A stretch of 63,998 bases of DNA, counting the filler, from Basidiobolus ranarum (Eukaryota), in the NCBI GenBank assembly GCA_040143965.1. It is 9 parts of 9 records of this genome, joined end to end, with 100 filler letters (N's around TTAATTAATTAA, not from the genome) between each part and the next. Parts side by side here need not be neighbours in the genome. Positions count along the whole stretch, not along the records: positions 14,461 to 21,586 come from JASJQH010008050.1; 8 more parts are not named here. One strand, written 5' to 3'. The notes beneath the pieces were generated by a model. It had not been told where the DNA came from. It saw nothing but the letters and a program-made list of their open reading frames with translations, and ran no database searches. This document shows positions 1-63,998 of this stretch, one piece after another (the stretch's first letter is position 1; each line of letters starts with the position of its first letter). The translations under genes were made by a program, and so were the position numbers.

Positions 1-3000
1 ATCATAATCGAGGATACGTCAGTCTGTGCTTTAGCAAGAACCAGCACTAAAAGCCAGAATAGAGCCACTACATAGTTGGTCAGAACGTGGATATATATAT
101 ATATTGGAATCGTGATAAGTATCAATAGCCTCTATGTTGCTGGAATTGCGTTTAACCTGATGGTTCTAACTTAAGATGTGTACAGGGCAAGCAATCAGCA
201 GAAGGCGCGATTCTTTTTTGTTGATGTCTTGTATCCGCCAAGTATGAAATACAGAAGACATGTGAAGGGCTTATATTAGCTGGAGTTGAAATTCTAACCC
301 AAATTCAGATGCCGAGCAGTCCGACAGACACCTTGTACAGCTATGGAGCTTGATGTCAGATTGACTCATCTTAGCACCAGCTTGGTTCAAGGACATGTAA
401 TTTAATCAGTTATGTAGCTCGACTTCATTGTCTACCCCCCAATGTATTCACGTGAAATTCAAATGCTCTATTGATCTCTATTATTGGAAGTCTCCTCACT
501 ACATACTATACATTGAGGTGGCAATGATGATCTACTTGCTCGATCTAATTAAAGTGAATTTAGGAATTGTTTATTCAAATATTGCCTTAGAAATGGGCGC
601 TAATCTAATGTACTGATCCTTGCTGAATGCGATGAAGCTGTTGTTCGTTTAAATTGCTCTTGTACTACGGAATTTCCACATCAATAGCTGCAAAAGAAGC
701 GATAGCTTTTGACAAGTACAAACTCCTAAAACACGGCTCAATAAAGTAAAATGTCTTGTGTGGTACAGAGACGGCGACATGTGAAAGCACATATGGTTGT
801 GATATTAGTGCTGGGGATCTAATAACCTCGCTAGAACTCGATGAGATTCTAAATTGGCTATCTTCACGTTAGGAAATTAGTCGAAAATCGTTCAAAAGAG
901 TGTATATATCTCCACTCGAGACTCTACCAGGACAGCATCAAAGAGAGTCAGCTTGAGATATCATTCTCGCAGCTTAGTTCTGTAACTTCTGTAATGCTCC
1001 TTCACCGGTTGTACAAGGTGTATTCCATAAGGATGATATCAACAGAAATTCACAGACCCCTTACTTCGTTGGCCAATAAAGGAAACCAACTGTTCTCCAT
1101 ACACTGAGGCAAGTGCAACGAGTAAACGTACAACAGCAACAATGATGATAAGAATCTAGATTCCATTCATAGGCGAAAACTATATCTTGACGGGATCAAC
1201 AAAGTCACATTTTCACGGATGTAGTATGTTATCCATTTCGCACAATCTGATTGATCTTCAGCCTTATAGAAGTTTCTATATCTAATATAAGTCCTTCGCT
1301 CAGAGCCGAACGTCCACTTGTACCTCTACTCAGACATATTCTCAGCTTCGGTGCCGCGTCATATATGAACGAGATACAATAGCCTAGTCAAGGCCCACTA
1401 CCGCTTAGAATGGATCGATCGATGATATACAGCCCCCAACTTCTTTCTGGAATCAGATCAAAGCAAGCCTTAGTATTGAATCCAACTTCGCTCCCCATAA
1501 GCTAGCAAGAAATAGAGCACACTAATCTCGAAAGTTGGATAAGTGTTCCACTAAAGTGAACACGAAATACTTGTTTTGCAAGCGGTTTATACTTTAAGAT
1601 ATATTCATCCCGCGATTTCTCCCCATTCGGCCATTTTCTTTCACCCTACTTCTGATTTGATCTGGTTATCGTTCTGCCACCTGTCCAGTCACCACAGGTG
1701 ATACGGAATGCCCTCACGAGTAATATTAATAGAATCCATATACGCTGTGAATATCAAACCAAGTTATGAAGCCTCATTCTATCGGCAGCAGGATTGGGCC
1801 CAATTCATTGGGGTAAAGTTTAAGAATATAGAGATGAAAGACTGCGATTCGCAAGGATCGTGACTGAAAAGTATATATTGTTGATCATTACTGGCTTTCC
1901 AGGATAGTTTAGAAAGCACAAGATTTAAAATAGGCACCGGGCTGATCATCCAGATGAACAAGCCAGGTTCTAGCGATCTACATTTCGAATGTGGCCTATT
2001 GACATTAAAACTTCCACGTTCGAGAGCGATTGAATTAAGCAAAGGCCATCTCAAGAAGGTGCGCACACATTTCATCGATTGATTGGTTGTGCATTTGGCC
2101 ACTAAGTACTAATGCAGTCTCATCAAGGCTGTCACAACGAATGGAAGTGCTTTTACGTAGGTTCTAGAGAAGCTGGAAATACAGATCCATTGCAGTTACG
2201 ATTCGAGAAGGGTCGTAGCTGGTAAATATTTCGCCTATGAAAGTCCGCTAGTAAAAGATAATCTACTTTTCAATGCCCTCCCATACTCCGACTGGTGTTG
2301 TGTCATTACGATTGAGCAGACAGTGGATTTCTAATTGTTCAACCAGCGACCAACTTACATGGGGAGTCGGCATATTTCAATGGCCCGGGAATCAGTATAT
2401 TGGACACTAGAAACCTAGCATATCAGCCGTGGATTGCATTTGTATTCAAAGGGTCGTAAGGATACGGATGCTAGTTATTGCTAATCAAATCCATCAAATG
2501 GCTGTCAACGAATGAGCGATCTTTCAGCATCTGCAAAGCGTGAAAGCTTAGGAGCCATCCATCACCCCCAAGGTGACAGACCCATGCGTGATGTTTGAAT
2601 ACCGATCTTCGCTCTATAGCCGCGATTGGATAAGGGAAGGTACCTTTTACCATGTAGCTTATTTGGCTTGATCCATCCTCTCATTTGCAGAGTTTTATAC
2701 CCATTTAAGTGGCACTTCTAGAGCTTTAACAAGGTTGTGTGAGATGTTGCTGCTTGAATGGCCACAAATCGACCAAATACGCTGACTCTTCCGCCAGATT
2801 GCGTTGACTATTGAATACGTGGTAAAAGCAATGAGTGGACATGATGAGGCTGCTTGGCACAATGGACGCGCGATCGTCAAGCTACCGAAATCTCAGGGAT
2901 CATGGATAAAACACGCATTGGTGATATTGATTAACTCAATTATACAGATCAATAACAATTCATACACCTGTAGCGAACAAGATCCACACGAACACTGTAT

Positions 3001-4698
3001 ATAAGCATCTTGAAATTTGCACTAGATCCGTTTCACATCACAATTAGTGGACGATGCACCGTAATATGAGAGGTCGATTATTACCACGATTGTTCAATTT
3101 GGTGGGTCAGAAATTAATGTCTTCACTAGTTTTGGCCAGAACTGTGATCACTGCTGCAAATGTAACCTTGCATTTTCACTCGGCTATGCACTGCAGTAGC
3201 ATGTCCATATTTTCTGTTCATTCGACAATATCACCCTGGAGAAGTGGGAATTTTAAGGAGACGGATCTTCGCGTTAATAAAAAAGAATCGTTCTGTAAAA
3301 TATACTCTGGCTAGCTCATCTCCGTGTGACAGGAATCTAGATAACAAGGGCTATTGGGTGGAGCATTTGCTTTAAACTGCTACAGTTTTATAAGATACAC
3401 GCTGGTTATGATAAGAGAGACCTTATCTGCGCCCTAAATTACTGAGGAATGTTTGTCGTGGTGAAATGCAAGTGTGATCTCTTGATACCCGAACAAGTGC
3501 ATGGTTTTACCTAGCCCATTGCAATGTGAAAAGCTCTGCAACCTTTAAGAACAAAGGGTGACACATACATCAGGATTCGTAAAGGTGGTATCGTAGTGGT
3601 GGGAGTGGATTAACGAACCATGAACCCATCTTTTAGAATATTACCTAATTGCATATGCCAGAATATTTACTTAATTGAGGTCGATGTTACGATTATCTAT
3701 CTTCCGAGTGATGCTCATCCCATATCTTCTGGAATGGCATAAAGATGTCGCAATCATGACCCTCAAGAAGACATCGGCCGCTACATTAGCTGCTCGGCAT
3801 AATCAAAAAATTACCTAATTGCGGTTCGAGCCAGGCAGTATGATGTAGGTAATACGCTTGAACAGAAAATGACGGGCCATACTGATCTCCAATCACTCCC
3901 AGTGCCCTTATGAAGCACCATCTATGTATACCCCTCTTACCCACTAAGGTGCAGAGCCCTCCACAAACTGCGGCTAGTCCTAGTGAGAATAAATGAGAAA
4001 TTCCCACCTTGGCTGATAGAATCGAATGTATACACCAAGCTTCCTAGAAATGGATTCACAGGCCGTATATTTTGGACTTCGTATCGTCGATCCCTTCTTC
4101 AGACTCTTAGTGTTGTATATTAATTTAGTTTGTCGATATGTTCTTCATGCGTAGAATGAAAATCAGTGTTCAGCTGTTGTGCATTAGATTGGCTCACTTG
4201 CTCCTTTTTATTAGTGACGATTATATATATATCCAACATAGTTCTCATTTGAAATAACAGAAAGAATCGTCAGTCTGTATCCCTCTGGTACATACGGTAA
4301 TACAGTAGCACAATCTGAGGAATTGGTGGACCCCCAAATATATTGATCCTATTCTATATGCCTTTACCAATCTCCAACAGCCTCGAAATGATATGAACTT
4401 TGATTCAATGTCGAGCCTGAAACATTGATGGCGGTCTAGCTCTGTAAACTAATCAAGGTTTCCGCGTCTGGTGGGGTTGTCCAATGAGGTTGGATTTTCT
4501 CAATGTGCTCTAATTATATAAAGGGTGTCCGTGAAGTAAACCCGTCGTCGCTCGTATCTGAGGACTATTCATTAAAGTATTTCACGGCTTACGATAGCTA
4601 CTAGCTATTTTCTCTTAACTTGTACACACCTCCCTCACACATCGTTGCAACTAGTGTTCGACAACTTCTTAGCAGGAGTCATTAATACTTTACCTAGA

Positions 4699-5776
4699 AT
4701 GCCCGCACCGCTCGATTATTTCACTCAGAAATCTCCTAGATCAGATATCATGGATAATGCATTTCAGTACGTGTTCTTTTCATCAATGATTACTACTTGC
4801 TCCCATTATACTAAAACATCACTCTCCTGCAGCTTTGACCTTGACTTCCCGCAAATGGATGAGACCTTGACCAGTTCGATAGACTCTTCCCGGGCTCAAG
4901 ATCTTGAGGCTTCATTCTGTCGAAATTTTGCTTGTTGTGGGCTTGTTTTAGAAAATTTACACGATTTACTGCAGCATTTTGAGGAATGTCACGTTAGACT
5001 GGAAGCTGAGGAATCCTCCCTGAATCCCTTATATGAAGAGGAATTTTCTACCTCTAGTGAGTCTGATACTACGTCGACACCTCCGTATGTTACCGACCAA
5101 GCTTCATTTTTATCTTTGGAGAGCTTACTACAGAGTGACATCACTAGCATGAGTGATATCTATTCCGAAGACAATAGCGGGCCTAATGAGAATTACTATT
5201 CCGCCGTTGATAATGCCATCATCAAGTCCCCCAGAACCAAGAATTCTCACAAACACGTTACTCCTGTCTCTTCCAAAAGAAAAATCACCATCCAGCCCCG
5301 GGAGATGTCCCTTACTTCCACCAGCCAGCCGGATGAATACCCTCATCTTTCAGTATTACTTTCCTCCACTCTTTTATCCAGTGCAGATAGTTTCTCGCAA
5401 GATGAAGAGCAACTGCCTCTTAATGACTCCAAGAAGCACAAACCTTGTCCACTTTTTGAGAAGCCATACAAATGTCTTGTTCCTGGATGCGACAAGACGT
5501 ACAAAAACCCAAATGGATTGAAATATCACACCCAGGTAATCCTTTACATGTACATAAATTAGTTTCTGATACTTTGCTGACATTTAAAACATTATCTAGC
5601 ACGGTCACTGCACCAATTCTGGGCAAAAGAAGAAAGACACTCCTATAGTTAAGCCGTATCATTGTGCCTATCCTGACTGCGGAAAAAGCTATAAGAACCT
5701 TAATGGGCTGAAATACCATATTGAGCATACACACGTGGTCGCCATTCCTACCGAAGCTTCATCTATATCACAATAA
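4699..5776 (+). CDS. SFP1: Sfp1-like C2H2 zinc-finger transcription factor (3 exons: 4699-4766, 4833-5535, 5600-5776)
   Basis: N-terminal FCRNFACCGLVLENLHDLLQHFEECH motif and paired fingers KPYKCLVPGCDKTYKNPNGLKYH / KPYHCAYPDCGKSYKNLNGLKYH, typical of Sfp1. GT-AG introns at 4767-4832 and 5536-5599; the second is needed to reach the last finger. TAA at 5774-5776. Confidence 0.88.
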
Positions 5777-7133
5777 GCCGAGTGCTAGTAATTCTACTAC
5801 CTAACGACAAACCAATTGTTGATAGTTATTTTTTGGTTTTCAATTTGAAGTCTTCTTGTAGTTCTATATTTAAATTCAGTTTGTTCAGTAGATCTTACTT
5901 GTTTTAGATGCTTCTGCTACTTTCGTCTAAAAGAGACGGAGAACCAACATTGTGGAGGGCGAAGCACATGAAAATTTTGAATCATTGTATTTTCTTTGGT
6001 TCTCGCTACTCTTATGTATATGTTGATGTTCTTCTGATGTACATACAACTTAGCATTGAAAACCCTCCCCCCATGCTCTTTCTTCATCGCGAAACCTTTT
6101 CGCTGTTACCATTTATGTGCTACTGTCAGAACCTTCGTACCTTTTCTCCAACGATATCTATCCTATATGTCATGAAATGTCGAAACCACTATCTTTTTGC
6201 TTCTCCAATGACGCATTATTTTGCAGATGAAAGTTTATTTTTATATTTCCAGCTTGATCAATCGATAAATATGTACGTAATGAAATTAAAGATTATCACT
6301 TGAAAGCCTGGTCCACATACATATGTTAACACTCTGTTGTAATCAGTATCGAACAAGGAAGATTTGTGAGTGAACCAGATGACACGCACTGTACTACATC
6401 GCAAGAGAGCCCAGCGAGAGCACGCCGCGTCCACATATAAATGTATCACACTATATCATTAAGGACAATACCTAATTCAGGACAATCTGAATCCCATCGA
6501 ACGATATATCTAGTATTCTTATGACCTCGATTCGTCCATGCTTGCCACGACACTTTCAGCATTCCATTTGCTACCTGACTTGGCAGCCTTTACGGATGAA
6601 GAGTGGGAATTGGTTACACTAAGAATTACTCACACTGTATGAGGTCCCTTTCACTGGCGAATTTAAACCTTTCCAACTGGGATTGCTCATTCATTCCATT
6701 ACATCTCAATGCTGAGAGATTTAGCATCATCACACAAGCTCTTCCATATCCTTTTTAGGCAGGCCTAGTCAGCTAGTCCAGGATCGACGTGACTACGCTT
6801 TCTACAACATTAAGGGAATAAAAGTGGAAATCAAATCGGAAATTTCGAAATTACTTGATTTTAAGGTTCCCTTTGATCGATAGAATCTCGACTTAAATCA
6901 TCAGATTGACTGAAATCACGAGCATGTTTACCAGAGGTTTTAATGCGAGGTAGATTGGTTGCTGCCATTACCATTTCATCATAATACGAAATTGGCCTTT
7001 TCTGGGATCCAACCGCTGTTGGCATCACGTATACTGCAACCAAGCGAGAGGGCCCTGGAAATATGGAACTACAGATGAGTAAGTGTCATGATCTGACATT
7101 GTGATAAAAAAGTCTAGGTTGAATCTGGTATGC

Positions 7134-7233
7134 NNNNNNNNNNNNNNNNNNNNNNNNNNNNNNNNNNNNNNNNNNNNTTAATTAATTAANNNNNNNNNNN
7201 NNNNNNNNNNNNNNNNNNNNNNNNNNNNNNNNN
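7134..7233. other. Artificial contig linker
   Basis: 44 N + TTAATTAATTAA (stops in all six frames) + 44 N. Confidence 0.99.
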
Positions 7234-7386
7234 ATTGAGAAGGAAAAGACTGAACCAATTCCATATGCTTATGGCTCTCGAGGACCCAAGGAAGTCGACT
7301 CCTTCGTGGAGAAATATGGATTTAAGAGGGATCAACAAGAATATAACTGGGACGATCCAGCAAACAAAACCAAACTCGAAGAGTAG
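7234..7386 (+). CDS. ZWF1: Glucose-6-phosphate dehydrogenase, C-terminal fragment (5' cut by contig edge)
   Basis: Frame from 7234 reads IEKEKTEPIPYAYGSRGPKEVDSFVEKYGFKRDQQEYNW...*. The PxPYxYGSRGP...YxW pattern is the G6PD C-terminus. Not in the ORF track. Confidence 0.85.
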   Translation: MEKEKTEPIPYAYGSRGPKEVDSFVEKYGFKRDQQEYNWDDPANKTKLEE

Positions 7387-7868
7387 AAAGAAGGCATTGA
7401 TCTGTTTGTATATTTTGATGTATACGTAACGTACATCCTGAAAATAAATAATTGACTGTAATCCAAGTCCACAACTGTTAAATGGTTAAAATTCCAGCAT
7501 ATATCTTTAATTCGTTTATAATCTTGCATGAACGACAAACTTCACATGCGAACGTGATTGTATAGAAGCGTAAGGAAGTATAATGATTACTATTTAGTGC
7601 TGTGTAGGTAGACGAAGAGGGAACTATTGTTATGAAAATCAAGGGATTTATACGAGTTTGGTAGATATATTTATGTATATGAACAACCTGTCACATACAC
7701 GCTTAACATGGGAATAGAGGATCAAAATCGAACTTTCGATGGAGTAAAGTCTAAGTCTTGTTTCATGCTGCACTGGGTCTGCCAAGCAAGGTGAGGGAAC
7801 ATAGCTTTGCTCCACATTCATAGGGAAATGAAAATGAATTACATGATTGTTGTGTATTATAACGACAA

Positions 7869-9560
7869 TCAAATATCAGAGGGCTTGCCGTGCGTATGCC
7901 CAAAGACCGATGCTTTTACCCTCTCACACATTAGTAATTCATCAGAATCTTGAAACAAAGTCCACATCCCTGGGTCCAGCCCTTCAAATACCTTATCTAC
8001 ACGTGTTTGAAACTTGGTTAAATTGGAAGAATAGGATGACTTCAGTGAGTCCGTACTGGACGTACGAGTAAATCCCAGATTGTGAGGAAGTTTTGCCCGA
8101 CCGGCTTTCACCTTCTCTGCGATTCGTTGACTTAAACGCTGAGTGGTCACATCTCTGATAAAAATCTTGATGATTTGATCTGGATACTGACGTGCTAATC
8201 CAGCGTAAAGTTCCATATCTAACTCACCCGAATCTCCGACTAAAATAAATTTGCGTTGGGGAAAGTCTTCAAGAATCTCCACAATTGCCTCACGTTTACC
8301 AACATCAGCAGGTTGCCATAGCTTTCCAATTCGATCCATTAGTTTCAAGTGGGCACTCCCAATAGGAAATGTATGTTGATGGAAGAAAGACTCCAAAGTA
8401 GGTAGAAGCTCCCAAGGCGAGTTACTCACATAATGTATGGATACTCCCTTTAGCCACCAGTAATGATAGATATTAGCCATACCAGATACGGATGTCAATT
8501 CTTTCAGAAACGTATTGGATAAAACGGCCTTAGCCCCAAGGAAGACGTTCGAATGTTTGATGGTATCATCAATATCGGAAATCACTGAAACACCTTCAGG
8601 TTCGATTAAATTTACAAATCCAAAGGATGTATCACCTACAATAAAGTTTGTTACTCGTTAGATATATGTTACGAAAAATATTAAAAGATATAATCCCAAG
8701 TATACCAAACCACTTACATAAATCATCTGCATCTGCACGGATTTTTAACAATTTCCTTACACCAGTTGGATCTAATATTCCCCAAGATTCCACCAAACTA
8801 CAAGGCACTGACATATTGGCAGAAAAATGTCCATTTATCGCTTTAGCTTCAGTATGAATAGCATTTTCTGGGGGTGGTTGGACGTCTTGTTTAGTATCCC
8901 CGCTAAGCATCATATGAGAAGCATACGAAAGACCAACTACAGAAATATTGAGGTCCAAATTTCGAGCATTAGAGGCCATGAACAAGCGAGCTCGAGTTTC
9001 TAAATTGAGATTGGTGTTGTGCTTTCTTGAGATACCAGCCAGTGTTCTTGCCAAACCTATATTCCAAATGGCATTAATACGCCAAATTATATTGAACTTT
9101 ACTATTACTTAATAAGCCACTAACTTAATACAAGTTTCTTTTTTCGGTTACCCTTGACAGAAAATGCCCAACCACGAATTCGAATGGTCCAGATAGGCTT
9201 ACCATTTTCACCTGTAACAGAATTTATAAATCAATTGAGGATACTTGGTAGGTTCTTCACTCAAATTTCATTACCTATTTCCCGTTTGGCATAGGAAGGA
9301 AACACAAGACATTCACGCTTTAAACGGGAGAGCACCTGCTGCTGCTGCTGGTCTATGTCAACCTTCTCCGCGTTAGTAAGGAGGTCTGGAGCGGAGCCTT
9401 TACTGTGCCAAGTTTGATAATTGGATGCGTATACTGGCGAGTTATTGACATGCATTGTAGACTCTAAAGGGAAAGTAGAAGAGCGTTTTGGTCTACTTGT
9501 AGATTGCGAGTGAGTGACAGTTGAGCTGGTATAGACATTTTCTTCAGTGTGAATTTCCAT
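7869..9560 (-). CDS. APP1: App1-family phosphatidate phosphatase (4 exons)
   Basis: GVSVISDIDDTIKHS (DxDDT), YVSNSPWELLP, FPQRKFILVGDSGELDMELY and IFIRDV motifs; upstream exon with IRIRGWAF; GT-AG introns link the ORF pieces. Confidence 0.88.
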
Positions 9561-11339
9561 ATTCAGGCTAGAACGGTAACTGCGTATGTATGTATAAGTG
9601 TCTGAGGGTATATAGAGATATTAATGGTCAATATAAACCTTGTCGGAGGTATTCTATTAATAGAGTAATATACAACAGTTAAAGTTGAAACTTTGAATGA
9701 GGAAATTGGAGGAATAAAGTAGTGACAAAGAATTGTAAATATAGGATTACCAAGAAACTGCATCATGAAGTTCGTCGGTGATTATATGCATACCACTTGA
9801 TCAGTCACCACCAGCCAGTCCATTCTATAGATCGATTTCACAATATCGAGGCGCTATGCATCCCAAGCTAGATGTAGTTGATTTGATCATTTATACCTTA
9901 ATTGTACATTTTAATAAGAAACAGGGCTTCCGAGTCAAGTGGCACAACCTTCAAGTAACAATAACAGCCACTAGAAATAATGACAAAGAAAGGTTAATTA
10001 GTCTCCTGAAAAAGCCATCCAGTCCTTGCTCATAAATAGCGCCGTTGCTAACTGTAATAAGTGAGATAAATTGCTCTACGTAAAAGGAAATAGGTTGATG
10101 ACATCTCTAGCCTCAAATGCTCAGTCACATGATCAGGAATGATAGTGACTACAGATAGTATAGCTTTATAGCGTAGGAGGCTCAATATCTAATAACCGCT
10201 TCATTCAACAATCCCAACGATGTGGAATTGGTTTTTACATTAGCAGGGTTTTAACTTGAATTGTGAGCAGGGTACCGCATGTTTGATGGAGAAACTAGAT
10301 TTCTTTCTCATCAATTAGAGGTTCTATTGAAATCTGGGGGAGCAAATGATCCACGCATTTATGTTCATGAAACGTGTAGAGTTTTACGCCATTACGGTTC
10401 CACCGACTGAGATAAACTACGTCTTTTGTACATAAATGGCTCCACATTGATCAGATCACCTACAAAGAATGAATGACGCTAATACTTGCAACCAACTATT
10501 GTAGCCAGAAAAGGACACCATTAGAACGAAGCCACCCTGGTTTCATTGAAATCATCATCTCCCATAGGATATGGGCGATGATACCTACATCAATCTGGAA
10601 ATAGCAACGAGAGCCGAAATTGGTATTTTATATGTATTGCAACGAAAGTGGCCTAAATCTGCTGGTCACAGGGACTAGCGTCGACGTTCAACCAACTTCT
10701 CGACAGGTACGCCAAACTTGCATGGAATAGCCACCACCTTGGCTGATCAATCGCAAGGCTGTTACGTATATCGGATTAGGTCTGCAAAAGATGGTATGAA
10801 TACAGATTGAACAGTGATACAAATGTTGGTAATTTATTGGTTTATTGAACCCCAGCGAAAGTCGTCAAATACTAGATATCTCACTTGAATGTGCCTGATA
10901 AGGAACTGTTTCGAATTGTGGTCTCAAGTAACCCTATGGTAGCCAGTCAGCAGTATTGAAGTTCTTATGTTACTTGGTCAACTCTGAGTTGGAGGTTTTA
11001 TACCCACCAATTGGTCCAGGTAAGCAGCAATGGGGGAACATAGCCAACCTATTTCTTATTTCGAACTCTGACGCTTGCCAACATTGAGCTACAAATAAAC
11101 CAATATGGATATAGCGTTGCCTGTTATATGAATGAAATCATTTCAACCACTGTGGGTTGAAAAGATATGTATTAAAAAAAGATTGGGATCACATGACTTG
11201 TTGTTCCTGAGTATTAATGGTTGTAGCATTTCTCGGTCGGGCTCGCTTCTTGATCTAAATAGTTAAGCTTCTTGCTGCCCTAGCTATATTTCAAACGTTC
11301 TAGCTTTATAGCTTGTGTTTTTTATTTAGTAACAATAAT

Positions 11340-13773
11340 ATGCCACCTCGAGCATTCGATCCTCGAAACCTACCTGAATCAGAAGAAGATATTGACTTCT
11401 CTGACATTGAAGCCCAATATTCTGTAGATGTCGAAGATGGTTTTGAAAATATCCTGGTGGTCGACAATGTACCCATTGTTGATGAAGCAAAAGCAGACAA
11501 GTTATTGAAGGTTATTTATAAGATCTTCAGGTCAGCTGGCATCAACCTCAGGGAAGGTTCCGTTTTTATGCCCAAAGAAGCTGATCCCAAGTCTGGAAAA
11601 ACCAAATCTAAAGGGTATGCATTTTTACAGTTGAATATCATAAACTTAAGAGAAAAGTGAGCTTAAAGTCATTTTTTTACAGTTTCTTGTTTGTTGAGAT
11701 GGAGGATACTGAAAAGGCTGCTTTGGCTGTAAAACATTTGAACAATTATGCTATGGATAAGACGCATATACTGTCGGTTAACAAATTTACCGACGTCGAG
11801 AAATATACTAACCTTGATGAAGAATACAAGGAGCCTGAAATTGAGCCCTTCGAAGAGAAGGTAAATCATGGTTTAGTTCTTATTCCCAAGCTTTCATATT
11901 AATTTTCTGTTCGGTTGGTCATTAGGAACACCTCCGCTCTTGGCTTACCGATCCACAAGCACGTGATCAGTGGGCCATGTACCGAGGTGAAGAAGTTAGT
12001 GTATTTTGGAATATGAAAACAGAAGCTCCTGAGCATGTGCACAGTAGACCAGTAAGTATAGTTTTTTACAAAAATACAAACATTGTAATCATCTGCTGTA
12101 ACATTGATTCTTTTTAGAACTGGACAGAAACCTACGTTCAATGGTCTCCGTTAGGTACACATCTCGTCACTTTCCATCGTCAAGGTATCGCACTTTGGGG
12201 TGGCAATAGTTGGAGTAAAACTGTCCGCTTCGTACACCCAGGAGTGAAATTAATCGATTTCTCGCCAAACGAGAATTATGTGGTTACTTGGAGTAATGAG
12301 CCTATTACTTTGAACGGTTCAGCTAATGACGGTTCGCTTCCATTCGGCCCTGAAGATGAGGGAAACCAAGTACTAATCTGGGATGTTAAAACTGGGGCAT
12401 TATTGCGTTCTTTCCCTAATATTTCTACTGGTGACGAGAAATCCGGGCCGACAAAAATCAATTGGCCTATGTTCAAATGGTCTTCTTCGGAAAAATATTT
12501 TGCCCGAGTTACCCCTGGGCAGATGATTTCCGTATATGAAGCACCTAGCATGGGCTTAGTCGATAAGAAAAGTATGAAGATTGACGGAGTGGTGGACTTT
12601 GAATGGTCACCTTCCGATGTCAAAGGGGCAGGTAATCAAAAACAAAGAGGAGACATCATCACTTATTGGACTCCAGAGGTTGGCAATCAACCAGCTAGGG
12701 TCACACTAGTGAATTTCCCTAATAGACAAATTATCCGTACTAAGAATTTGTTCAACGTCAATGGATGTAAGCTGCATTGGCATCCTCATGGGAATTATCT
12801 CTGTGTTAAAGTTGACCGCCACACCAAGACGAAGAAATCTACTTTCACCAACTTGGAGGTCTTCCGAGTTGCTGATAAAGATATTCCAGTTGATGTTATC
12901 GAAGTGCCCGACACAGTTATCGCCTTCGCATGGGAGCCAGTAAGTGAACCTAGATTTGGTGTTATTTCTACTGCTGATGCTAGTACAACTGCAACCGGTC
13001 AATCTGGTACTACGGCTAATACTCCCAGAACCAGTGTTAGCTTTTATAAAATGGAAAAAGGTAAGGGCAAGCTTGCTACCACCGAATTTAAGCTTATCAA
13101 AACCCTAGAGCGCAAGACCGCGAACGCAATGGTGTGGTCACCACGTGGACGTAACCTTGTACTTGCAACACTTCGTACTCAAACTACGTGGGATTTGGAA
13201 TTTTACGATATGGACTTCGAACCAATTGAAGCCAAAAAAGAACAAGTTGGTAGTGTTAGTGATCCAGGAGCATATATCAATCTTTTATCCACACAAGAGC
13301 ATTACGGAGTAACTGACATTGAGTGGGACCCCACCGGTAGATACGTTTTAACCAGTGCCAGTATGTGGAGACATACTATGGAGAATGGATTTATTGTATG
13401 GGACTTTAAGGGTAGCATGCTGTTCAAAAAGGTTCTAGATAAATTCAAGCAGATCTTGTGGAGGCCTAGACCTAAGTCATTACTTACCTCTGAGCAAAAG
13501 AAAAAGATCCGTAAGAATCTCAAGGATTACTCTCGTGAATTTGATCAGGAAGATTTATCTTCTCAGAATGCCATGTCTGCAGCAGTTATTGCTCAGCGTC
13601 GTAAACTCAACGAGGAGTGGTACTCTTGGAGGAGACTTGTTGAAGCCCAAGTTCTAGAAGAGAGAGCAAAATGTGGAAAGACTTTAGTTAGTATTGATAC
13701 CAAGAATGATGAAATCATTGAGGAGTGGGTCGAAGAGGTTATTGAAGAAATTGAAGAAGTTATTAATGAATGA
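11340..13773 (+). CDS. PRT1: Translation initiation factor eIF3 subunit b (4 exons)
   Basis: N-terminal RRM ([12 protein letters not shown]...KGFLFVEM), [34 protein letters not shown] and WRPRP motifs; three GT-AG introns. Confidence 0.96.
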
Positions 13774-13934
13774 AAATTCATGAATACACACTCGTCGAAT
13801 TCCTACCATTGAATTTTCACAAAATAAACATTCATCGTTTTTGGTTATTTACTTAAGCTTTATTTGCGATTTATTACTTTGCAAGTTGCAATCTTCGATT
13901 ATTTGTCAATACTACAGCTACAAAGAACTACAAA

Positions 13935-14360
13935 TTATTTTTTCTTGCATTCCACTTTTTCTGCCTTTAACTGATAAGATACACCAGACTGCCAAGTATC
14001 TGCAGCAGGATCAGGTGAATTTCCTAATTTTCTCAGCTCCTCTCTCTCTTTCTTCTTCTCCTCATAAGAAATCTTATATTTCTGCTCCAACTCCTCTAAT
14101 AAGACTGGGTTTACTTGGCCTTCTCCTGTGAAAGCCATCATTAGTTGAGGTGGACCTAGTGGTACACTATCCCCACGATCAATTTGCCACATGTGGATAG
14201 TTTTACCGTAAGTGTTGATGAGGTTCTCCAACGCTTTCTGCTCCATTGCAGTTTCAACGCCACTAGGCACAAAGGACGTTGTGGGTAAAGTTAGCAAACC
14301 CGAACCCACCTCGAATTTGTGAGAGTGCCAGAATTTTTTCTCTTCGTCGGGCAGTTTTTT
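13935..14360 (-). CDS. DUF1264 / oil-body-associated protein (OBAP)-like, 5' truncated
   Basis: LPDEEKKFWHSHKFEVGSGLL...TYGKTIHMWQIDRGDSVPLGPPQLMMAFT...DPAADTWQ matches the DUF1264 family pattern as I recall it. Confidence 0.82.
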   Translation of the reverse strand, partial: KKLPDEEKKFWHSHKFEVGSGLLTLPTTSFVPSGVETAMEQKALENLINTYGKTIHMWQIDRGDSVPLGPPQLMMAFTGEGQVNPVLLEELEQKYKISYEEKKKEREELRKLGNSPDPAADTWQSGVSYQLKAEKVECKKK

Positions 14361-14460
14361 NNNNNNNNNNNNNNNNNNNNNNNNNNNNNNNNNNNNNNNN
14401 NNNNTTAATTAATTAANNNNNNNNNNNNNNNNNNNNNNNNNNNNNNNNNNNNNNNNNNNN
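14361..14460. other. Artificial contig linker
   Basis: N44-TTAATTAATTAA-N44. Confidence 0.99.
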
Positions 14461-15458
14461 GAGACTCTAGACTTCGCATTGTTCGGTGATTTCATACTTA
14501 ATCTTAATATGCTAGAGCGTAAACTTGAAAGCAACGAAGAGCGAGCCAGTGGTTTAACATCGGCAAGAGAATTAAGTATCGGAATCAAGTTATACTCAAT
14601 AGGAGATAACGTTCCTAGGTTATCGCTCAATACGCGAAGAGACATTGGTATTGCGTTGGTTGCAACTAAGTTGAAAGTTAGGAATTCCTGACAATAAACC
14701 AAAGTCCTAGATAATTAAAACATACCAAATTTCACAATGTTCTTTGGTACCCATCCCTTGGGATCCCCGTCTGCTACAAAGACCACCCTACATTTAGTAT
14801 TGTCTTCCGGCTCGGCAAATACACACATTCCCAAGAAATTAACATCCATTCGGAGCACACCTTTCTTCGTTGGGCATTTTTCATGGTCCATACTCTTTCC
14901 AACCATAACATATTTACCATCCTCCAACTTTTTCATAGTCGAAAAAAGTAGAACATCACGGGCCGATATGGGCCAGATAGGTTTAGTTCTTATATATTGA
15001 AAACGAGTAACTGGATCTACAGTTTCGACAATCTCCGCGTTATCGCAAACAACATCCCATTGTTTCCATCTATCTACATTTAACATGTATTCGAAAGCTA
15101 ACTCCGAAGTGCAGTCAAGGCGAGCCACTATTTTATATCCATAGCTCACTTTCGGATCTTGAGATATTTGAATAAAAGGCTCCTCAGTATGATGCAGCAC
15201 TTTCAGAGATTCGTCACTTTCCAAAGAGCTGTCCAAAGATTCAATAAACCGTGACAGCATTCTTTCACACTCTTGCGAATATTTATGCTCAAACACTAGT
15301 GTGAAGATGATTCACGCAATAAGTAACTAGAAAATGATATGAATGATCTAAGAAAAACTCCGCTTACTAAACTCCTCCTCTGACTTTCTGTCTGAAGGAT
15401 CTGAGGGGCTCTCCGGTTGGTTGGGGAGATCTAAAGAAGCTTTCGTGAGCGCAGGCAT
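14461..15458 (-). CDS. START-domain lipid-binding protein, 3' truncated
   Basis: RWKQWD, TKPIWPISARDV and DPKGWVPKNIV motifs of START domains; ATG at 15458, two GT-AG introns, last exon runs into the linker. Confidence 0.85.
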
Positions 15459-18400
15459 GGTACGGATATTTGAAGTCAACAACAAAAAATGTAGGATGAA
15501 GTGTGAGTGGCGTATGAAGACTTAGAGTTAATGTTATACAATCTATGAGTTGATGAAAGGATCGTAGAGCTATGACAAACGTTAAACGAAATTAGAATCT
15601 TCGAGGGTTAAAGTACTATAGATACACCGGACAGGCTATGGATACAAGAAGAACGAGATGTGAATTGTGTTCGAAGTTCAAATTTAGAAACGTAATGTGA
15701 CGATTTTTATACGATATGCCCAAGTATATATCAATTAGGATGAGTAACGATGGAAGATTAAGAGTAAGTGAGGATCCAGTCAGAAGAAAGAATGGTTAGT
15801 AGCTTGGGGAAATATACAAGAGCTGTTGAGCTGCCGTTGAAGAAAAAGATCAGATCAAGCTTTATAAAGGAAGGCTGAAAATCACACCCCAACCAACAGC
15901 TGTACTCAGTGCTTGTCAGGAAATAATGCAGGCGCAACGAGGGGAATTCCCGACGGTTAACTCGTTTCCAGCTGTAATAGGAAAGAATAGTTACACCAAA
16001 CAGTGTTTACAAGCTGCAGTCAATGTCGTAGTAGAATAATAACAATTTCAGAAAATAAAGATTGACAATAAGTTTCTGCTTAAGGCTCTCCGACACGGTG
16101 GTTCTACCTTATTGGCGAAAGGGGTCACAATTCCTTATTATTTTATTGTATGATATATAACATAGCAACTATTATCGAGGTTCTATTCGGAAGAATAAGG
16201 ACAATCCAAATTAGATCCACTTCCTGAATTGTATTTCTCTTCGAGATTAAGAACATAATAATGATTTAAAGGAAGCAGAAGAAACAGTAAAATTGGAATA
16301 TGAGACAACTACGGCCTAGAAAACACATACCATTCCAACTCTTTCTCTAAACTTTCAAACCTCAGCTGCATGAGCCAGGATCTTCAAGTAAGTGATTCAT
16401 CTTGTGCTAATTATGCTTGATCAGAAACCTGTATTGGTGAGCCTAGTGAGGGTAATATCTCCCTCATTATCTCGTCATCGCCCACGCCGAAGTCTCCTCA
16501 TTATTATGGTAATCAACTCAATAGCAGATCGCCATACATGAGTATGGGTCCATGTTTAATATTGAACTTGGACAGCATGAACGGATACATCATTCCGCAA
16601 CCAATGCAAAAACACCAGGGTCATTAATTTTCTATCGGCAGAATTGAACATCAAAACCCTTAAATGGTTAACGTGAAGCATCTTCACTAACAATCCTACT
16701 TGACTGATTGTTGGAATTAGATGCATCATACTATACATCCGTTGTCTATGCGTACTCTGATTCGCAAGCTGAGTTGAAACCTGTATTCGAGTCGAAACAC
16801 AGGGGAATGTCTAGGCTTCTCTTGATATGTGATAATGTAAGGCTGATCAAGACTTACAAAAAACCTGAGGTTTCAGCAGACGATTAATCCAAGGAAATTT
16901 CTCAAAAAGGTAGCAATGTGGGAATATATCACAGTGGCTCAAGACGAGCAAACGATATCATTTGTTGAAAGAAGTCAACTTAAATCTGTATCAATCCGTT
17001 AGTCTTATAGTTCTAATTGCTAGCATCCAATCTTTGATACGTAAACCGAGGCATCTGTAAATGCACGCATATAACTAAGAATGATATATAAGTAAATGCG
17101 TGCAGTAAATAAAAGTATATTCCTCTAGAAATAGCCTTACATCCATAGTATAACCATCTTAGATCCTTGTCGTCCTCCAAGATTGTTCTGAATATCGTCT
17201 GTTGGGTGTGGGATTTTATCTTCCATTGAATCCCAGCTTAGTCTGTCCGCTCCAAAGCTGGAGACATAGTAATGAATATGCATGGGTTATTTTTCTTTGG
17301 AGATTAGTTGAAGTAGGACGAAATTATGGAAGAGAAATGTACCAGCCAAAAAACACAAGAGCAGCATTGCAGATCGTTCTAGCATCTTAATCAACATTTG
17401 AGGTTAATGTCTCAACAGAAGTCTAACTACTCGATGGCAATCGCTATCTAGATGGTGCTAGCAGACTGGATCATAGAAAAGAATTATGACACAGAACCCT
17501 GAGTGATTTATACTATCTTAAGAATCATCTATGATCGAGTGGGCGCCTTTTACTCTAAATACTATGACTGCTGCATTATTATTGTATTTGCCCTGCAAAT
17601 CATCAAATATATGCATATCTCATGACCCTAGCCATAGCGCCATTATGAGCAATCATATATAGCAATCATTGTGGCGATAAATTCGATGGAACTAAGCACC
17701 GAGAACTTACTTCATAGTGAGTAAAACGACACATTCTTCTCTTAACCACATTAGTAACATTTATTCGGCATAAGGTAGTTGTTCACCATGTCTCAAAAAG
17801 AACTTGAAATACTTTCGAGAGGCTAATCAGGCGCGTAAGTAACAAGACCGAAATACCCTCCTGATGAGCCTCAATGATCACCGAAATGAAGCTTAAGTGG
17901 TCTCTCACCGTTTGTATGCCCATTACAGCGTTGGGACTCGGTCAATGTTTACCATTTGACTAGTCTTACTCAATTGTTCGTATTCTAGTGGTACAGAATT
18001 AGCAAATCTGGTGTTTACCATCTAAGATCGTTAGGCTCAGTAATATCTCGTTGGTATTAATGCTAATCAAATAGCTTATTAAGATATAATCAAAGATGTA
18101 TTGTTAACATACACAATTAATCCATTGGAGATAACAACCAAACCCACCAACCACCGATTCTGAACGCGACCAGCGTGACTTGGATTGCTATAAGTCCAGT
18201 CAAATATGTCTTGTCTGATGTGGCCAATGAACCCCATTTCTTCTCCTGGCAATCTCACATTTGCCATTGGTGGTTGTCACAATGGAGGTTGGTGCAGTAG
18301 TTACTCATATATATACTTCAATTGATTTAATTAAAGTGAATGGTTCCTCTTTTGCGCTCTTAGCCTTTTTTACCTGGTATATATTCCTCATCTCACCCTG

Positions 18401-18610
18401 GATCCCTGCTCCAAATATAATTTTGCGCATTATCCTAAAGTGTATATCATCTCTTCTCCCACTTTTGGCTACATTTCTTACACTAACTTTTGTAAAAGAC
18501 TCTGATTTATTTTGTCCCATATTGGTTTTTAGCGCACCAGAGAATAAATCTCATTACGTACTCTTATTTGGATCTTATTCTTAGAGGTGCAAGATTCAGT
18601 TAGAAACGGA

Positions 18611-20936
18611 ATGGACGGTGAACATTCGCTAGTAACAGATTCTCTCGATTTCCAATCTCCTTCTGATACAACTTTTTCGACTACGCTGCCGCCAATCTTA
18701 TCATCTCTTGGGCAATCTAAACCTACTATACCTTCCTTTCTGCCTCCTCCATCTACTCTCTCTGGAATCTCTTCGAATTCTATATCTACCACCTTTGGAG
18801 GCACATCTAATCTTCCTCCATTACGGGATCCTTTGCCAAAATCAGGGGAGGAGGCCAACCAAGCAAGTGTGATTTATAAAACGCAGCCAGATATAGAAGG
18901 TTCGGAGCCGGAAAGTGAATCTCACTCAAAACAACACTCAGGTGTAGATTTGAGTATACTGAATACTGACGAACTTCGTAGGCTTGCCCTGGAATCTAGG
19001 GAGAATTTGGAGTATCTTTCTACAAAAACTCACGAACCATCGCCGGGATCAGCGGATAAAGCCCGTTCCATATGGATCAGCACCTGGTAGTTATTTTTGT
19101 CATGAATAAGCTAAGCATTTCATTAAATGTTTGGTATAAAACATTAGGTTAGTTGACAATTATGAGCCGGCAGACGATCAAAGTGTCTCCAGAGAAGCTT
19201 TATATAGTCGGTATACCACATTTTGCGACAAAACAAGAGTACAGCATGTTAATTCGGCCAGCTTTGGCAAAATCGTACGATCAGTGTTTCCCAATATCAC
19301 TACGCGAAGACTAGGAACTCGCGGACAGTCTAAATATCCTTTTTTTGAAAAATATTCACAAGTTACAATTAGCAACGCTTATTCTGTCAACAAAACTTAA
19401 CTCATTTCAGATACGTATCACTATTGGGGAATCCATGCCAAGCCTTCTAGCGCAACTGCCTCATGGGAAAGGTTTGTAACTAGATCGAAACGAAACAAAT
19501 AAGAGTCATGGATAATATCTAACTACGGTTGATTTGAAGAGAAGTTAGTTCAGAGTCAACAAAGCCAGATCTCGACTTCAAGAGCAATACCTTTCATCTC
19601 ATAGAGTTTGACTGCCTTAATGAGGTAGAGCTTTTCCATACTTTGCCGCCTACTACAGCAATGGACTTTGTGTCGCTATATAGATCTCACTGCCAACAAG
19701 TCTATGAACTTGTCAGTAGCTTGAATTTTAACGAGGTAACATCACTCGCTCTGAGCTCTACATTTGCTAAATAGACCAATCAATATTTATGTCAACACAC
19801 TTAATTCTCTGGTAATCTTCTAATAGGTCTCCACAACTATCAAACAATTTTGGCAAGAACTAGACCCCTTCTATAAAAACCTGGCCAATAGCCCAGAAGT
19901 TCTTTATGTTATAGGAGCAGATGATATGCTACTTTACGATGTTAGTCCAATCCCATTTCATGTATTGGCCTTTATTTACAAACTAATGACTTTATTTCCA
20001 ATAGCATGTTTCCAGACTTCTGTTCACCAATGTTTTGACACCGCTTCCCTTGACTACGATTCAAGCCATTCAGAACTTTGCAAAGGATTATGAAGGTTGG
20101 GTTGTAGCATCACTCTACGGCTATTCTCAATCTCTTTATACGAAAAAACTAGAAGGTGACGCACACATCAAAATCAAGATATGAATTGTTGAAACTTTTT
20201 CTCATTGTTTGTTCCCAGTTGCTCGCACATTCACGGATGTTCTGATGAAACTCTGCTCCCTTAATCACTTGAGTCAATCGGCAGCATCCGTCGTACAGAA
20301 CAAAGATCAAACCTTGCAAATGGTTGCTGATTGGGCTAATGTTGATTTTGAATCATTACGTGATCAGGCGGCCATTGTATGTCACTGCTCCAAGGTTGAT
20401 TTGGTACAGATATGTATGTCATCTATGAAGATACCTCATACTTGTATACGTTCTTATCGTAGCTCTCTTATTTAGTGGAGATCGACATCAGACAGTTGTT
20501 GCAGTCTTCAGCTCAACTTGACCAATGGGTTTGTTGGATTGAAACAATATGCAGTAGGTTCCTAGGGGAGGTAAGTCAACGGGTTTCGATGAAATATAAC
20601 GTACGGAGGATTTCATGTGCTTACTTTTCCACTCATTAAGAGCCTTAACCCAGAAGGAATCGCCAATGTCCAATCGTTTGTGCTGAAATGGTCTTACTTT
20701 GGTTCGCTAATAGCTCGTGATCTTTCCATTCGCAGTGCTCAGAGTTTTGGTAAGTATATTCTAGTGCTTACTCATTCATCGACTGAATGAATCAAACTTC
20801 GCTTTTCTATTTAGGATCTTTCCAAATCTTAAAACTATTCATTGATGATTACGTCTATCATCTGGCGCAGAGGCAAATAGCCCAAGCAACAAGTGGTAGC
20901 AGACCACCATCAACTCGCACTTCTAACCTGCCATGA
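18611..20936 (+). CDS. RFX-family winged-helix transcription factor (multi-exon)
   Basis: Spliced DNA-binding domain WLVDNYE...VSREALYSRY...[35 protein letters not shown]; C-terminal dimerisation region LKWSYFGSLIARDLSIRSAQSFGSFQILKLFIDDY; TGA at 20934-20936. Confidence 0.92.
19334..19414 (+). other. U12-type (minor spliceosome) AT-AC intron in the RFX gene
   Basis: 5' ATATCCTTT, branch-like AACTTAAC ending at 19401, 3' AC at 19413-19414. Removal restores [10 protein letters not shown]; retention hits TAA. Confidence 0.88.
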
Positions 20937-21586
20937 TACAACCACCCCTTAGGGTACCACCCTGATATTTTCTTTACCGTTTAGTTAAGTTTTGTTTGCG
21001 ATTTTGAATATATGCTTTAATAAACTTGGTGAAGGATTGCGTACATGTCATATTTTTCGAACTTCAAAGGCACTGGGGTGATTTAGACCTTTTTTAGTCA
21101 GACGGACAGTATGTTTATTCTGTCTGGTAACTAAACAGTTACTCAATCATTTATTAGATGAGAAGCATTTTCGTTGCTCCGGTGTGTGTATAAATATGTT
21201 CAAATACATGACATCTCGGTTTAAACCTAAATAATATACACATAAATATTAATTCCAGTCGGAATGAAACAGAATCCATTGAAAATAAAATCTAATTAAA
21301 TCGGAGGTATTATAGCATGTTTGCTAAGGATTTCTGCAGAGATTACTCTTAAATGACCACGACATTGAACACACAAGAATAGGATAACTCTTAACTCGCA
21401 ATTTAATATAACGCTATTCGTGGAGCGTCTACAGCCGGCATTAATATTGATATATGGACCTACTTGGTTAAAATCCTAACCAAGTGCTTCTATTGCGAAC
21501 TTCGATATTTTCATCACTCAAGTGTTCAGGGCCAAATCGCTCAAATACACGCTCTATTTTTACCTGGATCTGAAGGCAGCAGTGGC

Positions 21587-21686
21587 NNNNNNNNNNNNNN
21601 NNNNNNNNNNNNNNNNNNNNNNNNNNNNNNTTAATTAATTAANNNNNNNNNNNNNNNNNNNNNNNNNNNNNNNNNNNNNNNNNNNN
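21587..21686. other. Artificial contig linker
   Basis: N44-TTAATTAATTAA-N44. Confidence 0.99.
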
Positions 21687-22600
21687 CTTGGGTATGAAGA
21701 ACTCTATAAAAATATTCAGGAGAATATATCAAAGAGACTAGGGATTTTGAAGGTGACAAATTAGCATTCAAGTGGTAATTGTGTAAAATTTGAGTTACAT
21801 TTTTTGCACATATGTTGATCCATAGTTCTCTGAGATTTTAGCCAATCATGTGCAACTATTTAGCAAGATCTTGAAATTTCTCTCCTGAAACTGAAAAAAT
21901 TGATTAAAATCAAATCTAACTTGATGATTTTATGATGGTAAGTAAATGGTCAATCCCAAATGGATTAAAATTGTGATGGTTTTGCTACAATAACAATCCT
22001 CAAATTTCTGTTAGGGTAATAAGCTTTGGTTTTACTCATTAACCATGAGTTTATGCCTACTTTTTTACATTGTACAGCACCTTGAATAGTCCATGATTAC
22101 CGCTACATGCATCATTTACCTCTATGGTAGTCTTTATCTTCTATGTATCAGTGAATAGTGTGTTTGACTGGCTTGGCTGCAATAGTTTCAATTGGGTTTG
22201 CATATCAAAACATAGAGGATTTGGTCTACAACAGTATTTCTCCACCAATAACTCCATAGCAGACTTCCCAAGAGTAAAACATGTACACACAGCCACCAAA
22301 CACTTTGATAAATGGAGCAAAGCATAAACTGAATACTGTCATAGTTTGATTGGTTTGTGATAGTGTGTGAAAAATAACTTCTCAAATTCTTTCACAAACT
22401 GTATATGAAGCCATCAAATCAGACACAAGCCATTGGTGTCAAATGTATATCTTTGAAATATATTAGTAATATTTAAAAAGAGTTCTCAATTCTTCCGGTA
22501 TAGATAGTGGAAGTCTAAGTGTCACATTTCCACCAGCAATAATTGGCTATTGACACTTTAGAATAACAAATTCCAATTGAAGAATAGAAACACAACCATG
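21687..22600. mobile_element. Degenerate CACTA/En-Spm-like transposon relic
   Basis: 21690-22020 is clearly homologous to 43855-44190. Minus strand ~22240-22420 reads QFVKEFEKLFF...QYSVYALLHLSKCL, matching the transposase relics at 44.8-45.0 and 46.8-46.9 kb. CpG-depleted. Confidence 0.6.
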
Positions 22601-25600
22601 TGTGTTAGACTTGTTGGGTGATGGAGCCTATCCACCCTATGACAGGTATTTGGATTGGTAAAATCAGTTCCTAATATTTAGAAAGTCAGCAGTAATTTAG
22701 TTTTGGGGATAAACATTCAGTAATGAAGATAATATTAGTGCTCAGTTAATGACTAGTTTATCTTCCAAAAAATCAGTCATCCATTTACTTGGCACTTGAT
22801 TACTTCCAGTGTTATAAAACACATAAATAATGCTAACTATATAATTACAGACCTTTCTTACACAAATAGCTACAAGACCTCTAACCTACCTACTTCTTTA
22901 GCTAGGCCAATTTTGGCACTTTTAGTCTATTAAACAAGTGATATTGTGAAGTAAAAGGTTATAGATAGTCAAAAATATTATACTTTCTTTGATCATCAAA
23001 CTTAGGGCCTGTATACTAATTGGATGATTCTAAAGCCATGGATTTTATAAGTGGTAGTAATAAGCCTGTTATGTTAGAGATAACAAATGAGATAGTTAAA
23101 ATAAACTTTAAAAATAGTTTTCACCAAGTTGCATTTAAATAGGAAGCTCTATTGCAAGTAGATTTTCAAAATGGTATCATATGTATTCTAATTAACAACT
23201 GGAGTAGCTAGCTAAGTTATATAAAGTAAAATTGATTCTTCTTGCACACACTGTATAGTTTATATTAAGATTTTTGTTAAAATAAAAAGTAGGAGTCAAT
23301 CTAGACTTTGGGTGAGGCACAGTATATAATTCAGGGAGCTTAAAACAATATTCAACAAGCTGAAGAAAACTGAGCCATAATCTAATTAACAATATCGTCC
23401 TATTAAACTTAAAGTCGTTATCCCATGTCATAGCTGGGATAGTAACACACAGTCCGTGCATATGCCAATAATAAATCTCGAATAATCATATTTCACTTAG
23501 TTCCGTACCTTTCTTACTGGAGTATACATATAAACAATTGATGATGGATTCTCTTCACACTCGTATAGATTTCTAACTCCATGGAATCTTTACCAGTATA
23601 CAGCTGACTACTTTGCATTCAATAGCCAATCTGTCTATACAAATATCCTGTTAGCAAATCACATGTATCACACGAAGAGCATGAAGAGTTTTTGCTAGAG
23701 ATGTTAAATATACATCGAAATAGATACCAAATGTAGTTTTTCCTCACTTGCTCAGAATATGTTCAATTATATACAGATCAGAGTACGTAAACATATTACT
23801 GGAATATTTCAACGGAATTTCATCTCAACTTCAATGTCAGACACCAGCTAGAGGGTGGGCTCACAAATTAGCCTAATGAAGCCACTAATTCCAGCGAATA
23901 AATATTGGAAATTCTTCAATGATCTCTTTACAATATCTTCACTATTCGTTTGCGATATTATGTCTATCCACTTGTTCTTCACAGAAAGCAGCGGACTATG
24001 AAATTCATATTTCATTGGCTCGTCCAACCTTATCGATGGAGATAGGTATATCCAATAGTGGGGTGTAGCTCTTTATGATAAATGAGGTGATTCTTGACTC
24101 CAAATAAACCGTCCGTTTGTATAATGAAATACAAAAACGGTGGAGTCAACGCCTCAGCATGGTAGTGATAGAAGGAATGTTCTAAATGTTCATCTATTTA
24201 ATATGCCTATTTCCAGTACTGGAGACCTTGTGAAATATACTTCTCAACATGGTTCTTCCTTGAAAACAGCCCTTATTTGTATGTGGCATCGGACTTATGA
24301 GACGAGGCCTATGAGTTACTCTCGGTTGGCACATAACGAAAAAGAAACTACCATTATGAGCATAGTTTAGCGACCAAAGTGCGCTGAACCCGTGGATGTT
24401 TGAAGTTACAGTATATACGATTACCAAGCAGTGCCTGTTATGAGCAATAACATTACATACAGGCATCATATATTCTTTCAAAGGAGGCTCGAGTCCAGTT
24501 GAAAGGTTCGCTAAACGTATGCAAATAGATTCCAATGATAAGGAAAAAGAGAGAAAATTGATACTCAAAATGGTCATTGAATTATTTAGAGGTCACCGCA
24601 TCTTAAATGAAACGCAGATCTTTTGGTGTAACTGAAACATGCTGGGTTAGGGTTAGGCATCGTAGGCGTTGTGTGACCTACTGTCGATCGATGGTGCTAC
24701 AACATGTATCACCTTTAGGATGGCCATTCCGCACACGCGTGGTTAGAATACTCAGTTACTAAACTGCTTACTATGGATAGCGTATTTGATGTAGTAACGC
24801 ATAACCATACACTCTGTGTCTTCTAGTGAGTAGACGAGAAATTTTGGTTGAAGCTTATCAGGACTGAGGGAAACAGATATGGCTGATAGAAGTTTATTGG
24901 TAGCATATCTGGACTAACAAAATAGGCTATATTTTCGCTCGTATACGTGGACAGATTTTTAAGGAACAAGCGAAAAGCTTTTCTATTGTTGCTCCGGTGC
25001 ATGTCAGCGATCTTGATTTTGATATACTTTTGTAGTCTTTAATATATAGTGTGTACTATTGGAGGCTTATCTATTCCACGTATCCTCAACAAAGGAGGCA
25101 CAAAAGTGAGACAAGTATTGAGTTCGGAGGCTTAATATGTTGGAATCTATATGCCATGTGTGTGGATAAGATACTCATAGCTAACTTCTGAGTCACGCAT
25201 GCCAATCATTTGTACATAACAAACCACATGTACCGTAGAGCCTGTTACCAACATGGAAAGAAGAGCGCAACAATTCCTATTCCTTCATCAATATTTTCAA
25301 TACAGCATCTTGTTTTCAATGACTTTTTCTACTAAATAGCAGTGAAGATGTTGCATAGCGTGCGTAAATTCACTGAGTAACATAACTAGGTGGTGATTAC
25401 ATCCTGCTGGCAGTTTGATAATGTGTACATGTGTGAAACAACAGTTTGCAGTATTTGGACTCGCAAATACATTTACCAGGTACTATTTCCGATGAATCCC
25501 TGATGAGGTTCTGTAGCCACCGCTTCACACTCTCCCGACTACCATATGGCTACTATTAGGTAATAGTTGCAGTTGGTATGTGAGAATTTGTGGCACATAT

Positions 25601-26751
25601 ATGGCAAGTCTGACGATTTTCAGAACCTCGTCAGCCAATTAGATGGCGAAATCCGGATTGCTGATTATGGCATGATTTCCACCCTTGTAAAGGCAAATCA
25701 TGGAAGTATTCTAATTTTGGTCTGCCAATCAAATATTGGAAGCCCTATGGCTTGATAATAAGCTATGCACTATTCTAGAATCAATCTCCAAAAATATGGA
25801 ATTGGACTTCATTGGCTCGCTCGCTCTTCATATAGGGGTATACGAAAATAGTGGAGTCAATGCCGAAAATGAGATGCTGCTCAAGTGTCGCAAGTAAAAT
25901 GAGCTGCACAGGGCCACATACAATGACTTTGCCATGATGGAGAGAAGATTACTGATATCCATCCATTTTCGCTCGTGGAAAACATCCTACTTTGTGTAGG
26001 CCACTCTTTACGATGTTTCTCCGTGCAAACACTTATTTTGCACTTCATTTATTGAATGACCGACGGCTCTCGGTTGGTATATAGCCATTCTTTATAAGGA
26101 ACGCACTTTATGACCATGGATTGGGGACTGAAGTGCTTTGAGTCGTGCACAGTTGGGGACACATGGGTGTATTATTGACGCACCTGACAATGCTTATTTT
26201 GGTTAACCCATAATATCTCATCAAATGCTGTAAATTAAGAAATGATCGAATATTCTGCTCAAAAGAGGCTCAAATCTGGTTGAATCCCATGCTAAAAGTT
26301 TACGTGCATTCTGATGATAAGATAAAAAGGGACGACAGGCATCCAAAACGGTAATTAGTTGATTGTCTCATCTCGAGTTTTACAATGATATCAGCTTGCC
26401 CGGTAGTAATATCATAACCTAGAAATCATCCGAATATTCGATAAGAAAAGGCAATATTTTTTGTTCATGGTTCAAAATTCACACAAGAAAAGAATGCATT
26501 CCACAATATTAATCAAGAACCTCTTTTGAGATAATATCACAGGAAGGCAGAGTAGTGTATGAATTCAGTTCACCATGGATTGCCGGCACAAATGGAATTG
26601 AGGGATCGCGGTGCTCCTTATTTGTAAATATTGGAATGCCAAAATGGCCAATTTGCTTCAAGAAAGATAGGCTTTAAATGGACACTACTTTATGTCATGG
26701 AATATAAATAACGAGGTACCTGTGAGTGAGTATCAGAGGAGGAACTTAACT

Positions 26752-28806
26752 ATGCGTTTCAAACTTGGGTTGTCAGCATGTTTTGCTGCCCTGATAGTCC
26801 TAACAGCAAAACATGTTTCAGCTCAGCCGCCTCGAAAACTCACCATCACCTCCGGAGTCCATGATACCGTCACGGGACTAACTTCCATGTTATCTCACGG
26901 AGCAGCCGTCAAAACACTTGCACGTTGTAATGATGGCACCGTTTCCTGCATTCCAGGTAAACAACACCAATACAAAAAATGCACAGATGGGAAATGGATT
27001 ATATATGAATGCCCCTGGCAGAAGAAACCAGAACTGATACAGTACATATGTGTTCCCGACGGCAATAAGGCACAGTGTCAGTACAGACAAGTTGCTACAA
27101 CAATCCCTACAGGTATAATTCAGTTTACATCCAAATCCGTCAAAACGGTAGCAGCAACATCAATGAAAGTCAATTATGAAACCTGTGATCGGTCATTTAA
27201 GCCCAAGTGCGCGGATCATCTCCATTTCCTTAGTTGTGTTAATGGCCAGATATACGAACAGACATGCACGTATGGATTAGTTTGTATTGATAATATGCCA
27301 GGAATTTATCCCGGATGCAATTCACCTATAGAATCAGGGGTGTTTACACTACCGACTATAACAAATGCTGAATGTCCTTGGGGAGCTGAACAATGTTTTT
27401 CCCGGGAGAAAGGAAGATTCTGTAATCTTCAGGGTAAATGGGAGGAATTCACCTGTTCGGAAGGATCTTATTGTGATAACGGATCCTGTATCTTGAGTGT
27501 CACAGCAAACGCGGGGAGTGCAGTAAAACGTACCCGATTCATTACACATACACATACTACCGTAGTAGCAGAAAAGACTCTGTCCCGAAAGAACACATGT
27601 CCTTATGATATAGCATGCCTAGAGTCAGGATATGGTCGACCTTACGAAGAATGTAAAATGGGTGAAATGGTGCTGTACAATTGTGCAGCTAATTCAATCT
27701 GCGTTAATTTTGAAAACGCAATTACGGGTCAATATGGAATAGAGTGCGTGTTAGAGATAGAGGGATTGCAAACACCATCACCAAACGCTGTCTCAACGAG
27801 AAAATTGCCAACTATAGATTCACCAAAATCAAAAACGACTACAACGACATTACCAAATTCAAACAGCGGTTCCAAGCCTTCAGTAACATCAACGCAAACT
27901 CCCAAGTGCGAAAAAGCGGCTTGCGAGAAACCAGGAAAATCTGGAGTCTTTTTCGCTTGTATCAACGGGAGCGTGAAGAGGTTATCATGTCAAAATAGTC
28001 AAATTTGCATCATGACAGAACGGGGTGTTACATGTATAGGGTCCCAGTTGCTAATTTCATCCAATGCACATTCAGACACACCCATATCAACAGTCTTCCA
28101 GATGCCATCGACTAAAAGCTATGTCAAAGAATCTACTACAACTTACGTTAGTCCGAAGATTATTAATACTATAACTTCAAACAGTAACAAAGCCAAATCA
28201 AATTCACAGCTTTCTAATAAATCTACGGTGACACATAATACTTCCGAAAATAACAGAACTCACCAATCGCTCGAGTCTTCCGAGAAAAAAGATTCTCTAA
28301 AGCCTACCGAGACTCAGGAATCTCCCACCACAACTGAGTCTCATCTTTATCATAATTCTTCAGTGACCCACCAATCTCAAAACTCCTCTCATGCCCACAA
28401 TTCTTACCAGTCTTCAAAGATTCATGATATTGAAAGATCCACAGCAACTCATGGCACTTTAAACCCTATCATGACCCACAACTCTCACGGATCAAGTCAG
28501 ATTCACGTCACTACCAGGAACACCCAAAAGTACGACAGGTCTACGCTCCAGTCCAAGGAGAGGCCCAACCCTCACAAGTCTGATATGAGCCACGTCACTG
28601 ATAATTTCACAAAGACTTACAATTCTGATAGGTCAAGAGCGACTGAGGACACACAAAGGTCAACAGAGATTCAACAAGCGCACACGTCCACCAAAACTGG
28701 CGACTTTATCAAGTCTAACCAGACGCGTGACACTCAGAAGTCCAACGAGAAACGTGTAACTTTCAAGTCTACCGAGAATCACGAAACTAACTTGTCTTCC
28801 GTGACT
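26752..28806 (+). CDS. Secreted protein with five Cys-rich (CBM19-like) modules and a Ser/Thr/His-rich tail, 3' truncated
   Basis: Signal peptide MRFKLGLSACFAALIVLTAKHVSA; repeated six-Cys units with CxxGxW/CxNG cores; open frame up to the linker. Confidence 0.7.
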
Positions 28807-28906
28807 NNNNNNNNNNNNNNNNNNNNNNNNNNNNNNNNNNNNNNNNNNNNTTAATTAATTAANNNNNNNNNNNNNNNNNNNNNNNNNNNNNNNNNNNNNN
28901 NNNNNN
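28807..28906. other. Artificial contig linker
   Basis: N44-TTAATTAATTAA-N44. Confidence 0.99.
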
Positions 28907-29131
28907 TGATTAATTTAGCAGACAATCCTTCTCCTTTTGTACCAGATTGATTGACAGTTGTAAGCCGTATTTGGAAAAATACTGGTAGACTAATCCCATC
29001 TCATTACAGTTAAGCTTAGAGTAATCCTGATAGAATCAATGTGGTTGGAGTGGCGCTAACTATGTTCTGTGATTGAAGTGGTTGGAACTACATTCAGTGG
29101 TCCAAAGTAAATGGGTATCCAAGGTATGGGA

Positions 29132-29223
29132 TTTGACGAAAGATGTTTATTGAAGGATTTATTTTGACGAAAGATGTTTACTGAAGGATTTATTTTGACG
29201 AAAGAAGTTTATTGAAGGATTTA
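29132..29223. repeat. Tandem repeat, 31 bp x 3
   Basis: GACGAAAGA(T/A)GTTTA(T/C)TGAAGGATTTA recurs at 29135, 29166 and 29197. Confidence 0.95.
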
Positions 29224-29350
29224 CTTCAACTCCAGTGGTCTTGAATTCTATTTTATATAGCGCTGTAGTAATACCCACTCGACAGAACTCTCTGCAGTTA
29301 ACATAGATAAATACAATACGATGAAGATGTCTGTTACGACATTTTCCTGC

Positions 29351-30456
29351 CTACATCCATAAAGAACAACCCCCATCAATAGCAATAGTAGAGCCATTGA
29401 TATAAGCAGATGCTTTCGAACACAAGAATAACGCTAAGCCACCCATATCTGTTTCATTCCCGATACGGCCTATAGAGTATCTTTGGTGAGCAATTTAAAG
29501 CACTTTGTGATGAAGTAATTAATGAATGTTCTACCTTGTGGTATTGCTTGTAAAAATTCAGGGTTCTCAATGACATCTTTACTCATTTCGCTGTTCGTAG
29601 AATTAGAGTTAGAACACCATAACTCACAAGTGTATAAGAATCACAAACCTTGGGAAGAATCCGGGAGCAATGCATACCACATTGATTTTCCTACCAGCCA
29701 AATGTGAAGACAATATAGAAGATAAATGGAGCACAGCAGCTTTTGAGCTTTGGTAGGAGTACGCCTTAAAGCCAGGGCTATGAATAACCCCTAAGATATT
29801 GATTGGGTTAGGTTCTTTCTGTATGTGACTTGAATAAAGTGATAGAACCTGCAATCGATCCAATATTTATAACTCTTGCTGGGTCGCCACTCTGACGTTT
29901 TGATGCTTCCAGCAATGGCAGACAACTGAATTCAAATGTGAAGATCAGCAAGACTTTAACATGAAACACTCTCAATGTACACTTGATACTCACGCAACAG
30001 TCAACTGAAACACGGATGTGACGTTGAGCCTATATTCTTGATCCCAATGCTCATCAGGAAACTGTTCAAGCGGTGCTTCGTGGGCCACTCCAGAATTATT
30101 GATTAAAAAATCTAAATGTTGTTCTTGCTCAGCGACTCTGTGGGCTAAAGCTTCGCATTCTTGTTTAGATGAAAGATCGGCTTGTATGGCCTTGCATGTA
30201 CCGGGGCCGAGCTTTGTTAACTCGGCGGCCACACTCTCAATTAACTCTAAACGACGACTTGCGATGTATACTTTGGCTCCATTAGCTACCAGAGCTTTTG
30301 TGATCATAAGACCGATACTGCATCCAACATTAGTAATTCAAGGTATGGACCAGATTAAATGAATTCTTACCCAGTACCGCCTCCAGTAATCAAGCCAACA
30401 CGCCCAGAAACATCAAACAGATTTCCGACAGTGAATTGAGATAGCTCAGTAGACAT
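29351..30456 (-). CDS. Short-chain dehydrogenase/reductase (6 exons)
   Basis: TGGGTGIG cofactor loop (spliced), LINNSG, RVINIGS, catalytic YSYQSSK, IAPGFFP and C-terminal INGSTIAIDGG. Confidence 0.92.
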
Positions 30457-30506
30457 TTTAGTAATTTGTTGGTCGATAGTTGGAGATTTGTTCGAAAGTG
30501 AAGCAT

Positions 30507-30591
30507 GCTTTTATACTCTCAGTGCTTAGCAAAAGGCTATCAATACTACCTGCTTAGTAAAAGACTTCCAACGATCTCTGCTTAGTAAAAG
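30507..30591 (-). promoter_or_regulatory. SDR promoter: TATA box plus three periodic AP-1/Yap1-like sites
   Basis: TATAAAAG on minus strand at ~30508-30515; TGCTTAG(C/T)AAAAG at 30523, 30551 and 30579, two of which contain TTAGTAA (TTACTAA on the gene strand). Confidence 0.55.
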
Positions 30592-30867
30592 AATGAGGAT
30601 ATTGTACTGTTTACATGTGGCGTATTCATTCACTCACCATCAGCTTCTATTCGTATATGTTTGAGAATGTATCAACCATTTATTTGTTAGCCAAATAAAA
30701 CTGATTGTTTTGCTCCGCAGCGGCACTGATTAGTAATATATTGATTGCGAATTGAAAATGTTGGTAGTATAGCACCAGTGCCTTGCCTAGTCAACATGGG
30801 AAATAGATGAGAAAGTAACATCATATTTGTTTGCCCAATGGGCTTAAGCTAGCTGTAGGTATTCAGA

Positions 30868-30933
30868 GTGTACGTGATTTGGTTGAGAACTTGACACTAT
30901 GTGTGCGTGATTTGGTTGAGAACTTGACACTAT
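30868..30933. repeat. Tandem duplication, 33 bp x 2
   Basis: GTGT(A/G)CGTGATTTGGTTGAGAACTTGACACTAT twice, one mismatch. Confidence 0.95.
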
Positions 30934-31318
30934 GGCATTGGCACCTCCAGCAGCCATTGAGCTATCAGGTAAGTTGATTTTATATTTGCGATTGGCTAAT
31001 AGATGCTACTTGATCCCTTCATTGCCAGAAAGCTATAAGCCCGATATACTCTTATATATCTTTCGCTGTCAGCCATAGAAATGCAATTCACCACGTATTC
31101 TAGTCAACAAAACAAGATCACATGCATGGTGACCAATTTTAACTATATACCAAGCTATATATGATTATATAGATGTTTAGGCTATGCTTATTTCAACAAA
31201 AAAATGATGCTACTCACTTTATTCCTTGTAGTAAATGTGAAGTCGAAAGCATATCATATGTCACTGCTTGAGAACATATGGCACTGTTGGGCTTGATCTT
31301 TTGGCTTAATGATGGTAC

Positions 31319-31384
31319 CAACAGCAGATAGTTAACCCTCTATTACTCTTGCAACAGCAGATAGTTAACCCTCTATTACTCTTG
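31319..31384. repeat. Tandem duplication, 33 bp x 2
   Basis: CAACAGCAGATAGTTAACCCTCTATTACTCTTG twice, perfect. Confidence 0.95.
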
Positions 31385-32273
31385 GATAATTTTGAGAACC
31401 GACTCAAGACCCTAACCTTCTAGCGTTCTAGCCTGCTCCTACTATGTACAGTGTGAGCTGGTCCCATTTCTTCAAAGAAAATAGTGGACTTGATAACTGA
31501 GATGCTGCTGCAATATATACAGATATGTTTTATAGTAACTGGTCTTGTAAATACCCCCGTGGCTGATCAAATTTTGTGTCATCAGGCTCGCAAAATGAAA
31601 AAATCATTACCCTTCTTGCATCGTTATGAAATATGTTGATTGAATTGGCGGTCATTCCATTAGACAAGTAGCATCAAGATAATTAGTATTTCAGTTGAAG
31701 AGAAAAAATCTGGACATGGGATGCCTCATTAAGGAAAACAAAGAAACTGTGAGAGACAAATTGGCATTCAACTAAAGTTGAGCCTCATTCTAGCCTGGCA
31801 CTAGCTATGTGGTTTTGTGGAATACATAAAATATTGACATATTCTTCTAATTACCCTTAACACCATCAACCACTACTAAATTGACCTTGAATATGCTGAT
31901 AAAAAACTCAGCAAAATAGTTGCGCACTTCCCATATTGTCAGTTTCTCCAATCAAAAACCCAACTGACAGAAACAATCAATATTGCAATGATCCGCCTAT
32001 TGGGAAGCCTATTGGGAAAATAAACGCTCCAATCACCTTTAGCTTAAATATAAACTGAAGGCTTAGACACTTACCTAACCCTCTATGTTTTAGGAAATAC
32101 TCCTCCTCCCTCGCCCACCTAAGATCAGCATGGTATCGTCTTTACGCTCGTAATGGATACTCTCTGGGCTTATTAGAGAATCAGGGGGTATTGATGAGAT
32201 CTATATAAGAAGTAACTACGAGCATTTCCATCCAAACAAAAACCCAATAGCTTTTGAACTCTCCAAGTCGGTC

Positions 32274-33488
32274 ATGCGCTTTCAGTATACTTCCTTAGCG
32301 CTCTTGGCCTTATATAAATTAGCCAAAGCTCAAGAAGCAGAGTCCTCCACCTTGGCAGAAATTGACCCTGCCTGGATTAGTGAATACGACCTCTCAGGTG
32401 TGCCAGATGTCGCACCAAGACCAATGGGATCTGGTACCTGTCCGAACTCTCAATGTGGGCCGAAAGACTGTGAGAACTGTTGGGAAACGTGTGGTAATTG
32501 TGCCTTACCTGATGACATCTATGGCTGTCAAGCCGGTCAGTGGGCTCTAACATTTGACGATGGACCATCTCAATATACATCGCAACTACTTGATATCCTT
32601 GCTGCTGCCAACGTTAAAGCCACATTCCAAATGATCGGCTCAAATGTGATCCAATTTCCAGATGTAGTTAAAAGAGCTTATGATGAAGGTCACCAAATCG
32701 CTTCTCACACATGGTCACATCCACATTTAATGTCTCTCTCTAACGATCAGATTGTCGCTGAGGTAAAAGCTACGGAGAATGCTCTCCTTAATATAACTGG
32801 GGCAAAGCCTGCTTATATTCGCCCACCTTATGGTGAGGCAGATGATCGTGTTAAAGCCATCTTCAAGGCAATGGGATATCATACTCTGTTATGGAACATG
32901 GATACCCTGGATTGGGATATTTCGGAGAAGAAGGAAAATGCTAGTCTCATCCTAGACTCTTTCAAGTCCGCTCTAACTAAAGGTACTGATCTTAACGCCC
33001 ACAACGACCCCGGATTCATCTCATTGCAGCATGATATTTATATCGATACTGTTCAACAGACACCCAACATAGAACAACTTCTGGCTCAGTATAATTTCCA
33101 TCTTGTTCTTGCTTACGAATGTGCCAACTTGCCCCCATATCAAAACCTGAGTCAGAACACTACCACTGTACCTAGCAGTACTCCTACCTCCAGCAGAAAT
33201 AGTACTACTAATATTTCTGAGCCTAATGATGACGCTGACTCTAATTCAGGCGGTAATGATGATTCAGACTCCGCCAGTGCCCCAGATGAAGATGATTCTA
33301 ACACTAGTGCCCCTGGTGATGTCCCTGATGATGACTCTAACACCAGGGTTGTATCTAAAAATACAGTTTCATTATCGAAACGAGGCGAGATCAACTCTTC
33401 AGGCAGAACATCAAATATGTCAACTTATAATGTATCACTCCACTCTTTCCTATTCATACTCTTTTCTTCACATTTCCTATTGGCTTAG
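32274..33488 (+). CDS. Chitin/polysaccharide deacetylase (CE4, NodB domain), secreted, probably GPI-anchored
   Basis: Signal peptide; TFDDGP, HTWSHPHL, RPPYG, DTLDW and LQHD motifs; Ser/Thr/Asp-rich stalk; hydrophobic C-terminus; TATA-like TATATAAG at ~32203. Confidence 0.93.
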   Translation: MRFQYTSLALLALYKLAKAQEAESSTLAEIDPAWISEYDLSGVPDVAPRPMGSGTCPNSQCGPKDCENCWETCGNCALPDDIYGCQAGQWALTFDDGPSQYTSQLLDILAAANVKATFQMIGSNVIQFPDVVKRAYDEGHQIASHTWSHPHLMSLSNDQIVAEVKATENALLNITGAKPAYIRPPYGEADDRVKAIFKAMGYHTLLWNMDTLDWDISEKKENASLILDSFKSALTKGTDLNAHNDPGFISLQHDIYIDTVQQTPNIEQLLAQYNFHLVLAYECANLPPYQNLSQNTTTVPSSTPTSSRNSTTNISEPNDDADSNSGGNDDSDSASAPDEDDSNTSAPGDVPDDDSNTRVVSKNTVSLSKRGEINSSGRTSNMSTYNVSLHSFLFILFSSHFLLA

Positions 33489-34028
33489 GCTACTTGTGAC
33501 CTTTCAGACACATCATGTGATCTTCATTTCAGAGATACCTTACTTCATTCTATCATGTGATCTTCATTTCATTTTATCATATCTTCATACTGACAAACGC
33601 ATTTCATTATCATTTGGTATTGACTTTGTCGACACTAAGAAATAGAAGTAAATGTTTACTTCAAATGTTATGTTATTGAGACTTGTAGCCCAACTGCTGT
33701 TTACTTTGCTTTGAAACTAGATAATATCTAATTAGTGAGTTTTCAACTTCATGTACCAATTCAAATGGTGGCAATCATTTACATCGATATTTCCATTTAT
33801 GGAGAATCATACGATCTCTTAAGCGAAATAAGTGATAATATTGGAGAGGACATCGTAATGCAGTATTATTTAATGAAATCAAATTTTTCACTTGCTTGAG
33901 TAATTCTTGAGATATTCAACTCTTGTAACTCTTTAGTAGACCTTTCTATCGAGGCTTTTCTTCCACGGCATCTTTAGTTGTTTTTTTATTCCTCTCATCC
34001 CTTTATATTCCCTTTTTATACTGCCATC

Positions 34029-35410
34029 ATGTACTCTGTTCGTGTTTTAAACTCTGTCAAAAATGGCCTAGGAAGACAGGCTACAGTAAACTACAAGGCG
34101 ATTACTTCTAGATCTTTTACTTCAACCACCCCTGCCAGAGAGGGAGTATTCTCAAAATTCATGGAAACTATCAAAGCTCAAATTGCACGTAACAAGGAAC
34201 TTAAGGAAGGTGTTCAGAAACTCCAAGAAGAAACTACTAAACTCTCTGACTCTGACGCGTTAAAGAGAGCCAAAGAACTTTTTGAAAAAGCCAAACAAAC
34301 CGAGACAAGTGCTTCTACCGAGAATATTAAGAAGACTATCGAAGACTTGAAAAAATCCGCTGAACAAGTGACTAAAACTGTTCACGAAACTGTCAAAGAT
34401 GCTTCCGATTCGGAATTCGCTAAAGCTACCAAAGAAACCGTAGAAAAGACTTCCACTGCTTTTAAATCGGCTACTGAACCTATCCGTAATACTGCCACTT
34501 ATCAAACCTTGAAGAAATCCGTGTCTAGCTTTGTTGAAGAAGGAAGCTCTCGTTACGGTGGAATTAAGCCCAAAGAAGTCAGAAGAAAAGTCCGCAGCAA
34601 GCAGCCCGAGGAAACCTTACACACTCATAAATCCAGACATGTTGATGAGGATCCTACTGCTGGTGCTCAGATGGTCATGCACAAAGACTCTGCCTGGAAA
34701 GAGAGTTGGAATAAATTCAAGGATAGTAACCCAGTGTTCCAAGGAGTATTCCGTATGAAGAGATCTTACGAAGATAGTGACAACATTTTCGTTTCCTACT
34801 CTCGTTTGGTTACGGATAAAATTACCGATGCCTTTGGTTCCTTGTTTGAGGAATCTGAGACTGCGCAAGCCATCAAGTCGTTCCAAAACAATATCGACAG
34901 ATCGTTCAATGTTGAGAAATTCGTCAAAGAGGCTAGAGAGTACATCATTCCCGAAGTCATGGATGCCTACCTTAAGGGAGACAATGACGCCTTAAAAGAA
35001 TGGTGTTCCGAGGCCACATTCAATGTCCTCACAGCTGGTATTCAAGCTCAGATGCAACAAGGACTTGTCAGTGATTGCAAACTTCTCGATCTTCGTAATG
35101 TTGAATTTGTGACAGCTAAACTTCTAGATAATGATGTTCCTGTCTTTGTTTTATCATTCAACACTCAAGAAGTCATCGTATTCCGCAACGCTATGACTCG
35201 TGAAATAGTCTTCGGTCAAGAAGTAGGTTTATCTTAACTGATGTATACATTGAGGCACTTTTAACCAACATTTCATTTCTCTAGGATAACATAGAACAGG
35301 TCACCTACGCTTGCGTTCTAACCAAGCAAATTGAAGATCTCCAGAACCCCATCACTGGTGGGTGGAGAGTCATTGATATGGCCAAGCATGATGCTAGACC
35401 CACTTGGTAG
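34029..35410 (+). CDS. TIM44: Mitochondrial import translocase subunit Tim44 (2 exons; intron 35223-35284)
   Basis: Presequence, YGG motif, WKESWNKFKDSNPV, EYIIPEVMDAY, LKEWCSEA and final exon NPITGGWRVIDMA. Confidence 0.93.
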
Positions 35411-35711
35411 TCATGTTTTTGTTTCGTCCTCATTAACAACTAGTCAATCCGCACTCCCAATCACCATTCCTTCAAAGAATCTTCATATACATCATTTAGA
35501 AGCATCATTATACTTTAAATAAATCCACGCATCGAGTAGCCACAGCAACAAAATTGAGTAATTAATAGACGGTGGCACATGGGTAAAGATCACTATGTAC
35601 GCTTGAGATGGGGGGAATTGGGAAATTGAGGTCAGAAGTATATTTATTAATACAAACACCACTTGGATAATAGTAGAGACAAGTGTTTGCATGGATACCT
35701 ATGGATACACT

Positions 35712-36025
<314 letters not shown>

Positions 36026-36125
36026 NNNNNNNNNNNNNNNNNNNNNNNNNNNNNNNNNNNNNNNNNNNNTTAATTAATTAANNNNNNNNNNNNNNNNNNN
36101 NNNNNNNNNNNNNNNNNNNNNNNNN
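36026..36125. other. Artificial contig linker
   Basis: N44-TTAATTAATTAA-N44. Confidence 0.99.
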
Positions 36126-36330
36126 ACCGGTTCAAGAACTAACGCAGTACCCTCGACAATAGAATCAATCGCTGAACGAGCTTTTTCTGTGGTTTTGACA
36201 CAGGAAGAACAAGTCATTCCTTCAATTTACATGGTGCCACGACTCAGATAAACTTGGGCCTTAGCGGGCTTTTGGCCGATGGTTTCCCATTGCAGGTCAA
36301 CACTTTTTCTTTTGCCATGTGTCTTCACTT
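36126..36330 (-). pseudogene. Heavy-metal-associated (HMA) domain fragment, Cu-ATPase-like, with an in-frame stop
   Basis: Reads RGTM*IEGMTCSSCVKTTEKA; GMTCxxC motif at 36200-36220, TAA at 36227-36229; cut by the contig edge. Confidence 0.55.
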
Positions 36331-37799
36331 ATATCCAATTTTTTGCGATCGTCCCATTTATTGTATGAAATGTCTAATTGATTTATCTATTTCCTCTCAT
36401 TTTAGATTAAAACACTATACAATATAATACCAATTGAAATGAGATGTGCCTTAGAATATGGTTTGAGGGTTTTGGGCGAGTGAGAACCTAGGTTAACTTT
36501 TACCATTATAAGACACATCCGCTCTGGACTTTCCAATTATTCGCAAATAAACCGCCGAAAAGCATCTGTGACGTATTTGGAGACTCGACGGCCATATCCC
36601 GGCTCCATTAACATCTGGAAAATTGTTGCCGTTCTTGGAGCTAGTGTTTAATTTATCAGTTATGGAGCTTAGTAAGATCACTTTTTCTCTTCACTTCCCC
36701 GTATGGTACAAAGCGGAGATGGATATCTCTGGATCTAGTTGACAATTCTTCATCTTACTACATTTGACCAAGCCCAATCTTCTATGCATGCATCTAGTAA
36801 CGGCAGTTTTAACCGTTAGCTCTCTATAAATAGTGGATCACAGGTGCCAGCCCATATTTAGTAATCTCTTTAGCAAGTATTCTTGGTGTCTGATGTCAGG
36901 CTTGACCAACAAATCCTTGGACCGATTAAAATGGATGATGACCATGTTGCAAATAGCTATATTCCAAGCAATGACGACAAGTTACCAGATGACATACATC
37001 ATAATGATTCTGCCCATTACCACTCTGGATATCTGATCTGAATAAACAGCCCTACACTCACGAAGCCCAAACCTCTGGGTACACTTATCATGTAGCACAT
37101 GCATATCTCTAGACGTACGTTGGCTCCTGTTACCATATTTATATGTCTACAACCACATGCTCCAATAGCACGTCCAAGATTTCAAGCTGATCACCAACGA
37201 ATGCACCCATATGCCAGTTAAAATTCCCACTTCAGGGAGTGACTTCCATCATAGTATATTTAGATGATGTCCATGATACCTTCTACATCCGGTAGCCAAT
37301 AAAATCCCGCAGTCTGATGAACTGCTGAGATGAAAGTTAGTCTGAGATCGTGCAGGTGGTTGGGCAACGAATTCATTAAATAAAACTTCCATAATTGTCT
37401 GTTGACTTTCCAGATCACCAACATGATATGGTATTGTAGGGTTGTCCCCTCCATAGATAGATAGCAGACGTGTGTGCATGGCAAAGTACAAAATCAACTC
37501 GAAGGATACTCGCACCATTTGAATACTCCAAGTCACGGGACTGAGCATGAAGCTTGGAGTGATGAATCGAATACATTAGTCATTAACATTCAATTAGCTA
37601 TCGCTCATTCCATCATAACATCTTCGACTAGGTGTAATGAATTTAGCAAGAAGCCTAATTGGGGACGATGCATAAAGAGATGATAAAATCTAGTTCTCTC
37701 CAATTGGCGAGAAATTCAGTATTGGGCGTATTTCATTGGCTCATGCTACTATTATATCATTTATTAATATTAAATTAATCTTATTCAATATCTGACTAC

Positions 37800-38555
37800 T
37801 CAATACATGCTCAAAAATCCAATAATGGGCAAAAGAGTCCAATAGGCGGAAGAAGTGGTCAATCCAGTGGCAGCACTTTTGGCAGCTGCGATGGAACCCT
37901 GGGGCTCACCAGTGGGGAGGGAACCAGAGGGCTTGGATGCAACTGAGTGAGCAGTGCCAACTGATGAGGGAGTAACTGAAGGAGCGACTGAGGAAGTGAC
38001 TTGGGAGATGGCTGAGGAAATGCTAGAAAGGGTGGTGGCCTGGGAGTGTTGAGTAGTGGTAGGAACAGCGACAGTGGAGTTAGCAGCAGATGAAGAGGCA
38101 GGCTGAGCAGCAGAGGTAGGGGAAGCTAATGCACCGGTTCCAACACCTGATGGTGAAGGGGCAGTGCTGTCGGAATTAGTGATAGTAAAGCGAGTAGTCC
38201 AGAAAAGGAATGGTTCACTTGGATCACTTGGGTTAGGAGCGGTAAAACGCAAAAAGTAAATTTTACCATAAGGAGAGACATTAGGGACGACATACTCGAG
38301 GGAAGTAGTGGAGCCTGCAACGTTGCTTGCAACCACTGCTAGCTTATTTTGTACCTGATCAGTTCCAGTGTAAAGAGCAACTTCGAAAGGCTGAATGGCG
38401 CTAAGAGGAGGAAGTTGTTTATTGTCACTCCATTGAATAGTGACTTTACTTCCAACCTTCCAGACAGTATCACCAACTGGAGTTGCAGGGTAAATACCAG
38501 CATGAGCAACACCAGTGAGGCCCATGAGCATAGCAGAAAGCAAGGAGAACTTCAT
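37800..38555 (-). CDS. Ser/Thr-rich GPI-anchored cell-wall protein with a Kre9/Knh1-like N-terminal domain
   Basis: Signal peptide MKFSLLSAMLMGLTGVAHA; PVGDTVWKVGSKVTIQW...YFLRF...WTTRFTI; S/T/A stalk; hydrophobic tail. Confidence 0.85.
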   Translation of the reverse strand: MKFSLLSAMLMGLTGVAHAGIYPATPVGDTVWKVGSKVTIQWSDNKQLPPLSAIQPFEVALYTGTDQVQNKLAVVASNVAGSTTSLEYVVPNVSPYGKIYFLRFTAPNPSDPSEPFLFWTTRFTITNSDSTAPSPSGVGTGALASPTSAAQPASSSAANSTVAVPTTTQHSQATTLSSISSAISQVTSSVAPSVTPSSVGTAHSVASKPSGSLPTGEPQGSIAAAKSAATGLTTSSAYWTLLPIIGFLSMY

Positions 38556-41500
38556 ATTATTGATAAAGAAAGAAAGATGAGGAGGAGGTTTTCTACACTC
38601 AATAGCTACCACCAACTGGATCGTTTTATAGTCAGCAATGTCGGCCGGATCCAAAGTTCATCCAAGAATATTTTGCAAATTCTGTAGTTCCACAAAATTG
38701 ATTTGTAAATTACTGTACAAATATACTTTGAACATTTCCGGCTACATAGGCATTAAAGTTCGGTAATTGAGTAGCAAATTCAATTGAATCCCTTATAAAG
38801 TGGACTTTAAAATCAAATGGATTTCAAGAGAATATGGCAGGATGGTAACCAATCACTGTTACACGGGAGGTGCATTACATGTTTTTTCAAAACCATATTT
38901 ATTTAATTATTGTGAGCTACATCATCGATGGTGATTGGTCTGTCCTGGCAAATTGGTAACTGATGGCTCATTGAAATCTGGACAAGCACTCCTACCAATT
39001 CTATGCCTGATTTACTTTGCAAATGGTTTATCTCCTCGATCATCGAAACCCTCACTCACTAGGTTTGGTCATTCGCAGTTAATGATCCAAGGATGCAGTG
39101 ATTCGTCAAAGGGCCCATCTGTACGAAGCTCTGGTGATGAGTAGGGCAGTCCAGCTTTAATCATCAACAGGGCGTGCTTGACGTAATTGGCGTAAGGATA
39201 GACAATCTTCAGCCGCATCTTAATGAATGGTGTAGAGGCTTAACCTTTTGCCATAAGTGTATATGGTCGCTTGTATGAATAATGAATGAGGTAATCAGGG
39301 TTCTAGTGAGCAAACCTAGATTGCAGTTTTTGGTTAATTGGATCTAATGCTCACCTTATTCCAAATTCAGGGCTACATATATGAAGTCCCAATATAGTGT
39401 CGATCAATCAGTGGAATTGGGAAGACAACTACCGTAGCTGATGTTGCCAGTGTCACGATAGACATTCAATGACCTTGTTTCCAACATAAATGGCTTGTTA
39501 GGTCTCGAAACTGATCATAGATATGGCGCCCGAGATTGCCAACTTCAGCAAATCATTGGCGGTACACCAGGCAATACTCTACGCAATGATTTAGCGATAG
39601 TCGTTGCAGGCGGGAGATGATATAGTGGCATTGGGTGGTTCTCTCGTGACCCTCCAGCTGAGAAGGCTGTAACGATTGCCAAGTTTCAATCCTTCATCTC
39701 TGCGCTCTACATCCTGTTGACCATTGCCATGGCACTCATGCACTAAACCAAAGAAAGTATATTCCTTTCTGTGCTACTACTTTAAACATAAAAACCACTA
39801 CGACAACTTGGAAATCTCATTGCTGTCTCAGCCAAGGTCTCGGAATAGCCAACATATGAAGACAGCGCGAGCTTCGGGAGGGGCTGTGAGAAATGCTAGA
39901 TGCTTCAATATGTTTTGATAGTCAGCTGTTGCATCAAATTCTAATCTTAGCAACCAATCATTGGCCTGAAGCGGCATTGCCGATAGATTGGGACCATAGG
40001 CAGCCCTCAACTTGGAGTATCACATCTTATTAACAGTCATTAATGGAGGGATCTTGTTGGGCTGAGGGAAATTAAAGTGTATAGTATTTGAATGATTAAG
40101 CTCAGCTTTGCCACCAATTGGTTGCTTCTGGTGCTACAATGAAGTGCAAGCACGCACTTTATAATTCCTACAGCTCTTGAACACAGTGATCAAATCATAC
40201 ACACCTAGATGTAGATTGCGCACTGAAGCCAGACCTCGATCTAGGGGTTTCTTGGATGTGATGCCATTACGAGTAAAGAGGGGCTATCACTTGTTGCCGT
40301 TCTTCACAACGCAATTTGAATTTCTGGGGGAGTCGCCCGAAGGGATTTGGATCCTAGTCCGGTTGAAATACTAGTGCAAGAGTTGTTGTGGTTGAATGCA
40401 ATAAACCATTGAGACCAGTCACTTCTGGTTGAATTAAGAGATAATAGTTCTTAATTTGCACCTTATTGCATTCCCAATTCAGGATTGAATATTCTCACCT
40501 AACCGGCTCCAATTATGAGCTCGGCCAATCCATGCACACATTGCACAGCCCTAAAGGTGTAGAAATAATTCCTCTCCAACCTGTGCTAATTTGCGTCCTA
40601 TGAGCTTGTATTACATCTAACCACCTCTCCATTCCGGAAATCTTGGTCAATTTACCAGTTAAGCCTTCTACCACAGGAATTGTGCTCGCAATTAGAGTTT
40701 TCCCGGAGATCATTGGTGTACTCCATTTTCTTCTTGGGGTCATTTCAATTGTCATGTAGAAAATGTATTAAATCATCGATGGTTGTACTAAGTTTGTCTT
40801 GGTGGTACGATCTTGGTTGAACACCAAAGTGTCACTAATACTTGTGTCTTTGTTGATATTGGTTGAACATATCACCTCAATCCACCCCATCTATTTATCG
40901 AACTTAAGCACTAGTCCTACATCATTCAAAGCACAATATAATATGGAAATAGGTTGCAAGTGCCCGCTAGACAACCCGGAGGGTTCAGAGGGTTGGTAAT
41001 GAGTGTCTGTCTGGAAACATAAAACCTTCCTCGGGTGACTTTCTAATGTGTTCTCTAGCCATATTGTTGTTGTACACAGTCGATGGGCGTTTGGCCAAAT
41101 GTTTAATTCAATATTTACAAAAATAAGAGCGTCCTTCATTTGCTTCAATGCGACTGCATGGACAAATGTCACTTGAAAACAAAGGAACCATGAGATCCCA
41201 ACAAGTTGTACGTATATGCATTATTCCAATTTCACCAAGAAAATTCCTAATGATATACAAAGCAGGAAGAGCCAAGTGTTGATAGATAATTGGCATATAG
41301 ACGAGTAATCCATTTGCTAAGATATTCTTTTTTTTGTTAGAATTAAACAACAGACATAACATTGTGTTTATTCTATTACTCGGCTAATCTATGGTCATGT
41401 GATACCGGAATATGGTAAATTCTAGAGAGTTGGGGATGTAAGAAAGGCCCAATTTTAAAAAGAGCAAAGAATCTATGGTGAATGAGATTTTTCATTATGA

Positions 41501-41558
41501 TCGTTGACTTGTGATATACAAGGATTTGATTCTTGGAGAAACACGAGTGTTCACTGAC

Positions 41559-42644
41559 ATGTTAACTTATTTTGCTTGTATAAGAAGCTTCACATTGATC
41601 CGACCAACCATTCAATTAGCCAGTAGAAATATTCAGGGGAGACCAGTCAAAATACCACGCAGATATTTAACCAACACTGTCTTTCTAAGAAACACACCCG
41701 AGTTAAAGCCTCCTACCAATTCCACAAAAGTCCCTTCGAAAAAGAAAATAAACCCAAGTTTAAACGAATCAGGGGAGATTGTTAAAAAGCGTGGTTTTTG
41801 GAGCCAAGAAGAGACGGACTCACTACTTGATCTGGTTGAAAAGAATGATCGTAACTGGATATTGATCGCTGCGAATATACCTGGTCGTTCACCTACCCAA
41901 TGTGCTGCGCACTATTATCAAAAGTGGAACCCATCTTTTAAGAGTGGTCGTTGGACTGTTGAGGAGGTAGAGAAGCTGGTCGAACTAGTTAAGCAATATG
42001 GACCGAAATGGACGTTTTTCAGTAAAATCCTCAATCGATATCCTGCACAAATACGCTCACGGTGGATAAAATGTGATTCTCCAAATACTAAGGTACGAAA
42101 ATGGAGTTTAAAGGAGAAGGCGAAGCTTTTCTCGCTGGTCAGTAAGCATGGAGAAGACTGGGAGATGATACGTAAAGAATTTCCAAATTATTCTCTTAAT
42201 CAAGTCCGTAGAATATGGCAAGAAGAACTAGCTCCCGAAGTGAAGAAAGGTGTTTGGACAATAACTGAGGATAAAATCTTACGTGAACTCGTCTCCAAGA
42301 TGCCAAATCGCTGGGCAGAGATCTCAAAAGCCATACCTGGTAGAACCGCAGCTCAGTGCCGAACTTGGTGGATGCTCGCTTTAGATCCTGATATTAACTT
42401 CGAGCCTTGGACTTCTGAGGAGTTGGACATTTTAATGGAGGAGATCGCTATAAACGGCCGAAGTTGGAAAGCTATCTCTGATAAGTTGCCGGGAAGAAGT
42501 CAGCAACAGTGTCGTCAGCGGGCAAATATGTTGTTTAGCAAAGGGCTGGGCACCATATTTGTGAACCATTCGATAGGGCCATATGCTCGCTATGGCTGGT
42601 CAGATAGTAATGAGTTTGAGCAACGTTACGAAGACAAAGCTTGA
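41559..42644 (+). CDS. Intronless protein with five tandem Myb/SANT repeats and a mitochondrial-presequence-like N-terminus
   Basis: Five ~50-aa repeats of the W(S/T)xEE..L..LV...G..W..I....PGR...QC..RW type; first ATG at 41559. Confidence 0.85.
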   Translation: MLTYFACIRSFTLIRPTIQLASRNIQGRPVKIPRRYLTNTVFLRNTPELKPPTNSTKVPSKKKINPSLNESGEIVKKRGFWSQEETDSLLDLVEKNDRNWILIAANIPGRSPTQCAAHYYQKWNPSFKSGRWTVEEVEKLVELVKQYGPKWTFFSKILNRYPAQIRSRWIKCDSPNTKVRKWSLKEKAKLFSLVSKHGEDWEMIRKEFPNYSLNQVRRIWQEELAPEVKKGVWTITEDKILRELVSKMPNRWAEISKAIPGRTAAQCRTWWMLALDPDINFEPWTSEELDILMEEIAINGRSWKAISDKLPGRSQQQCRQRANMLFSKGLGTIFVNHSIGPYARYGWSDSNEFEQRYEDKA

Positions 42645-43241
42645 AAATCCTGCCAATGTACAGCCGGAAAACGGAATCGTTTTTAAAGCATAAGTCTCGT
42701 GTATTTTCATTCATTTTTGCTGAATATATTAGATTCATTCATCTTCTTCATAATACTACATTCTTTCACATGATTCATCCTCGTGTTGCCTCCAGATCTC
42801 GAGAGCATTGGGTTTTATTTTATTAAACAAGCAGCGTCTGAAATATTCTTTTTGGTCGGATATTCTTTAGCATGTAATCTTAAGATCCTACATGGATGTA
42901 CTCTATTGCTTGAATGATGATTAGAGAGCATCATCTGTCAATTACGTTGGATTTAAACACATCTACCATAATATTTGGTTTTCAAAAAGAGCTGTTAGGT
43001 CAATCATTTATTCGATAGTGGCGAAGTTATTTGTAAAAGTTCGCTGTATATCCTGGGATCAAATATTGTCAGAATATGACTTTACCCTAGCTTTTGTAGA
43101 AGAGTTCTAATGTCCGCTGAACGTTAATTTGGCGTAGGTGAACTTTACCTAGACTGGGAGAATATTCTCTTCTACTACATCCCAGGCGCCATCGGTGATG
43201 ATACACTGCAACCTTGCTACTAACTCCAAATGCCTCTTTTA

Positions 43242-43341
43242 NNNNNNNNNNNNNNNNNNNNNNNNNNNNNNNNNNNNNNNNNNNNTTAATTAATTAANNN
43301 NNNNNNNNNNNNNNNNNNNNNNNNNNNNNNNNNNNNNNNNN
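43242..43341. other. Artificial contig linker
   Basis: N44-TTAATTAATTAA-N44. Confidence 0.99.
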
Positions 43342-43453
43342 TTCATAGTAAACTATAAATAGGACATAATCAATTCAATAAAACTTAAGTGTCTAATTCA
43401 CAAATCCAAATCTTGCCAAAACACTTCCAAGTCCTCTAAACAATTTTATGACA
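43342..43453 (+). mobile_element. 3' portion of a copia-family LTR
   Basis: CTATAAATAGGACA...CAATTCAATAAAACT...TCTAA shared with 58395-58450 (+), 59585-59745 (-) and 61876-62030 (-); ends TTTTATGACA. Confidence 0.75.
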
Positions 43454-43799
43454 AACAGAACTCATGGCTCTCCAGCCCCCAACTAGTACTTTTCAAAGTG
43501 TTGAAATTAGCTACAAACCTAAAGGCAAGCAGAAGCCACACAAACACCACCAAACACCTTCAATAGTGTGACACTGCAAGTACATATAAAAATAGTAAAA
43601 TTGCTTGAGGAGCATTTCAAGAGTAAGAAGTGAAATACACAATGCAGGTATGAAGAAAGTAGCTAAAGAAGAACATTCAACTTGACATTCAGTGTGGTGT
43701 TGATCATGCAGATATCTGGGAAGTACTTAATACAGAGTGGCACAATATTACAGAGTATTTGCTACATAGCTGGAAGAACATTGATTCAGCAACATTATT

Positions 43800-46700
43800 A
43801 CAATGGTGAGCTTTGATGCAGATATTGATACATACTTTCATTGGATATGAGCTAAACCTTGAATATGAAGAACTCAATAAAGACATCAAGAGATTATATC
43901 AAAGAAACTAGGGATTTCAAGGATGGGAAATTAGCATTCAAGAGGTATATGTTTCAGATTTGAGTTACATTTTTTGCACATGTGTTGTTCCATAGTTTTC
44001 TAAGATTGTAGACAATCATGTTGCCACCATTGTGCCGGATCCTGAAACTTCACTCCTGAAACTGAAAAAATTGATTGAAACCAAATCTAACTTGACAATA
44101 TTATGATGGTAAGTAAACAGGCAATCTAATGTGGATTAAAATTTTGATGGTTTTTTTACCTAACAATCCTCAGATTTCTGCTAGGGGAATATCAGCCTAC
44201 AGATGGGGATGAGGATTTTGGCCTGCAAATACTTTCCTATTATATAATACAATAATACTGATTTCTTGATTTATTTCCACGAGAAGTCTGTCACGCAGCT
44301 TTCGTAGGAACACCATCAGATTATCAGAAGAACAAATTGGTCTGCGCTATAGGGGCACTTACTCTGTGCTCATTGATTGGAATTTGTCACTGATAGTGGA
44401 TTTTGGCAAGTTTCCATAAAGAATTCAGCCAATATATCCCCAACTTGCAGTCAACAAATGTCCTGCCACAAGTAGATGTGTCATTGCTTGAATAGATTAC
44501 CCCATGGCTAAAACAATAATACTGCGTATCTCCATCTATCTCACCAAGAAGTCTGTCTTGCAGCTTTCCTAAAAATACCATCAGATTATCACACAAGCAA
44601 ATTAGTCTAATTATAGAGGTACTTACTCTGTGTCCATGGATTGGGCTTTGTTGCTGCTATTGTGCTCAAACAATGCAAAAACCCATAAGCACATTCAAAA
44701 CAGCCCTTTATGATAAGGTTAATATACTATGGAGTCTCCTTAACCCATTTCATTGCATCCATCACTGATTTTGAGGATACATTGTTAATTGGATTGGCAT
44801 ATGATAGTACTGACAATTTCACATGGAGCTTCACTTCACCTTAGGTGCACTCCCCTAGGAAATCCCTGAGTTTATAGCAAGGGCCTGTAATCTCTAACAG
44901 TTGTAAAAGATGGAGCAGGGAATATATTGAATACTGGCATAAAGTCAGTCTAGCTTCTTTAAACCTGTAGTAAAGCTTTTCATATCCCCTTATAAATCTT
45001 TGCATAGTTGCTGTTGCTGCCTGAGATCTGCCATTGTGAGTTGATGCCATAAGAATATATTAATAATATTAACAAAGTACTCCCAATGTTGCCAATACTT
45101 AGCAGGGAGAAATTGTTTTCAGATTCCACCTAAATGTGTACATATCCAATACTTCCAGGCTTTGAATTTGAATAAGTGCCTAGATGAGTGGAAATTCATG
45201 GAAGTATTGGTAAGATAGGATGGTATCTTGATGTTTTAAAGCATTTTCCCAATCAATGTAACCTTTTATCCTATCTCATATGGCTCATTCATATTGGATA
45301 TCCAACTACATAGCTGGGTAAGTAGTATTGGATTGCTGTTTAATAGTAAGTGCGTAGTGCCTAATGGGAAGCTCTGGCCCCAGCTGATCCCCTATAGCAA
45401 CATATGATTAGGCTTATGGCTAATATCAAGTTTGATGTTATACTGACTATTCAGTGTATTGATAACAGTGATCATGTTGAAATCTGATCAGGCTCTTGCC
45501 AGTACAGTCATGGAGTTTAGTGTGGTATTTGGATAGTAATGATGCACATGTGTGATGGAGTAAACTTCATTGATTTGACAAAATCTACAGCCAGATAGTG
45601 CATTGTTCCTGCTAAAACCTCCAGGTATACTGATGCCAGGAGTGACACCAATGCATATAAAGATATTAGCATAGAAAATATTCACCTATGTGAACCCCAT
45701 TAGACAACTGTTCAAGTCCTACAATCAGAGCCTCTAAAAACCTATCTATAAGCACATGTGATTTTGGTCCAGTTGTGATGGATAGTATCAAACCCTAACA
45801 AAAATAAAATCAATTTGATTTGGATCAGTCCCACCCATCTGGATTGCAAAGCTGTCAGAAAACCATCACAATATTGGTGGCTTACATTCTGCCAGGGATT
45901 TTAATGGTTAGATGGTGGCTTCTTGACAGTATTTTGATGGTATTCATACTTGTTAAAATATTGATCCTCATACTTGGCATGAGTAATTGAATTTCCAGCA
46001 ATTTTGGCAAAAAAATAATTTAAAACGGCAAATTACTGGGTTCACTACTGTATAAATTTAAATTAGTATGCATGCTTTTATTTAGATATCTTTAGCTTTG
46101 TATTCCAGCCTTAATCAAAATCAAAAAATATAAAATGTTGTTATGTTTAGTCTCTACATATACATGTACTTGATTGATCAGACACAACTCAACAACCTCA
46201 ATATGCTTTTCTAGCAAGCTAATGGTGGAAAAATTGCTAAACTTCTGAAATTTTGAATAGCACTGACACTTGGCAAATAGCTGACTCTTATTACCATTCA
46301 CACTGAGTATAAGCTCTTGCTTTTTGGCAAATTTCTATAAAGAATTCAGCCAAAATATCCCCAACTTGCAGTCAACAAATGTCCTGCCACAAGTGGATGT
46401 GTCATTGCTTCAATAGATTACCTCAAGGCTAATACAATAATATTACATTTCTCAATCTTGCTCATCAAGAAGTCTTTCTTGCAGCTTTCCTAGAAATAAT
46501 GTCAGATTGTCATAGAAACAAATTAGTTCAAATTATATAGTGGTACTTACTCATTGTCCATGGACTGGGTTTTGTGGCTGTAATTGTGCTCAAACAATGG
46601 AAAAACTCAAGAGCACAATGAAAAGAGCCCTTTTTTGGAAGGCTACTATACTTTGAAGCCTCCTTACCCCATTGCACTACATCCATCACTGATTTTGCTA

Positions 46701-47420
46701 ATACATTGTTAATCAGATTAGCATATAGTAATACTTACAATTTCACACACAGCATTGTGTCACTAAAGGTGCACTCCATTGCAAACTCCCAGAATGTATA
46801 GTAAGGGCCAATGATTTTTAAGTATTGTGAAACATGGAGCAAGGAATATTGAAACCAGCATAGATTCAGTCTACCTTCTTCAAACCAGTGTGAATTTTTC
46901 TGTATCCAATTAAAAATTCTTTGCAGAGTTGCTGTATCTGCCAAGATCTGCCAATGTGAGTTGATGCCGTAAGAATATATCAACAATATCCACAAACAAT
47001 TTCCAATGTTGCCAATAGTCAGGCAGAATTCTCTTTATAATTCCACTTGAATATATGATAGTCCAATACTTCCAGTCTTTGCATATGAACAAATGTCTAG
47101 ATATGTGGATCTTGATGGGAGTCCTGGTAAAATATGGTGATATCTTGATGTATTCAAACACTCTCCCAATTGATTAAAACTTAGATCCTTTGTCAAATGG
47201 CTCACTCATATTAAACTTTACCCCATATAGCTGAGTCAGTAGTATTAGAATGTTGTTTAATAGTAAGTGCATGGTGCCTAATGGGAAGCTCTGGCTCCAG
47301 CTGATCACCTTTAGCAGTATGATTTTATGCTTTTGACTAATATCAGGTTTGATGTTAAACTGTCTATTTGGTGAGTTGATATCAGTGGGCATGTTGAAAT
47401 CTAACTGAGCTCCTAACAGT
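43800..47420 (-). mobile_element. Nested/tandem degenerate CACTA (En/Spm Tnp2-like) transposase copies
   Basis: Two collinear copies (~44400-45500 and ~46320-47420) with LGTMHLLLNN, WKYW, YWQHW(K/E)xFV, LLHV...IIGPYYTFWEFAME and GCRFCQING-like motifs; many stops and frameshifts. The 43800-44200 part is the repeat shared with 21.7-22.0 kb. Confidence 0.65.
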
Positions 47421-47429
47421 ATATTTATG

Positions 47430-48414
47430 GAGTATGGTATACAAGGACCTTTGGGGATTTGTTACAGGAGAAGAAATAGAGCCACAGGGACCACCAGAAG
47501 CTATCCTTGCCTTTCACAGGAAGCGGAGGAAAGCACTCTCTACACTTTGTCCACATGGTAGAGACTCTCAAATGCAGCACATACACTCAGCCCAAACACC
47601 AATCTGCTTGGGAAATACTTGAGGCACTATATGAGACCAAATGTCTGGCTAATAGGCAATATCTTAGATGAAAATGATTCTCAATTCAGATTCCAAATAT
47701 TCTATAGCCAATCATTTAAATCAGATATAAGCTATGACAGATCAGCTCTCATGCATTGGAGCATCTCTAAAAGAAGATGCCTGAGTCATTACAGTACTTA
47801 GGACCCTGCCAGATGAGTTTTGGAGCCACGTATTTGCCCTAGAATCAAAAACAGAGCCATTAGCAATGGAATATGATGGTGCTGGGCTTTTGAATGTGGA
47901 ATTAAGCAGATTTAATACCCTGCAAAATAATGCAGATCAGGCAATTTTTGGAGATGTTAAAGTATGCTCCTAACTTCAAATCAATCATCTTCAAGTATTG
48001 CAAGAAATCAGGCTATTTAATCAAAGTTTTGAGAAAAAGAGTTTTTGTTAAATAGTTAAAGTAAAATAAGCAAATCAAGTAAGCACTGTGAGGGACTACA
48101 TACCTGTGTCTGTCCTATCAGCAACCACTAAGGAAGACTCAGAAACATGGTACATTAATTCAGCTTCCCAGCATATGTTAAACAAAAAAGATTGGTTTTC
48201 CAGCTTAAAACCCATCTAAACAAGAGATGTCTATTTAGGTAAGGACTATGCTCTCTATGCAGTTGGCAAGGGCACAGTTGTGCTCCATTTAGACCAAAAT
48301 TCAGCTACACCATCTGCAAAATTGGATGATATATACTATATACCAAATATAACTAACAATCTGCTCTCAGTAAACTAAGCAACAGCTCAAGGACTACATT
48401 TTGAAAAGAAAACG
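47430..48414 (+). mobile_element. Ty1/copia gag-protease relic
   Basis: KDLWGFVTGEEIEP gag N-terminus, decayed zinc knuckle, ETWYINSASQHM protease-like motif; homologous to 60.9-61.8 kb (-). Confidence 0.75.
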
Positions 48415-48415
48415 T

Positions 48416-50454
48416 TCACCCAGTTGTTTGTCTTCTATCATCTAGGTTTCTTCCCCAGTCTGCATCACTGTAGCCTTCAAAATTGTTTTCATCAGGAGTG
48501 GCAGAGTATACCAGAACTAGATCAACAGTTCCTCTCAAATACCTGAGTATTTGTTTTACTGCCATTTTGTGCTCAGAACCTGGATTTTTGAGATATTGGC
48601 TTACAGTACTCACTGCCACAGCATTTTAGGATGTCTAGCATTTATCTAGACTGATGCAGCATGATTTTCTGATAGGGTTATCTCTCTTGAATTGGATTTC
48701 AAGAAAATAACTTGATTCACCCACATCAGTCATCTTTAATTGGTTTAATAAGCTGCATTTCATCTGATCAAGTGATACTAGATCATTTGTGGCTATGATC
48801 AAGTCATTCACATATAGTGCCAAGATAAGGATCCTATTTCTGGTTGTTTTGATGTAAATAGTGAGAACTGCTGTGCATCTTTGGAATTCCAGTATTTCAA
48901 AATAGATTTTAATCTTGTTGTACCAAGCCCTGGGTGCTTGCTTGAGTCCATACAGCAAGTTTTGCGGCATACAGGCCATATCAGGATGTTTTGGGTCAAC
49001 AAACCCATCTGGTTGCCCCATATAGAACTCTTCTTGTAGATTTCAATTGAGAAAGTCTTTTTACATCCATTTCATGCAAGTCAAGATTATGGATGGCTGA
49101 GAGTGCTAAAATTTATCTAATTGGGCTAAACTAAGCAACTGGAACAAAAATTTCATTAAAGTCAACTCCTGCAGTCTGGGAATAACCTTTTGCTACTAAT
49201 CTTACTTTGTATCTTTCTAAGGTCTTAGCAGTTTGGTTTTTGACTTTGTAGACATATTTGCAACTTATTGGCCTTCTCCCTGATGGTACAGGACTTCAAA
49301 CCCATGTTTTATTGTCCTGAAGCAAAGAAAACTCATCAGACATTGCTCTTTCCCATATTTTGATTCTGGACACTCCAGAGCTTGATCTAGAGTCTGAGGC
49401 TTATAACAGAATGCTGCATAAGCATGTACATCATCATTGGAACTGTTTCTCCAGTTGCTAGGCTTATTTCTCCTTCTGGATGATCTTTTGGGTCTTGAAT
49501 CATCCACTGATGTAATTGGGACTAGACTTTTAGCTGAATTGGGCTCAGATACAGCTGAAATCTTGTCAGACACTTCCAGAATAGTGATGATCTTGTTTTC
49601 TCAATCATGGACTGTGATCTGAGGTGAAAAATTTGCTTTTTTATATAACTCCCATCTCTGCATCTCACTAACTTCTGATTTTTGGTATCAAACAGTTGGT
49701 AGGCCTTAGATCCACCACAGTAACCAAGGAATATGCATTTTGTGCTTTTGGGTTCCAATTTGGAGCATTTGTAAGCTGCATTTAGGTAGCATGCTGTACA
49801 ACCAAAGATACTGAGATGATCTACACTTGGTTTTGTTCATATAGGGCTTCAAATGGAGTAGATATTTGGAGCAATATTGTGGGGCATTTGTTTTTAGTAT
49901 AGACTACAGTGGAGATTGAATCAGCCCAATGTTGGTAAACCAACTTATGATCATGTAACATTGATCTTGTCATCTCCACAATGGTCGAATTAGCATGTTC
50001 TGCAACTCCATTTTGATGTGGAGCATAAGGTGCAGCAGTTTGTTGTTTGATTCCATGTTCAGTACAAAAACTAGCATAGTCTTTAGAGCAGTATTTTCCA
50101 CCATCATCACTCCCTATTACCCTTAATTTTTGTGCTAATGCTTTCTCTACCATTGCTTTTTAGTGCTTGTATGTAGCAAAGGCTTCAGTTTTTAATTTGA
50201 GAAAGAATACCCAAGTATATCTTGTTTTGTCATCAATATAGGGCACACAGTACCTTTTCCCAACTAATAAGACATTTTTCATGGGCCCACATAGGTCAGA
50301 ATGAATCACGGCAGGACTGTGAGTGGATTTGATCTCACCAGAGCTTGAAAACAGCTGTCTGTGTTGTTTTCCATATTTTCAACCTTCTCACAGATCCAAT
50401 TTAGTATTATTTTCAATTTCTAAGCCTAAAACAAGCTGATTTTTGATCATCTGA
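48416..50454 (-). mobile_element. Ty1/copia integrase-RT relic
   Basis: HSDLCGPM, QNGVAEHANSTIVEMTRSML, KCIFLGY, YGLKQAPRAW, LYVNDLII and GYSDADWG in copia order (INT before RT); interrupted by stops. Confidence 0.93.
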
Positions 50455-50554
50455 NNNNNNNNNNNNNNNNNNNNNNNNNNNNNNNNNNNNNNNNNNNNTT
50501 AATTAATTAANNNNNNNNNNNNNNNNNNNNNNNNNNNNNNNNNNNNNNNNNNNN
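50455..50554. other. Artificial contig linker
   Basis: N44-TTAATTAATTAA-N44. Confidence 0.99.
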
Positions 50555-51279
50555 CAACCGGTCGCTAAATTGTTTTAAATGTGGGTGAGATGCTTATGTC
50601 GCTAGAATACACCTAAACCTACGTGGATACACCAGCGGCGCTCATTACTCTGTTGATAATAGTGGGAGGAGCGATAATGTCTTTGAGCGCATTTGGCTCG
50701 GTAGTGAGAGGATAACCGTAGTCCATCATTTCCTCCAAGAGCTAAGAGAGAATAAGAATACAAAGGAATCGGGTAACAATAGCGAAAGAAAGAAGCGGCT
50801 ACCTGATACACAGTGACGAAGTTATCTTTGATAATCGTCTCCGATACCTCGTCAAAGTACTCCACCAACAAATCCACCACACGGTGTAAGAATTCCAATA
50901 CCAATAATGGCTCGACTACGAATATGAGTAATAAGTTAATCCGCTTTCTGGAGCAATTCTTTTGCACACGAACCTTCCGCTGAAACAGTAGTCAAAAAAG
51001 TAAGGGAATCTCGATAAATTTGGACATACTTCCCTTGAGGTGTATCGATAATCGGTAATACCTCCTCTTGGGGCATGCCTTTAGTTACATTTAAGTAATA
51101 ATCCACCACTGAACGACTTACTACTCCACGCCAGTGCTTCTCGATGATGATTTTTCTACCAGATTTGAAGTTAGAAAAGGAATTAATGGTGGACAATTCG
51201 TTCATAGAAAGCATTAAACCGTCAGATAACAACGCTATAAGTACCCAGTGGAATTCAACACAAACAAGCTGCTTATCAT
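50555..51279 (-). CDS. APM3: AP-3 adaptor complex mu subunit, 3' truncated
   Basis: Spliced MISSLFVLNSTG-KIIIEKHWR...EPLLVLEFLHRVVD...IIKDNFVTVYQ-LLEEMMDYGYPLTTEPNALKDIIAPP, typical of mu3. Confidence 0.9.
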
Positions 51280-51804
51280 TTTGCTATGTCGCTGTAGGAA
51301 AGTCTTGACTGTTAACAACTGCAGCTACGAAGGGTATTCGAGCAATTTCGAATTGGATTTAATACCTCACTTGATTCGGATTTGGATTTGGGTTTGGGTT
51401 TGGTTTTAATGGAATTATTCATTCACGAAAAACATTTCCTCCATTAATATTATTAGTGATTAAAAAACACAAAGGTTCAATGCTGATTCGAAATACAGCT
51501 GAATCCGTTACGTAATACTCCAGCACTATACAAATATTAATCGAAGCAAATCCATTAGAATGTGATAATATTTAACCAATAATACTGGGTAATGAAAAAT
51601 GAACTATAGATATTAGTCAAAATACGGATAATAAAAAAGAACAATGTGTGGGTAGAAAGGATTGGGTGCATTGTTAGCAGGGAAAAGTTGTTATATTGGG
51701 TAATGATAATATCAATGTTATTATTATAGGTGTAGTGTGAGATTCATTAAATTAGCCTTCTAAGTTGCTTGTAAGTGCCTTGAATACGCTTCACATAATA
51801 CAAT

Positions 51805-52968
51805 ATGTCCAATGACCAAGTAGATGAGCTTTTTACCATTCGTAACTTGTTTTACGTAGGGGCTTATCAGCAAGTGATCAACCAATGCACTAACCCTTCT
51901 ACTGAGCCAAGTTACGAAGATGGCAAACTGGAGAGATTAGTGTTTTTGTATCGCTCTTATATCGCCCAAGGAAACTGTGATATCGTCTTAAAGGAGATAG
52001 ATGATAAGCAACCTATTGACCTGAAGGTAACCAAGCTACTCGCTCAGTATGTGAGCGCTGACAAAGCTGGTAAACAAAAAGCCATAACAGAGGCACAAAC
52101 AATAGCAACCGATGAGCTGAGTTCCAATAACCGTAGCGTTCAAATTGTCCTTGGAACCTTACTTTATCGTGAGGGCTTATATGAAGATGCTTTACGTTTA
52201 CTTGTCAAACATTCCAAGAACCTTGAATGGTAAACTAGTCCCATTTTCTAAATTTTCTCGACTTCGCAACTGATTCATTTTTCCTGTAATAGTGTCGCAC
52301 TTATCGTTCAAATTTATTTGAAGTTAGACAGAACTGATTTGGCTAGAAGAGAGCTTAATGCTACCAAGAACTGGGCTGAAGATGCCATTCTTGCGCAACT
52401 TATCGAAGCTTGGATCGGTGTTCAGATTGTAAGAATAGAGTTTTTCTTTTCTTGGCGAGCCTTTTAATAATGATTATCTTTAGGGTGGTCCTAAATACCA
52501 AGAAGCATTCTACATCTTTGAAGAACTTAGCCAAAACCTTGCCGCTACCACAGTTAAACTCTTGAATGGACAAGCTATCTGCAATATTCACATGGGAAGA
52601 TATCCCGAAGCTGAGAGTCTTTTACTAGAAGCATTGAACAAGGTTGGATCACAATTCTAGCTCAAATCTCTTGAGATTCCCCATCGTTTCTAATCTCAAC
52701 AATTGTTCATTTAATAGAGTCAAAGTGATCCAGATACACTTGTTAATCTCATTGTTTGCGCCAACCTGACTGGTACACCCAAGGAATTGATTGATGATTA
52801 TACCACGTAAGTATCCATTTCTCTGGGGGGGGTACTTGACTTTGTTACTAACATTCAAATCCTAGTCAACTAAAGAACATCGCACCAGAGCACTCGTACC
52901 TTGTTGAACTGGAAGCTAAAAGCCAACTATTTGAAGAGTGTGCCAAACGTTACACTGTAGCTAACTAA
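51805..52968 (+). CDS. SEC28: Coatomer epsilon subunit (5 exons)
   Basis: DELFTIRNLFYVGAYQQVIN, YRSYIAQG, LDRTDLA, EDAILAQLIEAW, YQEAFYIFEEL; GT-AG introns; TAA at 52966-52968. Confidence 0.93.
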
Positions 52969-53502
52969 CTTCATCTATTGAAAATTCACTCTCACTGTCC
53001 CATTCTCACCACTCCTTCCCTACCCCTCATCCACCCAAGATAATGGAATTTATCAGTAACTGATATCAACAATAAACTAATGAAAGTAATTATGGTTGCT
53101 TAAGAATACGATGGTATCCATTCAAAATGTTTACTATAGACTTGCTTTTGTTGTGATTACTTTAGTCCAATGCTAGGTGTAAGTTTGGCTGATGATGGCT
53201 AAAGGATAACTACAAAAATCCATGGCTGTAAACTAAGATAAAACGGTAAAAGGAAAAGAAGCGAGAGATGGTGGAATTGGAATGGTGATCTCGGTGGGTT
53301 GATGTGTGTATTATTATGCTGACTTCTTGCGCAAAGACTGAGTGAATATATGAACAGATTAGGTGAGTGGATATTACATGAAAATGCGTGTAAAGAGCAA
53401 TTAACGTGGAATTTTAATTCACCAAGATTATACGGTTTAAAGAAATACATTTGCCCGTCCTGAGTCAAGTCATACATATGTGATTACATTCGGAAAACAA
53501 AA

Positions 53503-55775
53503 CTACGATGATCCGGACCGCAGAAGGTACTCTACTGCTGAATTTAAGTCTCCTCCAGTAGCTAACAATGCTCTAGAAATCATGAAATTAGTCATCAATT
53601 CATCTCGACATTCTCAAGTGAATTTACCGAATATTCGCGGTGGCGTCATTAAATCCCATTTCATTCAACGAGCGAAGCTGTTCTCTAAACCGCATTTCCG
53701 GTGGTTCTGATGTGGTAAGTGAGGATGGTGTGCCAATATTGGAGCTACATATAACAAGTCATAAGGGTTGAGTATTCTGATGGATTGCCCAAACCACTCG
53801 CTACTTACTTGAACATTTGATTCATGAGGTTGTTCGATTGATTCTGATCTGATTGACTTGCGTTACTAAGCAGATTTCTAAGCTCTTGATTTAGATTGCC
53901 ACCGAGATTTTGAAATAGCGGATTTTGGTTGGTTCCCATTAACATATTACTTGGATAGGGTTGAGATGGAGCTTGCACCGAAGAAGGATTGGGTGGAAAC
54001 AACCGATTCATCATTTGCTCGTAGTGTTGTTGTTGCTGCTGTTGCCCTTCAGGTTGAGGCGCTGTCTGCCCAGGATTGGCAAATGTACCGTTAAGCTGGG
54101 TATCGATTCCGCCAGGGTGGTAGGATGCATTATTTCTTTGAAGAGTCGACCCCCATCCAAAAGATCCGTTGCTGCCTTGAGTGCCGCCAGCTTGTTCGTG
54201 TTCTGTAGATTCTCCTCTCATGTTAAGCAGAGGAAGTCTGGGTGCGGGAGGACAACGTAGAGAGGATGGTGAGTTTCTAGAAGTGTTAGAGCTGGTCTCT
54301 TGCTCACCCTGCTGGGATATGCCTTCTGAACTGTTTGATGGCTATGAAATGGTATGACTACGATTTAGCTTTGCGTAAACCCATACAATCGCTAGTAAGA
54401 AAATAATGATTCATACCAAACCTAAGCTGCGGGTGCTAGCTCTAGTACTAGATCCCGATGGCTCTACAGTGTTCAAAAGCATGATTAGCATGGATTGAGT
54501 ATCGTATTTTCTATTATGAAATGATGGACTTACGACGAGAAGATTCACCCGTACTAGAGGGTAATGGACGACGAGTCCAAGGATTAGGCAAAGGCGTAGT
54601 GTTGGGTTGATCACCTTCTAAGAACGCTGGCTTAGCATTATAATTACATCAATAAGTCATTTGATAAAAAGGAACCTGTTGTTCTCGTAGCGTTCAACAT
54701 TTGTGCCCAACGTTCATTGACAGCATCGGTAGAAGGGTCCTCCTGCGTGGGGATTTTTGGGTTACAATTAAATCGAATTTTGGGAAGATGGATTGAGAAT
54801 ATTTACTGGACTGTGTGCTGATTCTAAAGGCTCTTGCAAATTATGATACATTTTTCGCAAATGGTTAAATCCACCAGGTAACATCTCTAAATTTGATAAA
54901 GCGCGATCATTGTTTCTCATCATCTCTCGCATTAATTCTGGATTTCTGGCAAGGTCAATCGTCTAAAGATATAGGTAGAAAAATAATGAAAATTTAGTTA
55001 CTGCACAACACGTTAATTATTCTACCAATGTTGACTACAACTCTCACGGGACTGTTCCCTTTTCCAAAAAATACATTATACAATACAACGAACAAATAAA
55101 ACTCTCGTCACCTGTTGTAAGAAATTGGGGTCGTTGAGAATATGACCTATTTCTGGATTACGTTCTACCATTTCTTTCACCTGAGGATTCGACAGCATCA
55201 AGGCACGAACTACCTCTGGATTCGCCATCATACTCTATAAAAAAGGTTATTTTCGAACATAGCTGTATTCAAGAATAGTCATCTAAACCAACCTTCATAA
55301 AAGAGGAGTTAAGAAGGTCCTTCATAAAATGAGAGGTTTGAGGAGGTTTTGGTTGTGAACCAGTTTGGTCTTTCTTACTATTAGAAGCTTGCTCCAAAGC
55401 CTTATTGGAAGCACTGCGAACCAGATGAATGGTATGACCATCCCGGATATCTAATAAATCAAGAAATATTTGTAAGCTTAGATGCGTCTAAATATGTGAT
55501 GGGGTAGATCCGAGGTATCTAATCGATAGATTTGGACTAAAACGAGAAGGTAGTCGAACCCTACCATAAAAACTGAGTAAATTCGCATCTTGAAGAACCC
55601 TTCCAGCATAAACAAGTCTCATTTGGCCGGGAGCCACACTCGATTGTGAACGTAGTTGCTCTTTTAGAGACAATACAGTGGTCTCATCCGGTTTTACGAG
55701 GATAGTAGCTGTATTTCCGCCAGAAAACCGTATTTTAAGGTTAATGTTTGTAGAGTTCGTATCTGAGTCGGACAT
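53503..55775 (-). CDS. DSK2: Dsk2/ubiquilin-like protein (UBL-STI1-UBA, multi-exon)
   Basis: UBL ([12 protein letters not shown]...GHTIHLV), STI1 repeats ([29 protein letters not shown]), UBA ([18 protein letters not shown]...[20 protein letters not shown]). Confidence 0.92.
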
Positions 55776-56584
55776 CGCTTGTATTGCGAGAATGAGAATA
55801 AAATCTTTATGAAATCCCTCAAAGAAAATACGATTAACTAAAGAAAATAAAGAAATAGATATGTAGACAAAGTGAACTAGAAATGAGTTAAAACCGATAG
55901 ACAAAGAGTTGAGAACTGCGCTCAATTCCCATTAATAGAATATTACTCATCGTATTTCTAAGCTTTCCTTAGATATCTACGATTTGAATGGGTGGATCTT
56001 TTTTATTTGGTTAAAGTTGCTTAGGGTTAATCAAATTTCAAGTAACCACTTTTCCTAAAGATGACTAAGAAGTTGTTAACTTTATGCTGGAGCCACCATT
56101 GGACTACGTAATTGCTATGGAGATTTCCTCATTATGTTGAACAAAGCAAACAAATCCTTTAAAAGGAGACCTGCATACCTTATTAGGATCCTGATACAAA
56201 ACCTGTCCTTTTTAGGTTAAGAGTAAGTTAGTCATACGAAAGTGTAGGTGACATAGGTTGAATGCATATTTCCCCATAGTTAAGAGTATCCAGTTTGAGG
56301 CAGACGATGGGTAGCTGTCTCGTAACTATCGATGACAAAAGCTACGATCATCTGAGATAATCTCTACATATGGAGTCATGTGCAGTATTTACCATCACTG
56401 GCACCCTTGTCCCTGGTTTGTCGAGGGAGATCGGATAACAATGGATATACGGTGCATCAACACAACATACATATATGTCGTTGCATTAATGCTTTGTCTC
56501 CGAAGTAGTCAGTGACGATTATAAGCGAAGCGTCACACCTCGGGATAATTGAAGACAGGCGTGTAAATGTATGTGTATATGCGC

Positions 56585-57380
56585 TTATAGGTAGATGTGG
56601 AGCCATTCAAAAGTATGCTGTGAGCAATCTCCGGCCTCATTAATGTAACCTTGATAAGAGCTGAGACTGACTACTTTAGTAGCCAATTCTTTCAGATTTT
56701 CTACTGCCTCCTCTGCTGGAGCACTCGTCTCAATTGCTCCGTCCAAGTCTACATAGATTACATATATCTGATAATTCTAGTGGATGGCTTGGGCTCAATC
56801 TTTAATGCATTTACATCCCTTACAGCGAAGATTCCTAATAGCGTGAGCAGTGCACTCGGTTTGTTGAGCATAATTACTGCCAAGTATTGTGATTTTGGCA
56901 GCATATGACGCTCAGGAACGTTAATTTGTATAAGTACCAAGCAAATATACAAGACTCTTCAACACCAATACATCCAGGTTATGCATGTGTGCGGCATGTT
57001 GTGAAGCTATATACCCATGAGGCTCATTGTGTCCAGCGACGAATTTGTCACAAGAAGAGGTACATGAGATAATGTGATCAAACTCCCTTGGTAGAGAATA
57101 AATAGAATCATTACATTGTTCAATTATCTGTGATTGACCTACTATCTCTTTGATATCTTCTATACAGCTTTTCTTAAACTCCGATAAAGTAATACGGCTC
57201 GTAGTATCCATATTCTCCATAAATATCCATGGGTTGAGCAATTTAATTGACTTGTCGAAATTTGCGTGTATAGTGCCCGAAAGAGAGTTCAATAAACAAT
57301 ACTTGCTGAAGAGAATAGCATCTGATCGAACCGCACTAAGCATTTGCCTCAATGTATCAAAGGGGATGATTTCGAAAGAC
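56585..57380 (-). pseudogene. Decayed prephenate/arogenate dehydratase (PDT + ACT domains)
   Basis: NSLSGTIHANFD (ENS-loop region), GYIASQHAAHMHNLDVL, ACT NKPSALLTLLGIFAVRDVNALKIEPKPS, then frameshifted YVIYVDLDGA...AEEAVENLKELATKVVSLSSY; conserved ENS, TRF and ESRP motifs are degraded. Confidence 0.65.
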
Positions 57381-57662
57381 TACTCACGAAGCGAAAACTA
57401 GTTTTAATCTGGTGGCGCTATCTAGGTCAACATGACGTTATTGTCCGACATGATACCTACGAGGCGTTCAAGAATAGACTTCATTCTTAAATACGTGACA
57501 ATGGCCTAATGAAACAATATACGATTGAATATCACTATGATTTCTCTAGATGTATAGAAAGGGTCCCCCAATATCTACATCATGTGCACCCTTTTGCGGA
57601 TTTACCGTACTAGTTGCTAATTAATCTACATTAATCGAATACGTGTTGATTAACATAACGTA

Positions 57663-57762
57663 NNNNNNNNNNNNNNNNNNNNNNNNNNNNNNNNNNNNNN
57701 NNNNNNTTAATTAATTAANNNNNNNNNNNNNNNNNNNNNNNNNNNNNNNNNNNNNNNNNNNN
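57663..57762. other. Artificial contig linker
   Basis: N44-TTAATTAATTAA-N44. Confidence 0.99.
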
Positions 57763-57955
57763 CTACTAGTCTAGCCTTGTATCTTTCTATATTGCCATCA
57801 GAGTTGCATTTAACTTTAAACACCCATCAGCAGCCAATTGATTTTCTATCATCAGGTAAGTTGATTAAAATCCAAGTTTGATTATCAATCAAAGCCTGAT
57901 ACTCATTAGCCATTGTAGATCTCCAAAAATCTATGTGACAGCCATTCAGGGCCTT
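57763..57955 (-). mobile_element. Copia RT N-terminal fragment
   Basis: WRSTMANEYQALIDNQTWILINLPDDRKSIGC*WVFKVK...IERYKARLV. Confidence 0.85.
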
Positions 57956-57959
57956 TGCT

Positions 57960-58450
57960 AGAACAAACATGTAGATATTAGGCATCATTTTGTTAGAGGA
58001 GCAATAGAGAAAGATATAATTGAACTTTTCTATTGCCCTACTGAAGAAATGATAGCTGATATCTTAACCCAACATTTAGCTAAAGCACAATTTGAATTAT
58101 TAAGATATAAGTTTTGTTTCAGGGATATTCAAAATAATTAGTCAAGTGGGAATGTTAAAATTATATATATAGCAACTCATTATTTAGTAGTTAGTTTATT
58201 CATATTCTGATCATTTAGCACTCAATTCTGTCATTCAAAAATGTGTGTTTATTGTTCTGATTGATAGAAATATCAATTAGATCAGTTTTACCAATTTCAC
58301 TATTTTCTCAAAAACTCTCTAAATCACCTCAAATTTTCACCAATGCTTAAAAGGCATGTTTGTTATGATCTAAGCATGTCTGATAGTCTTATTTCATAGT
58401 AATCTATAAATAGGACATATTCAATTCAATAAAACTCAAGGGTCTAAGTC
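57960..58450 (+). mobile_element. Copia RNase H end, polypurine tract and 3' LTR
   Basis: KHVDIRHHFVR...YCPTEEMIADILT; PPT-like AAGTGGGAA at 58144-58152; LTR begins TGTTAAAA at 58153. Confidence 0.85.
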
Positions 58451-58519
58451 TGAAGTCCATCAAACATATTTATCTTGAACTAGTTGTTTGGTAGTTCTGC
58501 AAACCTGGCTTGGATCTTA

Positions 58520-61500
58520 ATTATTTAAAATCTTCTTTGGCTTGAGATTTGATCATGAAGTCAGAAGTCATTTCTTTAGTAGTGCAATAGACAAGTTTGA
58601 TTATTTCATTCTCTAATGCTTCTCTAGCAAAATGATGCCTAATATCTATATATTATGCTCTAGCATGAAGTGTAGGGTTGTTAGCCAAAGAAATGCAACT
58701 TTGACTATCTTCAAATGCATTAACACAATGCTTTAGAATGTATCTTTAGTCTTTAAGTATACCCTTAAGTGCTTGGGTTCTTGTGTAGTAGCAGAGGCAG
58801 CTATACACTCTGCTTTTGTAATGGAAAATGCTACAGTTAGTTGCTGACTGCAATTCCAAGTTGTGGCTCCACGTCTGTGGAGAAAAGTGTACCCAATTGT
58901 TGATCTCACAACATCAAGGTTCCTTACCCAGCCCTCATTGTTAGAGCCTTCAATATTTGAGCATTAAGAGAGCCAGGGTATTACAGAACCAGATTTACAG
59001 TTCCTCTTAAATAATGGAATATTTGTTTCACTGTAGTTTTTTGCTCAGATCTTGGAACTCATAGGAGTTTGCTGACATCTCTCACTGCCACAGCAATGTT
59101 TGTATGTGTTCTAACTGTAGTATATATTAAACTACCTATCATAGACTTTCAAGGGAACTGCTGGCATTCATTTCAGTCATAGTGGCCCAAGTCAGAGGAA
59201 TGTTGATTAGTTTCACATTGGGATCCAGTGGTGTTGATATAGTCTTGATATTGCCATGTTGAAGCATTTTAGGATGACTAGGATGTATCTAGACTGATTT
59301 AGCAAGATTTTTTGATTAGGCTTATCTCACTTGAGTGGCTTTTCAAGGAAATACTTTATATACCCTTATCAGGCATCTGAAATTGGTTTGATAAACTATT
59401 TATTGTCTTAATGAGTACTTCCAGATCTTTAATGGCTATGATTAGGTCATCCACATATAAAGCCAAGATTAGGATCCTGTTTGGTTGCTTTGATGTATAC
59501 TGCAATTTGATGTAAATCTTTGGAATTCAAATGATTCTAAATAGGTATCTATCTAGTTATAACATGCCCTGGATGCTTGCTTTGATAAAAGTGTCTAGGG
59601 GATTTGCAAGTGTTTTGGACAAGATGTGGATTTGTGAATTAGACACTAAAGTTTTATTGAATTATATATGTCCTATTTATAGTTTACTTTGAAATAGGAC
59701 AATAGGATGTACTTGTAGCATAAGAAACATGCCTGTTGAACTCTGATCTATCAGGGACAGGAATTTTGATTCAAAGGGGCTCAGATACAGCCGGAATTTT
59801 GTCAGACACTTCTTGAACAGTGCTGATTGTGTTTTCTGGATAAAGAAATGTGATTTGAGGTGAAAAAATTGCTTTTTCATCAAAAAGCACATCTCTCCAC
59901 TTGATTAACTTCTGATTTTGGTATCAAATGGTCTGTAGGTCTTGGATCAATCACAGTAAGCAAGAAATATGCATATTCTGCTTTTGGGTTCCAATTTAGA
60001 GCATTTTTGAGCTTGATTTAGGCAATATGCTTTGCAACCAAAGATCCTGTGATGATCCACACTTGGCTTTGCCCCATATAGGGCTTCAAATGGAGCAGAA
60101 TTTTGTAGCAATCTTGTAGGGCACTGGTTTCTGATATAGACTGTGGCAGAGACAGATTCAGCACAATATTAGTAATCTAACTTTTGATCATGTAAAATTG
60201 TCTTGCTATCTCCACTATGGTCCTATTAGCACATTCAGCATTTCCATTTTGCTGTGGAGTATTACGTAAAGTAGTTTGTTGCTTAATTCCATGTTTATAA
60301 CAAAAACTAGTAAAGTCTTTGAAGCAGTATTCTCTACCAATATCACTCCTTAATACCCTTTTTTTTGTGCTGATTCTTTCTCTACCACATCTTTGTAGTG
60401 CTTGAACCTAGTTAAAGCTTGACATTTTGATTTGAGAAAGAATACAAAGTATGTCTTGCTTTGTCAGCAAGGAAGGTCATACAGAACCTTTTCCCACCTA
60501 GTGAGGCTTTTTTCATGGGCCAACATAGGTCAGAATGAATCACGGCAAGATTCTGAATGTATACATCTCTCCAGAGCTTGAAAAGAGATGTGTGTGAAGT
60601 TTTTCATAAATGCAAACTTCATACAAATCCAATTTAGTAATATATTTTCTATTTTTAACCTGGAACAAGCTGATTTCAGATCATTTGGGTCAGTTTTTGT
60701 TCCCCAAGGTAGCCTAATCTTCTTTGCCACATGGCCAGCTTATTACGCCAGTTTTGGCCAAGTTTACATGATTAGAATGCAATTTGTTGGTGTCTGGCTT
60801 GAACAATTTTTGAGTTTTGATCCCAGTAGCTCATTTAGTATTATTCAGATCTGAGATAGTGCATCCAGCCTTGCTGGACACAAAATTTAGTCCCTGTGTG
60901 TTGCCTGGCTTACAGATAGTAGATTCTTGGCTATATTTCAAACACAGAGTACTTCATCTAATTTTGTGGATGGTGTAGCTGAACTTCAGCTTTAACTGCA
61001 CCCTTACAAACTGCATGGAGTGCATAGCTGTAAACTAAGTAGACTTTTCTTGTTTGGATCAATTTTAAGCTAGAAAACCAACTATTATGGTTTGACATAG
61101 GCTGGGAAATGACTGAATTGATGTACTATGTTTTTGAGTCTCCTTAGTGATTAATGGTTGTGAAGACACAAATAGATGATCCCTATCAGTGCTTTCTTGA
61201 TTTGCTTGTTCTGATTTTAGCTTTTTTGCACAAATCCTTTTCCGCAAACTTTGATTAAATGTAAGGGTTTCTTGCAATACTTGCAGATGTTTCATTTACT
61301 ATTGGAGGCACCATTATTGAAGCCTGTTGCATGTTTTACAACCCCAAAAAATGCCTGTTCTGCACTATTTTGTTGAGAATTAGATCTTGTAACTAGTTCT
61401 TACAAAAGTCTAGCACTAACCTATTGCTTTGTTAATGACTCTGATCTTGATTATAGGGCAATTAAGAGGTTCCCACACTTGTTTAGCAGGCTCCCAAGTA

Positions 61501-62030
61501 GTGGCCTGACTGAGTCATCTTCTTTAGAGGTGCTCAAATGGTTGAGAGCAGATCTACTATAGTTTTTGTCTGATTTATATGACTAAACATCAAATCATCA
61601 GAATTCATCTGAATTGAGAATACTTTTTGCCTAAAATATAGCCTATTAGCCTGACTTTTAGTCTTATATAGCCCCTAAAGTTCTTCCCAAGACTTCTCTT
61701 TGGCTCTATTTCTTCTCCTGTAACAGATACCAAAAGGTCCTTTTCTTCTAGTGCCATTAGGATCTAGAACTTCCAAAGGTGAAAGTCTTAATCATAAAAC
61801 TGGTCTGCAGATGCAAAAATGTTGGTAATGGTGACTGTAGACATTCCCTTAACAGCTAGCTTGAGGCTCATTACCTCATAAATGTGTATAGGGGATTTGG
61901 AAGTGGTTTAGACAAGATTTGGATTGCTGAATTAGACACTTGAGTTTTATTGAATTGAATGTGTCCTATTTATAGTTTATTTTGAAATAGGACTATAGGA
62001 TGTGCTTAGATCATAAGAAATACGCCTGTG
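58520..62030 (-). mobile_element. Degenerate copia element(s): LTR - PBS - gag - PR - INT, internal LTR fragment, then RT - RNase H
   Basis: LTR ~62030-61876; PBS-like GGTAATGAGCC at 61875-61865; gag MSTVT...LWKF*ILMALEEKDLW; HSDLCWPM integrase; LTR piece at 59585-59745; LALYVDDLII; FEDSQSCISLANNPTLHARA RNase H. Confidence 0.85.
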
Positions 62031-62079
62031 AAACAAGCCGTGGAGCTAAACTTAGCTGCTGGGGCAAAAGTTTTGTTCA

Positions 62080-63998
62080 ATCAACTCCTGCAGTCTGGGA
62101 ATAACCTTTAGCAACTAATCTTGCTTGTTACACTTTTATGGCTCTGTCAGCATCATTTTGGACTTTTTTGACCCTGATGCAGCCTACTGGCTTTTTCTCT
62201 GATGGTAGAGGATTTAAACCCACACTTATTGTTCTACAGTGAAAAAAGATCATTTGGCATTAATGTTTCCCATAATTTGGGTTCTGGACACTTCAGAGCT
62301 TGATCCAGAGCAAGTGGTTTAGCACACAGTGCTGTATAAGCATAGAATGTATCATTGGTAGTGTTCCACCTGTTCCCTGTCTTATTTCTCCTTCTGGATG
62401 AGCTTCTAGGTCCAGCATCATCCTCTGATGTAGTTAGTCTTAATTTTTGGTTGAATTGGGCTTAAATAGAGCTATGTTTTGCCAAACAGTTCCTGAATAG
62501 TGCTGGTTTTGTTTTCTGGCTCTAAAACTGTGATTCAAGATGAAAAAATTGCTTTTACATTGAGAACACATCTCTGCACTGAATTAGCTTTTGATTTTCT
62601 TACCAAACAGTGTGTAGGCCTTGGATCCATCCCAGTTACCAAGAAATATGCACATACTACTTTTGGTTACAATTTAGAGCATTTTTGGGCTGGAATTAGG
62701 CAATATGCTGTGCAACCAAAGATCCTGGATTGATCCAAACAGGATTTTGATCCATAGGGCGCATCAAATGGAGCAGAATTTTTAGCAATCTTGTTGGTCA
62801 TTCATTTTTAATATAGAGTTAGCAAACACACATTTGGCCCAACATTGGTACTCTAAGTCTGGAGCATGCAACATTGATCTTACCATCTCCACTACAATCC
62901 TATTAGCACATTCTACAACTGATTTTGCTGTGGAGTATTAAGTACTGAAGTTTGTTTTGTGATTCAATATTTAGAGCAAAAACTAGCAAAGTCTTTAGAG
63001 GAGTATTCTCCACCATTTTAGCTCCTCAGTAGCTTTGTCTGTCTATGCAACCTTCGCACATATCAAATTTGGTTACATTCTTGATTGCTAAGACTGAAAC
63101 AGTCTAAATTTGGATCATTTGGGTCAGTGTTTTTTCCCCAATGTGGCCTAATTTTCTCAGTTATATATGACAGATTATTTACTGGTCATAGCCCAGTTTG
63201 CATTTTCTGAAAGCATTTTGCCAATACCAAGCTTAAATAAGTTCTGAAGTTTTTTACCAGTAGCTAATATAGTATTATTTTGATTAGTGCTAGTGTATCC
63301 AGCCTTGCTGAGCAAGATATCTAGTTCCTGAGCTGTTGCTTGGATTACTGATAGTAGTTCTTGGCTATATGTGATACATACAGTGCTCATCTAGTTTTGT
63401 AGATGGTGTTGCTGAAGTTTGATCTAAATTGAGCACAAAAGTACTTTTCCTAGCTGCATCTAGTGCACAGTCAGCAATTAAACAGACTTTGGTTGTTTGG
63501 ATTGGTTTTAGGCTGTAAAACTAATCTCTCTTGTTTGACATTTGCTGGAAAACTGCTGCAGCAATATACTTTGTTTCTGAGGCTTCTTGAGCAGTGACCA
63601 AAATTGCAGACACAAGTGGCTGATCCTTATAAGTGCTAACTTGATTTGCATGTTCTGGTTTCAGCATTTTGGCAAAAAGGTTTACTCACCAATCTTTGAG
63701 TAAATGACCAGGTTTCTTGCAATACCTGCAGATGACAGATTTCCTACTAAGAGCACCCTTATTGATGCCTGGTGGATGCTTTACAGCTCCAAAAAAAGCC
63801 TGACCTGCATTTTTTTGCTGAGAATTAGATCTCTTTAATTCCTCATTCAAGGTTTGGCACCCATATATTCCATTGTTAATGACTCTAATCTTGATTCTAG
63901 GGCAATTATGAGGTTCCCAAACTTGTCTGGCAGGCTCCCAAGTAGTGTCATGACTAAGTCATCTTCATTTAGAGGTGCTCCAATGGATGAGAGCTGAT
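62080..63998 (-). mobile_element. Further degenerate copia copy (gag-PR-INT-RT start), truncated by the window end
   Basis: Collinear homology with 49.1-50.1 kb and 60.0-61.6 kb; zinc knuckle ICRYCKKPGHL; ARLVAKGYSQTAGVD. Confidence 0.85.

Follow-up and report, generated by a model that had tools for sequence, protein, structure and literature searches.

The stretch of Basidiobolus ranarum DNA analyzed here carries a gene for an RFX transcription factor, whose features are collected in Table 1 together with those of its surroundings. The window, i.e., the whole stretch of 63,998 nt that was analyzed, is an artificial chain of contigs, and gene neighborhood across the spacers is therefore meaningless; physical linkage to the RFX gene extends over 14461-21586 only. 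All spacers are identical (44 N + TTAATTAATTAA + 44 N) and contain stops in every frame, and the pieces shrink slowly along the window (7133, 7127, 7126, 7120, 7119, 7116, 7113 and 7108 nt). On the same piece as the RFX gene, an open frame on the opposite strand was found to encode a START lipid-binding domain (PF01852, E 1.3e-23).

Table 1. Coordinates of the RFX gene, of the putative AT-AC intron and of other features (positions along the whole window)
Feature	Position	Strand	Description and basis
RFX transcription-factor gene	18611..20936	+	10 exons, 566 codons + stop; in-script model, blastp, tblastn
Piece carrying the RFX gene	14461..21586		7126 nt; edges are artificial N44-TTAATTAATTAA-N44 spacers
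Spacers	7134-7233, 14361-14460, 21587-21686, 28807-28906, 36026-36125, 43242-43341, 50455-50554, 57663-57762
START-domain open frame	14718-15311	-	198 aa
Exon 1	18611-19086	+	in-script gene model
Exon 2	19148..19333	+	most of the RFX DNA-binding domain; ends with AA of the split Lys codon
Putative U12-type AT-AC intron	19334..19414	+	81 nt, phase 2, GC 0.27; read from sequence and junction test
5' splice site ATATCCTTT	19334..19342	+	read directly from sequence
Branch-site-like CTTAAC	19396..19401	+	presumed branch A (second A) at 19400, 14 nt from last intron base
In-frame TAA	19398..19400	+	terminates the protein upon intron retention; stop of the public 242-aa model
CAG	19408..19410	+	4 nt upstream of the AC end; 10 nt from branch A
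3' terminal AC	19413..19414	+	read directly from sequence
Exon 3	19415..19471	+	opens with G completing AAG (Lys), then YHYWGIHAKPSS..., last strand of the domain
Exons 4-10	19540..20936	+	RFX BCD domain; Pfam PF25340 matches
Exons 4-7	19540-19735, 19827-19940, 20005-20155, 20219-20413	+	gene model
Exons 8-10	20476-20570, 20641-20749, 20815-20936	+	gene model
Polysaccharide (chitin-type) deacetylase exon	32505-32897	+	PF01522, E 4e-40

Based on the Pfam search, the region 19140-19333 encodes a winged-helix DNA-binding domain (DBD) matching positions 8-68 of the 79 of RFX_DNA_binding (PF02257, E 3e-24). Exon 2 was also aligned with residues 5-65 of 76 of the human RFX1 DBD chain 1dp7_P in the PDB (E 5.6e-15). 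Given that the match of exon 2 stops at domain position 68, the rest of the DBD must be encoded downstream. The frame of exon 2 belongs to an ORF at 19140-19400, which reads ...RRLGTRGQS and continues with AAA TAT CCT... up to the in-frame TAA, the stop that the original prediction had named as the consequence of intron retention. An unspliced RNA codes for 242 aa only, and its product ends 11 positions short of the 79-position Pfam DBD profile and has no BCD domain at all. When exactly 81 nt were removed, the frame and the conserved RFX protein sequence were restored, and a 566-aa ORF of 10 exons with a single terminal stop was obtained. The remaining eight introns of the gene are of the GT-AG type and 61-91 nt in length.

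The seven exons 4-10 matched PF25340 in order, covering positions 1-23, 24-61, 63-111, 113-175, 179-205, 218-245 and 247-269 of 270. The E-values of the single exons ranged from 0.089 to 5.5e-14; three exons scored above the 24-bit cut-off (30.8, 52.7 and 29.1 bits), and the other exons reached 12.6-18.7 bits. The gene thus has a BCD (B, C, dimerization) region downstream of the DBD, as in RFX proteins of the RFX1-4/6/8 type. Because exons 4-10 tile BCD_RFX in order, the gene is intact downstream of the intron, which argues against a pseudogene. Moreover, residues 1-566 of the model were aligned by blastp with residues 1-559 of the Basidiobolus meristosporus protein P0005 at 55.8% identity, and the blastp alignment with P0004 was unbroken across the junction.

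To characterize the junction, the sequence of 18700-20100 was read, and all motifs of the original prediction were found where it had placed them. Introns of the minor class have the donor consensus RTATCCTT and the branch consensus TTCCTTAAC. From its first base, the intron presents ATATCCTTT, in agreement with RTATCCTT and with the AT-AC subtype of U12 introns, and it has the terminal dinucleotides AT...AC. A TCCTTAAC-like motif was found within the window of ~10-20 nt from the 3' splice site, the A of CTTAAC lying at 14 nt. Counted against the U12 reading, this branch site agrees with TTCCTTAAC at 6/9 positions, and the bases upstream of CTTAAC are AAA where the consensus has TTC. The exon sequence from 19415 onward is G TAT CAC TAT TGG GGA ATC. 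Donor, branch, AC end and frame-restoring excision all agree with the U12-type AT-AC assignment that had been proposed. Judged by these sequence features, 19334-19414 is very probably a genuine U12-dependent AT-AC intron that splits a Lys codon in phase 2 within an RFX1-4/6-type gene of B. ranarum.

A short direct repeat was observed at the two ends of the intron, which starts with (A)TATC at 19334-19338 and is followed by an exon starting with (G)TATC at 19415-19419. Owing to this repeat, the read-through and the spliced RNA both encode K-Y at the junction, and homology alone allows six equivalent junction offsets, one of which is AT-AC. The repeat could be due to chance or could be a trace of the origin of the intron.

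The alternative junctions were analyzed by combining the donors at 19300-19359 with the acceptors at 19380-19439, which gave 3600 donor/acceptor pairs. Of the pairs with recognized termini, AT(19334)-AC(19414) alone restored the conserved RFX wing/strand sequence. No in-frame GT-AG pair was present among the 3600. The single in-frame GC-AG pair (19321-19410) removes the conserved RGQSK.

Subsequently, the motifs were compared with chance expectation. Taken alone, the 8-mer ATATCCTT is at chance level, with 3 copies in the window versus 3.9 expected from shuffles, and this was counted against the U12 reading. A loose pattern of donor, branch and end was found 3 times in the window (simulated mean 0.66), and at least one such pattern occurred in 143 of 300 simulations. 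The joint chance of a donor at one of the six offsets and of CTTAAC at a usable distance was ~5e-7, as calculated from base composition. What exceeds chance is that the motifs coincide at the single site for which protein homology requires an intron.

Sites resembling the donor, [AG]TATCC[TC]T, were found at seven positions of the window, and examination of these seven revealed no second U12 intron within it. Two of the sites are among the three matches to the loose pattern: the site at 32593, which lies inside the deacetylase coding exon, and the site at 2465 on the minus strand, which has no ORF to either side. No branch motif lies within usable range of the site at 6746. In the deacetylase exon, ATATCCTT is ordinary coding sequence (D-I-L).

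Three other explanations of the locus were weighed. The 81 nt might be kept, and the RFX gene would then be truncated or in decay, with the 242-aa protein as its only product. The public model P0001 does end at the TAA, but the gene continues for ~1.5 kb downstream with seven exons, GT-AG introns, no stops and a collinear BCD_RFX domain, and the identity of 55.8% to the B. meristosporus protein is full length. A decaying tail would not remain open and conserved, and we therefore regard truncation as improbable. A different junction is the least probable of the three. The GC-AG pair 19321-19410 is in frame, but it would remove the invariant RGQSK of the wing and would use the poor donor GCGGAC. 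The U12 donor might also be joined to the CAG at 19408-19410, which lies 10 nt from the branch A; the frame then shifts, as had been noted before, and the downstream frame hits stops, so that use of this CAG could yield a minor unproductive isoform at most.

The same AT-AC junction might instead be processed by the major (U2-type) spliceosome or by another non-canonical route. Rare U2-type AT-AC introns exist, and a U2-like donor of this kind reads ATAAGT. The donor observed here is the full minor-class ATATCCTTT and not ATAAGT, CTTAAC is found at a distance of 14 nt from the intron end, and a long pyrimidine tract is absent. In addition, the available text of PMC10639083 and PMC11347168 documents an abundance of minor introns in the genus. 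A U2 route is thus very unlikely, somewhat more so than truncation, and U12-dependent splicing of the AT-AC intron is the reading followed below.

The AT-AC intron is outside the public gene models of the genus. P0001, the hypothetical protein K7432_012843 of B. ranarum, is identical to the window at 242/242 residues and is composed of exon 1, exon 2 and the intron read through to the TAA. P0002, the paralog K7432_004217 of B. ranarum (241 aa), reads through as well, with its stop 13 residues past ...RG. In P0005, the JGI model of B. meristosporus, ...SASFGKI is followed by an out-of-frame stretch, and the end of the domain is lost. All three public models of the genus are therefore wrong at this junction (two by read-through and one by mis-splicing), just as had been predicted for gene finders that expect GT-AG introns. 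After the junction position, P0002 reads K-Y-L. As CCT cannot encode Leu, the donor of the paralog cannot be ATATCC, and this was counted against the U12 reading. The introns of K7432_004217 and of the B. meristosporus ortholog K493DRAFT_342260 were deduced from faulty protein models only; judged from these, the RFX paralogs of B. ranarum do not share an identical U12 donor.

The AT-AC intron would correct both public B. ranarum RFX models, which are cut to 241-242 aa with loss of the BCD, and the same finding would correct the B. meristosporus RFX model, in which the end of the DNA-binding domain is lost. According to the available text of PMC10639083, intronIC moves annotated boundaries by about 10 bp only. 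Given this small shift and the absence of the RFX intron from the public models, catalogs that depend on annotation probably do not count it, and it is probably not among the published counts of Basidiobolus minor introns. Such annotation-dependent counts in Basidiobolus would then be underestimates.

To compare the position of the intron with that in other RFX genes, metagenome contigs were scanned with an RFX alignment, and the 80 loci obtained were sorted by hand. The sequence was continuous through ...RRLGTRGxS(K/R)YHY... in 41 of the 80, some of which may be transcript contigs, so that this class does not prove intron absence. In 11 loci (L008, L018, L060, L070 and L073-L079), a GT donor directly follows the second base of this Lys/Arg codon, i.e., lies at the Basidiobolus position and phase, and an AG acceptor followed by the YHYYG exon was visible in five of these (L008, L060, L077, L078 and L079). 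An intron followed the first base of the preceding Gly codon in 4 loci and the second base of the Arg codon ahead of that Gly in 15. Six loci were of unclear class, the contig ended at the site in two, and the motif was lacking in one. Mite RFX4-like proteins share 98-100% identity with the exon of L008. In the predicted primate RFX4 isoform P0053, ...RGQSK is joined directly to a later exon, and the predicted primate RFX4 isoforms P0050 and P0052 break one residue earlier than P0053. At the protein level, these isoforms fit a vertebrate RFX4 exon boundary at or next to the same residue.

The animal RFX4-like intron shares the Basidiobolus position and phase, between the second and third bases of the Lys/Arg codon that precedes YHYYGI. 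Unlike the Basidiobolus intron, the animal introns are of the major class, with GTAAGT-, GTTTGT- or GTAGGT-type donors and AG ends. The 11 loci, including that of the mite RFX4, thus point to a position that is common to the fungus (U12-type) and to animals (U2-type). An ATATCC donor was found at the site in 0/80 metagenomic RFX loci, and this was counted against the U12 reading. The comparison with orthologs that had been suggested at the outset accordingly found the same position and phase in animal RFX4-like genes but not the U12 donor.

Two further observations were made among the 80 loci. Six related loci (L035 and L037-L041) read ...RRLGTRQASSC(H/Q/L)YC... after the conserved Arg, where none of the three intron positions fits; a GC-type or other unusual donor may be hidden there. 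The RFX4-like loci L007 and L008 have DBD exons that are 95-100% identical. The Lys/Arg codon is interrupted by a GT-AG intron in one of the two loci, and the second locus is continuous, reflecting either intron loss or a transcript-derived contig.

In the best explanation of the locus, 19334-19414 would occupy an old RFX intron position, which is U2-type GT-AG in animal RFX4-like genes. The RFX family would then offer a case in which one position is occupied by a U12 intron in a fungus and by a U2 intron in animals. It is possible, although we consider it doubtful, that opisthokont RFX genes inherited the phase-2 intron before YHY(Y/W)GI from their common ancestor and that the class of this intron was switched. 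In one version, a U12 ancestor would have been kept in Basidiobolus (and perhaps in vertebrate RFX5/RFX7) and converted to U2 in animal RFX4; in the other version, the conversion would have been from U2 to U12 in Basidiobolus. If true, a U2-to-U12 conversion would bear on how Basidiobolus reached the top minor-intron density among fungi.

The pairing of U11 and U12 with their sites is established knowledge of minor splicing. In the RFX transcript, U11 would pair with ATATCCTTT at the donor and U12 with the CTTAAC branch site, the 81 nt would be excised, and AA would be joined to G to complete the Lys codon. With this junction, the winged helix would regain its wing-1/beta-3 part, and the excision would open the reading frame into the BCD domain. 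That slow splicing of this intron gates the production of DNA-binding-competent RFX is speculation.

That Dikarya lost their minor introns and that some early-diverging fungi kept them, as invoked in the original prediction, agrees with the available text of PMC10639083. For B. meristosporus, 249 minor introns (0.554%) are given there, the highest density in fungi (Larue and Roy, 2023, PMC10639083). In the parts of the second catalog that were available (Olthof et al., 2024, PMC11347168), 237 minor introns are reported for the same species, together with U11, U12, U6atac and a divergent candidate U4atac. Rfam matches were 0 in the 64-kb window. A minor spliceosome in B. ranarum would be consistent with this literature on its congener. 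As the minor spliceosome of B. meristosporus is already published, the proposal is not new for the genus, and the RFX intron leaves unchanged what is known on which fungi keep the minor spliceosome.

Like the RFX intron, the minor introns of B. meristosporus have the ATATCCTT donor, a TTAAC-type branch near the 3' end, a terminal AC and a non-zero phase. Unlike these catalogued introns, the RFX intron lies outside the public models: that of B. ranarum reads through it, and that of B. meristosporus is mis-spliced there.

In vertebrates, minor introns have been described in other members of the RFX family. The available part of the PMC11347168 supplement has entries classed as 'minor' for human RFX5, mouse Rfx5 and Rfx7 and zebrafish rfx7a, among them the introns 1:151344279-151344416(-) of human RFX5 and 9:72607740-72610303(+) of mouse Rfx7. 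RFX4 has 0 occurrences in that part of the supplement, and 'RFX' is absent from the main text of PMC10639083 and of PMC11347168 as far as these were available. RFX5 and RFX7 are called minor-intron genes in the accessible portion of a bioRxiv preprint (10.64898/2026.08.20.745718), according to which rfx7b needs its U12 intron removed. RFX5 and RFX7, vertebrate members of the family, depend on minor splicing. These genes and the Basidiobolus gene belong to the same family and both have a minor-class intron, the vertebrate introns being listed by genome coordinates. The two differ in domain content: RFX5 and RFX7 are described in the accessible portion of the same preprint (10.64898/2026.08.20.745718) as lacking the BCD/dimerization region, whereas the Basidiobolus gene has the BCD according to Pfam.
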